A DNA stretch of 61,525 bases, filler included, from Diploschistes diacapsis (taxonomy: Eukaryota), in assembly GCA_023645945.1 (NCBI GenBank). It is 6 parts of 6 records of this genome, joined end to end, with 100 filler letters (N's around TTAATTAATTAA, not from the genome) between each part and the next. Parts side by side here need not be neighbours in the genome. Positions count along the whole stretch, not along the records: positions 26,101 to 55,016 come from JALAIB010000140.1; 5 more parts are not named here. The stretch is one strand, 5' to 3'. The notes beneath the pieces are model-generated. The model saw nothing but the letters and a program-made list of their open reading frames with translations. It was not told the origin of the DNA and did not search any database. Each line of letters opens with the position of its first letter. Position 1 is the first letter of the stretch. Positions 1-61,525 of the stretch are shown here, piece after piece. A program made the position numbers and the translations under genes.

Positions 1-885
1 CCCCTCCACGGCCCTCACCCAGCCATCCCTCAAATGCGCCCAGTCCGTGTTCCTCGTCGGCACGACCCTGACCACGCTCCTCACCCCCGCCTCCCTCAGC
101 AGCTTATCCCACACGATCTCGCTATCCTTGGCGTCCAGCAGCATGCCGCGGAGTCGCTCCTTCTCGGACGGGACCAGCGCGCTCGCCGCCTCCACGTCCG
201 CCGCCTGCCGCACGAAGCTCGCCTGCAGCGCCGCCATGTCGGACGCGGCCACGTACAGGCCCACGACATACACCTGTACGCGCAGGAAGCTCACCGTCCG
301 CACGCCCAGGCCCAGGAGGTGGTATTCCTCGCCGCTGTCCCCGACGCCGGCGGGCAGCGCCGCGCTCTTCGAGTCCTCGCGGCCCGGCAGCGTGATCGTC
401 TTGGGGAAGTACGGCACGCTCGAGGTGCCCGTCGCCACCTTGTCATCCACCTCCAGCGCGGTGCTGCCGCCCGTGGCGTCCGCTGCGGGGAACGGCGGGC
501 CGGTCGGTGGCGCCTCGGTCTTGGTGGGCGGGAGGTCGTAGAAGGCGACGGTGGCGAACGTGGCACCGGCGCAGAAGACGAGGCCGATGGCGGAGACTTT
601 CATGCGGCGCTTGGAGTGCGCGTACAGCTCGGCCTGCGTGCGGTGGCGGGTTTCGGAGTCGAGTGGGTTGCGGAGGCCGGAGCCTTGCTGGGCGGTGGAG
701 GAGGGGCGGCGAGGCTGGTAGTGGGGGCATGGTGTTGTGGAGAGAGAGCGGCGGGGTAGTAGGAAGCGGTGGCATGCCAGCCTCCTTCCCAGTGTTGGTG
801 CTAATCCTGATGGTAGACGTGGAGGGAGCGTGCGAGGCAGCCGCGTTGGGAACGTGCGCAGGGGAGAAGCAAGTGGTGGACGCAT
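1..885 (-). CDS. Chalcone-isomerase-fold mitochondrial protein, Aim18/Aim46-like (runs off the window start)
   Basis: Manual translation from ATG 885, absent from the ORF track because there is no stop in the window. It reads as an Arg-rich presequence-like N-terminus (MRPPLASPLRTFPTRLPR), a TM-like segment (VSAIGLVFCAGATFATVAF), then TGTSSVPYFPKTI, EYHLLGLGVRTVSFLRVQVYVVGLYVA and RVVPTRNTDWAHLRDGWVR, typical of fungal CHI-like proteins. Confidence 0.85.
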   Translation of the reverse strand, partial: MRPPLASPLRTFPTRLPRTLPPRLPSGLAPTLGRRLACHRFLLPRRSLSTTPCPHYQPRRPSSTAQQGSGLRNPLDSETRHRTQAELYAHSKRRMKVSAIGLVFCAGATFATVAFYDLPPTKTEAPPTGPPFPAADATGGSTALEVDDKVATGTSSVPYFPKTITLPGREDSKSAALPAGVGDSGEEYHLLGLGVRTVSFLRVQVYVVGLYVAASDMAALQASFVRQAADVEAASALVPSEKERLRGMLLDAKDSEIVWDKLLREAGVRSVVRVVPTRNTDWAHLRDGWVRAVEG

Positions 886-1385
886 TCTTTTGTGCCTGTG
901 TGCCTGTTCGAGGGCTGGAAATCGGACCGCTTAAGGTTCTGCTGCTTAGCGAGCGGTGCTGCTCCAGTGTTGGTGAGAGTGAGGAACAGTGAAAATAGTT
1001 TGCCTACACGCAAGTGATCATCTCTTCCCCGCGTTCCTTCTACTCGACAATACTACGCTTCATCAAAACACAACAAGTGTTTGACTAAGATTAACGCTGG
1101 CTGCATAAGCAGCCCACTTCCATTACTTTCAAATAAAATACTATAAATCTTCCAGCCGTCCAAAAGGTATCTCATGTTTTGCCCGTCAAAACCAGCCATC
1201 TAAGCAGCTATGCTTCATCCGAACTGCAAGCCCAGAAACAGAATCTCAAATCGCTCAAGGGTAGGATGCCATGGCATCAAAGGGAGTATCAACAAAGTGA
1301 AGCGGGCTGAAACGAGAGCCTTCTTTCCCATCCTGACCACCAACGCCATCTGTACAAGCTCTCTACCCTCTTCTCCACCCATAAA

Positions 1386-3132
1386 TTACATCACAATGCA
1401 GCATCCACAACCTTTGCTCTTCTTCTCGGGTTCCTCCAGCTGCAACGACTGTTCCGGTCGCTGGATCCTGGGACTTGGAACAGCAGTCAATGAGGGCGTG
1501 CTTTGAAGTTTAGGCATTGTACTATAGCCTGCATGTTCGCTCGAAGAATTTTTGGGAGTTTCTGTACTGTTGCTGGCTTTCATTGGCCACTCGGTCCGCA
1601 AACTGTCGTCTCGTGCAGGAATCTGCGGCTGCTTTAGTTCTTCAGCCGGCGGTGTCGGAAGCCTCGCTTGTACGTGCGAATCATCAAGGATTGCCACTGG
1701 GGTAAAGTTCCGGTCGTAGGCGGACCCCACCTTTCCTTCCTTTTCCCATTGTTCCTGCATAATTCGCTTCGCATGTGTCGGGAGTATCTGTTTTTCTGGT
1801 GGTAATCGGGGGTCCGGTTTGTACATCGTATCAATCCACGGCGGATCGCCTTCAGGGCGGTTGGCTGCGGTGCGGGGGCGTCCGTCTAGACCAGAACGAG
1901 TACCAGGCCGCGCTCCTGGTGAATTACGCATAGTGGCAGATACTGTTCTTGCTTTTGCTGAAGCCGAGCCGTAAGTTGTACCAGGTACAACCTTGATCGT
2001 AGCAGAGGGCTTCCGTGGGCTGGTTTGGCCTTTCGCGGCCCTGAGTTTTGAGGGCGATTCAGGAGAACCTGGCGCACTTCCGATGGCCTCCTCATCGTCC
2101 AATAGAACCTGATTGCTCATACTGTTGCCTCGACTTCGAACTTTGCTGTAAATTATCGAATCTTCATCCATGTCCCCGTTACTTTGAGCACGCTTTCGCG
2201 GAAGAGGTTTGTGACGCTCTATATGCTCTGCTGGGATAGGATGCGGACTCGTCGTGGCAATAGGAATACGCGAAGAGCTAGAACGTAGTTTCCCTTGGTT
2301 ATAAATGCTATCGAGGTAGGCTTCTTCATTTGGGTTGGCAGCAATTTCTTCCGGTGACCTTGGATCATCCGGAACAAATAGGCCCTCGCCATCGTCCTCA
2401 TTTCGCACAGGACTCGGTGATCTGACGCGCTGTCTTTTGCCCTCTTTCGGCCCGCGCTCTTGACTTTCGTGCCTACCCTTCTTCGACTTCCGCGATTCCG
2501 GCCGTATTCCAGCTCTGGATAACAGTTCCGCCGGAACCTCCATGCCGCGCTCTCTGTACTCCTGTATCTCAATCATTGTCAATTTATCGCGGTGAACCCA
2601 TTTCGAGTTTGGATCATCGACATGCATAGCATGCTCCATGTCCCAGATGTCTTCAGCGCTTGCGAGGCTCGCTTCGCCCTTTTGTTGACGGTACAACTCA
2701 ATCAGACTATCTGCTTCGCTGCCGTTCCTGCTGAGATCTCCAAGAAACTTTGGACGCGCATTTTCCGTAAGCAAAGTGTTGGGAAGAGGCTTATTTATAG
2801 AGGCCGCGAACGGGTGTTGCGGTTTGATCGATTCGTTTGAGTCCTGTGCTTGATCGGGACTGTAGGCAAGGAAGGTCCCGTTTGGTTGATGTTGGTGAGA
2901 AGTTTGAGTTCCGTATGGCGAATTGTGCTAGTGTCAACATTGTGTTAGCTGTTGTCCAAACAAACATGAATTCTTTCACCTTTGCTCGGATTCTTTTGAT
3001 CGTAAAGGGCAGCTTTGCATCATTTGAATGTGCTTATCATACCTCATAACCCGAATGACCTTGACCTGTCCCGACGTAGTAATCTTTATGCGATGAGTCT
3101 TGCATCAGAGGAGAAGAAGGTATCGCCGCCAT
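1386..3132 (-). CDS. teaR: TeaR-like prenylated cell-end marker receptor
   Basis: Ends in a CaaX box (GCGCCIVM). Contains SKWVHRDKL and NRPEGDPPWIDTMYKPDPRLPPEKQILPTHAK blocks. The frame is open up to an acceptor at 2928 (GCTAAC...TAG). The short first exon from ATG 3132 to a GTATGA donor near 3042 is inferred. Confidence 0.7.
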
Positions 3133-3870
3133 GGGAGAAGTGATCTTTGAGCTTGTATGAGGTTGACAGTCAAGTTTATGGCCGATTCCAGCTCATGGAC
3201 ACGCATCAATAGTTCGGAGCCGCGCTTCAAGTCCTGCTTTTAGGTTGAGCCCATTTGTATCTTACTACCAGTCAATTGGAGTCGTGGGCTCCGTTTGTGA
3301 CCCTTGTGCGACTCCACAGTCATAGAGCAGTCACAGTCGCACGACTAGATGGACCGAATATTACCAAATAATGGGTAATGTACAATGCGGAGTGGATAGA
3401 GAAGTTGGATGTCGTGCTATCAAAGCCGAGGAAAGGGAAGAGGAAGAATATGTATGTACTTGAGCTGAGATGGCGATATATCAATACACATTACGACGCA
3501 AATATTTTGAAGGAGAGCATCTTGCTCGCTCTTGCGGAAACGTGACAGCCAATAGGAAGTCTAGTTGGGTCCCCTCATTGGCTCCAAGCGTCTACTGGGT
3601 ATGTATCGTCTTCAACATCGTTTTCCCCACAGACTATAGAAGAAATCGGTACATATTGACACATCGTTTCGATCGTTATTCGTTATTCGTCCAGCACTGC
3701 TGATGCATCAAGATAAGTTACGGAGAACTATTCGTCTTAGTATGTTATGTCGTAGGTACCACCAGAAACTATGCTGTTCTCACGAATAGTACAGCCCCAT
3801 GAGAAAAACATTGAAAACTCTTCTGCTGCATGTCGAATCCAATCGTATAAAGATAAGAAATACATAAGCG

Positions 3871-5970
3871 CTACAGTCTAATCCTGCCGCTGCTAGCTGT
3901 CCTCCCACCAAAGAATCTCCCAATGCGATTGCTAGGAATTTCTGAGCCTCTAGTAGGCCCATTGCTCCCTCCGCTTGGTGCTTCTACTTCGCCACCGCCC
4001 ATCCATTTGGGGCGTTTTCCGAATTCTGAAAGCCAATCTGGCCGCTCCACGTTCTCTATAGTGTTGCGGAAGCGATGAGCAAAGCCGGAAAAGACGGTCT
4101 CATCTTCTTCTTCCGCAGCTTCAGTCGCAGCTGACAATCTTTGAGCTTGTTGCTGGCCGCTGCTCAAAGTGTCGCTCGCATTTTCTTCCGGAGGGACGTA
4201 CAACGTTGGTGTACGGGAAGTCGGTTGCCTCGAACTCGGAACGCTGGGCTCCTCGTCGACACCATCGCAGTATGATGAGGCTGTCAAGGCGGCAGATTCG
4301 AAATGGGGTCTCCCTTGAAGCTCGCGGTCAATCAGATCACGTCCTTCCCGCCAGCCTCCAGAACCAAAATTCGATTCCTCGGACTCGTCATCAATGATAC
4401 CAGATCCGAGAAGCTTCTTGACACGACCGTATATGTTGAAAAGTGTTGCACAGGCCGGTAATAAGATGAGCACGGGAAATAGGGCATCAAACCACACTCT
4501 AAGTGGAGTAAGATCGATCAACTTCCCAAGAAATTTGTAGAAAGTCGTTTTCTGAATGATATAGGGAGGCATGAAGGTAAGGAAGTTGTAAGTCAAAGGA
4601 ACAGTCAGTTTGGCTACCTGGCAAGCATACCAGCAGGCACTCTCGCCGTAGGTGTTCCTTCGTACAAGGGCTCTGTTGCCCCAAACTTTGATGTCCCCTA
4701 GGCTGGATAGTGTGCAAGTACACATGTACATTATCCAAAGGAGTGACAGCAGTTGACCGCCAAACCCAACCTTGCCTTCGTCTTCGCCAGAATATCGTAC
4801 TACTGTTATGCTGATGATGGAGATTCTCGGATATATAAACTTGACAAGCTCAGACCAAATAATTGAGACTGAAGCCAAAGCAAAGAAAATCCCGAAAACC
4901 ATCCGAAAGAGAGGATTGCATTTATGATAAAAAAAGTACCGGGTCTGGGGCGTTATGAATGACAGTTGCAATAGCCTGGGTTGCGTGGAGTCGTTTCGGA
5001 ATTCCAATTTCTTTGTCGTGTTTGAGTGAAGGATGGCTTGAATGTTTGCAGCTTCCTGAACCAAGCGGTTCCACGTGTATGTAAACCGAACGACCTTGTG
5101 TCGAGAACGCATAAGCCTCCTACCAAGATCAGCCAGGTATCTGTCAGTTACGACAGCAGGAACGACGTGGTTGTTTTCAATTGTGGGGGGGGTGGTTGAA
5201 AGTATAGGGATGGAGTGCGGGCCAGCCTCTCCGAGCTCTTCAATCCAGTCCTCTGTGTCTCTCGATATCCCAGTTTTTCTCTGTTTCAGCTGATCGAGCT
5301 GTCGATTCAGATCTTGCAACTCGACCGTGGCGTCTGCCAACTTCCCGTGCAGTTTCGGGGCTTTTATCTGCAAGCTCCTCAGTCGAGTCTCATCATTCCG
5401 GAACAATTGTCGGGGAACCGCAACAAGTCCGTGACCCAGCAGCAGAACGGCCTGGATGAGGCCGACGCAGTATGCCAGTGCCATGACGAGAGACTTCACA
5501 GAAGGCCCGTTGAAGCCATTCTGCCAGAGTATGTACACTAGCCCTAGTAAGCCGCAGGCCAGCACGATCAGATAGTACTGTGCGTTTGACTTTAAAGAGT
5601 ATGTCATCCGGTCTCTAGGCGTCCTGTAGCCGGAGTCCACATACTCGCCAAGCAAGGGGAGTATGAGCCATGTCAGGGCGAACGTAAGCCAGTATGCTAT
5701 TCTCCAGGCAACCTCGACGGCGGCTTCTGGTAGCCAGATGCCCGCAGAATGGCCATCGTCGCGCAAGCTGGAAGCTAGGTCGATCGGCACCAAAATGATC
5801 AAGCTGACCGGTAGAGCAAGCGCAAGAAAGACGGGTATCAGAAGGTAGGCAGGGGTGGTTCGAAGCGGCAAGTAGTATCTTAGGAGTAGCAGAACGGAGA
5901 GCGAGATGGAGGTTAGGGCGCAGAGGACGAAGATGACGGATCCTACGGGAGATGACATGTTCATGTTCAT
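3871..5970 (-). CDS. LMBR1-domain (LMBRD2-like) multi-pass membrane protein
   Basis: Intronless ORF with several TM segments. Motifs LLRYYLPLRTTPAY...LVPIDLAS, LPLLGEYVDSGYR and AKLTVPLTYNFLT. The real start is probably ATG 5970 or 5958, not 6291. Confidence 0.88.
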   Translation of the reverse strand: MNMNMSSPVGSVIFVLCALTSISLSVLLLLRYYLPLRTTPAYLLIPVFLALALPVSLIILVPIDLASSLRDDGHSAGIWLPEAAVEVAWRIAYWLTFALTWLILPLLGEYVDSGYRTPRDRMTYSLKSNAQYYLIVLACGLLGLVYILWQNGFNGPSVKSLVMALAYCVGLIQAVLLLGHGLVAVPRQLFRNDETRLRSLQIKAPKLHGKLADATVELQDLNRQLDQLKQRKTGISRDTEDWIEELGEAGPHSIPILSTTPPTIENNHVVPAVVTDRYLADLGRRLMRSRHKVVRFTYTWNRLVQEAANIQAILHSNTTKKLEFRNDSTQPRLLQLSFITPQTRYFFYHKCNPLFRMVFGIFFALASVSIIWSELVKFIYPRISIISITVVRYSGEDEGKVGFGGQLLSLLWIMYMCTCTLSSLGDIKVWGNRALVRRNTYGESACWYACQVAKLTVPLTYNFLTFMPPYIIQKTTFYKFLGKLIDLTPLRVWFDALFPVLILLPACATLFNIYGRVKKLLGSGIIDDESEESNFGSGGWREGRDLIDRELQGRPHFESAALTASSYCDGVDEEPSVPSSRQPTSRTPTLYVPPEENASDTLSSGQQQAQRLSAATEAAEEEDETVFSGFAHRFRNTIENVERPDWLSEFGKRPKWMGGGEVEAPSGGSNGPTRGSEIPSNRIGRFFGGRTASSGRIRL

Positions 5971-6328
5971 TTGGCTATAACCGCCAGAACATTTTGGCGA
6001 CTCGTTCTGTGATGACTTGGTTTGTAAATAGCATATACATTTTATAGCGGGAGTGGTTGATGGGCAATAACTGGGTTGGGCGCAATGAATCAGACCAGTG
6101 ACCAGTGACCAGTGCCCACTGCCGACTGCCACTGCAACAGCGTCAACGTCAGCGTGGATGGGTTTCTGCACACACGCTGGGGGATGGGTGGTGCCACCAC
6201 AGCCACAGAAAAAACATCCGACTTCCCTTGGGCTCAAGCCACAAGAGAGACCTTGCCAGCCCATCAAGCTTTTTTCTTTTGTTTTTATCATGGTTGGAGC
6301 ATGAGCCGAGTAGACATAAGGGTATAGT

Positions 6329-6359
6329 TATTAGTATTAGTATTATTAGTATTAGTATT

Positions 6360-6440
<81 letters not shown>
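6329..6440. repeat. (ATT)n microsatellite with AGT variants at a contig end
   Basis: Directly visible. It explains the poly-Ile artefact ORF. Confidence 0.95.
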
Positions 6441-6540
6441 NNNNNNNNNNNNNNNNNNNNNNNNNNNNNNNNNNNNNNNNNNNNTTAATTAATTAANNNN
6501 NNNNNNNNNNNNNNNNNNNNNNNNNNNNNNNNNNNNNNNN
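6441..6540. other. Artificial contig linker N44-TTAATTAATTAA-N44
   Basis: The 12-mer puts stops in all six frames. Identical 100-bp copies occur five times. Confidence 0.98.
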
Positions 6541-6579
6541 GGGCCGAGTTGGGGGGGCAACGCTCGGCGGGCTTTGCTA

Positions 6580-6687
6580 CAGTACTAGGCCAAAAGTAAG
6601 TTAGGTACACCATAAGCGGCAGTAAATAAACAGTCATCTCTTTACTTGCCGCTTATGGTGTACCTAACTACTTTTGGCACCTGACTG
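6580..6687. mobile_element. 108-bp Tc1/mariner-type MITE with ~47-bp TIRs and TA target duplication
   Basis: TA|CAGTACTAGGCCAAAAGTAAGTTAGGTACACCATAAGCGGCAGTAAA ... TTTACTTGCCGCTTATGGTGTACCTAACTACTTTTGGCACCTGACTG|TA. CAGT termini with flanking TA are typical of Tc1-like elements. Confidence 0.8.
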
Positions 6688-7152
6688 TAGATACAGGAGC
6701 CCAATCTAAAAAGGCTGTAATGTATAACATACTAGTTCTTACAGGCGTAATGACGGTAACAATCGGCTCCTGAGATAAGGCATGTTAATGCAGAATTGTT
6801 TTTTCAACCGACTACTACGAGATGGCCCTCGATTCGCTTGCTTGCTTACGACTCTTGGTGGTGGGTGTGTGTAGAAACGGGAGCGGTGATTCTTCATTTG
6901 CCCGCCCTTTATTGCTTCGTCACACAAGCCAGACTCCCGTTGCTTGGTGCACGCATTGCTAGAATTACGAGCAAAGACCATGGAATAGCGTGGAGGAGGA
7001 CGAGTTGTTATGAGGGGAGGCTTTGGCATTATCGGCAGCCTTAAGCTGAACATAAATGGCATTTGATTGGAGTACAAGTGGTGCGACAGGTTTATAGATA
7101 AAGTCCCCTGTTTGCTGGCCCCCTCGATGCAGATTAGGATAGTAAATGGAGA

Positions 7153-8534
7153 TCAGATTACATTCATGGCCGGCAAACCCCACCGCAGCATGTAGTCTGA
7201 CCGCATTGCCTCGTCAGCCGTCATCCTATCGCAAGGCTCGTACATCAACATTTTCACCAGCAAGTTCTCCAAACTCGCGAATTCTTCTGGAGAGAAATCG
7301 CACTGCTCTGGGATTTGACACCGACCCATGTCCCAAAGTCGCTCCCTTAAGGGCCTTGTGACGGGGGACATGCAGCCTTTGAATTTTAGATTCCAAGAAC
7401 CATCCTCCAAGAAGTAGTCCGGTCGCTTCTGCCACCGGTCCCACCATCGGCTCGGCAACTTACCCAAGGTGCTGACCATCTCTGCAATAAGGTCATCTTC
7501 GTTTGGGACGAAAGCTTCGAAGAGAGCACGTTCGCCGAGGATTTCGAAAAGTGTACAGCCAAGTGTCCAGATGTCGGCTGGGGGCCCAAGTTTTTCGAGA
7601 AACAGCGTTCCAGGAGGAAGTAGCAACATTGGAGTGTGGAGGCTCTTGGGTGGATTGGTGAGGAAGGCCTCGCCGAAGTCCGATATTTTGATCTCATTGT
7701 CCTTAACTTGGTCCGCCGGTACTACCATATCGGCAGGGAAAATGGAATGTGATGGCACCTCTGGGCCGAGTGTGCCATTATCAAGTCGTCGATTCAGCAC
7801 CTGGACAGGCTCACCAAATTTCTTATAGACTTCGTCTACAGTCCAAGAATTGACATTCGGGATTTGGAATAGGGTGTTATTAGCATGCAGATCTGGCTGA
7901 GGGTAATTAATTAGTTTAAACACGTTGAGTGAACAGAGACGCTAGAAACATACCTCCATGAGCGACACCGCAAGAGTGGATGTATGCCAGACCCATCGTC
8001 GTCTGCGCAGCAACAGCTCGCGCAATATTGATTGGAAACATCCATTTCGCACTGGCTTCCTTCGATTGGGCCACACTGCATCCGGCAGGTTCGCTCACCA
8101 GGCAGAGATGCCTTCCGTTCGGCCCATTCGTGAAAAACTCGTCGAAGAGAGTCTGAACGTAGCTTCGTCCTGGGTGGTCAGGGTCGCCCCCGCGAAGATG
8201 CCGCAGGGTATAGCCTTCTGAACTCGCTGCCGAAGCGTGGGCGGCGATGATCTTCAATGCGACGTAACGATTTTCTCGCTGGTCCCTGGCAAGCCATACT
8301 GAGGAACATGTTAGCTATTGCGCAAACGGCTTGTAGAGTGAACAAAGATTACATGCCTGTCGAATAACTACCGAAACCTAACTTATGAACTATTCTGTAT
8401 CTGGCTTGCGAAAGCTCGTCGCCGAGATGTGTTGGATGGTAACCTCCTGTAAGGTATCCTTCAAGATCCTCAACATCGTCCAGCCAGTGGTATACATGTT
8501 GCGGCCTGTCCGTCGAAGAGATATCAGTCGGCAT
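7153..8534 (-). CDS. SRPK/Sky1-like (CMGC) fungal protein kinase, 3 exons (8534-8357, 8298-7954, 7892-7153)
   Basis: EDLEGYLTGGYHPTHLGD, HKLGFGSYSTVWLARD, VALKI, GPNGRHLCLV, HGDLHANN, IKISDFGEAF and DIWTLGCTLFEI. Confidence 0.88.
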
Positions 8535-10548
8535 GGTGAGCAAATCGGATGAGCAACAGCTCTTTGGGAAAAGCCGTGGGCAGGGTGTAGGAATTTTGAG
8601 TGGCCACTGGGCTCTAGAGTTAGTACAAGCACCGGCCAACCTCAACATTGGAGAATTCTGATGTACGGTGATAGGGCTAATTCTAGCTCCCTTTTATTTT
8701 ACTAGAATTCGCCGTCTAAAAGTAACAAATCCGAGCTCGTAAAATGCACCAAAAACCACGAGAAAATAAGGCAAGAGAACACGAAGGAACAGTGTCTGAA
8801 CGGTAGGTGAGCAAAAATGAGCTGGAATGAGCAGTGGGTGACATGAAAAGAACGGTGGAGCCAACTAGACCGCACTCGATGGGTAACGTTCAGCCTTTCA
8901 GCGTTCAGCCCCCAAAATGCAGGGAGAACTTCTAGCGCGAAGGCTGAACGTTTCTAGCGCCCCTTCTAGCTGCTTTCTAGCGTGCTTCCATGATGCTTCT
9001 AGCGTCTTCTAGCGTCGAAGTCGGAAGATCGGCAGATGACGTAACAATTTACAAAGCTAGGGCTGTGAGGATAGGAGGAAAGGAGAAAGTGGTCGCGAAG
9101 ATCGGCTCATTATCCCATTGACCGTTGTTGTACGGCGCCTAAAGCTTATCGAAGAAGCAAAAGAAAGACTAGAACTCGGCAGGCAGAGCAACGGCACGAG
9201 GCTGGCCCTAGTGGGAAAAAACAGAAGCGACAGTGAGCGATTTTCGCTATACGCCACAAAAACGACGCCAAGAGTAGTGTGTGGTCAACACTTCGACGCC
9301 CCGTTTTTTGTCTCTTTCTCTCTTATGGCCCCCGCCTCTGTTCACAGCTGGATTTTATTAGTTCAGAGGATTGGCAACAGCAATTTAAGTTCCTTTGGGA
9401 AATGCGTGGTTTTTGCCTCCAACATTGTCTCAAGATCTTGGTCTCTCGCGGAGAAGCTGGGGGATGGGAGCATACCATGGAAGCAAGGTTTGAGCACAGA
9501 CCGTCACCGCTTCCTTCTTGACCTTTCTTGACCTTCCTTGGCCAGCTTCCTCAAGGGATCGAATGTTGCACTGCTCTCTACAGCTTCTGATATGACGGAG
9601 AGCGCATAGTGCTCGTACACTGGCACTGCGGCTATGCTGCTAGGCATTCGATTGTTCGAAAGTTTATCACTTGCACTAAACCTCCGTACCCCGTACCTTG
9701 CGCGAACAAGCTTAGAGTTGGGCCTGCTAAAGCAAGTTCAGGCGCAGGCTTAGAGCCCAGCTGAAGTGCTCCTCAGCAAACCCACAACGAGTGATTTCTG
9801 TATATCCAGAAAGAACCTCGACCGTAGGGACTGGAATATCCATCTACCTCTGTCCCAGCTAACATGTTCCTGGGGTCACAACGTAGGATTTGATTTTTCC
9901 ATACCTGGTCATATTCTTCCCATTCGAACTAAATTGGATTGGAATGGCCGCAGGTGAACATATAGCAGTACTACCTTGTACCTACTTACCTGTAAGTAGC
10001 CCTGCTGGGTGCACGGAGGATCCATGGCCGAGTCCCAACCCGCTAACGATAAAATCCCACGCTGGCCTGTCTCTTCGTCCCACTTCAGATTTCCCAGACT
10101 TTTCCCTTCTTCCATCCCCCATTCCTCTCATATACTACACCTCACAATTGGGTTGCTTTTCAGCAAGAGGTCGTCTGCTTGCCCTGACTGGCTTCGGGTT
10201 GCCTCCTGGCACCATCTGGGTGTTGGGTTTCGGCTTCCTCTTGACCTCCTTCCGTCGTGACGTTTTGCTTTGTCACCTTCACAAATTAACCTTAACCTCA
10301 ACCTCTAACCGACGACTGGAACCCTTCCTTGACCGAACTTGGTCTATTTATTTGATTGAATTTCACTTCGTGTCAGGAAATAATTGGAGATACCCATTTG
10401 CGATGCATATTTGCTTTTCTTGGACTTCATAATATTTATCACTTCTCTCCAATGTTTTCAAACCCGGCCCGGTAACATTCACCTTTTGACGGACCAGGTG
10501 CGGAAGAACCCCTCTCAGACGAAAGCACTTTCTCGAAACTCCACGACG

Positions 10549-10597
<49 letters not shown>

Positions 10598-10598
10598 C
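10549..10598. repeat. (ACA)n microsatellite just upstream of the copper-fist ATG
   Basis: About 16 trinucleotide units. Source of the poly-T, poly-C and poly-L artefact ORFs. Confidence 0.95.
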
Positions 10599-10636
10599 CT
10601 TCCTTCATCTATCACGACTGAATTGAACCCTCGACA

Positions 10637-12184
10637 ATGTTGATAGGCGGGGAAAAGTACGCATGCGAAGCATGTGTGCGTGGCCACAGAGTAAGCAGCT
10701 GCAATCACAGCGGTGCGTCTCTCTTTCACCACTCCCATCCAGTCTATGACGACTAACACACTTGCTCCAGAGCGACAGCTACAACGCATCAATAAAAAGG
10801 GCCGCCCAGTCTCACAGTGTCCGCATTGCCGCGGCCTCCGCAAATCTCGAGCATCCCACGTCAAGTGCGAGTGTGGTGACAAGCCAAGTGCCCCATCTGG
10901 CGACAGGCATGACTTGAAAGGTCAGCCCCCACAGTATCGTCCCCCAGAAAAACGGGATTTAATATCTTCTCAGGTGACGTCCATGCGTGCTCCTGCATGC
11001 ACGGATCGCGTTGCAGCTGCGCACTGAAAAAGGAGCATCTCGAGGCCGTCCCAGAGAATCCATTGCCTGTTCGGGCTCGATCGAGGGCGCATACTGATAC
11101 TCGCAAACCCCGGCTCTCCACCACTTGCTCTGACCCGTCCATTACCCAATTCGCGAACGGTCACCACAAGCCGGTACACAGGCTCAACCACGCAGGCCAT
11201 GATTGCGCGCCGTACAAGATTCCAAGGCCACACAGCATCCATGGATCTTCGTCGCTGGTCCAGAGGCCCCTGGACGACCTGCCCTTGGACAACTCGTCGA
11301 ATGGCCAATCACTCTTCCCCGATTACTTGTCCAGCCTTCAGCAAGACAATCAGCGGTTGGTGCGGTCTGCCCAGGGCTCGCCCGGCTTGAATCCGCTTGT
11401 CAAGTTTGATCACTTCAACCAGTTGCCTCCGCTCGATCCGTCCTACCCCGCCTACAACACCAGCTTGGCATCCAGCCCCGCTACGGACGACTGCAACCAG
11501 ACGTACCAAAACTTCGACTCGTACACTTCGCCGCAAGAAGATCAGCCACCGCTGTGCACCCCGCTCTCCGGACCCTCGTATGTTTGGACGGCCCTCGACC
11601 TTCCGCTCGGCCGCGGTGACTTCGCGGCCGCATCGAGCCAGCCTCCATCTTATGCAAGCCTCGACCAGAGTCATCTGAGCCGACCGGACCTGACCACTGC
11701 CTCCTCTGCGGATGTTTCCGAAGTCGGTGATTTTGCAGCGCAAGGTGTGCCAAGCCCTGGCTTTGCCGATGGCAGCCCTTTTATCCCGTCACCAGCCAAA
11801 AATATAATAACGAACGGTTACAACCTCAGCACAGAGTCTTTCCACGTCCCCAATCCCAGTGGAGGACTGGGTACCAACTTTGACACATCAAGTATCGAAT
11901 CGTTCGTACCGCAGGCCAATGCTTCTCCCTTCGACCCAACCGATCTCTCCATCAAGCCGGATCCGGACGCCTTTACCCGCCACGGCCTGACGGTGCAGGA
12001 TGTGCAGAAGATGGCACACCCTGGCCTGGACTCAACCGGGATTGACATCGCGCCCGCAGCCGCGCCAATGGCGGCCGTGCCGACGAGCGATCCCCTCTGG
12101 GCCGCTACATACACGGGAGCCGAGGACGAAGCGGGTTTTGTGCCCAGCTCTCGGCCTTATCGAGACCAGAATTGGATAAGCTAG
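10637..12184 (+). CDS. Copper-fist transcription factor (Ace1/Haa1/AceA family), 3 exons (10637-10712, 10771-10920, 10974-12184)
   Basis: The spliced N-terminus MLIGGEKYACEACVRGHRVSSCNHSERQLQRINKKGRPVSQCPHCR is a copper-fist domain. It is followed by CECG, CSCMHGSRCSC and FANGHHKPVH. Confidence 0.92.
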
Positions 12185-12768
12185 CATCGGCCCGGGGGCG
12201 CACTCTCGCAAATACGTGTGCACTCCAAGGCTGCGCACACAAGTTTTATGCCTGACGACGTTACGACCGCCATGTGCGACGCTCGCTAGGGCCGGAATAG
12301 ATGGAGCAGATGGTTAAATCTGGGAGCGATTATTGTTAATAAGATCTTGGCTGGGGTACGGGCCCGGTGCATTTCTCGGAGGATCTCAAGGCGCGTGTGG
12401 ATTTGGAGGCAGCTTGTTTGTTTGCCTCGTAAAGCTTCGTGCTCTCTTCATCTGCACTGTAGATAGCTCTTGGGGGGGGGCTGGGGTTGTATTGGGTCCA
12501 TCATGAATGTTAATAGGTTCTTGCATGAACTGCGCACCGGATCGTGATGTCGATGTCAATGTCAATGTTGTCGATATTCATTACTTGCAAACCAGGACTA
12601 CTACCTGCATTACTCGTCCATCCGCTCCCTTCGTCGGACCCCCAACGAATGCTCTTACCAACTAAAACCACCTCCTGAACAAATTCCCATCAACCCAACC
12701 TGACCCAATCCCAATTCGAATTCGAATCCCAACCCTAATCCCAGACTCGCGTGCCCCGGGTCCCTCCC

Positions 12769-12881
12769 CTACTTCATCTTCTTGCTCATCGTGCTCCCCT
12801 GCACCTGCCGGCCGCGGCTCTGCTGGTAGGCAGAGAAGCCGACCAGCGCGGCGATCAGGACGCCGATTATCACGATGTTGC
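12769..12881 (-). CDS. Terminal exon of an unidentified membrane protein, upstream part cut off by the contig end
   Basis: A CTAAT branch point and CAG acceptor precede GNIVIIGVLIAALVGFSAYQQSRGRQVQGSTMSKKMK*, which has GC3-rich codons, a TM helix and a basic tail. Confidence 0.6.
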
Positions 12882-12968
12882 CTGTTTTTTTTTTTTTTGG
12901 TATTAGTGACGGTAGGAGAAAATGTTTTTTTTGGTGTGGGTTGTTGGTTGAGAACAGGGAGGAGGAGG

Positions 12969-13068
12969 NNNNNNNNNNNNNNNNNNNNNNNNNNNNNNNN
13001 NNNNNNNNNNNNTTAATTAATTAANNNNNNNNNNNNNNNNNNNNNNNNNNNNNNNNNNNNNNNNNNNN
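12969..13068. other. Artificial contig linker
   Basis: N44-TTAATTAATTAA-N44. Confidence 0.98.
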
Positions 13069-14115
13069 ATGGGGGATGGGGCAAAAAAAAGGGCGAGATT
13101 GGCCCCTTGCAATTCTGCCCACCCGCGTGGGGAACGGGGGATGGAGGTGTGCTGTGTCTGTGGGGGGGCGCTTCGTGTACGGCTAGCGACTGGGGGAGAA
13201 GAAAAAAGAAGAAGAAGAAGATGATGATGATGAAGAGGAGCAGGAGAGGACAGGAAGAGGAAGAGGAAGTGGAGGAGGAGGATGGCCGAATGTGGAGGAC
13301 GAGGTAGCGGAGCGGAGCGGAGAATGTACGGGGGTAAGGAAGACGAACGAAAGAACGAAAGAAAGAAAGAAGAAAAAAGAGAAGGCGCTGGAGAGAGAGA
13401 GAGAGAAAGAAGATCTGGAAAGGGAAAAAAGGTCGTGATGAGAGGGGGATGAAATGGGAGGATGTTGGAAAGGGGTTTTCCCATCTGGCGGAGGGAAATG
13501 GGGGGGAGGTGATGGAGAGGGACTGGAATCGGTGCGGCCTGACGGATGAACTGTAACGGGGGAAGGGTGAGGGATTGTGGAAAAAGGAAGTTGTTTTTCG
13601 TTGGGTGGAGTGGAAGACGGGGTTGCCGTGAGGCCGTGGGGCGTAGAATTGGGAGGGGGGACGAAAGAAAGGAGGAGAGAAGAAGATGCTCTGGTGGTCA
13701 TCGACTTTGGAAAAGGATCCTGGACGTATTCCAAGAGCTTCTCTCGCTCCTCTCGGCCGTTGGGTGCTTGGTGCTAAATGTAGGCGTCCCATTGAGAAGG
13801 GAAAGAGTGCACAGGCATAATGCAGGGGGAGGAACGTCAAAGTGGGTAGATCGCTCGTGGTATCCGGGGGAACGAATATCCTTTTCAACAACCCAGCTAG
13901 TATATGGACGGATGAAGCGGGAATACCACCGGATGATACCGTGTCATACTTCCATAGTAGCCTGCACCATGGTTCACGTCATTGCTGATGGCACAGACAT
14001 TCAAAGAAGAAGCACGACAGAGTACAAGCATAATCCCCTTCCCAACAACTAGATGTACATGGCATCAACACTCCGCCCAATTCCTCCCTCCACCCTCCTC
14101 CACCAACGATCCAGC

Positions 14116-16202
14116 TCACTTTTTCTTCTTCTTCGTCTTATCCACCACCTCCACCCACTCCTTCCTAATCCCCCTTTTCTCTAGCGCCTTTATCACCGCA
14201 TCCTTCTGCGGGCCTTGCACCATGATCTCCATGACCGGAGTCTTCGGGCTACTGCCCACCAACTGCCCCACGCTCGTTGAGCTCGCACACGTCTTCTGCA
14301 ATTCCTCCGCCAGCACCGCCGGACTCACATAATACGCTTCCAGGCCGGAGACCTTCGTGGCTGTCTTGTTCCCAGTCCTCGTTTCCAGCGTAATCTTGAT
14401 GCTCGGTGGTGTGCCAGCTTTAGGCTTCAGGCTCTCCCGACTCTCGTTGTTTCGGAGGATGACGTAGTGCGGTGAGCAACAGGAAGAGGTGATGCGCTCC
14501 ATTAAAGTGTCACGCGGGACGGAACCTTTGGCGAGGATGTCCTTGTCTTGGGAGGAAGAAGAGTCGAAGACGGCGTTGGCGAGGAGGGGGTTGAGAGTGA
14601 CGAGACGCTTATTAGTAGAAGAAATGAGGGATTCGGAGTCGATGTAGGCTGTGACTATAGGCTTGAGTTCTGTGGGGAGGTAAAGAGCTCGGGGGTCTGC
14701 ATTAGAGGTGGCGAACAGCGTGTGGATCTTTTCCTTGGGCTTGAGCAATTGGAGACGACGGAGGCTTTGACCCATTGATGAATCCGAATGGGAGGCAACT
14801 TCATCGCTCGTACCGTTCGCCGCGGCCGCTTCTTTCTTCGGTAATCGGAAAGGGGCGAAATCGGCAACGGATGGGTCATCAAAGTTGACGTCGATCACAA
14901 CAGTCTCGCCGCCGTTCCGCTCTTTAGATTTGAGGAGCGCTTCTTTATCTAAGGCTTTGATGAACTTCTTAACGTTCTTCCAACTCGTCTTCTTTAGCTG
15001 CAGCGCAGCACCATCATCGGCGGTGAAGACGGGCAGGTAAGGGAGGATGTGGTTGGACATGAAGAGTGATTGCTGAATTGGAAATTCAATACCATGGTTA
15101 GGCTCGCCTTTTCGAACTTCTCGAGCGTTGTGCATTGCGTACAGGAATGCATTTCGAAACGCCTGATCAATGTCTGCGGCCCTGTTAGAAAATCGCAAGC
15201 TCGTCTGCCGCTCGGTATCTTACCTTGTGTTGTCCATTGCTTTTTCTCAGTCGTAACTTCTTCGAATGTCTCCGTATACGGCTCTTCTGCTCTTTTGCCT
15301 TGAAGACCGTTTACTGGGACACCACCGTCGTCTCCGTCCTCCTCAGCATCTTCTACGTTAAGGCTCTCAACCCCTTCTTGCGCGGCCAGAAACTCGGAGT
15401 TCTCAATGTCATGATCTTCAAACCAACCGCCAAGATGACCAGGTGGCTCCGCTCCCGATTTGTTGGTTTGGCTCCAGCTCCATATTTCGTCCCCCTGCCA
15501 GTGAAGTCCCTTCACTGCATGACCCTTCGTTCCCCTCACAGTTTCTAAGGATGCAACATTGATCTCGCATTCTCCAACTACCATGGGCACGCTCGGGTTT
15601 TCGTAGCTTGCTATAGCCACTACTGCCCCTTTAATGGCCTTTGCTGGAAATGGTGGGCCGTGTGCAAGGCCTGGAGTCATGAGATCTGCCCCGCCTCGCA
15701 TCTTGTTCAAGACAGTATCTGGCGTATGTAGGAGTGGTACGAGCCCGGGATGATGCCAAAGTGTATATACTGCATTACATTAGGCGGAGTTCTGCTGCCC
15801 CTACAAGACTGTATACCTGATGGTACAAGACGTTCGTCTAGCCTCAGCCATAGCACCCTCGGCTCTTCTCCACCGAGAGGTCCAATATATAATGTGCCAT
15901 GGAATAGCTTCGAATTCTGCCCAACCGTCGTAGAAAACTTGGCCGACAAGGTGCCATCCGGTAAGAGCGAATTGCGTAAAGCGCCGATGCCGCTCGTTTG
16001 GGCTTGCCTATCTTCCTGCTCGTTGTCTCCGGTCTCCGCTGGAATCTCAATTTGATACTCCGATATTATTTGATCTGTCACTTTCCTTCGATCTGAAGAT
16101 CGCAAGGGCGCAAGATTTTTGATCTTTCATAGTAAGCCGGCATTGCCTGAAGAAGCGCTGAAGACCACAGCCTGTACTAACATTTGGCTTCTTCTTGAAC
16201 AT
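14116..16202 (-). CDS. tma64: eIF2D/ligatin/Tma64 (PUA, SWIB-like and SUI1 domains), multi-exon
   Basis: Spliced start MFKKKPN|IKNLAPLRSSDRRK. PUA-region motif GGADLMTPGL, LKKTSWKNVKKFIK, and SUI1 domain IKITLETRTGNKTATKVSGLE...EIMVQGPQ. Confidence 0.9.
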
Positions 16203-16632
16203 GACTTGGTTAGGTATTTATGGAATTGGATTTTTGTCTGGAATCCCAAGCTAAAAGTACCTCCTCTGGACAATTTAGTAGGACTTGTGCTTCCAATAGC
16301 AGTTGAGAACGGTAAAGAGTCGAATTGCGTTCCATTTCCAATGACGTGGGGCAGCGGTTGTCAGTGGGGAGGGCTCCGAAGTCACATCCCGACTCGTGGT
16401 TTGTGGCTGGAACATGCCTTTGCGCCACACCTTCTCAACAACTTTCCGTCTATGAGACCAGCATGGATCATTAATGTGTTTTCATGATCGATTGGTAGAC
16501 TGAATATGTACCTTCAGAGACACACATTAGCATCCCCTTAAATAGTCTCTCCTGCATCAGCTCTGAACACTTTACCGCGTGCCTCTTTCGGCAACTTATT
16601 TTCTCGGCCAATTTTGGATACAACAGGAGACT

Positions 16633-19486
16633 ATGGCGTCGCCTACTATAGAGAGGACAGGGAGTGACAGCCGGCCGCAAATCAATGGTCGACATTCGAC
16701 AGCTCCGACTATGATGACCATGAACAGTCATTTTGCGAGCGTAGGGGATTCGCCGTCGTCCCAACAGTATGAGCATGGCATCCAGGTCATTGATGAGGAC
16801 CAGAACTTCAGGTACGATAGCGTCAGGTGCTACCAACCGCCTTGCTCTAGACTAACATGGTGGTTTAGTGGTCATCTCTCCAACTATCTATCCTCGGAAA
16901 AGGTTGCGCTGGCAGGCTTCAATTACCACTTAATATCCGTTTTTGGCTCCCAGTCGACCGGAAAGTCTACGTTGCTGAACCAACTTTTTGGAACGGATTT
17001 CGGCGTTATGTCTGAGCAGGAAAGACGGCAAACGACAAAGGGAATATGGATGTCAAAGAACAAAAACACTAAAAGTGCCGCGTCGCCGAAGCCGATGGCA
17101 GACAACATCCTTGTCATGGATGTTGAGGGAACCGACGGCAGGGAGCGAGGCGAGGATCAAGACTTTGAGCGAAAGAGCGCACTCTTTGCGCTGGCTACGA
17201 GTGAGGTGTTGATCGTGAATATATGGGAACATCAGGTTGGACTATACCAAGGCGCAAATATGGGACTATTAAAGGTTGTATTTGAAGTCAACTTGGAATT
17301 GTTCTTGAAGGACAAAAAGTCGAATCCGCGGTCATTACTGTTCTTCGTCATTCGAGACCATCTGGGCACAACGCCGCTTGCCAACCTTCGAAATACGCTA
17401 GTTGCGGACTTGACCAAGATATGGCAAGGCCTAAATAAACCGGCTGGAATGGAGAAGTCCAAGATCGAGGACTACTTTGATTTGGCGTTCGCTGCGCTTC
17501 CACACAAAATCCTCCAGCCGGAAAGGTTCGTGGAAGAAGTGGAGAAGCTAGGCACACGCTTCAGAGACGGCAGCCGGCGGCGCGACTCAGTGCGTGACGA
17601 TCACGAACTCGGCGGCGGCATCTTTCTCCCCGAATATCATCGGCGCATTCCCGCCGACGGCTTCTCCGTTTATGCTGAAGGTGTCTGGGAGCAGATCGTG
17701 AACAACAAAGACCTCGACCTTCCCACGCAGCAAGAGCTGCTCGCCCAATTCCGCTGCGACGAAATCATGCGCGAAGTCCTGGTTGGCTTCGACGAAGCTA
17801 TCGCCCCCTTCGAAAACAAACAAGCCGAGGGCGTTCAACTCGGAAAGCCCGAAGTTTTGGGCGGCCTTGGCTCGGCCATGCGCAGCTCGCGCATGAAGAC
17901 GGTCAAGAACTTTGAGACGAACGCGAGCCGGTACCACAAGGGGGTCTACAACCGCAAGCGGGCCGAGCTGGAGGGCAAAATGGACGTGCGTCTCAAGGCG
18001 CTCTTCCAAGGGCAGCTCTCCGCCTGTCACAAGAGCGGTCTGCAAACGTTCTCTGATGGCGTCAGCGCCGCCGTCAAGTCCGGCCAAAAGAGGGGCTCAA
18101 GCTACGACTTTGCCTCCATCGTCTCCGAAGTTAAGAGCGCTTCGATAACCAAGTTCGAGAAGGAAGCCAGGGCAGTGCTTGTCGAAGGCGCACCGTGGAG
18201 CACGTACACTCAGGAACTGAATCTTTTTAAGAAGGACCTCAACGAAGCCACAACCCGCCTCCGCCGCGACGAAATGCGCCGTCTAGCGACACGCGTCGAG
18301 CGCTGGGTGCAGTCCCGGCTCTCGGACTCGATAAGCCTAGAATTCAACAGCCTCGGCTCCGGCCGCGGCGGGTCCGGCGCGCCCGAGCACGGCTCGCAGC
18401 CAGCTGAAAAAGAGATCTGGGACCGGATCTGGCAGACCTTCACCTCGACCGTGGCGGACGCCTCGCAGCGCTTCGCGGCACGGGCCAAGAGCTTCAACGC
18501 GTCGGCCGAGGAGATCGAGGTCGGGCTGTGGCGGCTGCGGCGGCGGAGCTGGGGCGTGCTGAAGGCCAAGATCGAGGAGGAGGTGATGGAGGGCAACCTG
18601 CTGCTGAAGCTGCGCGAGAACTTCGAGGACAAGTTCCGCTACGACGAGGCGGGCGTGCCGCGCATCTGGCGGCCCACGGACGACATCGAGGGCATCTACA
18701 CCCGGGCCCGCGAGTCGACGCTGGCGCTGATCCCGCTGCTGGCGCGCTTCCAGGCGTCGGAAACGAGCGCGCCACCCCCGCTGCCGGAGTGGGTCGGCCA
18801 CGTGCCTGAGGGGGCGACAAGCGCGGACGAGGAGGATATGGTGCCGATTGGCGGGGTGGATGAAGAGGAGGGCAGGAGCCTGGAGGAGGAGGCGACGGTG
18901 CTGAGCGAGGGGAAGAGGCAGGACGTTACGGCGCGGTTCAAGAAGACGGCGGACGGGGTGTACGTGGAGGCGAAGCGCAGCGCCATCGGCGGCGTGACGC
19001 AGGTGCCGCTTTATTTCTACGGGCTGTTGTTCGCGCTGGGCTGGAACGAGATCGTGGCCGGTAAGTCCTTCATTCCCTCCTTCCTTCCTCCCTTTCTTCG
19101 GTGTAGAGAGCCCCTTCTTCCCCACTATCATTACCTGGCAGTTACTTCGGAACGACCTACCTTCCTTTCATCATCGAAGGTTGCAGTTTCGCTGACCTTT
19201 GTGACCACACGCGCACACACACAGTCCTCCGCAACCCCCTCTACTTCCTCTTCCTCCTCGTCCTCGGCGCGGGCGCCTACGTCACCTACACGCTCAACCT
19301 GTGGGGCCCCATCATCAGCATGACCAACGCGGCCAGCGCGCAGGCGCTCGAGGAGCTCAAGAAGCGGCTGCGCGACTTCCTGGAGAACTCGGAGACGGGC
19401 CGCCAGGCGATCGCCATGTCCGGGAGCGAGGCGATTGCGATGCAGAAGCTCGCGCCGAACGGGAAGGCCGCGGGGAGGGGGAAGGG
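16633..19486 (+). CDS. sey1: Sey1/RHD3 ER-fusion GTPase (3' end truncated at the contig end)
   Basis: [27 protein letters not shown] and [19 protein letters not shown], then TM hairpin [19 protein letters not shown]. Introns at about 16812-16869 and 19061-19224. An alternative start lies at 16711 or 16720. Confidence 0.96.
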
Positions 19487-19586
19487 NNNNNNNNNNNNNN
19501 NNNNNNNNNNNNNNNNNNNNNNNNNNNNNNTTAATTAATTAANNNNNNNNNNNNNNNNNNNNNNNNNNNNNNNNNNNNNNNNNNNN
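19487..19586. other. Artificial contig linker
   Basis: N44-TTAATTAATTAA-N44. Confidence 0.98.
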
Positions 19587-19630
19587 ACAGAGGGGGTTGG
19601 AAGATTGGAGGAGCGCATCGGGAGGCTCAC

Positions 19631-20160
19631 CTCTTTGCGTGTCACGGGATTTTCTAGCAGAGAGAGGTGTGTGAGTTTGGGCAGGAGGCGGAGGGGGTCG
19701 AGGTCCGCCAGCTCGGCGAAGTTGTTCTGGGTGAGGACGAGGGTGGTGAGGTTCGGGAGGTTGGTGGCGAGGGTGGGTTGGATGGTGGTCAGCCGGTTGC
19801 GGGCGAGGAGGAGGGTTTGGAGGCGCGGCGAGAGGGGGAAGTTGGAGAGGGAGAGGATGTCATTGTCGGTGAAGTCGATGGCGTCTTGGGGCTTGTTTGG
19901 TGGGCGGGTTAGCGTGTGAGCGATTTAGGTAAAGAGAAGGAGCGGTTGGAAGGGAAGACTTACCCCGGCAACTGCCAGGTTTTCTATGGCGGGTATTTTG
20001 TGACCTGCATTGGGCGGAAATTGATATCAATGGAGCTCGTATTTCAAAGTGTAGCATCTGCTCTTTTCAGCTTGTACGCACCTCTCAGGTCCAGTTCGCG
20101 CTCTTTGAGGGGGTTGAGAAAGGAAAGGGAGTTGTTGATCAGCTCCACCGTGAGCCGCAT
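19631..20160 (-). CDS. lea1: U2 snRNP A' (LRR protein), 5' exons only
   Basis: Manual translation MRLTVELINNSLSFLNPLKERELDLRG|HKIPAIENLAVAG|PQDAIDFTDNDILSLSNFPLSPRLQTLLLARNRL...ENPVTRKE, followed by a GTGAGC donor. Not in the ORF track. Confidence 0.93.
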
Positions 20161-20325
20161 GATTGTCGAAGCTTAGTTTGTATCAGTTTTGAGCTTACTG
20201 ATTGTTCTATAGAGGTTCTTGCTATAGCATTAAGCTTCGAGTGCACCCTCGCTTGACAATTAATCGCTGCGGGACTGGCTATCTAGTTATAGACTATCGG
20301 CCATACAATTAAAAATGGCGGGGCG

Positions 20326-20369
20326 GACCTTTTCGAAGGTCGTGGGTTCGAATCCCAGTGTTGACACCA
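20326..20369 (+). pseudogene. 3' fragment of a type II (Leu/Ser-like) tRNA ending in encoded CCA
   Basis: GACCTT-TTCG-AAGGTC variable-arm-like hairpin, T-arm GTGGGTTCGAATCCCAG, then acceptor strand TGTTGAC, A and CCA. No matching 5' acceptor strand or D-arm was found upstream. Confidence 0.6.
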
Positions 20370-21267
20370 AAAACTCATGGTTCCAGGTTTTATAACCTGA
20401 ATTAAGCCTAATATGGCTAGTTAATCCGTTTCGTTTATTGATGATACTTAACGGACAAGAATTTCGGTCAAAAGCTACGATCGCAATAAAAAGCTACAGT
20501 CGCAAAATTATATAGAAAAAATTATGTGGTAGTTATGGGCTTGGCTTGTGTGGCTTATGTAAGAAGATCGTGGCTTTTCTGGTCAGGTTTCTATCATTAG
20601 CTTTATTTCCCCATTATGCTCGGCCTAATCTTCTGGCAGTTCTCGTCTAACGGAAAGCGACAACAGCTGTACGTGGCGATAGCGCTCATTTGCCTTGCCT
20701 GCATCTTGGTGCCCTTAGCTCCTTCGCTGCCCCTTTAATCTTCTTCTTCCAGAGCATCTCGGATCTATAGCTACCCGCAGGCTATGAGACAACGGCTCAG
20801 CAGAAGGCTCTGGCCTAGTGCGGCTGGTACACGCCACAGCTCATGGTCCCAAGCCAGAGGAGATGAAATGGAATTGGAAGAGAAGGTTGAATGCGGCAGA
20901 GGAGGTTCTGAATAGGGGTTACTTATGTTTGAGAAGACGATCTGGACGTTGTTCTCTATCCTGAACTTATGGAAGTGTACTTAAGATGTTCAATAGTCGT
21001 ATTAGTCAGTTGAATAGTCACTTTAGATAGTCTAAAGCTTCTAATTAAAGCCTTTCGGAGCTTGGAGTTATCTGTATAGCTGTACGATTATAACGCAGTA
21101 ACGCGAGGATCTTTTAAGTTTGAAACAAATCTTTCCTTCCATAATAAGGTCTGAAATGCGACACACCTCATCAACGCTAAAACTGATGTCGTAAGAGTTC
21201 TGAGATTTCAGTTGTCTGTAGAGGATGTAGTACATGTTTTGGAAATGTAGAATTCATATAACACATA

Positions 21268-22798
21268 TTAAACGCCAACACTGACCTTGATCCCGCCCCT
21301 GCGTTTTCGGAGACTGGCCCAGAAAAGGTTTAATTCAGCGACGGGTAAACGCGCCAGAGCGAACACGAGCATCATGAGCGGGATCGCCACCACAAAATAG
21401 ACCCAGAATTTGTTTCCATCCGGTGCGAAATCTGCCGACATGCTAAAGACACTGCTGATGAAGCTGAGCGGAACAAACGCGAGCGCAAGGTAGGTGAGGC
21501 GGCTAATGTTCGCCGTTTCTATGAACGAGCGCCGGCTGTCAACAACCTGCACCAAGGAAGTGAGGACCGGTAACATCATCTCCAGAAGCTGGCCGTGGCG
21601 CGCAACAGCAGCCTCTAGATGACGATAGTCCCGGAGCAGAAGGTCCGCGGTCTCGTCGTCTACAGAGCCGTGACGGGCCATAGTGACGAAGTGGATGATT
21701 GAATCCAGCTTGTGGCGCGTGGAAATCGTGCGGCGGCGCCAGCTCTGTAATGCTTTCAAGTCCGAATCGAAACGCTCGAGCATCTTTGCGAGATTCGGGA
21801 TATTGTTGATCTGGTACTCGTACTGCTTCACGCTCTGCCTCATGATCTCGACATATTTAATCCATTCCGCCGCAATGATGCGAAGAGGGTAATAGGCTAT
21901 ACTTAAGACAGAAGGTCTTGCGGTTTCCATTTGCGGAGGAAGCGAAAGAGACCAGTAGTTGATCAGATCGTCTGCCATGCCTGCTTTTAGGGGCTTCGTG
22001 CGCCAGCTTGCTTCGTCCTGGAGAGGCGGCGAGGGTCGGAAATCCTGGTAGCCACCTTGGAATAGATCCGTTGGTATTGTGATTTGCCTCCTAGTTCCAG
22101 AGGCTCGGTTCTCCAAGATATACTGGTCTGTGACTGGGGGATCGACGAGTATCAGGTCTAACAAAGTATGAATTTGTTGAAAGGTAAGGATTCTAGATAG
22201 AAAGCTTACATAGCCAAGGCTCGCAGTGCGTCTTCACTTGCAGAATGGAGCAACAGTGCTGTGCAAGAGCCACATACGTGTCCCTGATCGGTGGCAGTAG
22301 AACTACTTTCCTAGGGCAATATGCATTTCGAAATATCTTACCAGCTGATGGAGGGATGGCGTCAAACTTCAGTACTCTGTGATAGGTATGGGCGATAAAT
22401 CCCTGACCCTTTAATTGAGAGGGTAGAATTGCGGCTTGTGGTGTCTGGCTATGTACATCTGGCGCCGGAGCATACAGGTGGGAGGCAAAGAAGAGCGGGT
22501 CGATGTTGAGGCAGGATCCCACCGTTTCAACCGTATCGGCAGAGGGATCTTCAACGATGAGAACTCGACCTTGAAGCTCATGTTTGCCTACTAGACCCTT
22601 TGTCAAGTGAATCTCAAGATCTCTTGGATCAATCGTCGTCGAGTGTGGTGGCGACTGCCCATATAAATCTAGGGCTTGGATTGTTGTCCGTATTTTCTGC
22701 TTGTCGTTGTGAATCGGAAGGGTAAGAAACTTCAGAAGGTTGCGCAAACATGGATTACGCATACTTTGAAATTCGACATATTGCTGATATGGGGGCAT
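21268..22798 (-). CDS. Fungal CorA-like Mg2+ transporter-domain protein, 2 exons (22798-22210, 22157-21268)
   Basis: VLIVED...LNIDPLFFASHL at the N-terminus. C-terminal ANISRLTYLALAFVPLSFISSVFSM...FWVYFVVAIPL gives two TM helices, with FSMS in place of GMN. Confidence 0.85.
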
Positions 22799-23847
22799 CA
22801 CTTAGTCTTGACTTGAGTTAGTGATTAACTTTGGCTATGCAGTAAATGCAGTGTATGGAGGCAGGCCGTTTAGGGAGCATACTCTCACTAACGAAAAGAA
22901 AGCTGAACATAGAAGGACATAGCTGCTAGTATTTAAGATACAGCAGCGTTACTGAAGCGCTCGCTCGGCACAAAGATGGTTGTACTGATTGACCATGACT
23001 ATGGACGCCCCATTCCGACCGCGATTGGCGGGCTTCTTCCAAGGCATACAACTAGCGGTACGCTAACATAATTAACCCCTTTGTCCGCACTTCGTCTGCC
23101 CTATTCTTCTATACTTTCTCTTTCGTTTCACGCATACAGTGTGCACTTTGAACCATCATCCGGCCCCGCTAAACGATTCAGCTTCTAGCATGATGAAATA
23201 GGACACATGTCAATCAAGAAACGGGACCGAAAACTTTTTGGCAGCGAGGACTAAAACAAGGCTGAGGTTCCCAACATGCACAACATGTCTGATAGGATGT
23301 CTGCCTTGCACTCTGATCATCTGGAGCACAAGGCTCAGAGTGCTCCTCAGGAGATTTTCCTGTTGGGCCAGAGAGCCCTTCGCAATTTCCTAGCGAGTTA
23401 AGGAGCTCTCCAATAACCTTCAGGTTAGTTCCGAGACCTACATTCTATCGGATAAGTGGGGATAGTACCATGGTGAAATTACGTGGCTCCAGGCGAAGGG
23501 CTGTCACGCGATTAGCCATTATCTGCAAGATTTTTGGCCTGGCCAGCCTTGCCTGCTTCTCCGAGAGGCTCCCCCACACTCTCAGCTGCCATCAAGAGCA
23601 TGGCTTACATTGGGGTGAAAGCAGATTGACGCCCAGCTAGGCGCAATGTGCGTAGCGGCCATGCAAGCCTCGAATGCCTTGAGTGCCTGAAGATTGCGAG
23701 CTAAAAGCCTGGCCATGTTGATCCGATAAGACGTGGGCTTCGACATATATATGATGAAACGCTCATAAGAGCATAAAAGACGACTCTTCAACCTAGTGTA
23801 AGAGCCGAGATTTATTACATACTTTGCTTATTGGACAACAGATTGGG

Positions 23848-25332
23848 ATGGCAGTGGCAGGAAGCCATAATCTAAGCCAAGCCGCCAACAACTTTCTCGA
23901 AGTTTACTCTCGTGCATATGGTAGTTATGACCAGTATGCGAAAAAAGCAAAGACTATCTGCGACAAATTCCTTGAGGACGTCAACATGCCTCCAAATGTC
24001 ACTTGTCGAACGAAAGACCAAGATAGGCTGAGGAAGAAGCTTGAAACCCGTCAGAAGACGTATCCGGATGAATCAGAGCAGGGTCTGTTCGATAAGATTA
24101 GAGATCTTGCAGGCGTTAGGATTGCGGTCTATTTTCCTGACCAAAAAGCCGGAGTAGACGAACTCATCCGTCAAGCCTTTGATGTGAAGGATGATTACGA
24201 ACTACCGGATCCCAAGGCCAAGCAAGAGCAAGCTACAGAAGGTCAAAGCAGTACAGAGGACGGCAAGAGATCGTCAAATGCTGTACAGAAGCTAAAGGGA
24301 GACCACCTGTACGCGAAGCGCTTTGGCGAGTATAGAGGCCATCACTATCACGTACTTCTCCACGAAAAGGACCGACCTTTCAAAAGCGGTAGCCGTAATC
24401 CCTGGTGGGTGGAAGTCCAATTAGTCACCGTGCTTTCAAGCGTGTGGAGTCAAGTGCAGCACGATATTGTCTATAAACAACTCACGGGCAAGCCGTCTGA
24501 GGACGAACTAAGGATCATTGATGGCTTCAATGGATTGGTGGGATTGGGGGAACTGCTCTTGGAACAGCTCTACAGGACGCACCATGGTCGAAAAGAGGCC
24601 GAGAATACACCCTTTGCTAACAAGTACGAACTTGGTCATTCTCTTCAAAAGTGGATGCTAGAAAACATTGCGGGCAACAAGACGCCTGTTCTCCATCTCG
24701 ATCCGGATCCTGATCCCATTCGCGCACTTTTAGTGTTTCTCCAAACTTTCGACCTGCAAACCCCAAGGAAATTCAGTGAAGCTCTGGAGAATCTTGGGCC
24801 TCTGGACATAACATCTGAGGCATTTAGTCAGGGCACTACAAGTGTACCTTTGCATATCATAATGGAACTCGTGAAAGATGGTGAGCGGAACAATAAAATC
24901 GAGCAAGCAAAGGAGTCTCAAATCAAATGTTTCCAAAGACAACAATGCTCTGAGGCGCTGCAGATAATTGCAAGCACTATCATGTGGATTGATGAGCTCT
25001 TCCGGTGTCGAATCATCCTCGCAGGCTGGGAAACTACCCTGTTTTCCGACCCCATAGCACAAGGGACAAAAGACAATCTAGCTTGGCTCTTGAGGATGGA
25101 AGATGCAAGTGTTTGTGTGACATCTTCTTTCACCAAGAACTACACACCAAAGCCGGCGGATTGGAAGAAGATTGAGGGTCTTTGGGGATGGCTAAGCAAC
25201 CACGCCAACAACAACGTCCAATTTGCATTTGGCTTATCGTGTTATGGCATGCGAAAGCTACAAAGCGATATTCACCATCTACAGAGCATCGGTTCCTATC
25301 TTATATATTCTGGCCTACTGCCGAAAGTCTAG
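23848..25332 (+). CDS. RelA/SpoT synthetase-domain (small alarmone synthetase-like) protein with an unknown C-terminal domain, intronless
   Basis: Syn motifs occur in order: CRTKDQDRLRKKL, IRDLAGVRI, EYRGHHYHV, VEVQLVT and WSQVQHDIVYK. Confidence 0.85.
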   Translation: MAVAGSHNLSQAANNFLEVYSRAYGSYDQYAKKAKTICDKFLEDVNMPPNVTCRTKDQDRLRKKLETRQKTYPDESEQGLFDKIRDLAGVRIAVYFPDQKAGVDELIRQAFDVKDDYELPDPKAKQEQATEGQSSTEDGKRSSNAVQKLKGDHLYAKRFGEYRGHHYHVLLHEKDRPFKSGSRNPWWVEVQLVTVLSSVWSQVQHDIVYKQLTGKPSEDELRIIDGFNGLVGLGELLLEQLYRTHHGRKEAENTPFANKYELGHSLQKWMLENIAGNKTPVLHLDPDPDPIRALLVFLQTFDLQTPRKFSEALENLGPLDITSEAFSQGTTSVPLHIIMELVKDGERNNKIEQAKESQIKCFQRQQCSEALQIIASTIMWIDELFRCRIILAGWETTLFSDPIAQGTKDNLAWLLRMEDASVCVTSSFTKNYTPKPADWKKIEGLWGWLSNHANNNVQFAFGLSCYGMRKLQSDIHHLQSIGSYLIYSGLLPKV

Positions 25333-25548
25333 GGCGTTGGCAAGACAAGATAACCTTATGGCTTAGAATTTTGTTATTTCTTGGCAGTGTTCCGTGCCTC
25401 CTTTTTTGTTGTGTTTTGCAAGGATTATTTTATCTACGGGGAAGTTAGTTTCCAAAAAACCAACCAATAAGGAGGTGCCTTTACAGCAGTTCAGGCTAGC
25501 AACTTCCGTAGCCGACGCCACAAAAAGCAGGGTCGTTTGAAGAATGCT

Positions 25549-25630
25549 TGTGTAGCGTCGATTTGACCAATATCGTATTTAGAAGTCGTTTGTGTAGCGT
25601 CGATTTGACGAATATTGTATGTAAAAGATA
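25549..25630. repeat. Two-copy tandem repeat with a 42-bp period
   Basis: TGTGTAGCGTCGATTTGACSAATATYGTAT at 25549 and 25591. Confidence 0.85.
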
Positions 25631-25806
25631 GTTTGTCTGCCGGAAGGCCTCAGATGTGGGTAGCCCTTTTACAGGCCATCAATGGAACTGATTTCTAGCT
25701 CCGTCCAAGACCAGTAATTCCTAAGCGAAGCGCAGGACTATAGTACAGATCAAGTAGAGTATATAGATGAAGTAGTTGTATTGGCGCTACTATTTTGGTC
25801 ATGGTA

Positions 25807-26000
25807 CAGTCACGTCCCAAAAGTAATAGTCCTTCCACCAAAACATACTAAAGTTTTCGCATTTTAGGAAGCTCTTAATTTATCAATTAAAGGTTTTAGG
25901 AGTTGAAAAGATTATAACGGACATCTAAAACTACGCTCAATATATATAAATTCTTTTAAAAAAACTTCATGCGATATAGAGTGATTAATAACACGATAAA
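25807..26000 (+). mobile_element. End of a RIP-degraded Tc1/mariner-type element, cut by the contig end
   Basis: TA|CAGTCACGTCCCAAAAGTA matches the right TIR of the 6580 MITE at 17/19 positions. It is followed by an abrupt shift to TpA-rich, AT-rich DNA. Confidence 0.6.
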
Positions 26001-26100
26001 NNNNNNNNNNNNNNNNNNNNNNNNNNNNNNNNNNNNNNNNNNNNTTAATTAATTAANNNNNNNNNNNNNNNNNNNNNNNNNNNNNNNNNNNNNNNNNNNN
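26001..26100. other. Artificial contig linker
   Basis: N44-TTAATTAATTAA-N44. Confidence 0.98.
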
Positions 26101-29040
26101 GGTGGAGGTGGACTGGGGAACCGGGGGGCAAATATTAAGAAAAAAAAGAAAAAAAAGAAAAGGGGGTTAAAAAGGGTCGCGGAGGTTTTAACGTGGGCGG
26201 AAGTTAAGGAGCTGCGTTGGCTTTGGTCAGGATATACGGAACGAATGAATGAATGAATGATGAATGAGTGTGCAAAGGTTTTGGATGGAATATATACACG
26301 ACAGGGAGGATAAATAAAGGTAGGGTGGAAAGGCGACGCGCTTCCTTCTTTTCTAGTTGTTGGCAGTGCGGTTGATGATACCCGCTGCTGCTACGTATAG
26401 CTTATTTTAAATCCTGACATGGGCAATTCGTTCTCGATTAAAGATTTTTTGGTTGGAAGAGAATATATCCTCGTGCCGCGAGGGCTAAATCTGGTGGCGA
26501 TGAAGGCAGGCGGCTTTATTTATGGAGTCGTGGATTGTATCTGAAACCGTGCTGGTAACCGGAGAAGAAGGATCAGAGGGGGGGATGTTTACTAGGAGCC
26601 ATATGGGTACAGATAATAGAAAAAAGAAATAAAAACTACGAAACGGATGGATATGTCACTAAATCTTTATGAACCATACTGCGACTTTAAATAAATTTAT
26701 TATAGTGCCCAACAAGACGTATCTACTATCGAGGCGCTGATGGCGTTAAGCACTCGAATGCTGGCAGAAATTGGGCAGATAGCAAGCGTCATGCAGCTCG
26801 GGTGGCAACTTCCGGAGATATTGATGTATGATCACGAGCTCAAGTAATAGAAGTGCGATCATGGAGTCCGCAGGCGTTGCTGATGAAAGGTGACACGAGA
26901 AGAGGATGCAGACACACGACCTAGAAAACGGACAGAAGCAGGGCACGAAGGGAGCAGGTGATTGGAATGCTTTACAGACTCGCTTCCGGGGAGAATCATG
27001 GCCAACGAGAGATCCGTCCATGTCTGCAGTTATCCGGAGACTCTGACACGGTTGGCATATTTGGCGATGGGTGAAGGTCTCGGCAGCTGTTTTCCTATTC
27101 ATGGCTTCATACATGTGGAAGAGCTCCACGGCATTCCACATCGTCCTAGACCTCTTCAATGCTCTGCCCAGACGGCCAAGTGCTAGCTGAACAAGTACAC
27201 TTTTCTGTGCAATTCTTCGAATTCGAAGAAAAGCCTTGATCATGTCTCAGGAGTACAGAGTCAGGAAGTTCTCCTTAAGACCCCCTGCTCCCGGTGATCG
27301 GCGCGGCAGGCATCCGCGCTTTGACCTCGACAGCGACTTCGAATATGGAGCTTTAACAACCCAGGTCTGTAATGACTTACCGTAGTAGATCGTACAAGGA
27401 TATGTGGAATTTTGTTTCAAAACCACCTTGGGTCGATAGGCTCGTGGCTGGTCAGCCTGTAGTTTACTAAGAAAACTGCGCGGATGAAATCCTATGCTCC
27501 TGGAGAGTCCGCATTGACGTAGCTTAGCATCACAGCATCGTGGCGAGATGGTGAATAGTATCCTGAGATGAGGTCCACCGGCACATACGTACCAAAATCA
27601 TGACCTCTTGTTCCGGTATCTGATAGGGTCTACAGTCCACAAGAGTCCTGGCCGATCCAATCCTATCAGCTATACGACGAACAACTCGATAAATGAGCTA
27701 CTGTTATCATAAGCACTGTTATCATAAGCGGCTGGAACGTCAGCATACCTTTTAAGTGAATATCCAATCGATGATCCAGTCGCCGATGTCCGAGACACGC
27801 TTGGGCATGCACCCACCCAGCTCGCCAATGCTGATGGTGCAGCATCCGCCATAAGCTGGACATAAGCTGGCCAGCCCCGAGAGCCTGCAGGTAGGCGGCC
27901 GTTGCAATCCGTCGTCTATAACAAAGGACAATCCTGGAAAGTTTTATAAACATGAAGCGGAGTATCGCATCCGGAACGCCCAACTTGCCAAGGGCGTCGG
28001 ACAATATGCTTGCAAGTGCCCTTGCATCGTGCTCTCTAAATATTTGCAATATCCCCTCAAGTCATTCTTGCGTCTTGGCACTTAAGGCATGCAGGACTCC
28101 CACGGTCCACGAAGATCGGAGCCTTAAAATTGACGATTGAATACTGACTCTGAATGCATCCAGTTGCCGCCTCGTGATCAGCAGCCTCTCGCATATTCAG
28201 CAGATCCAAGATCCAAAGCGTCATCCCAAAATGCTTCAACTCCACCGCCACGCGACGCACGCCAACTCAACTACTGCCGAACGTTACTTCTAGTTCCCAT
28301 AGCCTCCAGTTCGTTGCAATAACCCCAGTCCAGGAGCTTCCTCGGAGTGGAGACCAGTCTATCGAACTAGTCCATTACCGACCAGAAAACCGTATCGAGG
28401 ATAGATAAACGGCCAGTTGCTCCGTGGCGCAGCTCTAGCTGCTAGGCTCTCAGAATGCTGACCTCTGGGCCATGTGTCGGTGACTTGGCATGACAGCAGC
28501 CTGAGCAGCTGTAAGGTTTTTACCCGGATGGCCACAGCTGAGTGGGTCGTCGAGACTGGCCTCAGTAGCTTTGATGAACATGGCAGCACCTCGTCCAGAT
28601 CGGGTAGCCTTCCCGCTATCCAAGCTGCTCTTAGTGGCTACCTGGCCGTAATGCGCGAGTCATCGCGAGACTGACGGGTAGAGGAGCCTATGCCGCGGAA
28701 CCAGCCTCGATATCCGCGTCGTAAGTATCTATTAGTCGCGGCTGCTCAAGAGGGCCAGAGCTAGTGGAAGTAGTGTTAATATACGCTCTTCATTCAAGAG
28801 TTGGCGACAACAGAACCGTTTGAAAATGACATTGGCCGTTCTTGATGCCGCTTGTTAACGGTTGAGTCACATCGTGCACTTGCGGCGAGCTTGAGTGCCG
28901 TGACGGACTCATGAACCAGGTCGGCGCTACAGTGCATCCACACAGTTTTCTGTGAAGGTTACACGATCAAGCCTCGCCAAGCGAGTCCCGGATTGTAGCC
29001 CGACCTCGCATCCCCACAACCTTTTTTCTCTTCTTTTTCC

Positions 29041-29993
29041 ATGGCAGATTGGCGAAAGACGGTCTTGATCACAGGGTGAGATATGTAGTTGTTCAACAAA
29101 TATATACTTATGATCCTATAGTTGCACAGCCCCAGGCATAGGATACCATCTCGCGCAAGCTTTTCATCGCCATGGATACCGAGTGTTTGCGACTGCCCGC
29201 AAGGCAGAATCAATAGCTTTATTAGACGAGCAGGGGATAGAGGCCCTGAGTCTGGTAGTGGACGATGAGAAGAGTGTTGAAGAATGCTTCGGTCGCGTGG
29301 AGAAGCTGCTTGATGGTCGTGGTCTTGAATTTCTGATCAATAATGCCGGTAGGAGTATGTTGTATCGAATCCCGCGAAGGAGCGAGGCTGATCGTTGCAG
29401 ATTACACCATGCCGGCTTTGGACGTGCAAATGTCGGAAGTTCGGACGACATTTGCCAGCAACCTGTACGGTGTGATGCTTGTAAATAAGACTTTCATTCC
29501 TCTGGTCCTGGCTGCACGGGGTGCCCTCGTGCACATTGGCTCTGTCGCAGGATACATGCCGTATCTGTTCGGTTCGGCCTATAATGCGTCCAAGGCTGCG
29601 CTGCATGCGTACTGCAACACGCTAAGAATCGAGCTGGCGCCATTCGGAGTCCATGTGCTCACCCTCATTACCGGGGGCGTCAAGTCGAATATCGCAAGAA
29701 CTGAACGTCAGCTACCCGAAGGAAGCCTGTATGCGCCGTTCGACAAGCAGTTCCGACGCAGAGTGACCCATAGCCAGGAAGTTACCATGAAGACAAGCGT
29801 ATACGCGGAGCAGGCGGTGAAGGAGTGCGAAAACGCTCGTGGATGCCTGTGGAGCCGGAACGAGGTGTGGATGGGTTCTCGAGTCTGGCAAGTCTGGTGG
29901 GGGGTCCATATCGATGGTTTCTGGCCTGGGGGACTTTGGGGACTTGTAATGAGCAAAATGTTCGACATCAAGTCGCAAATTAAAAGCAAGTAG
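29041..29993 (+). CDS. ayr1: Short-chain dehydrogenase, Ayr1-like (1-acyl-DHAP reductase), 3 exons
   Basis: Spliced TVLITG|CTAPGIG Rossmann motif, VFATAR, LINNAG, catalytic YNASK, and RIELAPFGVHV. Confidence 0.85.
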
Positions 29994-31023
29994 CGCCTAT
30001 GGTCCGGTGGAGGTCATTCGTCAGATACTAGCTAGATACGCCTACGAAGTAATTGCATATCGGCTCTAGCACCTCAACGTCGAGATAATGAATAAGAGAG
30101 AGGCGCGGCGCATATGCAGCTTTACCTCGTGCTCCAGGGAAGGTTTAGTTTCCACAGAGAGCAGAAAGGTTCCTTATTCGCAGTAATACTGGGCATCCTT
30201 TGGGTCAGCTTGAGGTGAAGCTCAGTTTCATACTGTACCGTTGAGATTGCGTCGAGAAATTTCCCAGCAAATTTCCAAGCCGGAGCATGAACAGCTCCTC
30301 GCCTGGTATTCTTCGGTCAGACAGAGAGGTTATCAGTAGTCGAGAGAGTCATTGCTTGTATGGCCGGAAAGGAAGCTCACTCCGGTGAAAGGGTAGGAAA
30401 GTGCTTTGTCATGCTTCGTCCAAGTCAAGCCTCAACTCGATCAGCCGCCAGTGTCTAATCTTCGATACCATAGCAGGATAGTTCTTTCGGTAGGTTCCCT
30501 TCCAAAGGCATTGCCCGAGGCGAGTATCTCGGCCAGATCATACTCGCCTGGATCCTGGTTTTCCACCGGTGGCTTGACGTCGGATGCAGTTTCATCCTTA
30601 TACTAGAAAGAAAGACTCCTGTATATCATGATAAGCGAAGTTTTCATAGTAGAGAAATGCCAGTGGCGGAAGGAGAGCAAGTATTGACGATAGATATTTA
30701 GTTTCGTCAAGCCTGTACCTCCTCACCTAGCTCAATGACCTCCTTCGCATCGAACCTCTCTGATTTGCTACCACCCTCAGCGGCGCCCTCTCTCGCCTCT
30801 TTCGGTCTAGAAATTGAAATTGAAATGCGTGTGCCCACAGGCCCAAACCCTCACCTTCCTGCCCAACCCTCCCCGCTCACATCCTTAGAAAAATCACTCG
30901 AAATCAGACTCCCCTTACGCCTCGGCTCAAGAGCCCTCTCGTCAAGACTTGGACTCCAGTGCGTTAGTATCGCGACAACCTTAACGCTAGGGTCTGGCCT
31001 GCTTGCTCGACCTGCTCGTTCAG

Positions 31024-31520
31024 TTACGCCACATCACGCCTATGCGCCGCATTATGCGCCTCCACGTCCCATCCCTCGCCGGTGCGGTAGAAACCGTTGA
31101 GGCTCTTAAACACATCGGCGGCTCGCGAGGCGGGTACGTGCGAGAAGAGACTGCAGCCCAGGACCACCACGTCCCCCCAATCTGGACTAGGCTTCGGTAT
31201 GCTGAACGAGGCGCGGTCCATTAGTACAAAGAGGCCAGACTCGGATCGTTCTCCTGCCGTGGGGCGATGTCCATTTCCAAGTCTCGCAGCACCGAGGGGG
31301 TTTCTGGCCAGGTGGAGCGGTACGCATCGTGGCGGTTTAGGAAGGCGAGCATTTCGTCGCCATGGGCGCCTGCGTTGTCGATGTCGCGTAGGAGAGCGAG
31401 GTATGGTGCCGTGGGCGTGATGGAGAGACGTCGTAGGTTTTGGGGGTCTCGGGTGCTGAGAGGATTTGCATGGTCGCCGTGGTTCCTTGGAGGTGTAGAG
31501 GCGTGGATGAGATAAAGCGT
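31024..31520 (-). pseudogene. Possible frameshifted relic of an unidentified gene
   Basis: A GC3-rich frame (PYLALLRDIDNAGAHGDEMLAFLNRHDAYRSTWPETPSVLRDLEMDI) stops near 31221. It appears to continue in another frame (MDRASFSIPKPSPDWGDVVVLGCS). No clear start codon. Confidence 0.3.
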
Positions 31521-34500
31521 AGTGTAGAGAGTCGTTTTATAATTGACCGTATAGGCCGCAGCGTACGGGAAGATGCGAACGTACCCTTCTCTTAAAGGGC
31601 TAACCTTACACTTATAATTCTAGCATTTGGAGAGATACGCGGGACCGCCGATAAGATTTGTATGTACATGTATGGAGCTGTTGTCGAGATAGTCATTACG
31701 GAGAGAGTCCTCTGACGATAGAAAAGGCGCCTGTGTATACACGGAACCTAATAGAGTTCTTAGCAGCGACCGACACATTCATGAAGGCCTCATGGGTAGT
31801 TTCTTTGCGCTGGATGCATAGGAGAATTAATGCAGTGGTTACTGTGTCGATCAACAGCTTCCATCAGCTGAATTTCCTTATTGCTCTCCCGTTCTCGGAT
31901 GGTCTGAAGCGAAAGTCTGGTAGATATAGAGAAGCATTTGCACAGTCAGACACCTTGACCTGCGAAGGGTATCCAAAGCGGCCAGGAGCACGTTAACCAC
32001 TATCTTAATAGGATTCTAGAGATTCAAAGGCCTTTCTCTGTGGATCAAAACCACGAGATCGATGGTATTGTGCTGTAGCCTGCCATCTTGATGCGTCGAC
32101 TGTGCTCAAGGCAGCTAAGCAAGTACTGCATAGTCCAAGGGATCGCGAGGATGTGCTTCAAGAAACGTCGCCTTCACGCCGCTGTGTACAGAAACGATAG
32201 CGAGACGGACCAGATATTCACACTTTATTGCAGCTTAGAAAGAGGACTATTAAGAAATACCTCCTTGACATAGGCGTTATGCAGTCCGCCAGCTAAACTT
32301 CCCCGGCCAGCGCAACGAACCCCCTTCCACTCTCCCGGCCCTTCTTCCGTATCCTCGCCGTGGCATCCTTTCCATCCGCCGCCACCACCACCGCCGCCCC
32401 CGCCACAAGAAGTACGACTCCAACGCCCTCCCACTCCTGCAGCTCTCCTCCCGCCCCCTTCGCCGCGAAAGCGAGCGCAGCGCTCGTGTACGGCGCGGTC
32501 AGCTGACAGATTGACAAATCGACAAACCACCAAAGGGGCTGTGCAGTGTAAGGCGCTATCGGCGACGGATTGTGGAATCCGAGGCCGTGATCGAGGCTGA
32601 GACGAAGGACACGATTGACTCATCAGTTAGCGTACGGTGCGGCGTGGCGAGAATGTTGCGGCCAAGCTTAGGCGGGTGGGGGCTGTGGCGGAGTGAGTTC
32701 GACCAGAGTGTGTCGGCTGGTGGGGGATGGACATTATGGCGGTGATGTTTGATGCTAGATCCGAGCGAGATGGGCTTCTCAGCTCGTGAGGGTTGGTGGT
32801 TAGGGGATCAGGTTGCGGATGGTGAAGGGTTGTAAAGGATCGGCAAGGAGGATGGGAATGGAAGGAGGAAGGGGCAAGAGCAAGGAATTTCCTGCGTATG
32901 GTAGATCATAGCAGTTTGAAGACACGCACTATGGCCAGTGTGTCCGATAGCGCACTGGCACCCATACTTTTGGGTGAGGACTTCGGGTCCTTTGCTGCTT
33001 CTCGAAGTAATTTCTGTCTTCCTATCAATGCCATTCTATCTAAGAGTATATGAAGTATACGTTCAAATTGCGAAGCTATCAAAAAGGACAAGCATTTCGC
33101 CTATCGTAACTATACCTTCTCCCGTACGTACATAGATGATGCCCGCATGGATATTTACCCAACAAGTGCTCCGTTGTCTTGCACACAACTTTTTTGGTAC
33201 TAGCACCTCTTACAGACATACTTAGCTTCGATTGCCTAGGATTAGAGTTGGAAAAGGAAGTGACTTGGAGATATGGTACGGGTATGGTGGTACTGGAAGG
33301 TATGCGGGGGGTATGGGGTATTCTGGAGAAGTGTCTGAGAACTAGTGGGGATAGGGGAGTGAAATAGGCGCGCGAGTAAAGCAGAAGAATCGATAGGAGG
33401 CTAGGAGGGCAATGGAAGAGGTAGGAGTACGGCAGGAGATAAGGAAGAGACGAGCAGGGAGAGCTAGATTCAGAGATAATAGTTAGGGGCCGAAGGTAAA
33501 CTAAATGCGGCAAGTAAGAGGCAAGTAGGGAAAGGGTAGGGAAGAAGGTGTGGTAGAAGGACAGGTAGGAATGGGGCGGGTAAGTAGAAGGGAAGAGATA
33601 GGATCATGAATGCAGATTGGTGGCTGTCGAAACCACCAATCGTCTATAGAAGGCATCAAGTGGAAGGAGTTCCTTCGAGAGGTAGTGGAGATTGCCAAAA
33701 GGAAACGCGACCTTGGACGTGTTTCCTAGCGCCCACAGGAGATCTGGAAACGCTTCACACAGACCCAGACCTACCAAGCATCTGGAGCATGCAGAGAAGC
33801 GTTATGAGTCTCAAAATCCCAGAAATCTGCCAGCGAACATTAGGGCGGCAGGAGCTTACCAGATTCCTGTGTATCGATGCAGAATACTTGAGTAGCGGAG
33901 AGCCAAAAAAGGAACTGGGGCTTCCACTTACAGGCGTTCTAGCCCATGAACCGGAATGGGTTTCGTACGGAGATTGCTCCAATACTTCCCCTTAGGGTCT
34001 GATTGGACGCGTTGAAACTGGGGTGGGTGGGAAGTGATGGAATCAAAGTAGGGTAGGATGACAGGCAGGTAGGTTGGCAGGACGGCAGGAGGCTGCCAGA
34101 GCCCTACAGAGGAGACAAGAATGGCTTGAAAGAAGGAATGGTAAGCACCAAATCAAAGAGAACCGACATCTTTGGCCTGTCTTTTCTTGGCGAGATAGCA
34201 CAAGAACCGGGGATGTCTTAAAATAACTCATACAAAGAAAGGATCCTAGCCTTGACTTCCTTCGAGGTTTATGCTGCATATTTTCCCCCAAAACGAGGGT
34301 GTACAGAGTGGGAGACAAGGCCTAGGTCTCCAGAGCTGCAACTCAGCGAGCACAGAGAGAAAATGATAAAGTCTAGAAAGCCAAAGGCGAATGAAATTAT
34401 CGACGCCTTTCTGGGTGCATGAACTAGAACTTCATCCCCAAATGAAACACTACAGCCCGCCATCGGACCTAGAAGTTTTTTGTTAAATACATCTATACAG

Positions 34501-34599
34501 ATGAGGCGGTAACAAGGGGGGGAGTTGGAGAGTACTATTCTATGTACATGGCAGAAGCTGCAAATCATGGACACTAAATCAAGAAAACTGATACTGCTG

Positions 34600-35410
34600 C
34601 AGCAGGTGGAAGAAACAATGAAGGAAGTGTTCTGAATGGTTTCCAGTGCCAGTGCTAGAATGCTGTCGCGTGTAAAAAGATCTTAGCCTGGACCCTTTCG
34701 GCAAAGCCTGAAAGTGCCTGCAGGAAATATCTTCGTATGAAGTAGATGGTAATAGGACGACAGTTTGAATGGCCCTGTAGTAGTAGAGTAGCACAGCAAA
34801 GCAGAGGCGTCCATGTTGTTCCCAACGCGGGCGCTGAGATGCTGCCGTGTGAGAAAGAGCAACCAAGGTGCTTCAGCCATCGGGTTTCCAGCGTGAGCGC
34901 TGTGGTTGCTGTCATACAGAGATCTGGATCAATCTTGAGACCCTTGGGATCGATGCATAATACACATAAGTACGGAAATCATAGGTTATATTCCTATAGA
35001 GCTGCAGATCGTCGAATAACTTACGGAAAGAGTCCCGGTAGAGAAGGATCCAAAGCCTTTTACGTGTATTCCAGCGCGAGCAGTGCACATGTCATAAGCC
35101 GTACAAAGTAGTACTCGTTAGCGTCCAGAACGATCCTGGAGATCCTCAAGCATGCGGGAACATAGAAAGCTGCCCGCAGGTGCTAAAGCTAGAGATCGAC
35201 GAATGCTAACGGAGTGAATGCTAGTAACGAAGGCGCAGAGTCTTCTACGTATTTTCTAGCGCGAGCGCTGGTGATGCCGTCACCAGGGATTAGAGGTCAG
35301 GAGGTTGAAAGATTTGCAGATCGGCGAAGGATTAACGGAAGGGGGGTGCTAGCAGAGAAGGAACAACGCCTTCTAGCTGTTTTCTAGCGTCAGAGCTGGG
35401 ATGCTGGCGA
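34600..35410. repeat. Degenerate array of six hairpin-forming repeat units
   Basis: TTCYAGCG-like anchors at 34641, 34820, 34886, 35069, 35254 and 35382. AGATCGNCGAA...ACGGA lies 61-64 bp upstream of the last three. Confidence 0.6.
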
Positions 35411-35735
35411 TCGAGAGCTTCCTGAAGTGGGATCATATGAGTAAAGTAGAATAGTGTTGTTTGAAGCTGCCATAAGCTTGTAAGTTGCAACTAACGGCCC
35501 CGTCAGGAAATGAAGCAACAGAATACTACCTTTGTATGTAGTAGACTTGATGGGGACTCTTTCTGCCCCATATTCCAAGTGCCAGGCCGAACCGTGGAGC
35601 GGAGTTCTACCGAGCGCTGGAAATCCTATCGTAAATTGTTCGAGCAGGTGTCAATTCCGAAACGACGTCTGTGGCTTCATGATTACGTTGTATCGTTGTA
35701 TCGTTGTAGCAATCTAAAAGCTGACACCCCGAAAG

Positions 35736-35787
35736 CAGAACGTCTGCGGCTTGAACACGAAAACAGAACGTCTGCGGCTTGAACACG
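35736..35787. repeat. Perfect 24-bp direct repeat with a 28-bp period
   Basis: CAGAACGTCTGCGGCTTGAACACG at 35736 and 35764. Confidence 0.9.
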
Positions 35788-36939
35788 CGGACAAATCATG
35801 GCGTCCCGCTAGCCATCTTTCAGGTTTTGAGACAAACAACCAGCGACTTGGAGGATAAGCCATGTTATAGGTGCCTTCCTCCAAGTAATCAAAGATCGAG
35901 GGCAACTTGGGCAGCTGGGGCATGTCTCCTATTTATCATGTGTGCCGTATTGTCCGTTTTGCGCACAAGGCAAGGGCTCTTGGAAAGATGCTTACCCTGT
36001 AGCGTGTGCATTGTTCAGCACCCCAAAGCATCCATCGATCCCCAAACTCGCATATCCATGCACGCATCTGCTGGAGATCGAACGTTCTAGCATTCTTCTA
36101 GGCCTTTTCTCTCGCGTATGTACAGAGTACAGTAGTGCCACATTGGAATTGGCAAGCGAGGCCAGTCCCAAACTGCGGTTGCAATTATATTGTCGAGCCT
36201 GCTGCGAGTTGCGTGGAGGCTTGCAACAAACCTGCACGAGCTATGCCAAAACAAGGCTCTCGGTAGGAGTCTCTCCGACACTTTGTGTTGTTCCCGGGAT
36301 CGATGGCACGTCGTTGGCAGCTTTTGTCGTGCTTTCTGGGAACATATGATTTGCGCCGTTTGGGGCCCCCAGCCAATGTTCGCTGACAATGCATAGATTC
36401 GATCAGGTTCAACTTCTAGCGTAGCTGTCACTGCCTAGCTACGATTAGCCTGTGCAGCCACGAGATCCTTATTGGCGCTTACCTGCTAATAATTCGGGCT
36501 TTGTAACCCCAGCTTCATAAGCTGTTACGGCGCATGAATTAAGGTACCTCTGCGGGGTTGTCGAGTGCATGGATTATAAGCGCGCCTATTGTGCGCGATG
36601 CGAGCTCCAGCCTCCAGGAAAAGATGTAAGATGTAAGATGTCCAGCAAGGATGATGGGCTGGCTGGTGGTCATCTCCACGGCAATGCATTGGGAAGGTGG
36701 ATGGTTCCATCCCCGCCCATTTATTTTTATTTCCCCATATTCTTGGTCAACTGAATGCGCCTCTGGTTGGAGCCCTTGAACCAGCCCAGATGGAAATCTA
36801 GAAGCTCTGTTGGGGAAATATAAAGGTGTCACACGCCCTAAGCTCTTGCCATCTCTTGAGCTCTCCGCACAAGCTCACGCAGGTGGAGGAAAAAACCTTG
36901 TACAGCAGCAGCTTGAATACTACAAGCATTCGTGCCAAG

Positions 36940-38875
36940 ATGCCGACCTATAGCCCCACAGGCTCGTTCAATGTCGTCCAGCGCCTCTCGAAGCGGCGCC
37001 TGCTCATCGCCATCAACTTCCTGGCCGGCCTCTCCATCTTCTTCTTCGGATATGACCAGGGTATGATGGGCGGCGTGAACAACGCCAAGGACTACATCGA
37101 CACCATGGGGCTCGGCTACGTTGATGACGGCACCAACGCGGTTCACATCACCAACACCCTTTTGCAGGGTGGAATCGTGTCTGTATACTATCTCGGTACG
37201 CTCCTTGGAGCTTTGCTCGGTGGATCGGTTGGCGATAGGGTAGGTAGGATTAAGACTATCGGGCTTGGTGCCGGTTGGGCGATCCTTGGCGCAACGCTGC
37301 AGTGCTCAGCACAGAACAAGGACTGGATGCTTTGCGCTCGTCTTATCAATGGTATCGGAACCGGTATACTGAACGCCATCGTCCCGGTCTGGGCGACCGA
37401 GACCGCCGAACATACGTCACGAGGCCAGTTTATCGCTATAGAGTTCACGCTGAATATCTTTGGTGTCGTTGTTGCTTACTGGCTCGAATTGTACGGAGCC
37501 CCCTTCGAGTCCCTAAAAAGCCGTTTGCTGACATGAGCACAGTGGTCTGTCCTTTATTGACAACGGCGCCTCTCCCGTTCGCTGGAGGTTCGCCATCGGC
37601 TTTCAGATCATCCCCCTGCTGTTACTCTTTGCAATTTGCTGGTTCTTCCCCGAATCTCCCAGATGGCTTGTCAAGCAAGGCCGCGAGGACGAAGGCCTGT
37701 ACGTTCTACAGAGGCTTCGTGGCGAGGACCCCCAGGGTATGGAAAGGGCCGCCGCCGAGCTCTATGACATCAAGGGAATTGCACGTTTGGAGAGAGAGAC
37801 TGCGAACCAGAACTCGTACTATGCCATGTTCTTTGGCATCAATGAGGGCAAGTTGCATACTGCCCGTCGGGTCCAGCTCGTCATTTGGCTGCAGGTAAGC
37901 CGAAAGTTGTCGACTAACGGTGCATAAAGGCAGTACTGAACTCTAGCAGATTATACAAGAATGGGTTGGCATTGCTGGAGTTACAATTTGTGAGTGTTAT
38001 TATCTGGAAGCCTTTCCAGAGCTAATGAAGTTAGATCAACCAACCATTTACAGAATTGCGGGGTTCGACAGTTACAAAGGGCAGTGGTTCAGTGGACTGA
38101 ACAACATCCTGTACATGGTAGGCTAATTGGATCTCTTTTGACTGTCGTCCTTCGCTAACTTGGACCCAAGATTTCGACTCTCATTTGCGTTTTCACACTC
38201 GACCGTATAGGCCGTCGTATCACGCTGTACTGGGGATCTGTCGCCCAGGGTATCTGCATGTTCATTGCCGGTGGCTTGATGGCTCGTGGACAGGTGGCCA
38301 GTGACGCTGCCACAGCCAGCGCGTATGGTTCCGCAGCCGCAGCATTCATTGTGCTCTTCACTTTTGCTTTCGGCGCCACCTGGTTGACCGTTCCTTGGCT
38401 GTACCCTGCGGAATGCTTCAGTGTAAGTAGCCGTTCCCTACTTGATCCAAGCACCTCGCTCACTTTCGCCAGTTGCAAGTCCGGGCCAAGGGGAACGCCT
38501 GGGGCGTAGTAGGATGGAGTATAGGAAATGGATGGCTGGTATGCTTCTCACTGATCCCCATTGCTACTACATGCCGTGCTAACGCCTCCCAAGGCTCTTC
38601 TTTGTCCAGTCATGTTCGGCGCTCTTAGCGAAAAGACACTGTACATCTTCGGCGCTTGCAATGTAGCGTCCATTCCCATCGTCTGGGCCCTTTACCCAGA
38701 GACGAACCAGCGCACGCTTGAAGAGATGGACTTGTTATTCGCGGCGGATTCCCCATGGAACTGGGCGGCGGAGAAGAACTTTGCAAGGCTCAAGGAGGAG
38801 AATCCGGATCTGGTAGCGGCTGCGCGTTCGAGCAGTGTGGTGTCTGGAATGCTCGCTGAGAAAGAGAAGGTCTAG
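36940..38875 (+). CDS. MFS sugar porter (Stl1-like), 7 exons
   Basis: FFFGYDQGMMGG, GDRVGRIK, PESPRWL, LDRIGRR, PWLYPAE and YPETNQRTLEEMD. The frame is intact after removing six GT-AG introns. Confidence 0.93.
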
Positions 38876-41333
38876 GGATTGAAAACCTGACGATACGAGG
38901 GGATCCTGGTGTGGTAATTTTCTTGTAACGGACTCGGCTTGTCAAGCCGTACCTAAGAGACTATATAGAACAATCTCAGGCCGAGGTCCTGACCCTCTTT
39001 GCTGATATGATGCACCTGGTATTTTTGCAGTGCTTAGTTTTGCCAAACACTTTCCCAACAATTACTTCTTGGTCCTCAGTGTAACCGTTCTTCACCACAG
39101 ATTAGTTGATTTGGTCAAATCACATTCATGACTTTACCCAGCCACACCTATCCTTGCCATATTGGACCGCCGCTTTTCCGCACTTCTCCTACTTTCGAAT
39201 CGGGCGTATCTTGAGCCTAAACCAATATACACAACTCTTCATAACAACCTAGACTAATGGTCAACCATTATATACCATTCTCTCGGCTATTGTTGCAGAG
39301 ATTTCTCAGCTTGAGGACGGGCGTTCCTAATCCGTTGAAGGCTGGCTTATATTTCGAGCCTAAAGGTTGCTCCTAACAACAAAATTAAGGTAACATATCC
39401 CTCAGGAGGAAACTTCTTCCTAGCAGTCCAAGTGACTTGGGACATTCCACTTGCTGCGCGACCACCCAGAGTAAGTGTAAGAACTCCAGTATAGCACTCC
39501 AATTATCAATATCTGAACCTTTCTATGAAGCAAACTGTCCTGAATATCTCTCCAACTGCAACGTATAGAGGCATATACATCTGGTCACTCTGACTGCAAA
39601 TTATAGGCTCCCTATGCTGTTGAGCTCGAAATCGAAACCAGGAAAGAACAAAGCGAGATTTTGGTTGCTATGATGGCTATTCCTGGCTCGACATTCGCTA
39701 ATCCCAGCATTAGCCGCTAGGAAATCCAGGAATGGCAATGCTGCAATGAAACACCCAAACCATCCAACTGGACCTGGTCGCGTTCTTAGTGGGCGGAATC
39801 TGAATAGAATTGCTCAGCATTTTCCCTCTATTGACTTTGTAGTACTTCGTGTTCCAGTTGGAATCCTCCAGGAGCGGTTCGAGTCTTCCTACTCCAGTTG
39901 CTTAGAAAGATCTAAGGTTCGCCAGACCGAGAGGAAAGGGGTCCTTCACCGGCAGAATGTAATAGCGCGCAGTCATGATCTAGGGATGTCTACCCAGGAA
40001 TGTTGCGACAAGTTTTTCGCGGAAGACAATTTCCCAGTTCCGGCATGGTCTTTATTAAGGAACTTCGAAAATTTGTTGGACTTGGCTCTCTTCTGATATC
40101 TAGATCTCAATACTCAATCGCTCCAACCCGTGTCGCTGACTGCATGGATTCCATAGATTGTTCGATGATGACGATCTCGTGGTCTGACTGCGCTTAGCTC
40201 ATAATCTTCAATTACTGTCCACCGCCAAGGTAATTTCACAAAGATATCCACCGGCAGTTTTGAGGGTCTGATTTAGATTACTTCCTTGGTCATCGTCAGC
40301 CTTTTGGTCATTCCGCTCAAGAGCCCAACGTTCATTTGAACAGCGTGCATTGATGAAGTTCATTTGAAGTGGCCAGATAAATGGGAACAGCTGCAGGACT
40401 GAAGAGAAGGATGTTGTCGTATCTTGAAGGATTATATGAGAATGGGATTCGATCACCTACAAGTAGCACCTGCAGTCGTCCTCGCCGAAGAGTGATGGCA
40501 AGAAGAACACCGGTACTCAGAATCAGCTGGGTCTTTGCAACCTGTAGTCTGGCTTGTGGGTACCGCAAGCTGACCTTCTTAACCAGCCATCCGGGGCGAT
40601 CAATAACGCCTACTGATCGCTTACCGATTGGTTTGAGACCACAGCTGACCTCCAAGACAATCGCATAAGAAACCTTCCTTGAGTGAACTCTATGCTGGAT
40701 CCCGTCTCCCTCTGGTATGTAGGGCGCATTTTGGATGAGATTGGCGAGGTGTTACGAGATACTGAAGAATTAAACAGGCTCTAAGCTAGAAAAGTAATTT
40801 ATGAGATACCGTCCTTCAAGACTGACCGTGACGATCGAAGGGTCCGCCATCCTTCCAAATCTTTCAAAATGAGATTTCCTACCTCTGAGTGAAGGTATGA
40901 GGCAATAGGAGAAAAAGTAAGAAGTGCTTTACAAAGCGCCTAGGGAGGGAATGGGCAAATCATTCGATATCAGTCAAGCTATGGAACGTGAAACAAGACT
41001 GAAGGAGAAACATGAGAGACCAACTCAGGCGTGAATATGATGTTACCTTGCAAGACAGCGCTGTTAGTTCACCTTGGAGGCGGACTCCATTCTTGCACCC
41101 AGATTAGAATGTACTTTGAATTTCTGTGGTATGTGCTCGTAGAAAAATTATGTTGTCCATGAGAATATCGGACCTTGCGGCACCACCGCTAGAGGGCCGA
41201 CAATTGTCTTCCAGGCCACGTCATGAATAACAGTAACAACTATCAGAATAAATATTCAAAGAACACTATGGATCCAGGATTGGGACCTGTGCTGGCGAGG
41301 TCTTAACAGAACTCTTCACAACTCTTTTCCAAA

Positions 41334-42219
41334 ATGGTAAGCTCCCACGCACGGCACCTTGGAGCATCCCCACTCACACCTGCTCAGAATTCCCTCTTCA
41401 ATTCCGCCCTCAAGCAGTCTTCGCAGCTGCGAACCGATCTAGATGCCTTTGCCGCTTCGCCCATAAGCGCACCACCTGCGCTGCAAGGTATGGATCATTA
41501 CTGGCTATCCTTATTCCACTTACACAGTGCAGGACAAATCTCCGCAACCATTGCTTCCTTCTACCGCACCCTCGAGGACTACTCCGACACCGCGAAGAAA
41601 GAGCTGAATAGCGCAAAGCAAGAGAAAGCAAGAGACCGAATAAAGGCTTTTCGGGCAGAGTTGCAAGACTACCGGCAGCGCTTCGATACAATAAAGCGCT
41701 CGCGCGACGAAGCGGTACGCATAATGTAGCATGAGAATAACCCTGTGTGAGGCTGACAATCCACAGCAAACGTCCCAGAACCGCAACGAGCTCTTAGGCC
41801 GACGATCTTTCCAGACCCAGACCCCCGAAAACCCCTACTCGAATCCGTATGCCCAGCCGTCGCTGCCCTCCCACTCCGCCTTTGCACCCAGCAACCAATC
41901 CCTCTCCTTCGGCGCCTCGCAGTATGAAACAACTCGAGAATCACATGCCCTCCGAGAGCAGTCATTCTTCCAGCAGGGCAACGCGCAGCTGGATGAATAC
42001 CTCGAGCGAGGCAGAGCGGTGCTGTCGGATCTAGGAAGTCAGAAGGAGATGCTCAAAGGGACGCAGAAGAGACTGTATGATGTGGGGGCCACACTTGGGA
42101 TCAGTGGGGATACGATACGCATGGTAGAGAGGAGGGCGAGGCAGGATAAATGGATATTCTGGGGAGGGGTGGTCATATTCTTTCTCTTCTGCTGGCTATT
42201 GCTGCATTTCCTACGGTGA
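41334..42219 (+). CDS. bos1: ER-Golgi Qb-SNARE Bos1/membrin, 4 exons
   Basis: ATG micro-exon, then NSLFNSALKQ. Also RESHALREQSFF, LGISGDTIRMVERRARQDKWIF and a C-terminal TM helix. Confidence 0.92.
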
Positions 42220-42643
42220 AGAGGACGCGCATGTAGCAATGGTTCAGCGGGATATGACATGATCTCGAGTACATGATTGAGCGCGGCGTCTGACGCTGTA
42301 ATTGGGTCAGCACGGCCGAGACGGCCTTAGGTATGGGAACCAAAATGTATGTGTACACGTTAGGGTCTTTAGCAGTATCAACGATATAGCCACTTTATCT
42401 CCTGTGTATAAAAAGTACCAATGGTTTTCTGATTCAAGTTATCAAAATGTGCCTCAGATGTCTTCTTTTCAAGATGGATCACGAAAGCACGTGACTTCTC
42501 CCCCTGTCGTGAGCTCAAAACCTTTTTTGACGTCGTTGACAAACTTCCACTTGTTCGCTGCGCTTCTTCACTTCCGAATTAATTAGTCCTCTTAGTACGC
42601 ACAGTGTATCAGCCATAGGCAGCTCTGTAATTTGTCTTCCAGA

Positions 42644-43734
42644 ATGTTCAGACCAGCGGCTCATGTATCTCTCCGGCAGTCGCTCCGGGCAGCACGCCCT
42701 GCGGTAAACCACCGTTTCGCAAGCACAGCGCAACCGCATCTCAGACCACGGAGCTGGAGGAGTTTAGCCGTTAGATGCGGTATTGCGGGCGCAGGAATCT
42801 ACTACTACAACACTAGCACTTTATTCGCCGATGAGCCAGCCTGTAAGTTCTGCACTCCATCCTATTTGATTGTTCTTACCCCGGCATAGTGTTACTCGAC
42901 GATGAATCTCCCGAAGAAGACTCTAACCTTCCAACTCTATCCTCGCTCTCGCCCTCCTCTCGATTCCGGCCACCAACACCGGAAGATAAGCCTACCACAC
43001 CAGTCACACCGTCTTCGTCCTCTCCACCTTCGATAGACCCCAAGGCTCCTTCGCCGACCCCTTCCGTCGACCCATCGCCTAACGAGGCCGATCCGTCCTC
43101 TCCAGAAGGTCTCAAAGAGGAAGCCCACCAGCAAGGCGCCTTCAATGAAGAGACTGGTGAGATTAACTGGGACTGCCCCTGCTTAGGAGGCATGGCGCAC
43201 GGCCCCTGTGGCGAGGAATTCCGGGCCGCATTCTCATGCTTTGTCTACTCAATGGAACAGCCAAAAGGCATGGACTGTATCGACCGGTTCAAGGGTATGC
43301 AAGATTGCTTCAGACAGCATCCCGACGTTTATGGAGCGGAGCTAGATGAGGAAGACGAGGAGGCCGCAGCTTTGGAAAACGGTGCAGGGGCAGCGGCAAC
43401 CCCGGCGCCTCTACCGGAGGATGCGCCAGGTACTGCGGCTGCAAAGGGCACATTGGCGAACCACGAGGCTGCGAGCACGCCCGCGGCGGAAGACTCGGAA
43501 GCAGCCGGCAGTGGCATAGCGGCTGCGCAGCCGGTAACAGAGGGATCACAAGCGAATTTGAGAGAACGAGTCGCTACACAGCCAGTCACCGGAGCTGTAT
43601 CATATTCCAGCGAAAAGAAGTCGATATACGACGGCGAGGACGAGAGGGGGACGAAGCCCTCCCCAGGAGGCCGGGACGATGACGAGCTCGTGCCAAAGGC
43701 GGCCCATGACGCGACGGGTTCAAATAAGAAGTGA
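42644..43734 (+). CDS. mia40: Mitochondrial intermembrane-space oxidoreductase Mia40, 2 exons
   Basis: Presequence and TM segment, then [29 protein letters not shown]...[12 protein letters not shown] (CPC plus twin CX9C). Confidence 0.96.
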
Positions 43735-44419
43735 AGAACGGCCCGGAAATATGATTTACTGGCGTTGAACAATACAAAGACAGATCGGTAGACCACCAGG
43801 CATAGCGTCGAGAAAGTTCCTTGCATCCACGGTGCCTTTGCCGGTTCTCATGTATAATTTTAGATTGGGAAAAAGACAGGCTGTGCATTACGATATGTAC
43901 ATAGAGTTCATTACTCAAAACCCTCTCCGCTACTTATCTATCCTTTAGCGCGATCCTTTGAAGTACTCCACAAGCTGGAGTCTTGGCTCCGGAACTGCTG
44001 AACAGGTAGGAAAGCTCCGTCCCATGTTTTGGTTAGCGTGTGAGTTTCAGTGCACAGCGTTCACCTGATAGAAGCCTTATATGAGCTTGCAAAGCGCGAC
44101 CGAGACAGCACACTCCAGTCATAGGACAGCGTAGCCGAAGCCTCATCGCTAAGCAATAACATATAGGCAAGGCGTTCAGGCGCAAGCAGCACCAACCACT
44201 TCGCTTTCAGCCTTTCCTTTCCGCACGAATCTTCTCCGTCACCTCTGTCACTGTCGTTATCTTACTCTATCATTCTTGTCCCTGTCTCCACTGTACTTCA
44301 AAGAAGGAATGCACCGAAATCTCCCAAGCCATGTCTTCTTTGCTAGCATCATGTTCATCTCCTCGAACACGCTCACTATTCTCTTTACAATCTATTACAC
44401 AATTCCCTCTTACCACCTC

Positions 44420-44546
44420 AGCCAAGTTAGCTAGTTCACCATTCCAGGTTCTGCCCTGGCCCGATTCGTGACTTCCCTTGAAGGAAGTCATAGCTGGCGG
44501 TCGACACGAGGTTCGAAACCCTGTGGAGGCACCCTTGGCTTTTTTT
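44420..44546 (+). ncRNA. Putative Pol III structured ncRNA, unit U1
   Basis: AGCCAAG (44420) pairs with CTTGGCT (44534) as a terminal stem. Consensus B-box GGTTCGAAACC at 44510 sits in a hairpin. T7 terminator. Internal helices are GTTAGCTA/TAGCTGGC, CCAGG/CCTGG and GTGACTTCC/GGAAGTCAT. Confidence 0.62.
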
Positions 44547-44708
44547 GGCCTTTCATTGGCCATTTCTACTTCTTTTTGGTATGATACGAGGGTTGGATTT
44601 CTTCCACTAGATATCGGAAGCAAAAGTGCGCAGAATCCCCTTCTACCTATCTCAATGCGCCTTTTCACGCTTTTCGGTCCCTTCTCATCACTATTGTCTT
44701 CTTTATAT

Positions 44709-44825
44709 AACCAAGATAGGGGACTTCCAGATATTCTTGTACTTACATCCCTATCTAGTAGCAGGAAAAGTAAAAAGCGGCCGAAGTGCGCGTTCTAGCC
44801 TGCACAGAGGCAGCCCTTGGCTTTT
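44709..44825 (+). ncRNA. Unit U2 (degenerate copy)
   Basis: AACCAAG...GCGGCCGAA-GTGCG[CGTTCTAGCC]TGCAC-AGAGGCAGCCCTTGGCTTTT. The 3' half aligns with U1 and U3. The TATA abuts the body, suggesting a deletion. Confidence 0.45.
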
Positions 44826-45013
44826 CCCCCACCTCTTTCTGTTCCCCTTTCCTTCTCTATCCTTGTGCAAGAGGGCAATCTGCTTCTGTCGGTTTCTGAA
44901 CTTCGTCAAGTACCAACGTTTATTAGCTTTACTTCATTGCATATTTTCTCGCGTTTAGTTTTCCTCTGACTACTATTCTCCTCTTATATGACGAGACTGA
45001 CTGTCACCACCTC

Positions 45014-45133
45014 AGCCAAGTCGGCAAACTCTCATTCCAGTTTAGTACCCTGGCTGGTCCTAATTGCCCCTTTTCGCAATAGTTGGCGGTCGACGTAGTG
45101 TTCGAGGCTGTGTAGAGGCGGCCTTTGGCTTTT
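45014..45133 (+). ncRNA. Unit U3
   Basis: Full-length paralogue of U1 (ACCACCTCAGCCAAGT...CATTCCAG...CCCTGGC...TGGCGGTCGAC...GTTCGA...GAGGC...TTGGCTTTT). TATAT at -29. The same helices are kept with different bases. Confidence 0.6.
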
Positions 45134-45629
45134 CATTTTATGCCATCTTTTTGCTTTGCATCCGTTGAATATAGGAGCGAGGAAGTGCACAGATGCTTCT
45201 TCTATCCAAGTCCGCCGCGTCCTTTCACGCCTGATCGTACCCCCGCGGGTACCACATCTGGCTTGCATGGTACGGTGGGCAGGCAGAGTGTTAGCGAAGT
45301 GAGGTGTACTCACCTCAGAGATATGTACAGCACTGTAGGTGATAGCGCACAGGCGATTGTTACGCATCTCAAAGGTTCACTCCGTGTGGGCGCGCTCTGA
45401 GCTACAGTCTCAGTTCTATTGTTCCTTTCGTGCCTATGCCTGAGAATGGAACTTGCTCTCCTCTATCAGAATTACTGCGCGTTAGTCTTTTTACAGTCTC
45501 TGGTACCAGTGCGCCTTCGCCCTGCTAAACAACTCCCTCCTTTCTCCGCTTCCAGAAAACCTCCTTCCCAATCCTCCAAATTCAAAATTAAGCGAATTCT
45601 ATATATCCCGCAACAACCCCGTAAATCTC

Positions 45630-45793
45630 AGCCAAGTAACAAAAGACACATGGCGGACCACAGCCAAGGCGTTCTTACCCACTCAACACGGGAAAATATC
45701 TCCTCGGTACTAGCCCACGGAGTCTGAGCCTTGCCCTTGGTACCGGCAGGAGATGATATCGAAACTCGCCGTAGGCTCCTTGGCTTTTTTTTT
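45630..45793 (+). ncRNA. Unit U4 (long variant)
   Basis: TATATAT at -30. AGCCAAG at 45630 with a second copy at 45662. CGGC..GAG/CTCGCCG hairpin carrying ATATCGAAAC, then AGGCTCCTTGGC and T9. Confidence 0.55.
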
Positions 45794-46131
45794 GCTTTCT
45801 TTTTTGCACTTCTTGGCACAGGCGCCGCGTCTATGTTTCGCTCTGTCGAGGAGCTTAAGCTATGGATGGCCTGTGCGGATGCAAGGAAGTAGGCACATAC
45901 ATGTGAGAGGAGATACGCGGTCACCATCTCCCACTAGCGAAGGAAGCGGTGTCTTTTGCAGGACAGCTAGGTAAACGCAAAGAAAAGGCGAAGCTTGTAG
46001 TTTCTCTCATGACCTCTTGATCCTCCTCTCGCTTTTCTTTGTCGCTGGGTTTGGATACTTCTCTCAAAAGTCACTCAGTCAAGCCTCGCAGCTATCAAGG
46101 TTTATAAAACTAAAGAAGATCCATGGTCCTC

Positions 46132-46232
46132 AGCCAGGTTAGCTGACACGAAAGGCTAGGCGCCTAAATCTCTTGCTTGCAGACTACTTGGGGTTCGATT
46201 CCCTACGTTGCTTTCATCCTTCTCCTTTTTTT
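46132..46232 (+). ncRNA. Unit U5 (short variant)
   Basis: TATAAAA at -29, CTCAGCCAGGTTAGCTG head, consensus B-box GGTTCGATTCC at 46192, and T7 at 46226. The terminal stem is weak. Confidence 0.5.
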
Positions 46233-47370
46233 GCTCTGTTTCTGCCGTCTCATGTTTTCGGCCAAGGCTGATGATTCTTGAAAGAGCAATGATGTCGCTG
46301 TATTGGGAAGGGGAGCCGTGGTACTTGCCTGTGAAACTATGAATTTGGTGGGAGGAAAGGGAGATGGTGTCAAAGCGTGGATAGGTCTGTGCGGACAATG
46401 GATATGAAAGAAACTCTAGACATGCAAATCCCGGATCTCGATATTTGCGCACTCGAGCGTTGGCCATATAATTACGTATTTCGTAGGGGCCGGCGGAGGT
46501 TTTAGCGATAGCCTATAGATTCTCTATAAAGATATTGCCTTTTTTGGATTAGCGCTCTTTGTATCCATTTCCCGCTTCATCAACTTCAATTTCGAACCTC
46601 CTCGATGCTAGTATGAAAACTTCATCTCCCGTGACCGCAACGTATCTTGTGCCACCCATTGTCAAAGAGCAGCTTCTCTTTTATCTCTCAGACCAGACGC
46701 GACATCCATTTAACATCGCGCTCAATCCGTCTCATCACAAGCATCCACTCACCCTACCCAAGTCAGTCACAGCTTGGCTTACATCTATCCCGTTTATCCC
46801 AGCCTAACGCTTTGGCTAGGGCCGAGTATCATCAATTCAGCAACAGCAGCGGCGCCATCGTTTGTTCGCCATGATCGTGACAGGGAGAAGAGAACGGCGC
46901 TAGTACTAAAGCAGTAAGAGTTGTGCTAACTCAGGGGCTAGAAGGTACCACCCTTGCCACCATACACAATCAACTATGCCAACAATAGCGTCCAGCGCAG
47001 CATCAATGAATCTCAGTGCCCGGAAAGCCGAATTCATCCTGATTCTACATGACAGATCTACCCGCGGAAGTGCACCATCAGGCTCAGCTCCCCCGGCCTT
47101 GCCTTGCCGTCACTGGTGTGGTTTCGCTATATATATCAGTTTAGTTCAATACTGGCACAATCCAGTATTGTTGGTCTTTTGGCTATGTGGCCTAGCAGTA
47201 CTAAACTGGCGCTTTGCAATATCGCACTGGCGCACCGTGGATCGATCGTGACTCATACACACCGTCTTCCTCCGTCTTACCTTCTTAGCTTGTCCAACCA
47301 CGCTCACTCGCTCTTATCCCCCATCCCATCAAACTCTCACTATTATACATAAGTTGTGAGCAATACCACT

Positions 47371-47495
47371 AGCCAAGTTAGCTGGATTAGATATGGTTAT
47401 GTCCTCTTCTAACTCTACCAACCAGGTAAGTTGCTTGAAGGGGACTAGAGGGTTCAATTCCCTTGAACTGCGGCCTTATGCTGCGCTTGGTTTTT
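47371..47495 (+). ncRNA. Unit U6
   Basis: TATTATA at -30, ACCACTAGCCAAGTTAGCTG head, B-box GGTTCAATTCC at 47451 inside a GAGGG/CCCTT stem, then CTTGGTT and a T5CT4 tract. Confidence 0.6.
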
Positions 47496-50028
47496 CTTTT
47501 ATCTGCTTATCTATTGTTTTCATGTTTGTAAGGGTATCGGGGATTTTATGTGCTCAAAGAACGACGGCAGGAAGGTAAGCAGGTGTATAGTAATATATGA
47601 TTTGCGCATTCCTTCCTGTGCTCCAGTTTTGATTGCATCTCGCGTTCTTGTTTCCTTGAAGCCACATCAATTATCTGCCGCGCTGCTTCCAGTAATTGTC
47701 ATCGGAGCGTTGCTCTTGTTTTGGTACGGTGAGCTTCATCCCTCGCTCCACTTGGGACGTCAACGTCAAGGCGAACTCGGACTTGAGCACAGAATCTACA
47801 CGCAGGCCCAGATCTAAAGACAAACACGCACACAGGGCGCGGACTGGGATTTGTACTAAGAGCTGACCGGTGTCGACACACCGCCGCTCTACAACCCAGG
47901 TTAGGACAACAACCCTATCTTCTACCGTCTATCTACCGTCCACCGTCCCGCCCCTCACTCTATCATGTACTCGACACTAGGCTATATCACTCCCCCTCCC
48001 CCCACATATTTACCGTGACCATTGCACTTCCTATCTCCTATATTTCCACCTCCAACCCGCTGTTTAGTCAGCGCCGTTGGCGAACGGTCCCATGTACAGT
48101 TCTTCGTTCTTCATCCGATAAGGGTATCGTTGTCTTCGTACAGGTGTATGCTACGCGTCCACGTGCATACAGTACAGCACTCAGGATGATGCCTCATGAG
48201 TTTAGCTCACGGGTGTCAGCGTCTGCTGCCAATGGACTGAAGTACATGTATGGTACATGTATGTAAGCACGGGCTGAATGCGGACCTGTTATAACAACCA
48301 CTTTAACGTATCACAAGCCCTTCTCTTTTCTCAGCTCAGCTGTTGGGACTCGGAAGAAGTGCGGGCAGTCTCACCTCGGTATTTGAAGGGGAGGAAACAC
48401 AGATTAGAGATCCCGTCAGCCATTCTACTGTGCCGGAAGGGCCGGGATCCCTTTTTTGGGTGAGAGTACTGTTTGGATTGGAAGAGATATCATTGTTCGG
48501 AGGGAGCGAGGTCTGGATGAACCGTCGCTGGCTGGTGGGCCTGAAAGTCCAGGCCGACGGAGGCTCATTCTGGATGCTGGTCCGACATCCGCACATGTAA
48601 CAAGGAAGGGCATATTGAAGACGCACATGCTTTGGAAAGGAGGATGTGTAATCCATTGCTCTCTGCAAAAGTACGCGTCATATCTCTCTTAGTAGTCCTT
48701 CTTACACAAAACAGCACGTCCACGCCTGTACCCTAATATCATTTCCACCGAACAATCTCAAGCTTCGTCTACCTCCACCTTCCCTCCCCCCGCCTTCTCT
48801 ACCTAAGTTCCCCCGCTTCACCCTCGCCAGTGCCCATCTTCAAGCCTCCTCAAACTCTCATTCCCACACCGTTACTCCCACTTTCTCCACCCCCAGGGAG
48901 TGAACATACCCCTTCCCCGCTCCACCAGCTGCACCCCTCAGCGCCTCATCCTCCCCCAACCCATCCTTCTCCCGGCGCCCCCTTCTCAAAAAAGACCAAT
49001 ACCACGAACACCACGGGAGCACCACACCCACCAGAAGCCGCTGCGAGCTCAAGGGAGTTTGCTATCCACCACCCATAGCCAGACCCACCCTCACACTATA
49101 TAGACACCGAAACCAGCCCCAGCACCCCAGCCAAGCCCACAACCGAACCCGGGCTCGAACCCTCTACCCGCCAACGACGACGACGACGACGACGACGATA
49201 ACGCAGCCTGCAGTAGCGGCCGCGCCCGCCATTCCCGCCGGAGTTCCCTTACCGGTTGTACCTGCGGGGGTCTGCGTATGCGTCTGTGGGGGAGAGCAGT
49301 TCCGTTGACGGGGACGCTGCCCCGCAGGTGATGGTGAGGGGTGAGGAGTGAGGCGATGGGATTTCATGTTGTTATTCACCTGCACTTTAACCCTCACCCG
49401 ACGGGGAACAAGAAAAAAAGGAAAAAGGAAAATGCGTTATAGGAGCACCTTAAAGCAAACGCAAAATGCAAATGCAAATGTAAGAGGGGATATGGACAGA
49501 GGGCAGCTCACTGCTCGCCTCCTTTTGCCTGCGGACGATGTTGATGCTGATATTTCGGGAACAAGGTTAATCTAATGGTGGGAGATGGGATGAGAGAAAG
49601 AGAAAGGGGATGAGAGAAAGAGAAAGAGAAAGAGAACGGATTGGAAGCCGGCGGATTCCTAGTGGCGTAGAAGAACGCGGTACATGGACTTGGAGATTAT
49701 TTTCGTTCATGAGGTTTCAGTGGGAAGGGTTGATAAGATGCAGACGCATCGGTGAAAGCCATCAATAAAACCCCGGAGATGGTTGCTTGTATTCTAAATA
49801 TTCGATTGGCTCGGTAGCGTTCATATAGCTTCTCGTTTTTGCTCGCTCATGCTCGCTCATTGGGATCTTGTAGCTCTATACCCACTGTACCCACGATTCC
49901 TCCAAGTCTTGCATGTCGCGTGCTACCTGTTGCAAGCTCTTACGCATAGTCAAGGCTCAACAAACGAGCAGGCGCACAAGCTCCCTACCCACGATTCCAG
50001 AATAAACCTCACGACCGCCCAACACAGA

Positions 50029-51352
50029 TCAAGAGACAGGACTCCAAGGCAGCGGGATCAGAATCCTCGACCTCATCGTCTGGATGAGCGGCACCGTCTT
50101 GTGCACCGTCTCGCCCCATCCCTCGACGCCCCAGGACAGCTCCCTCCTGGCCTTGCGCTCTTCCAGATCTGCAAACTGCCACAGGTGGTGCACCATGTTG
50201 AGGTCCCCGACCTGCACGAACCATGCCCCCACACCCTCCATCACTTCGCGCCTGGCCTTCAGACCCTTGCGCCAGTGCGTCTCCCACTCCAACAAGTTAC
50301 CCGGGTGCAGGGTGTAGGAACGGAGCTCGAACAGGCCACCCAGCTTGCGCGGGGGAGTGGTGGGCCAGAAGGAGAACTCTTGCATCAGTGAGGTGTTCTT
50401 GCTGGTAATGAGGGAGCGGAGCTGGCGGTCGAACTCGGGAAATTCGGGATGGTGAGAGATATTGTGGAGGGAGGCATGGTAGCCTTCGTAGCGCTGGTAT
50501 TCCCAGATATGGACTGTTGTGGTTAGCGATCGTAACATTGAGCAGATGAAAAGCGACAAGAGGATGAGAATCGACGTCGTCGGAACTAGGATGGTAGGGT
50601 AGTATGCGTAATACGAGCGCAGATGAAGGAACGAGGGAACAAACAGGCTGACAAAGCACGTCGAGAAACTCACCAAAGGTATCGCAGTCACCGACTTCGG
50701 TCCTCCAGCTGCCCACGAGATGCACATGGTTCTCCTCCGTCCCCGCAACCTTCGGATACCAGTCGCCCACCAACTTCACATACTCGTCCACCTTGTCCGG
50801 CTTGACCGTGTGGAACACGATCGAATGCACGTACTTACCCCTGGCCAGCACCTGCGAGAAGCTCCTCTCGATCTCCTGGTCCAGCTGCTGTCCCTCCTTC
50901 GTCCCGTAGATCAGGCTGGCCAGCGCTCCCTTCCTCTTGCTCGACTCGTCCTTGGAGGTCTGCTCACGCGCGGCTCCTGCATCAGCGGTCGACAGTGAGC
51001 TCAGTGAAAGCTTGTTCTTGATATCGGACACGATGGAAGACGCAACATTGCCATTGCCGGTGCCGGAACTCGCATCGCTCGCAGTCGGAGCGGTGGGAGG
51101 TCCGGAGCCGGCGTCAGGAAAATCAGAGGGAGGATGGGCTTGCTTGGAAGACTTGACGAACTGACTGTCTTGCTCTGCCTTTGCCTTTTGGGCCAGTCTC
51201 GAGGCCTCCCTGAACTCGCGCTGGCGGCGGTCGAACTCGGCGGAGTCTTCGTGTCTGATGTCGGCGAGGCTGGCAGTTCGAAGGACGGCGGCGGTTGTGG
51301 AGTAGGGACGGCATCGTGAGAGGGTGGAGGTCACGAGCCTGTGGGAAAGCAT
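50029..51352 (-). CDS. Mitochondrial NIPSNAP-family protein, 2 exons
   Basis: ERSFSQVLARGKYVHSIVFH, HLVGSWRTEVGDCDTF|VHIWEY, GGLFELRSYTLHPGNLLEWETHW and VHHLWQFADLEER. Confidence 0.93.
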
Positions 51353-52041
51353 CTCTGCGGTATTGTTTGTCAAGCACCCAGATATCCAGAGAAAGGAACG
51401 TCGAAGCTCAAATGAGAAGTTGGAAACGGCGCGTCAAGGTTGTCCACCTCAGTTGCCAGAGGGTGCTTGCCCAATTTGCGGGGTTTCGTTCAATGTTGGT
51501 TAGTAGATGAAAGGAGGGAAGGAAGGAGCTGCAAGTCACGCGCAGGTTACTTCTCCGTTGTTGTGTCTCCTTCTGCAATGCAATGCCATGTGTATGGAAA
51601 GACAGAGCTCGGTTGCTGCAAAGCCTGCAGCCCAAGGTGGAGAAATGAGCTGCAAGCAAGGGAGCGGATGGCGCTAACTTGGCGCTTTGCGGGGAAATTC
51701 ACCAAACGGTCTAAAGGAAGTATAAAACCTAGTTTCATCACAACTTATAACTTGCAAGATGACTGTGTAATGGAGTATTCACGCAATTACAATCTATTTG
51801 TACAAGTTGCGAATATCCTTCGGGTAATATACGCATTTAAACAAGCCGGCTGGCTTCGCCCTGGGCCTTCCTTTTCCATAAATTAATCTTGCTACGAAGC
51901 ACCAACCTCTTCTCCAACCTCTTCTCGCGATGGACCATTGATGTTTGACTTTGGTAACGCGAGTCCAGAGCTCTGGTGTGGTCTGGCAGGCAGGTGAGTC
52001 TTGGGCTTGGACAAGCATGCCCCTTTCGCGGTACTCTCGCT

Positions 52042-53663
52042 TCACCTCACCTTCCCAACGCCCGGCTGTATCCTCGCCATCATTTCTTCTTTTGTGATTA
52101 GATGATCTATCCTCTCCAGCAACCCTAGTAAGCTCCGCATGTCGCTGCTCCATTCGTTCAGCACTTCGTCCGGGCTCCTGGCCTTGGCGAACGAGACTAG
52201 CCGCGCAGGGCGGTCGATTTTAGCGTACACCGTCTTATCCGTCACGAGCTGACTCAGGTACTTTTCCGTCTCCTCCTCGTTGAGATCCAACAGTTGGCAC
52301 AGTCTCGGCATGCGTATCTGTGTGTAGTACTTGGCGACGACGCGGACATTGTGCTCAATGACCCGTTTTCGAAGATCTTCGAAGCGGTTGTGGGCCTTCT
52401 TCTGCTCTTCCGAAGATGTCGGAGACGAGCTTGGCGCAAAGACGTCGGTGTTGCATAAATGAGGGCCGAAGCGCTGGGATATAAGTGGCCAGCGCATGAG
52501 CTCGGGGACAGAAAAGAGCTTGAGGAGGGCGGCTTCTGTTGGGACTTGAGTATTCCGACTGTCTTGAGCTATACGGTGGAGCATATCCGATTGCTCGTTG
52601 TTGTGGGGGGATAGCACGATGTAGTAGATAACCCGCTGAAGAACTGCCTTGAGCTGAGCTGGGCTGTTCTCGACGGATTCGGTGTCCAAGACCTGTCTGT
52701 AATGCTTGCAAGCTTCCAGATATTTGTCCTCTTGCTTGGCCAGAGTGATTTGTTGCTCGTAGTATCGTAATTTAAGATCAGTTACATCGTCGGGCTTCTG
52801 GACGGGCGGATCATCCGCCGATCTCTTCTTCATCTTCTCTTCCGCTTCCGCTTTGTCTTTTGCTTCCTGCTCCGGTGCCTGCTTCGGCTTCCGCGAGAAG
52901 TATTTGGTACTTATTTTTCGGCTCAGGATTGCAGCCTGTGTCCAGTCGCCCTTTTCGATGCAGAGCGCAACTTGTTCGAGGATGAACTCCGTCTTCTCCC
53001 GCCTCTCCATGGATCCAAAGGTTTCGACTTGCAGCTCGCACAGAATCTCGGCCGCCGCATTCAAATCTCCCTGCTGCTTTTTCATATCGGACAGTATCCG
53101 CGTGACGCGCGCTCGCTCGACTTCCACGAAGATCTAGGCAAGTGTCAGGGAGCAGAAGGCTACTGGGAGAGCCAACACACCTTTCCTTCCGTCACAGTCC
53201 GGAGGGTCTCGATGACTGAGAGCTTGACATCTTTGTTCGGAGTATCATCTATGAATCCCATAACCACCTGCACCATCTTCGTGATAGCCTGCTTGAGCTG
53301 TGCATGCTTCTTGGAGAGCAGCAGGACTTGCTCGTTTAGCATCGACCAATCTTCTTGGTCCTTGCATATTGTGACTATTGCGACTAACAACCGGGAGGTT
53401 GAAGCAAGATCTGAGGCCTGCGTGACGATCAGTTGTGCTGGTGACAGTGACTGGACTTCTCGCACCTGTCTTGTCTGCTTTTCGAGCAGTGATAGCTTTT
53501 CTACTGCAGAAGATACATTGCTCTGAATGCCAGGTGTTAGCATATACTGGATTACATAGCCGGAACGATGCTCTACCTTTGCGAGCTGTTGTGCCTCTGG
53601 TATCTGCTTCTCTATCTCCGCGGTGAAGTCCTTGTCCGGTTTGACAATGCGGCCTTCCGCCAT
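52042..53663 (-). CDS. rpn5: 26S proteasome lid subunit Rpn5 (PSMD12), multi-exon
   Basis: LEKQTRQ|ASDLASTSR, SKKHAQLKQAITKMVQ, TVTEGK|IFVEVERARVT, ELQVETFGSM, and PCI domain RVIEHNVRVVAKYY. Confidence 0.97.
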
Positions 53664-53799
53664 TCTGGCCTATGGATAGTGTTTGGTTTTGGTAACTGAG
53701 GAATCAAATGCTCTCCGTTCGACTACTTGGATTGATGTATAGTACTTTATAAAGTTAATAGAATTATCTTGGCATCTTGGCACTTTTTCGGAAATAATA

Positions 53800-54751
53800 A
53801 CGTGTTTCACGGGGATTCCGGCCACCCCAGATTCCGGCCAGCTCAAATCACTACCGCCAACATTCTACGGTTCTTAGATATAACCTATTCGTCGCAATTA
53901 GAATCTAATCGATCTAAATTGGATCTATCTTTCTCCTCTTCATCCTTCTCGATTTTAAAAACGCGACGACGTTTTTTAGGCGTTGTAAATCGTTTTAAAA
54001 TTATTCGATTTGATTTAACCCGAATTATTATTTTAAGAATTTCGTTTGTATTAAATATAAAACGATTTTTTAATTCGATTCGTTTATTTAATTTACGTTT
54101 TTTACGATTATTAAGAAGCGTTTTTTGTTTTCGTTTTTTTTTACGAAGCGTTATGAATTTAATATACGTCGATTTAAATATACGGGTTATTCGATTCGAA
54201 TAACGTCGAATCGGATTAATTAGTTTTAAAACGGCTCGTAACGCCTGATTAAATTTTTTATTAGTTTTTCGTAGTTCGGTCGCATTTAATAAAGAATTTA
54301 ATTAAACGTTACGAGTCGTTTTAAAACTAGTTAATCCAATTCGATATTATTCGAATCGAATAACCCGTATATTTAAATCGACGTATATTAAGTTCACAAC
54401 GCTTCGTAAAAAAAACCGAGAACAAAAAACGTTTCTTAATAATCGTAAAAAACGTAAATTAAATAAACGAATCGAATTAAAAGATCGTTTTATATTTAAT
54501 ATAGACGAAGTTCTTAAAATAATAGTTCGGGTTAAATCGAGTCGAATAATTTCGAAACGACTTACAACGCGTAAAAAACGTCGTCGCATTTCTAAAATCG
54601 AGGAGGATAAAGAGAAAGAAAATAGATTCGATTCAGATCGATTAAATTCTAGTTGCGACGAACAGGTTGTATCTAAAAACCGTAGAATGTTAGCGGTAGT
54701 GATTTGAGATGGCCGGACTCTGGGGGTGGCCGGACTCACCGTCAAACACGT
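53800..54751. mobile_element. RIP-mutated pogo/Fot1-type fold-back element (464- and 465-bp arms, 23-bp spacer, TA flanks)
   Basis: TA|ACGTGTTTCACGGGGATTCCGGCCACCCCAGATTCCGGCCA ... TGGCCGGACTCTGGGGGTGGCCGGACTCACCGTCAAACACGT|TA. The arms differ mostly by C/T and G/A transitions. The sequence is TpA-rich and CpA-poor. Confidence 0.85.
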
Positions 54752-54779
54752 TATAGCTAAAAACGTTATTATTAAAAAT

Positions 54780-55016
54780 AAGATTATTTTTACTAAATGG
54801 ATCGGTGATACCGGCGTTTTATTACATATAATTAACCAGCTACATCTGTTTAGAAACCTGACTCCTATTTAAAAACGACGAATCAAAATCGGAGAAGGAA
54901 TACTCTATTTAGATTATATTAAAAAGGTTAGGTTGAAGCAAGGTAATAACGTTCTACAATTGAGATATGTGATGTATGTACCTGGACTGAAAGCAAACCT
55001 TATATTAGGAGAAAAG
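54780..55016 (+). mobile_element. RIP-degraded Ty1/copia pol fragment (aspartic protease region)
   Basis: The frame from 54798 reads WIGDTGVLLHIINQLHLFRNLTPI*KRRIKIGEG...LRYVMYVPGLKANLILG, matching the copia W..D(S/T)GAS.HM and V.YVP.L..NL pattern. Confidence 0.75.
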
Positions 55017-55116
55017 NNNNNNNNNNNNNNNNNNNNNNNNNNNNNNNNNNNNNNNNNNNNTTAATTAATTAANNNNNNNNNNNNNNNNNNNNNNNNNNNN
55101 NNNNNNNNNNNNNNNN
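55017..55116. other. Artificial contig linker
   Basis: N44-TTAATTAATTAA-N44. Confidence 0.98.
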
Positions 55117-56138
55117 AGGGAGTGGTGTCTTGGTAGGGGGCGAAGTCCATTGTGAAGGGAGGTGGGGCGCTGAGATGAAGATCATATATGTTGTGTACTG
55201 TACAAGTTCACGCAGGGAAGAAGGGAAGACGAAAGCTGCATAGGAGTGTGAGGTTGCCAAGTGCTGTGTGTGATTGGATCGGGACGGAAGCCCGTGACTT
55301 GCCTCCGACGGGCCAATCAAAAAGATGGCGGCAGAGCCTCAACTCCGATGAGCTCAAAATGCGTATCGAAAGTCCCCCTTCAACTTCGTCTGTCAGCAGC
55401 ATTGAGATTTCTCGCGATAGTACCAATTTACATGTAGCTTATGCAGTATGCTACGCTTCATTGCTCGGTACCAAGGCATTTGCCTGCCCGCCGTCCGGTC
55501 ACGGCCCGAGAGCGTTCGTACCAAATGGCGGGTGATGATGCCCGAAAGGTTTCAGCGTTTGTTTTCCCATTATGTATCCAGTACAGACAGCCGACAGCCA
55601 GTGTACTCATCGTCCTACTGCATATGCACTCTGGTCTTTCAAGTTACTCCTTCGCTCGAACCTTGGATTCTCGTGTCCGTTCCGAAACGTGGAGATGGGA
55701 AACCGTAAAAGGTTCCAGCTATGGCACAACGATACTGCCTACCAAGCTCCGAATATCCGGGAGCCCCTAAATAGCTGCGGCTAAACTAACGAGAGTAACT
55801 TACACAGCACGAGAATCAAGTGCTTAGTAAGATATGTTGGTGATTGTGCCTGGCTTCTAAAAGTTGTAGACAAAGCAGCGACGGCAGACTGCAAGAGCAC
55901 ACACCCTTTTTGTGTACCTTTCTCATTCCTTCCTTTCTGCAGCACCATTTCTGGTGTGGGCAGTTGTTACCCGATATTTCCTCAGCAGGAGCTCTTGTCG
56001 GTGAGTAGAAAACCATTTCTTTCTTCCCTTCACTTCAAATCTATTAATCAAGTCCTCTCCATCCTATAACTCGACAACATTTCAGAATCGACCCTCCATT
56101 TTGTTGCCTCCACAAGCAAGCAAGCTTTGCCCCCAAAC

Positions 56139-59100
56139 ATGGGCCTTTCCCAAGCCCAAGCGGAAGCGTCTGCTCTCAAGGTTCTGCATTACACCGCTCC
56201 GCTCATCAGTTTTCTCTTCTTTGCCCTGGCCTCGTTGTGGAGTGTTTGTGCTCTCCAGAATCTAGGCGCTCACAGCCGCAAGAAGCTGAAAGTCGCCATC
56301 CTTGCAGTCATAGCACTGATCTTGCTCATAAGCGTAAGTGGATGGATCTAAGGACAACCCAGCAGCTCACTAGGGTTGCTAGGCAAGTGAAGCAGTTGTG
56401 ATCACCGCGCAACTTCTGTCTGGACAATCCAGCTTCGCTACCCATCATGAGAACATTTACAGCATGTCTGAGCTACTGCTCTGGCTCGTCATGTTCACCG
56501 TCCTTTGGGGCAGCCAAAGCTTTCAGTGGTATCCATATTACGGTACTTGGATGCTTGCAATTGCCTTTGACCTCGTCCTCGTGGGCCTTTCTGGCCGAGC
56601 TCGTCTACCAGTCACTCCCCTAGAATGGAGCCAAGTCGTCCTACATGCCTCACGTCTCCTACTTACAGTATTGCTTCTTGCTGTTTACTTCGCGTCAACG
56701 GCATCGGATGATACACACGACGATGAGGAGGCCTCACCGCTCTTGAGATCCCAAGACAGCAAATCGAAAACTCAAACAAAAGGGGCTGCTGGATATGGAT
56801 CCGTAACTTTGGAACAGTCTGCATTGGCTGCTGAGAACGATTATACGGCTACCGAGGCTGGAGAGGAATTACAGGAGAGAAAGGAGCGCCTCACAGAGCG
56901 ACTTAAAGAAAAGGGAAATTGGCTTACATACATTAGAGATTTCTCCGTAAGTTGCACAAATAATATCCAAGTTCCTGTTTGATTGATGTGTTCTAAACAA
57001 ACAATATCTTCAAGATCTTCCTTCCACTTATCTGGCCTACTAAACGACCGTTGCTCCAGCTCAACTTGGTGGGTGTTGGCCTCTGCGTCTTGGCGAGCCG
57101 TGTGCTCGCAGTCCTGGCGCCTCTTCAACTCGGCATCCTCATCAACAGCCTCGCTAGCGGGCTAGCCAAAGAAGCTTTGATTGCTTTGTCCTTCTACATA
57201 TTAGTTCAGTGGTTGGACTCTTATGCTGGTATTGAGTGGCTGCGTGAGTTCTTATGGATCCCTGTAGAAATGAACGCAATGGTCAACCTTGAGGTCGCTG
57301 CTTACAGCCACATTATGGAGCTGTCGTGTGATTTTCATGATCAGAAGCAATCTGGCGAGCTCTACACATCAGTCAGCCAGGGAGAAGCGGTGGTCGAGCT
57401 GCTCGACGCCCTTCTTTACCAAACGGCTCCTTTACTAATGGACCTCACAGTGGCTTGCTTTTACTTCTACTTCCTCTTCGACGAATATCTGGTGCTCATC
57501 GGGATTTCCGTCATAATTCTCTATCTTTGGATTGCCCTTAGCTTCACCCCCGGTCAGGCGGACATGAGACGGCAGAACAACGTGGCTCAGCGTCGCAAGG
57601 CACAAGTGATGTACGATACGCTGGGAGGATGGAGAACGGTTGCTTATTTCAATCGCATCCCACATGCCCAGAAAGCCTATGAGGCAAGCGTCCGTCTGTA
57701 CCAAAACTGCTTACGGAGAGCCAGACTCTCTTGGGACGTCAAAAATGGCATCTTGCATCTCGTTCTCGACGTCTGCGGGTTTTTAGCTTTCGCTTATGGG
57801 GTCCATGGTGTGATCTACGGAGGTAAACCCGTTGGGGCGTTCGTGACGCTGATCACGTACTGGGGCAATTTCACTGGTTCGTTCCGATGCAATTTTTTCT
57901 CTTCTCTGGAGCACTAATCTAGCTTCCTTGCAGGACAACTTCCGTACCTTGCTTCGATGGAAAGGATTCTCATGCAACGCCTGGTTGATGCCGAGGAGCT
58001 ACTTCGATTGTTTCAAACCAAGCCAAGTATTGTAGACGGACCGAACGAGTTCTCGTTCAAGAAGGGGTTAGTTCAGGTCGAGAAGGTCTCGTTTTCTTAC
58101 GGTGAACGAAATGAGATTATCAGAGATGTGACATTTCATGCTCGACCGGGTCAAACAATTGCTCTGGTCGGCGAGACCGGTGCCGGCAAATCGACTATTC
58201 TGAAGCTCATGTTCCGCCTCTATGACGTGACTTCGGGCTCCATCAGCATCGATGGGCAAGACATCCGGGACGTCACCCTGACCAGTTTAAGAGAGCATAT
58301 TGGTGTCGTGCCTCAGGATCCGACTTTGTTCAACGATACCATCATGGCGAATGTCAGGTATGCCAAACTTGATGCTACGGACGATGAGGTTATGGAGGCC
58401 TGTCGGACTGCTTCGGTCCACGATAAGGTCATGAGCTTCAAAGATGGCTACGCCACGAAGGTTGGGGAGCGTGGCATCAAGCTCTCTGGTGGGGAGCTTC
58501 AGCGAGTTGCCATTGCACGAGCCGTTCTCAAAGACCCACCAATTATCTTCCTTGACGAAGCTACAAGCAGCGTTGACAGCGAGACGGAGGCAAAAATCCA
58601 AGAAGGCCTGTTGAAACTTTCGAAGGGGCGAACCACTTTCATAGTCGCACACAGGCTGTCAACTATCATGAATGCTGACAGGATCATGGTAGTGAGGGAT
58701 GGGACCGTCGTCGAATCAGGAACCCCGCGACAGCTGATGAAGAGCAAGGGCAAGTACTACCATTTGTGGACAAGGCAACTAGGTCTCATTGACAGTGGAT
58801 CCCGCAAAGACGAAGATGTTGCTCCAAAAGACCTGAATAAAGAGAAGAGGATGTTGACGGACAGGAACTGTGAGGAGAACGGTGGCTCTGCTCCTGAATC
58901 CTCGTTTCAAGCTTCGCAAGGCGCCGACAACTCCCCGAAGGGCCGGGCTAAGAGCACAACCAGAATGGGCCTTACGAATGACGGAAATCTCCCCGCTTCG
59001 AAGGATGAGAAAACGGTACATGCCAAGACAACAACCCCTCGAACTATCACCGAAAGCGCTCAGGCTAACTTATCCAGCAAACCGAAGACAAGCAAAAGAC

Positions 59101-60404
59101 ACCATAGCAAATCCTGGGATGCCACACCCATAGTGAACACAACAGAAAATAGGGATCGAGCGCTTCAGGTGACGAATGGACAGGCATTAGGAAGTAGTGA
59201 AAAGAGCCTCGAAATTAGTGAGCTGGAAAAACCCGAGCAGGGTGAAGGCAAGGAACATAACGAAAAGCGATTGATCGAGGAAGCGTGCGCTCAGCCGCAC
59301 CTGGGTAGTATAGATGCGGTTGTGAAGGAAAATACCAACACGCAGTCAGCCGTTCAAGAAACCTGTGTTGGAAATGGAAAGGTTTCCAGTGCGCCTTCAG
59401 AGGTAGACAAAGAAGAACAATCTGGCCAACAAGGCCATCAAAAGTTACCATTAGCTAAAGCAGTGCGCTCTTTATTGAATCAACAGATGAATTCAGTCCG
59501 TCTTGGCAATGAGCCGAATTCTTTGACCTCCATAGAGGAGACAGAGGAAGAGGCCTGTACTTTGAAGCTCAAGGAAGTTAAAAGTTTACCAACGGCCGCC
59601 GGTGTTGAGAGAGAAAACGATGCTACAGCGCGAGGTCGCCAGTCAAAAGAAGCCGAGTCGAATGGTCGCGGAATTCTTAGAAGGAAGCAGTCAAGACTTT
59701 TCTCTTCAGAAGAGCCAGGCCAGTCGTACAACCAGTCCGAGGAGTCTACAACGACAGCACAATCAGCGCGAAAGCAGCAAAATAAGGAAGCCAGCACCTC
59801 CCAGAAGCAATACGAAAAGCGTAGTTTCAGTGGCAGGAAGAAGTTCAAGCCAAGGCCAGAAGCTCCTGAGTTCATCCCTCGAAGCCAACGAAAGGGCAGC
59901 AAATCTTCACAAACAACTCAGAGTGGGTCCTCTTCGCAAAACACCAGCCAAGAGCTCGGTGGTATCTTGCAGCTGTCCGGGAACATCAAGCGGGATGCAT
60001 CAACTCGGCGTCTACAAGCAAAAAGCGATCCCACTGGCCAGAGCCTCAAGCGAATTCATGATGAATGGATGGCAGGACTTGGGGAAAACATGGCATTCCC
60101 AGAGAATCTTGAAGTTGCGGAGACGAGCAGACCAGGCGGAGGCCCAAACGGTCACGTCGTATCACGCAGTACTCCGTACAGTGGCAAACGTCGACGGGGC
60201 CGCTCCCGAAAGAACAGAGTTTCATCGACCGGGTCTGCTGTATCCATGGCTTCTGTGGTCGATGCTACCAGCCAGTCTGATGCCGGTCCAACGCCCCCCG
60301 TTCTTGTAGCTCCCAATCCCACCCCTACAGGTTTTCTCACGCCAGCTGGAGAGTCCCCTCGTCGAGCTGCTGGTGGAGTTCATTTCATGTCTGACGCCAA
60401 GTGA
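56139..60404 (+). CDS. HMT1/ABCB6-like half-size ABC transporter with a long low-complexity C-terminal tail, 4 exons
   Basis: Extra N-terminal TM domain, TMD with AYSHIMELSCDFHDQKQSGE, Walker A GETGAGKS, signature LSGGELQR, Walker B IIFLDEATS and H-loop AHRLST. Confidence 0.9.
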
Positions 60405-60773
60405 CGGGGTGGTTTCTCATAGGGACGCTGCATGACTTCCTAACGCTCTTCGCGAGATTCTCGGACGGACAACAAGACTTTTACCTTGAATAGTAGATAC
60501 ACTCCTTGATGATGCCTATTTTCAGATTTCTCGAATATTAATACACCTTTGGAACGGTAGGAGATGTTGGGACCACCAAGATGGAAGATTTAACCAACAT
60601 GGGCTAAGGGAAGCACGTTAGACCACCTATAAAGCGCGGATATTTCGGGGGGGAAGGGACAGCTTTGAGGCATATTAGATGCAGATAGATGAAAGGCATA
60701 AAGTAATGCTTGCTGAATGCTACCACGTTATTATGGGGAAAAAGCATACTAGCTTCAGCCTCGATGATGCCTC

Positions 60774-61515
60774 TCATTCTCGTTGCAGAATCACCATGAC
60801 ACCCATCAAGCCTATGGCCGCCGTTTTCAACCAGGGATGCTCGGACAAGAGAATGGTGATATAACCCACGAAGGGAATGTAGCCTACAACGCTCCCGATG
60901 ATGTCCTCTTTCCTGTCCAAGTAGTCCTGGCCCCTAGCATACAGCTCCGTGTCGTCGGCAAGGTTGTTGTCGCCCCTTGTCAGAAGCTTGAGCGGCGCCG
61001 ACCTAGACACGCCCAGAAGAGCCAGACATCAGCATCCCATCTTGCGGGTGAAAAAGCATGATAAGAAACCCCCCCCCCCCCAAAAAAAAAGGGGGAGAGG
61101 CCGAAAGAAAACAAAAGACGACAAAAGATGGGATACCATTCAGCCCCTCTCCCATACAAAAAAGGTGGGGAAAAAGAAGAAAAAGAGAAAGAGAGAGAGA
61201 GAGAGAGACTCACCCTTCCCCCCCGGCCCCGAAACGCCGGACGACGCGATGCACGATCGGAATGTCCTTGCCGCGCACGTTATAGACCACCACCTCCCCG
61301 ACCTTGGTGTCGGTCCCGCGGTTCCAGAGCAGCAGGATGTCGCCGCGCTGGAAGGCGGGCTCCATGGAGCCCGAGAGCACGACGACGATGGGCGACGGCG
61401 CGTCCGAGAGCACCGACAGGCCCTTCCACATCATAAAGGCCGTGCTGAGGATCAGCAGGAAGTTGAGGAGCTGCGCCAGGAAGGGCCGGGGGGAGGACAG
61501 GGCCGCGGAGAACAT
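60774..61515 (-). CDS. sec11: Signal peptidase complex catalytic subunit Sec11, 2 exons
   Basis: [34 protein letters not shown] and [11 protein letters not shown]. Confidence 0.96.
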
Positions 61516-61525
61516 TGTTGTAGGG

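Follow-up and report, generated by a model that had tools for sequence, protein, structure and literature searches.

A candidate tandem family of tRNA-derived genes with Pol III unit anatomy and a vault-RNA-like layout in Diploschistes diacapsis

The window analysed here is a stretch of 61,525 nucleotides (61.5 kb) from Diploschistes diacapsis (GCA_023645945.1), in which a gene-poor gap of about 3.5 kb carries six co-oriented units, U1 to U6, recurring roughly every 600 bp. The original prediction had described six units opening with AGCCAAG or a close variant, and all six openings (AGCCAAG, AACCAAG or AGCCAGG) were located on the plus strand at 44420, 44709, 45014, 45630, 46132 and 47371. A seventh, partial copy was newly found, and no further unit copies are present in the 61.5-kb window. 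Of the flanking genes, proposed earlier as mia40 and NIPSNAP, the ORF upstream of the array has a weak CHCH match, below the Pfam cut-off, and NIPSNAP had no match among the 25 ORFs scanned. The features are the following.

44393..44397, plus strand: TATTA, TATA-like box of U1, at -27
44420..44546, plus strand: U1, the best-preserved unit; 7-bp helix AGCCAAG/CTTGGCT closed after 121 nt, then T7; UUAGCU next to the helix; two internal hairpins, with a 7-bp stem enclosing both; T-hairpin with consensus B-box (44510-44520), then a 9-nt spacer
44709..44826, plus strand: U2, apparently a decayed copy; opening AACCAAG, which leaves the helix with an A.C mismatch; closing strand CTTGGCT after 114 nt; degenerate B-box; T4 only
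44984..44989, plus strand: TTATAT, TATA-like box of U3, beginning at -30
45014..45134, plus strand: U3, paralogue of U1; CA start; closing strand TTTGGCT after 117 nt, then T4
45600..45606, plus strand: TATATAT, TATA box of U4, beginning at -30
45630..45794, plus strand: U4; CA start; terminal helix closed by CTTGGCT after 156 nt, then T9; long internal hairpin of ~17 bp; second AGCCAAG inside the unit at 45662
46102..46109, plus strand: TTATAAAA, TATA box of U5, beginning at -30 with TTATA
46132..46232, plus strand: U5, what looks like a tRNA-shaped relic; AGCCAGG, UU and a D-arm-like hairpin (4 bp, 9-nt loop); T-arm with consensus B-box (46192-46202)
47341..47349, plus strand: TATTATACA, TATA-like box of U6, beginning at -30 with TATTA
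47371..47495, plus strand: U6; helix AGCCAAG/CTTGGTT closed after 122 nt, then T5; D-like hairpin; 45-nt hairpin with an anticodon-stem-like base GTCCT/GGGAC and the loop C-U-UCU-A; T-arm with consensus B-box (47451-47461)
49129..49172, minus strand: U7, inverted 3'-half unit fragment, 1.6 kb from the array; in order TGGCGG, T-hairpin with perfect B-box GGTTCGAGCCC, 15-nt spacer and CTTGGCT

In five of the six units the closing strand completes a 7-bp terminal helix and runs directly into the oligo-T tract, and the lengths of 114-156 nt and tracts of T4-T9 given before were recovered; U5 has no such closing strand. The consensus B-boxes expected in U1, U5 and U6 are also there, each inside a canonical, G-C closed T-loop hairpin (TTCGAAA, TTCGATT and TTCAATT), and they make up three of the five matches to GGTTCRANNCC on both strands of the whole window. 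AGCCAAG was counted 25 times against 10.7 expected, a number reached in 0 of 100 shuffles, and the composite motifs 'GTTCRANNY N8-38 YTTGGYT' and 'GGCGG N2-16 GTTCRA' were counted six and five times against 0.26 and 0.91 expected. A TATA-like 5-mer begins exactly at -30 in U3, U4, U5 and U6 (estimated P ~1e-6 for this coincidence, 60 offsets allowed for) and is absent at this distance from all 47 other AGCCAAG-like sites in the window; in U2, the TATA box adjoins the start, at -6 rather than -30. These counts and the TATA spacing thus place the pattern beyond chance.

Conservation among the units is mosaic. The first 14 nt are identical at 7-13 positions over all 15 unit pairs and the last 7 nt at 5-7 positions among U1-U4 and U6 (6-7 in nine of ten pairs), the A-boxes are conserved by half only, and interiors and upstream flanks lie mostly at or near the shuffled alignment level, the upstream sequence around the TATA-like boxes being hardly alignable. 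Taken as sequence, the -30 TATA box, pyrimidine-A start, B-box and oligo-T tract support a Pol III gene anatomy. The motif CACTATT is found at -46 of U1 and at -33 of U6, where it overlaps the TATA-like box. One of the 47 other AGCCAAG-like sites has a TATA-like sequence at -32, and this site is the complement of the U7 3' strand.

A view of the units as an RNA class unconnected with tRNA is not upheld, as the unit ends and the T-arm are tRNA-like. Judging from sequence features, the units are clearly tRNA-derived, since UUAGCU occupies tRNA positions 8-12, GGUCG lies at the variable-loop site, the T-loop is canonical, U5 has tRNA geometry and U6 an anticodon-arm-like hairpin. With canonical nuclear tRNA genes they share the acceptor-type terminal helix, the oligo-T terminator, U8-A9-G10-C11-U12 after the helix (in U1, U5 and U6) and GGUCG ahead of the canonical T-arm/B-box, but they differ in having no cloverleaf, in a helix that takes in positions -1 and 73, and in a spacer of 9-21 nt that separates the T-arm from the 3' strand. 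The T-arm was proposed to stand apart from the acceptor strand throughout, which fails for U5, where it adjoins a degenerate strand with five of seven pairs; the U5 anticodon arm is unpaired and its T7 tract follows 13 nt beyond the acceptor strand. A metagenome scan added that the identical 13-nt opening, itself part of the search pattern, starts complete intron-bearing tRNA-like genes at two loci (L004, twice, and L013), in which TTAGCT corresponds to U8-A9-G10-C11-U12. A homologue with the spacer architecture was found at none of the 18 metagenome loci beyond the present one; L004 and L013 have no spacer, and the other 15 are tRNA-Lys-like or SINE-like, have bacterial tRNA gene neighbours or are chance matches.

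It appears very unlikely that the units work as tRNA genes, whether permuted or interrupted by several or non-canonical introns like those of red algae and nucleomorphs. The geometry of U5, the insert-bearing genes with the same opening at L004 and L013 and the anticodon-arm-like stem and loop of U6, with 28 nt inserted where canonical introns lie (37/38) in a fold read by eye, would fit such genes. However, ARAGORN found no tRNA in the units with introns allowed or not, and 31,114 variants with a single deletion of 4-90 nt, for which anticodon introns of 0-60 nt were permitted, gave no tRNA call at default stringency and only two weak U6 calls at -ps95. For U5, a weak tRNA-Leu(taa) is reported at -ps90 only. 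The sole Rfam tRNA match at E <=10 is tRNA-Sec on U6 (14.9 bits, E 1.2), the best match of that unit; for U5 the best matches are mascRNA (tRNA-like; 12.4 bits, E 3.9) and the tmRNA T-loop. In U1-U4, moreover, an anticodon loop of 7 nt with U33 is absent, the 9-10-nt spacer that follows the T-arm leaves too little room for a bulge-helix-bulge intron, and A-box-like and B-box elements follow each other in normal order, so the units are not permuted. Canonical tRNAs are ruled out by ARAGORN, Rfam and the deletion variants, and the units match no Rfam family, Vault, Y_RNA and sbRNA included; both statements agree with the original prediction.

Structure was claimed for all units but holds for only two of the six. 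The minimum free energy (MFE) was better than in shuffles for U1 (-46 kcal/mol, z -2.52, equalled by 1/200 shuffles; terminal pair probabilities 0.72-1.0) and U6 (z -2.60, equalled by 2/200), and not for U4 (z -1.03), U3 (-0.27), U2 (+0.25; helix pair probability <=0.4) and U5 (+2.38); a spacer control (45200-45320) also reached z -2.5. In the models, the panhandle fold that the units have in common is limited to terminal helix and T-hairpin, since the RNAalifold consensus is -1.6 kcal/mol and U3 misfits the U1 fold. When constrained to it, U3 reaches -13 to -24 kcal/mol, 11-22 worse than its own MFE of -35, and is thus modelled not to favour it. No compensatory change is seen in the terminal helix, whose deviations are two G.U pairs and a single A.C mismatch. 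In the extended T-hairpin (U1-U4 and U7), 71% of cells are paired compared with 29-49% for slid partners, and covariation is 0.42 compared with 0.29 in shuffles, equalled in 26 of 500. Covariance model scores were 55.7 bits for U1 (CM R1), 50.5 for the U2 3' domain, 45 for U4 and 35.3 for U7, each of which was itself in the training set.

Preservation differs between the copies. From their sequences, U1 and U6 seem to be intact, as U3 and U4 may also be, whereas at least U2, U5 and U7 look decayed. The last 55 nt of U3 are 71% identical to their U1 counterpart, and its B-box has two mismatches; U4 has lost T-hairpin and B-box except for the remnant TCGAAAC; U6 carries an additional 21-nt 3' hairpin resembling a partial tandem duplication; and U7, preceded by a (GTC)n run, has neither T tract nor 5' half. 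In the close relatives X2 and X3, position 45096 of U3 is C, which turns a T-stem U.G pair into C-G. U4 in X2 has a 7-nt deletion at 45719 (apical loop) and three substitutions, one X3 contig skips 46210-46256 in U5, and one X2 variant is without the 6 nt 47364-47369, which lie just ahead of the U6 start and downstream of its TATA box. Of 150 differences, 40 were listed, and nine of these fall in units where ~9.3 would be expected by length; at this depth X2/X3 thus give no indication of purifying selection. Among the same differences, U1 has two changes in 121 and U3 one in 117, below the adjoining spacers with 7 in 111 and 10-12 in 170.

It is conceivable, though on balance doubtful, that the array is a tandem-duplicated tRNA gene left to decay, with residual transcription devoid of function. 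The degeneration of U2, U5 and U7, the lost T-arm of U4, the missing common fold, the unremarkable z in four of six units, the undepleted changes among those listed and the relatives' indels, which affect U4, U5 and the sequence immediately ahead of U6, all speak for it. Neutral decay should, however, hit ends, -30 TATA spacing and T tracts as fast as interiors, but these persist while flanks and centres are near shuffled similarity, and U1 and U6 retain perfect T-loops, stable folds and T5-T7.

Mobile-element copies, either heads of tRNA-derived SINEs or MITEs with 7-bp terminal inverted repeats, are extremely improbable. AGCCAAG/CTTGGCT formally are inverted repeats, and U7 is an inverted partial copy at some distance. 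Depth in X1 is nevertheless flat (99.1 over U1-U5, 74.4 over U6) while it climbs to 23,951 on a true repeat located 150 bp upstream of U6, and no unit had extra read depth in three runs at >=80% likeness; the units are therefore no high-copy SINE or MITE, as had been anticipated. The flanks CTC (5') and TTT (3') show that there is no target-site duplication, an A-rich or simple-repeat tail is absent, and the units are co-oriented and periodic without more copies in the window. The tRNA-related SINEs of filamentous fungi, such as the AfuSINE2 families, have, as far as described, a tRNA-like head with Pol III boxes that resembles the units (PMC5063351), but the units are not dispersed or multi-copy.

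A role of the DNA itself, as a cluster of TFIIIC/TFIIIB sites (tDNA- or ETC-like) forming a chromatin boundary that separates the Pol II genes on either side, is also unlikely. In yeasts, tDNAs and ETC sites function as boundaries, and B-boxes and TATA boxes are indeed grouped in this gap. However, only three of six units have a consensus B-box, and the conserved pairing 3' strand and T tracts point to constraint on RNA or transcription.

The explanation we favour, with modest confidence, is a local tandem birth-and-death family of tRNA-derived genes with Pol III unit anatomy and a vault-like layout, of which perhaps two to four copies would be live. The ancestor would have been a tRNA-like gene, from which the acceptor helix, U8-A9 with the opening bases of the D-stem (half an A-box, its first part), GGUCG of the variable loop and the canonical T-arm (B-box) were retained, while a spacer of ~9-10 nt was gained between T-arm and 3' strand and the centre became free to change. 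The TATA-like box at -30 would place TFIIIB, assisted by TFIIIC where a B-box survives; transcription would start at the A of AGCC in pyrimidine-A context and stop in the oligo-T tract. The predicted products are 5'-triphosphate RNAs of ~115-156 nt, whose first 7 nt would pair with the last 7 and whose 3' U-tail would bind La. They cannot act as tRNAs; our weak guess as to their role is that they bind proteins as lineage-specific riboregulators or are precursors of small RNAs.

Vault RNAs, as characterised in the sources cited, have type 2 A and B boxes, a conserved panhandle, a variable centre, lengths of 80-143 nt, a U-tract end, clustered genes and a likely relation to tRNA (PMC9179338, PMC7916137). 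Within what these accounts cover, animal vault RNA genes (VTRNA1 cluster; RF00006) resemble the units in internal A-/B-type boxes, paired-end handle, variable centre, U-tract end, paralogues in one small locus and tRNA kinship. The units differ in having no Rfam Vault match at E <=10 and a handle of 7 bp only, and available reports describe vault particles and MVP genes as absent from fungi (PMC3762200, PMC7916137). Y RNAs and nematode stem-bulge RNAs, to the extent covered by the source, recall the units in several ways: they are small Pol III transcripts with a U-tail, their paired ends are conserved while the internal loop varies, and their genes are present in multiple copies or in clusters (PMC4726728). 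Bacterial Y RNAs are described to include a tRNA-like module (PMC4201824). The units, in contrast, match neither Rfam Y_RNA nor sbRNA and have, by eye, no bulged-C Ro-binding helix or UUAUC loop motif. Rodent BC1 RNA, yeast ZOD1 and human tRNA look-alikes are tRNA-gene descendants that retain Pol III promoter elements, have lost folding or acting as tRNA and occur as single loci or dispersed copies, whereas the units lie in tandem and combine a conserved panhandle with a TATA box at -30.

Six co-oriented units, U1 to U6, lie on the + strand of 44380–47500, where the original prediction had placed them, and the opening words are seen at all six starts. In five units, the complementary closing strand CTTGGCT, TTTGGCT, or CTTGGTT follows 114–156 nt on and leads directly into T4–T9, as had been claimed, and a T4–T9 tract is present in six of six units. 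The sole additional copy in the window, found by pattern and covariance model searches, is U7, an inverted 3' fragment.

Units of the array, with the minimum free energy (MFE) z-score of each unit against 200 dinucleotide shuffles
U1: start 44420, + strand, opens AGCCAAG, MFE z -2.52
U2: start 44709, + strand, opens AACCAAG, MFE z +0.25
U3: start 45014, + strand, opens AGCCAAG, MFE z -0.27
U4: start 45630, + strand, opens AGCCAAG, MFE z -1.03
U5: start 46132, + strand, opens AGCCAGG, MFE z +2.38
U6: start 47371, + strand, opens AGCCAAG, MFE z -2.60
U7: 49129–49172, inverted; consists of a 3' half that has CTTGGCT and a perfect B-box; no T tract

A consensus B-box, expected in U1, U5, and U6, was found at 44510, 46192, and 47451, within hairpins bearing canonical T-loops. 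The pattern GGTTCRANNCC has five matches on both strands of the 61.5 kb, three of which are these B-boxes; the consensus thus occurs in three of the six units, and of the A-box the first half alone (TRGC) is kept, in the same three. AGCCAAG was observed 25 times (10.7 expected), patterns leading from the T-loop to the 3' strand six times (0.26 expected), and GGCGG placed ahead of GTTCRA five times (0.9 expected). Chance does not account for these excess counts. Units recur roughly every 600 bp, with spacings of 594, 616, and 502 bp and then 1239 bp spanning an inserted repeat. Two more words of the type CTTGGCT/TTTGGCT stand between U5 and U6 (46773–46779 and 46814–46820); they lack a T tract, no unit can be recognised upstream of them, and they may be older array relics or chance matches.

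Upstream of the units lies a TATA-like 5-mer. Its start is at exactly -30 in four of them (U3, U4, U5, U6); in U1 it begins at -27 and in U2 at -6. Four of six units at one offset corresponds to P ~1e-6, with 60 offsets allowed and a local 5-mer density of 0.0058 per base. Such a 5-mer is missing at -30 from all 47 other AGCCAAG-like sites in the window; one has it at -32, and this site is the complement of the U7 3' strand. The start context is C before the initial A in U1, U3, U4, and U5, and all three copies of CACTATT on the + strand of the window are upstream of a unit. Judged from these motifs, the unit signals are those of putative Pol III genes combining an upstream TATA box with internal tRNA-type boxes. 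This combination is known from fission-yeast and plant tRNA genes and from yeast U6. At 49086–49200 (+ strand), CACTATATAG stands 32 nt upstream of the AGCCAAG complementary to the U7 3' strand, which is followed by a (GAC)n microsatellite within a 134-aa stop-to-stop open frame that gave no Pfam match; this stretch may be a Pol II promoter, part of a relic, or coding sequence.

The claim that the units are not tRNAs held, as ARAGORN called no genes in the window with introns allowed or not, and RF00005 had no match at E <= 10 in the region or in single units. Models of intron-bearing and of permuted tRNA genes were rejected. When every single segment of 4–90 nt was removed from each unit, with an anticodon-loop intron of 0–60 nt allowed, none of the 31,114 deletion variants gave a tRNA call at default stringency, and at 95% stringency there were only two weak calls, both in U6. 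Two metagenome loci, L004 and L013, served as positive controls and were called correctly. Two structural arguments of the original prediction stood in part. Extra nucleotides between T-arm and acceptor strand were found as a 9–21-nt spacer in U1, U2, U3, U4, and U6, whereas the two abut in U5. An anticodon arm was said to be missing throughout; a 7-nt anticodon loop with U33 and purine 37 is indeed absent from U1–U5 but is readable by eye in U6 once 28 nt are taken out. Rfam 15 gave no match at gathering score in the whole window, in line with the view that no known family is present. Far below threshold, at E <= 10, were tRNA-Sec for U6 (14.9 bits), the tRNA-like mascRNA for U5 (12.4 bits), and a 13-nt tmRNA T-loop match. 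The Vault, Y_RNA, 5S, SRP, U6, and snoRNA models had no match of note at E <= 10 in the region or in U1, U5, and U6 singly. The locus is real and is missed by standard tRNA and Rfam annotation.

Several features point to a tRNA ancestor. After the helix, U1, U5, and U6 read UUAGCU, matching tRNA U8-A9-G10-C11-U12 of the class with a UAGCUCAGU D-arm, GGUCG ahead of the T-stem matches the tRNA variable loop, and the T-loops are canonical, all by comparison with the general tRNA consensus. On these matches, the ends of the units are tRNA-like and the locus descends from tRNA. U5 retains tRNA geometry, with a D-arm-like hairpin and a T-arm adjoining an acceptor strand with five of seven pairs, and its anticodon arm is unpaired. 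In the U6 fold, as read by eye, the base of a hairpin resembles an anticodon stem; the loop is C-U-UCU-A, and 28 nt are inserted at the canonical intron site. The 3' strand motif CTTGAAGG is common to this anticodon-like hairpin and to the central 9-bp hairpin of U1.

A metagenome scan with one pattern, the 13-nt opening joined to the B-box, returned 18 loci, among which only L004 (two tandem genes) and L013 hold complete tRNA-like genes. These bear terminators, contain inserts, and have the opening letters at exactly the tRNA positions seen in the units; the support for a tRNA origin is limited, because the opening itself belonged to the search pattern. The remaining loci are tRNA-Lys-like or SINE-like, neighbours of bacterial tRNA-Arg, or chance matches, and the spacer and panhandle architecture was found in none of the 18. 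L004 lies on an unrelated, AT-rich, eukaryotic metagenome contig of 58 kb, with genes at 1501–1612 and 1699–1823 that share acceptor, D-arm, and T-arm and differ in anticodon arm and insert (35/36 and 51/52 nt). ARAGORN places the L004 inserts at odd positions and calls Ile-tat and Asn-gtt; if they are read by eye as canonical 37/38 introns, the genes become Val(UAC) and Thr(UGU). L013 (1501–1611) is a terminator-bearing tRNA-like gene with a 37-nt insert on a fungal-looking contig (GC 53%). No canonical 37/38 intron reading was found for it; ARAGORN calls it Pro(agg), putting the insert at 31/32. In the window, on a contig other than that of the array, 20320–20376 (+) resembles a tRNA 3' half, with an anticodon-arm-like hairpin, GGTCG, the perfect T-arm GGTTCGAATCC, and an acceptor strand, followed downstream by an encoded CCA and an A-rich run. 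A 5' half to match is missing, and the stretch has the look of a tRNA fragment that was retro-copied.

U1–U4 have a common 3' order, in which GGCGG(U/C)CGA is followed by the T-hairpin, (R)GAGGCNNC, and the 3' strand. Bases flanking the T-stem can pair and so lengthen the T-hairpin. Across five paralogues, 71% of the cells of this extended hairpin are paired, compared with 29–49% when the partner is slid, and covariation is 0.42 against 0.29 after shuffling, 26 of 500 shuffles being equally high; these pairing and covariation counts lend the lengthened hairpin weak support. A search of the window with R1, a covariance model of this domain, returned besides its five training sequences U6 as the best match at 9.9 bits, plus noise.

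The units had been described as structured, which holds for U1 and U6 (z -2.52 and -2.60) but not for U2–U5 (z -1.03 to +2.38). Five spacer controls had z-scores of 0.0, 0.2, -2.5, 0.4, and 0.0. One spacer between U3 and U4, 45200–45320, has a fold as good as that of U1 (MFE -45.7 kcal/mol, z -2.52); it contains the GC-rich palindromes GTACCCCCGCGGGTAC and GAGGTGTACTCACCTC and has no Rfam match. U1 forms two nested three-way junctions and U6 differs from it in a five-armed, cloverleaf-like topology. When constrained to the U1 architecture, U3 reaches -13 to -24 kcal/mol, compared with an MFE of -35, and RNAalifold found essentially no common fold of five units in a MAFFT alignment that misplaces the 3' ends. 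Further defects are a displaced TATA box, an A.C mismatch in the helix, and T4 only in U2, the loss of the T-hairpin in U4, and the missing panhandle in U5; U7 is a fragment. About half of the copies are decayed, no fold is shared beyond the ends, and the locus is less exotic than first proposed.

Contigs of three DNA runs were compared with the locus at >= 80% likeness. X1 probably represents the source sample; in the listed pieces, X2 and X3 diverge from the window by ~2–6%. Depth is flat over the units in all three runs (99.1 in X1), which speaks against the heads of a high-copy SINE that the original prediction had named as a refuting outcome. The reading of the units as a tRNA-derived SINE or MITE was rejected on this flat depth and on the flanks CTC and TTT, so that there are no target-site duplications. 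A high-copy element of ~100 bp, at 47115–47230, is inserted between U5 and U6, with a summed contig depth of 23,951 in X1 (against 99), 11,133 in X2, and 645 in X3. Many contigs end loosely at 47117/47128 and 47215/47223. With its terminal inverted repeats (CAGTTTAGT...ACTAAACTG) and its TA-rich insertion site, the element looks like a MITE.

Among the paralogues, the first 14 nt match at 7–13 positions in all 15 pairs, and the last 7 nt of U1–U4 and U6 match at 5–7 positions, with nine of ten pairs at 6–7. Also retained are the T tracts, the T-loop region, and the TATA position at -30, while most interiors and upstream flanks are no more alike, or hardly more alike, than shuffled sequence. 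Such a mosaic with conserved ends is hard to obtain by neutral decay. RIP was rejected as a cause of the divergence, as the composite RIP indices in the gap are <= 0. Close relatives give no clear signal of constraint in the units: among 40 listed of 150 differences between X2/X3 and the window, nine fall in units, with ~9.3 expected by length. Of the listed differences, two fall in the 121 nt of U1, each within an unpaired linker of the U1 fold, and one in the 117 nt of U3, a T-stem change from U.G to C-G. The spacers beside them exceed both, with 7 listed differences in 111 nt and 10–12 in 170 nt. Larger changes are a 7-nt deletion plus three substitutions in U4 of X2, the omission of 46210–46256, at the end of U5, from an X3 contig, and 6 nt missing between TATA box and start of U6 in an X2 variant.

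If the signals act as they read, transcription would initiate at the A of AGCC and terminate in the T tract, giving leaderless RNAs of ~115–156 nt whose 5'-triphosphate end would pair with the 3' end, the U-tail lying beyond. Reviews describe vault RNAs as 80–143 nt long, with a conserved handle and a variable centre, and as probably related to tRNAs; their genes are clustered, belong to type 2, and contain A and B boxes (PMC9179338, PMC7916137). The predicted likeness to vault RNAs held for the layout, with a clustered arrangement and a conserved 5'/3' panhandle around a variable centre in five of six units (114–156 nt, U4 at 156 nt exceeding the vault RNA range); it failed for the Rfam Vault model RF00006, which the units match neither at gathering score nor at E <= 10. 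The predicted panhandle layout is also similar to that of Y RNAs and sbRNAs, as described in PMC4726728, but there is no Rfam match and the 7-bp helix of the units is unbulged, unlike the bulged lower stem that binds Ro60. We file the locus as a putative tRNA-derived Pol III family, vault-like in layout, rather than as vault-type, because the Rfam models are unmatched and fungi are reported (PMC3762200, PMC7916137) to be without the vault protein MVP. Searches of open-access full text for tRNA-derived, vault-like, or Y-like families of Pol III RNAs turned up none described from filamentous ascomycetes, lichen-forming species included.

A bolder and rather unlikely proposal is that the array is an expressed, lineage-specific family of vault- or Y-like Pol III panhandle RNAs, derived from a tRNA gene and independently and recently re-invented in a filamentous ascomycete of a lineage said to be without vault particles. 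Under such a re-invention, the live genes would be U1 and U6, with U3 and U4 as possible further ones, handle and U-tail would recruit a common protein (e.g., La, a TROVE-type protein, or an export factor), and the fast-changing centres would give each paralogue its own partner or small-RNA product, the design being caught in the middle of birth and death. 

Expression of some copies would make the locus a rare fungal case in which a new class of small Pol III RNA evolves from a tRNA gene, and would extend the very few Pol III products known from filamentous fungi. Because intermediate and dead copies share one locus, one could then follow how the cloverleaf was lost, how spacer and panhandle were gained, and how the upstream TATA box came to be needed. 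Animal vault RNAs are thought to have arisen likewise. If no copy is expressed, the locus would be an ordinary decaying tRNA-gene array; since it escapes tRNA finders and Rfam, its interest would lie mainly in annotation.

The NIPSNAP neighbour that had been named did not appear, as the 25 ORFs scanned at 41.3–51.4 kb gave no Pfam match to it. The assignment to a fungus rests on long intron-poor ORFs, a 281-aa ORF with a weak CHCH match, a Sey1/RHD3-type ORF elsewhere in the window, on another contig, and the run labels 'lichen metagenome' and 'rock metagenome'. The linkers at 6441–6540, 12969–13068, 19487–19586, 26001–26100, and 55017–55116 each consist of N44, TTAATTAATTAA, and N44, a six-frame stop linker, so the window strings together separate contigs of a draft or metagenome-assembled genome. 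The array lies on the 28.9-kb piece 26101–55016, and synteny across linkers is meaningless.

Follow-up and report, generated by a model that had tools for sequence, protein, structure and literature searches.

A tandem array of candidate tRNA-derived, Pol III-type units in a Diploschistes diacapsis assembly

Results and Discussion

An Array of Six Units on One Strand

Six units of 100–160 nt, here called U1 to U6, lie on the + strand within 3.1 kb (44.4–47.5 kb) of the window, that is, the whole 61.5-kb stretch of DNA that was analysed. We propose that the array consists of tRNA-derived, Pol III-type units that arose by local tandem duplication and whose interiors drift, a reading to which we assign a probability of about one half. 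The position of the promoter, the complementary ends, and the terminators have been kept far beyond chance, which suggests, as far as sequence can tell, that at least some of the units are or were transcribed. A previous sequence-only reading of this stretch had taken compensatory changes among U1, U2, and U3 as a sign of selection on RNA structure. We find compensatory changes in places, but not enough of them to demonstrate selection on RNA shape, a borderline result; such selection on the RNA structure of the three units is possible.

The long frames of the window match Sey1/RHD3, LMBR1, RPN5/PCI, and other eukaryotic families in Pfam, and we take the window to be fungal because of the matches to Sey1, LMBR1, and RPN5. 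A public DNA run labelled lichen metagenome shows 0 differences across the stretch, and two further public runs, one from a coded organism and one a rock metagenome, represent close relatives at roughly 95–98% identity. The array lies between a CHCH-domain gene (end 43734) and about 47.5 kb (table 1). Two units, U5 (46.1 kb) and U6 (47.4 kb), fall outside the region 44420–45133 with which the sequence-only reading was concerned. The portions of papers returned by a full-text literature search contain no report of such arrays in lichen fungi.

A coding role was considered and rejected: a Pfam scan of six frames gave no match above threshold, the longest stop-to-stop frame over the units has 174 aa (on the − strand), and any reading frame is broken across U1 and U3 because they differ by indels of 1 and 4 nt. 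A tRNA on the − strand was likewise discarded: read on that strand, the conserved 5' motif resembles the A box or D-arm found in type II tRNAs, but no tRNA fold, no matching B box in U3, and no T-run follow it. The + strand is favoured over the − strand because many G–U pairs fit the + strand only.

Table 1. Positions of the units, their promoters, and their helices in the window
Feature	Position	Strand	Remark
TATA-like box (TATTACA)	44393..44399	+	27 nt 5' of U1
U1	unit 44420-44543; 44420..44546 with T-run	+	best-folding unit
U1 terminal stem	44420-26/44534-40	+	MFE fold
U1 P2, MFE register	44430-36/44492-98	+	
U1 P2, register of the sequence-only reading	44426-33/44491-98	+	string match
U1 first hairpin	44444-48/44455-59	+	CCAGG/CCTGG
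U1 second hairpin	44468-76/44483-91	+	9 bp
U1 GUC/GGC stem	44500-02/44528-30	+	
U1 B-box stem	44505-08/44522-25	+	CACG/TGTG
U1 B box GGTTCGAAACC	44510-20	+	exact match
U1 T-run	44540-46	+	
Spacer block 3' of U1	44593..44681	+	homologous to 45151-45242, 60/88 identical
U2, rearranged unit	44710..44826	+	17.5 bits, E 0.007 (covariance model)
U2 3' domain: GCGGCCGA, B-box stem, GAGGC, CCCTTGGCTTTT		+	homologous to U1 and U3
U2 B-box stem	44786-90/44801-05	+	GTGCG/TGCAC
TATA-like box (TATAT)	44985..44989	+	29 nt 5' of U3
U3, full-length paralogue of U1	45014..45133	+	75/119 aligned positions identical
U3 P2	45020-27/45080-87	+	string match
U3 first hairpin	45037-40/45050-53	+	CCAG/CTGG
U3 second hairpin	45063-67/45076-80	+	ATTGC/GCAAT
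U3 B-box stem as quoted	45093-98/45108-13	+	ACGTAG/CTGTGT
Spacer block 3' of U3	45151..45242	+	partner of 44593-44681
U4	unit 45630-45788; 45600..45788 with promoter	+	TATATAT box at 45600
U4 5' end AGCCAAGT	45630	+	second copy of the motif at 45662
U4 3' end GGCTCCTTGGC + T9; B box degenerate (ATATCGAAAC)		+	
U5	46132-about 46232; 46101..46232 with TTTATAAAA at 46101	+	
U6	47371-47494; 47341..47496 with TATTATACA at 47341	+	ends in T5
U6 terminal stem GCCAAG/CTTGGT; T-arm GAGGG-TTCAATT-CCCTT		+	
U6 extra hairpin	47470-47484	+	

Promoters, Ends, and Terminators

Five units (U1, U3, U4, U5, and U6) start with (CTC)AGCCARGT. TATA or TATTA occurs at −34 to −23 in 5/5 full units, compared with a fraction of 0.027 of background windows, and TATA alone in 4/5 full units (binomial p 1.7e-6), counts in which U1 and U3 are not independent. 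Each full unit also holds a B-box-like or T-arm-like hairpin. At the 3' end, CTTGG, which is complementary to the 5' end, is found in all units but U5; the end reads CTTGGC and then T in U1–U4, and CTTGG and then T in U6. The two ends pair in a terminal stem in U1, U3, U4, and U6, and the changes in this stem are wobble-compatible, as seen in the 3' strands TTTGGCT of U3 and CTTGGTT of U6 and in the 5' end AGCCAGG of U5. A run of at least four T comes after 6/6 units, whereas TTTT within 8 nt has a background frequency of 0.025. The rearranged U2 has its TATA at −8, not −30, and its 5' part (ACCAAG plus the hairpin GATAGGGGA/TCCCTATC) is unalignable with U1 and U3.

One way to account for these features is that the units are dead relics of tandem tRNA genes that yield no functional RNA, in which case the motifs could be TFIIIC/TFIIIB sites in the DNA, for example at a chromatin boundary, or simply the slowest-decaying remnants. 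The displaced TATA of U2 is consistent with this, as is the state of U5, which has no proper 3' partner strand for its 5' end, is less stable than its own shuffles (z +2.1), and has lost its tail in one contig of the relatives' run X3, where 46211–46255 is skipped (joint 46210>46256). Folding of U3 (free MFE −35.2 kcal/mol, z −0.23) and U4 (z −1.1) is no better than that of shuffles, U2 also stands at z −1.1, and a scan of metagenomes for outside homologues with a three-part pattern gave 28 loci, 28/28 of which yield at best 16–32-nt blastn matches to U1 or U3 (E 3.8 or worse). However, the TATA position and the T-runs are kept where the flanks no longer align, the complementary ends are kept in U1–U4 and U6 while the interiors are unalignable, and two units fold clearly better than shuffles: U1, with an MFE of −46.1 kcal/mol (z −2.4, 5/200 shuffles as good), and U6 (z −3.0, 1/200). 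We regard an array made up of such relics throughout as rather unlikely.

Evidence for Descent from a tRNA Gene

At normal thresholds, ARAGORN reports 0 tRNA genes in the window, introns allowed or not, and no Rfam family reaches its gathering score in the window. Between 44000 and 48000, the Rfam tRNA model has no match at E up to 10; that search returned just two unrelated weak matches, including a tmRNA match over 13 nt of the T-arm in U5. With the ARAGORN threshold lowered to 90% (-ps90) there are 3 matches in 61.5 kb. Among these, a tRNA-Leu(taa) at 46132–46213 begins exactly at the start of U5 (AGCCAGG) and uses the exact B box as its T-loop. A "tRNA-Ser" called at 44477–44570 at lowered threshold was judged spurious, as it reuses the B-box loop of U1 as an anticodon loop. 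U5 is the most tRNA-like unit, with an exact B box (GGTTCGATTCC), and an anticodon arm with a 7-nt loop is seen in U5 only, at the lowered threshold and with several mismatched pairs. Exact copies of the B box GGTTCGANNCC occur in U1 and U5, and U6 departs from it at a single position.

The tRNA-Leu call in U5, together with the T plus AGCT that follows the 7-nt 5' strand and with the T-runs, points to descent from a tRNA gene, and the ancestor of the units was probably Leu-like. Since there is no tRNA at normal thresholds and no Rfam match, the case for this descent consists of partial features plus a single call below threshold. Nuclear type II (Leu-like) tRNA genes have a 7-bp stem of their two ends, to which the terminal stem of U1, U3, U4, and U6 is broadly comparable, and they resemble the units in the T plus AGCT at positions 8–13; tRNA genes also have the B box inside a hairpin and a T-run as terminator. 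An upstream TATA occurs in fission-yeast tRNA genes, which the units of the array resemble in this respect. In contrast to tRNA genes, U1–U4 have no cloverleaf and the units measure 100–160 nt; moreover, the T-arm of a tRNA abuts the 3' strand, whereas the two are separated by 8–10 nt in U1–U4 and by about 20 nt in U6. Because of these extra nucleotides and the missing cloverleaf, U1–U4 and U6 are not tRNAs now. Clusters of tRNA genes and tRNA pseudogenes are described in the part of the literature available to us (PMC2888827).

Tandem Duplication and Copy Number

The similarity between U1 and U3 begins 45 nt 5' of the unit, with the TATA region included (29/42 identical), runs through the unit at 75/119, which bears out the earlier description of two copies that align end to end and differ heavily, and resumes in the 3' spacer block at 60/88, a match that stands at z 7.5 against shuffles. 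Homology in promoter and spacer indicates that U1 and U3 are tandem duplicates at the DNA level, not retroposed copies, and the homologous spacer block indicates that the duplicated segment was larger than the unit. As this block is as similar as the unit, an identity of 63–68% needs no special constraint. Within the spacers, no local match is better than the 88-nt block, and the remainder of the roughly 590-nt period is unalignable, which indicates that conservation of the unit exceeds that of an average spacer. Under the covariance model, U4 scores 7.9 bits (E 0.22) and U6 7.4 bits (E 0.32).

We also considered that the units are mobile: they could be tRNA-derived SINEs, or MITEs with the short inverted ends AGCCAAG and CTTGGCT. 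The tRNA-like promoter parts and the 7-nt inverted ends would suit such an element, and a true high-copy inverted-repeat element of roughly 100 nt lies nearby at 47115–47232, with a depth of up to 18,828 at 47146–47266 in the source-like run X1. Over the units themselves, however, the depth in X1 is 99.1, equal to that of its one contig, and the covariance model picks up no additional credible copy within the 61.5-kb window; single-copy depth and the lack of another copy in the window make a dispersed SINE or MITE family unlikely. Furthermore, all units lie on one strand within the 3.1 kb, no target-site duplication is seen in their flanks, and the homology of U1 and U3 passes both unit ends into promoter and spacer. 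Fungal tRNA-derived SINEs such as the AfuSINE2 families are described, in the part of the source available to us, as having a tRNA-related 5' part and internal Pol III boxes (PMC5063351). The array resembles them in both respects. SINEs are dispersed and multi-copy and carry target-site duplications, whereas the array is one locus of single-copy depth, tandem and co-oriented, with homology that extends beyond the units. Thus, we consider a mobile origin highly improbable.

Helices of the Single Units

A further reading, the one favoured in the sequence-only account, is that the units encode a structured noncoding RNA: compensatory evolution would maintain the internal helices of U1–U3, and a putative protein-binding surface would be made up of the conserved linkers GCGGYCGA and GAGGC. 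In its favour, the units look like real small-RNA genes of the + strand, with a TATA at about −30 and T-runs. All eleven helix strings quoted in that account were located in the units to which they had been assigned, and its model is essentially the MFE fold of U1, which comprises the terminal stem, P2 around two hairpins, GUC/GGC, an internal loop, and the B-box stem. Owing to a repeat of AGCT, P2 of U1 can pair in either of two registers that lie four nucleotides from each other; the earlier model used one register, and the MFE fold uses the other. Against the reading, the free fold of U3 is unlike the shared fold in topology, and U3 threaded on the U1 architecture comes to −20.6 kcal/mol, about 15 kcal/mol above its own minimum.

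Of the helices quoted as equivalent in U1 and U3, the second hairpin and the B-box stem use shifted registers in U3. The P2 string is present in U3 and consists, as quoted, of 4 Watson–Crick pairs, 3 G–U pairs, and 1 mismatch. The second hairpin has 5 bp in U3 compared with 9 bp in U1, with the register shifted by 2. A 5-bp Watson–Crick hairpin at this site arises in just 122/5000 plain shuffles, which favours a structured RNA; on the other side, a 5-bp hairpin survives in 8–10% of simulated decayed copies of the second hairpin of U1. The first hairpin, which had been listed as compensatory, is plain conservation of sequence, with one pair lost in U3. Helices like P2 had also been reported for U5 and U6. 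That of U5 has 3 mismatches in 10, and equally long helices appear in 1968/2000 (U5) and 1960/2000 (U6) shuffles of the interior, so the two helices are at chance level.

In the B-box stem, three consecutive pairs differ among U1, U2, and U3 (AU/GC/GU, CG/UA/UG, and GU/GC/AU), and 84.8% of the cells of the domain are paired, compared with 30–64% when the partners are slid. Judged on three sequences with G–U tolerated, however, 132/500 shuffles do as well. According to our column mapping on alignment A3, the 3' strand of the stem quoted for U3 lies two positions out of register with U1; the homologous register keeps G–U, U–G, and A–U. Folded alone, the B-box domains of U1, U2, and U3 do not exceed their shuffles in stability (z −0.8, +0.19, and +0.15), and the minimum for U3 is a different hairpin. 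Both linkers are present in U1, U2, and U3, as had been stated; they could pair as GUC/GGC plus tandem G–A, with C–G in U2 where U1 and U3 have U–G.

Conservation of Pairing Compared with Chance

RNAalifold on the sequence-based alignment of U1 and U3 gives −10.35 kcal/mol and a structure conservation index (SCI) of 0.255. Column shuffles that keep gaps and conservation have a mean of 0.331, and 82% of them reach the observed value; the index is thus not above that of shuffled alignments, the outcome that the sequence-only reading had itself named as one that would count against it. For the B-box domain of U1, U2, and U3, the SCI is 0.516 compared with 0.448 for shuffles, 26% of which are as good. 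In the unfitted alignment of U1 and U3, 1 pair is changed on both sides, which 233/500 shuffles equal. Paired and unpaired columns changed equally often (30/78 and 19/46 substituted or deleted; Fisher p 0.85). All these covariation tests took in 2–3 sequences only. A hand-fitted alignment of U1 and U3 with an SCI of 0.56 was set aside, being biased by construction and anchored on the wrong GAGGC in U3.

Structure-tolerant tests were added because the sequence alignment misplaces 1-nt indels. Folded within 1, 2, and 3 columns of the U1 pairs, U3 reaches −15.9, −20.6, and −22.7 kcal/mol. Simulated neutral descendants of U1, given the same number of substitutions, transition share, and gaps as U3, are as good in fractions of 0.044, 0.030, and 0.058 (500 descendants, for tolerances of 1, 2, and 3 columns), a result on the side of a structured RNA; on the opposite side, permuting the changed residues of U3 among fixed changed columns (500 permutations) gives 0.16, 0.13, and 0.09. 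When a covariance model is made from U1 and no other unit, U3 receives 38.4 bits from the structured version and 27.4 bits from the sequence-only one, a gain of 11 bits that is indicative only, because the two models are weighted differently. In the alignment fitted by this model, U3 keeps 32/36 scorable pairs, with 4 double changes and 6 one-sided ones; the double changes are matched by 28/500 shuffles, in an alignment that leans towards structure. One-sided changes between Watson–Crick and G–U outnumber those between Watson–Crick and A–C by 6 to 1 there (p 0.06) and by 6 to 4 in the unfitted alignment.

The structure tests are thus all null or borderline (p about 0.03–0.16), and the more favourable results come from structure-fitted alignments. 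The changes in base pairs are mostly one-sided transitions through G–U and are not separable from the neutral decay of a hairpin-rich duplicate. The sequence-only reading had argued that neither RIP nor neutral decay would preserve the pairing. RIP is not a relevant process, since U1 and U3 differ by 23 transitions and 21 transversions. Taken together, we consider selection for a structured RNA throughout U1–U3 doubtful, while still a real possibility. Some results do lean towards constraint on the interior, namely the p of 0.03–0.06 against neutral descendants, the 11 extra bits, the 28/500, and the p of 0.06 for changes through G–U. For method, the lesson is that 2–3 paralogues at about 63% identity cannot separate hand-picked helices from neutral decay.

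A Possible Origin and Its Known Counterparts

Based on the tandem, tRNA-derived reading that we prefer, a tRNA gene, probably Leu-like, would have been duplicated locally in tandem, and the duplication that gave U1 and U3 took in, at the DNA level, the promoter and some of the spacer. Transcription by Pol III would yield predicted RNAs of about 120–160 nt whose ends would form a 7-bp acceptor-like stem, followed by a U tail. Constraint would act on the promoter, the 5' and 3' ends, the terminator, and in part the B box, and the interior (P2 and the two hairpins) would drift. U1 and U6 would be the units that still fold well and U3 and U4 those that do so weakly; U2 and U5 may be relics.

Vault RNA and Y RNA genes of animals form small clusters of paralogous Pol III genes of ~100–150 nt with a TATA at about −30, and vault RNA genes also carry an internal B box. 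In both families the two ends keep their stem, while the middle evolves rapidly. The array resembles these clusters in its paralogous Pol III-type units, its TATA at about −30, its retained end stem, and its diverged middle. Nothing in the window reaches the gathering score of the Rfam models Vault and Y_RNA, neither model is matched in 44000–48000 with E allowed up to 10, and to our knowledge neither family is known in fungi. It is conceivable, and in our judgment unlikely, that the array is a lineage-specific family of tRNA-derived small RNAs in a lichen-associated ascomycete, with its own Pol III promoters, a vault- or Y-like build, and a free core, in which U1, U3, U4, and U6, if not more units, would be expressed as RNAs that bind protein and serve as a scaffold or decoy, one contact site being the conserved GCGGYCGA/GAGGC stem. 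If expressed, the array would represent a rare case of a fungal tRNA gene that gave rise to a small family of new Pol III RNAs, and its 3 kb would bring together paralogues that have diverged and decayed to different degrees. On present evidence, it is a neat but unremarkable cluster of tRNA-derived genes and pseudogenes.

Tandem rows of tRNA-like units are also found in a virus. The TMERs of murine gammaherpesvirus 68 are, in the parts of the sources available to us, tandem tRNA-like Pol III units not used in translation (PMC4337559, PMC8223928). The array is similar in being a tandem row of tRNA-like, Pol III-type units. TMERs are viral and consist of a tRNA-like part followed by microRNA hairpins, whereas the array is fungal and has its extra hairpins inside the terminal stem.

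Variation in the DNA of Relatives

The run X2 differs from the window at 2–4 positions in the 124 nt of U1; among the differences listed, there are at least 9/158 in the spacer 44598–44755 and at least 7/280 in 45257–45536, and no clear contrast in substitution density between units and spacers is seen among them. Two observations from the relatives, again among the differences listed, weigh against the reading that we prefer: both X2 differences in U1 (44439 and 44466) fall at unpaired positions of the fold, and in U3 a T>C at 45096, seen in X2 and also in X3, turns a U–G pair of the B-box stem into C–G. Also among the differences listed, a C>T at 44826 in the relatives' DNA lengthens the T-run of U2.

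A Highly Repeated Element between U5 and U6

The interval between U5 and U6, the last two of six plus-strand, tRNA-like and Pol III-type units (U1–U6), contains an element with inverted ends that is extremely repeated. In the source-like public DNA run X1, summed contig depth in the bin overlapping it (47146-47266) reaches 18,828 versus 99 in the flanks, and in X2 and X3, runs carrying close relatives, the same bin reaches 8,736 and 516, respectively. Many contigs that carry the element have unrelated flanks, that is, loose ends, and it therefore looks like a MITE-type repeat.

Features in and around the array of tRNA-like units
Feature	Position	Detail	Evidence
tRNA 3'-half-like fragment	20320-20372	exact B box GGTTCGAATCC at 20345	
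Hairpin TGGCC-TTTCATT-GGCCA	44546-44562	immediately 3' of the U1 T-run	
Paired spacer block	44593-44681 (3' of U1) and 45151-45242 (3' of U3)	60/88 positions conserved	
Inverted-ended element, roughly 100 nt	47115-47232	ends CAGTTTAGT...ACTAAACTG	contig depth in X1-X3
B-box-like palindrome GGGCTCGAACCC	49151	near the GAC triplet run	
GAC triplet run	49172-49198	a TATA-like motif and A/C-rich sequence lie immediately ahead of it	

Unit Starts and Upstream Spacing

Just 5' of U6 (47343-47369), the TATA-like box gains one A in X2, giving TATATATA, and the same run has a 6-nt deletion at 47364; together these changes alter how far the box lies from the start of the unit. U4 carries two copies of the 5' motif found at unit starts, 32 nt apart (45627-45672), with CTCAGCCAAGT at 45627 and CACAGCCAAGG at 45659, and the covariance model, a structure-aware model of the units, favors a start at the second one.

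Read on the minus strand, the conserved 5' motif gives the reverse complement ACTTGGCTGAGGTGGT (44404-44432; the same motif is found in U3–U6), which resembles the consensus of the A box and the beginning of the D-arm in Ser/Leu-type tRNAs. Approximately 55 nt beyond it, the minus strand of U1 has a B-box-like TGTTCGAGG; neither a tRNA fold nor a terminator was found on the minus strand after this reverse complement.

tRNA-Like Calls and Shared Spacers

With a lowered threshold, the tRNA finder ARAGORN calls a tRNA-Ser that joins the hairpin 3' of U1 with the U1 B-box loop, and we rejected this call as spurious. Run on the window, ARAGORN called no tRNA at the 3'-half-like fragment. The strings common to both spacer blocks include AAGTGCRCAGA and TTTCACGC; AAGTGCGC is found in these blocks and also within the B-box stem of U2.
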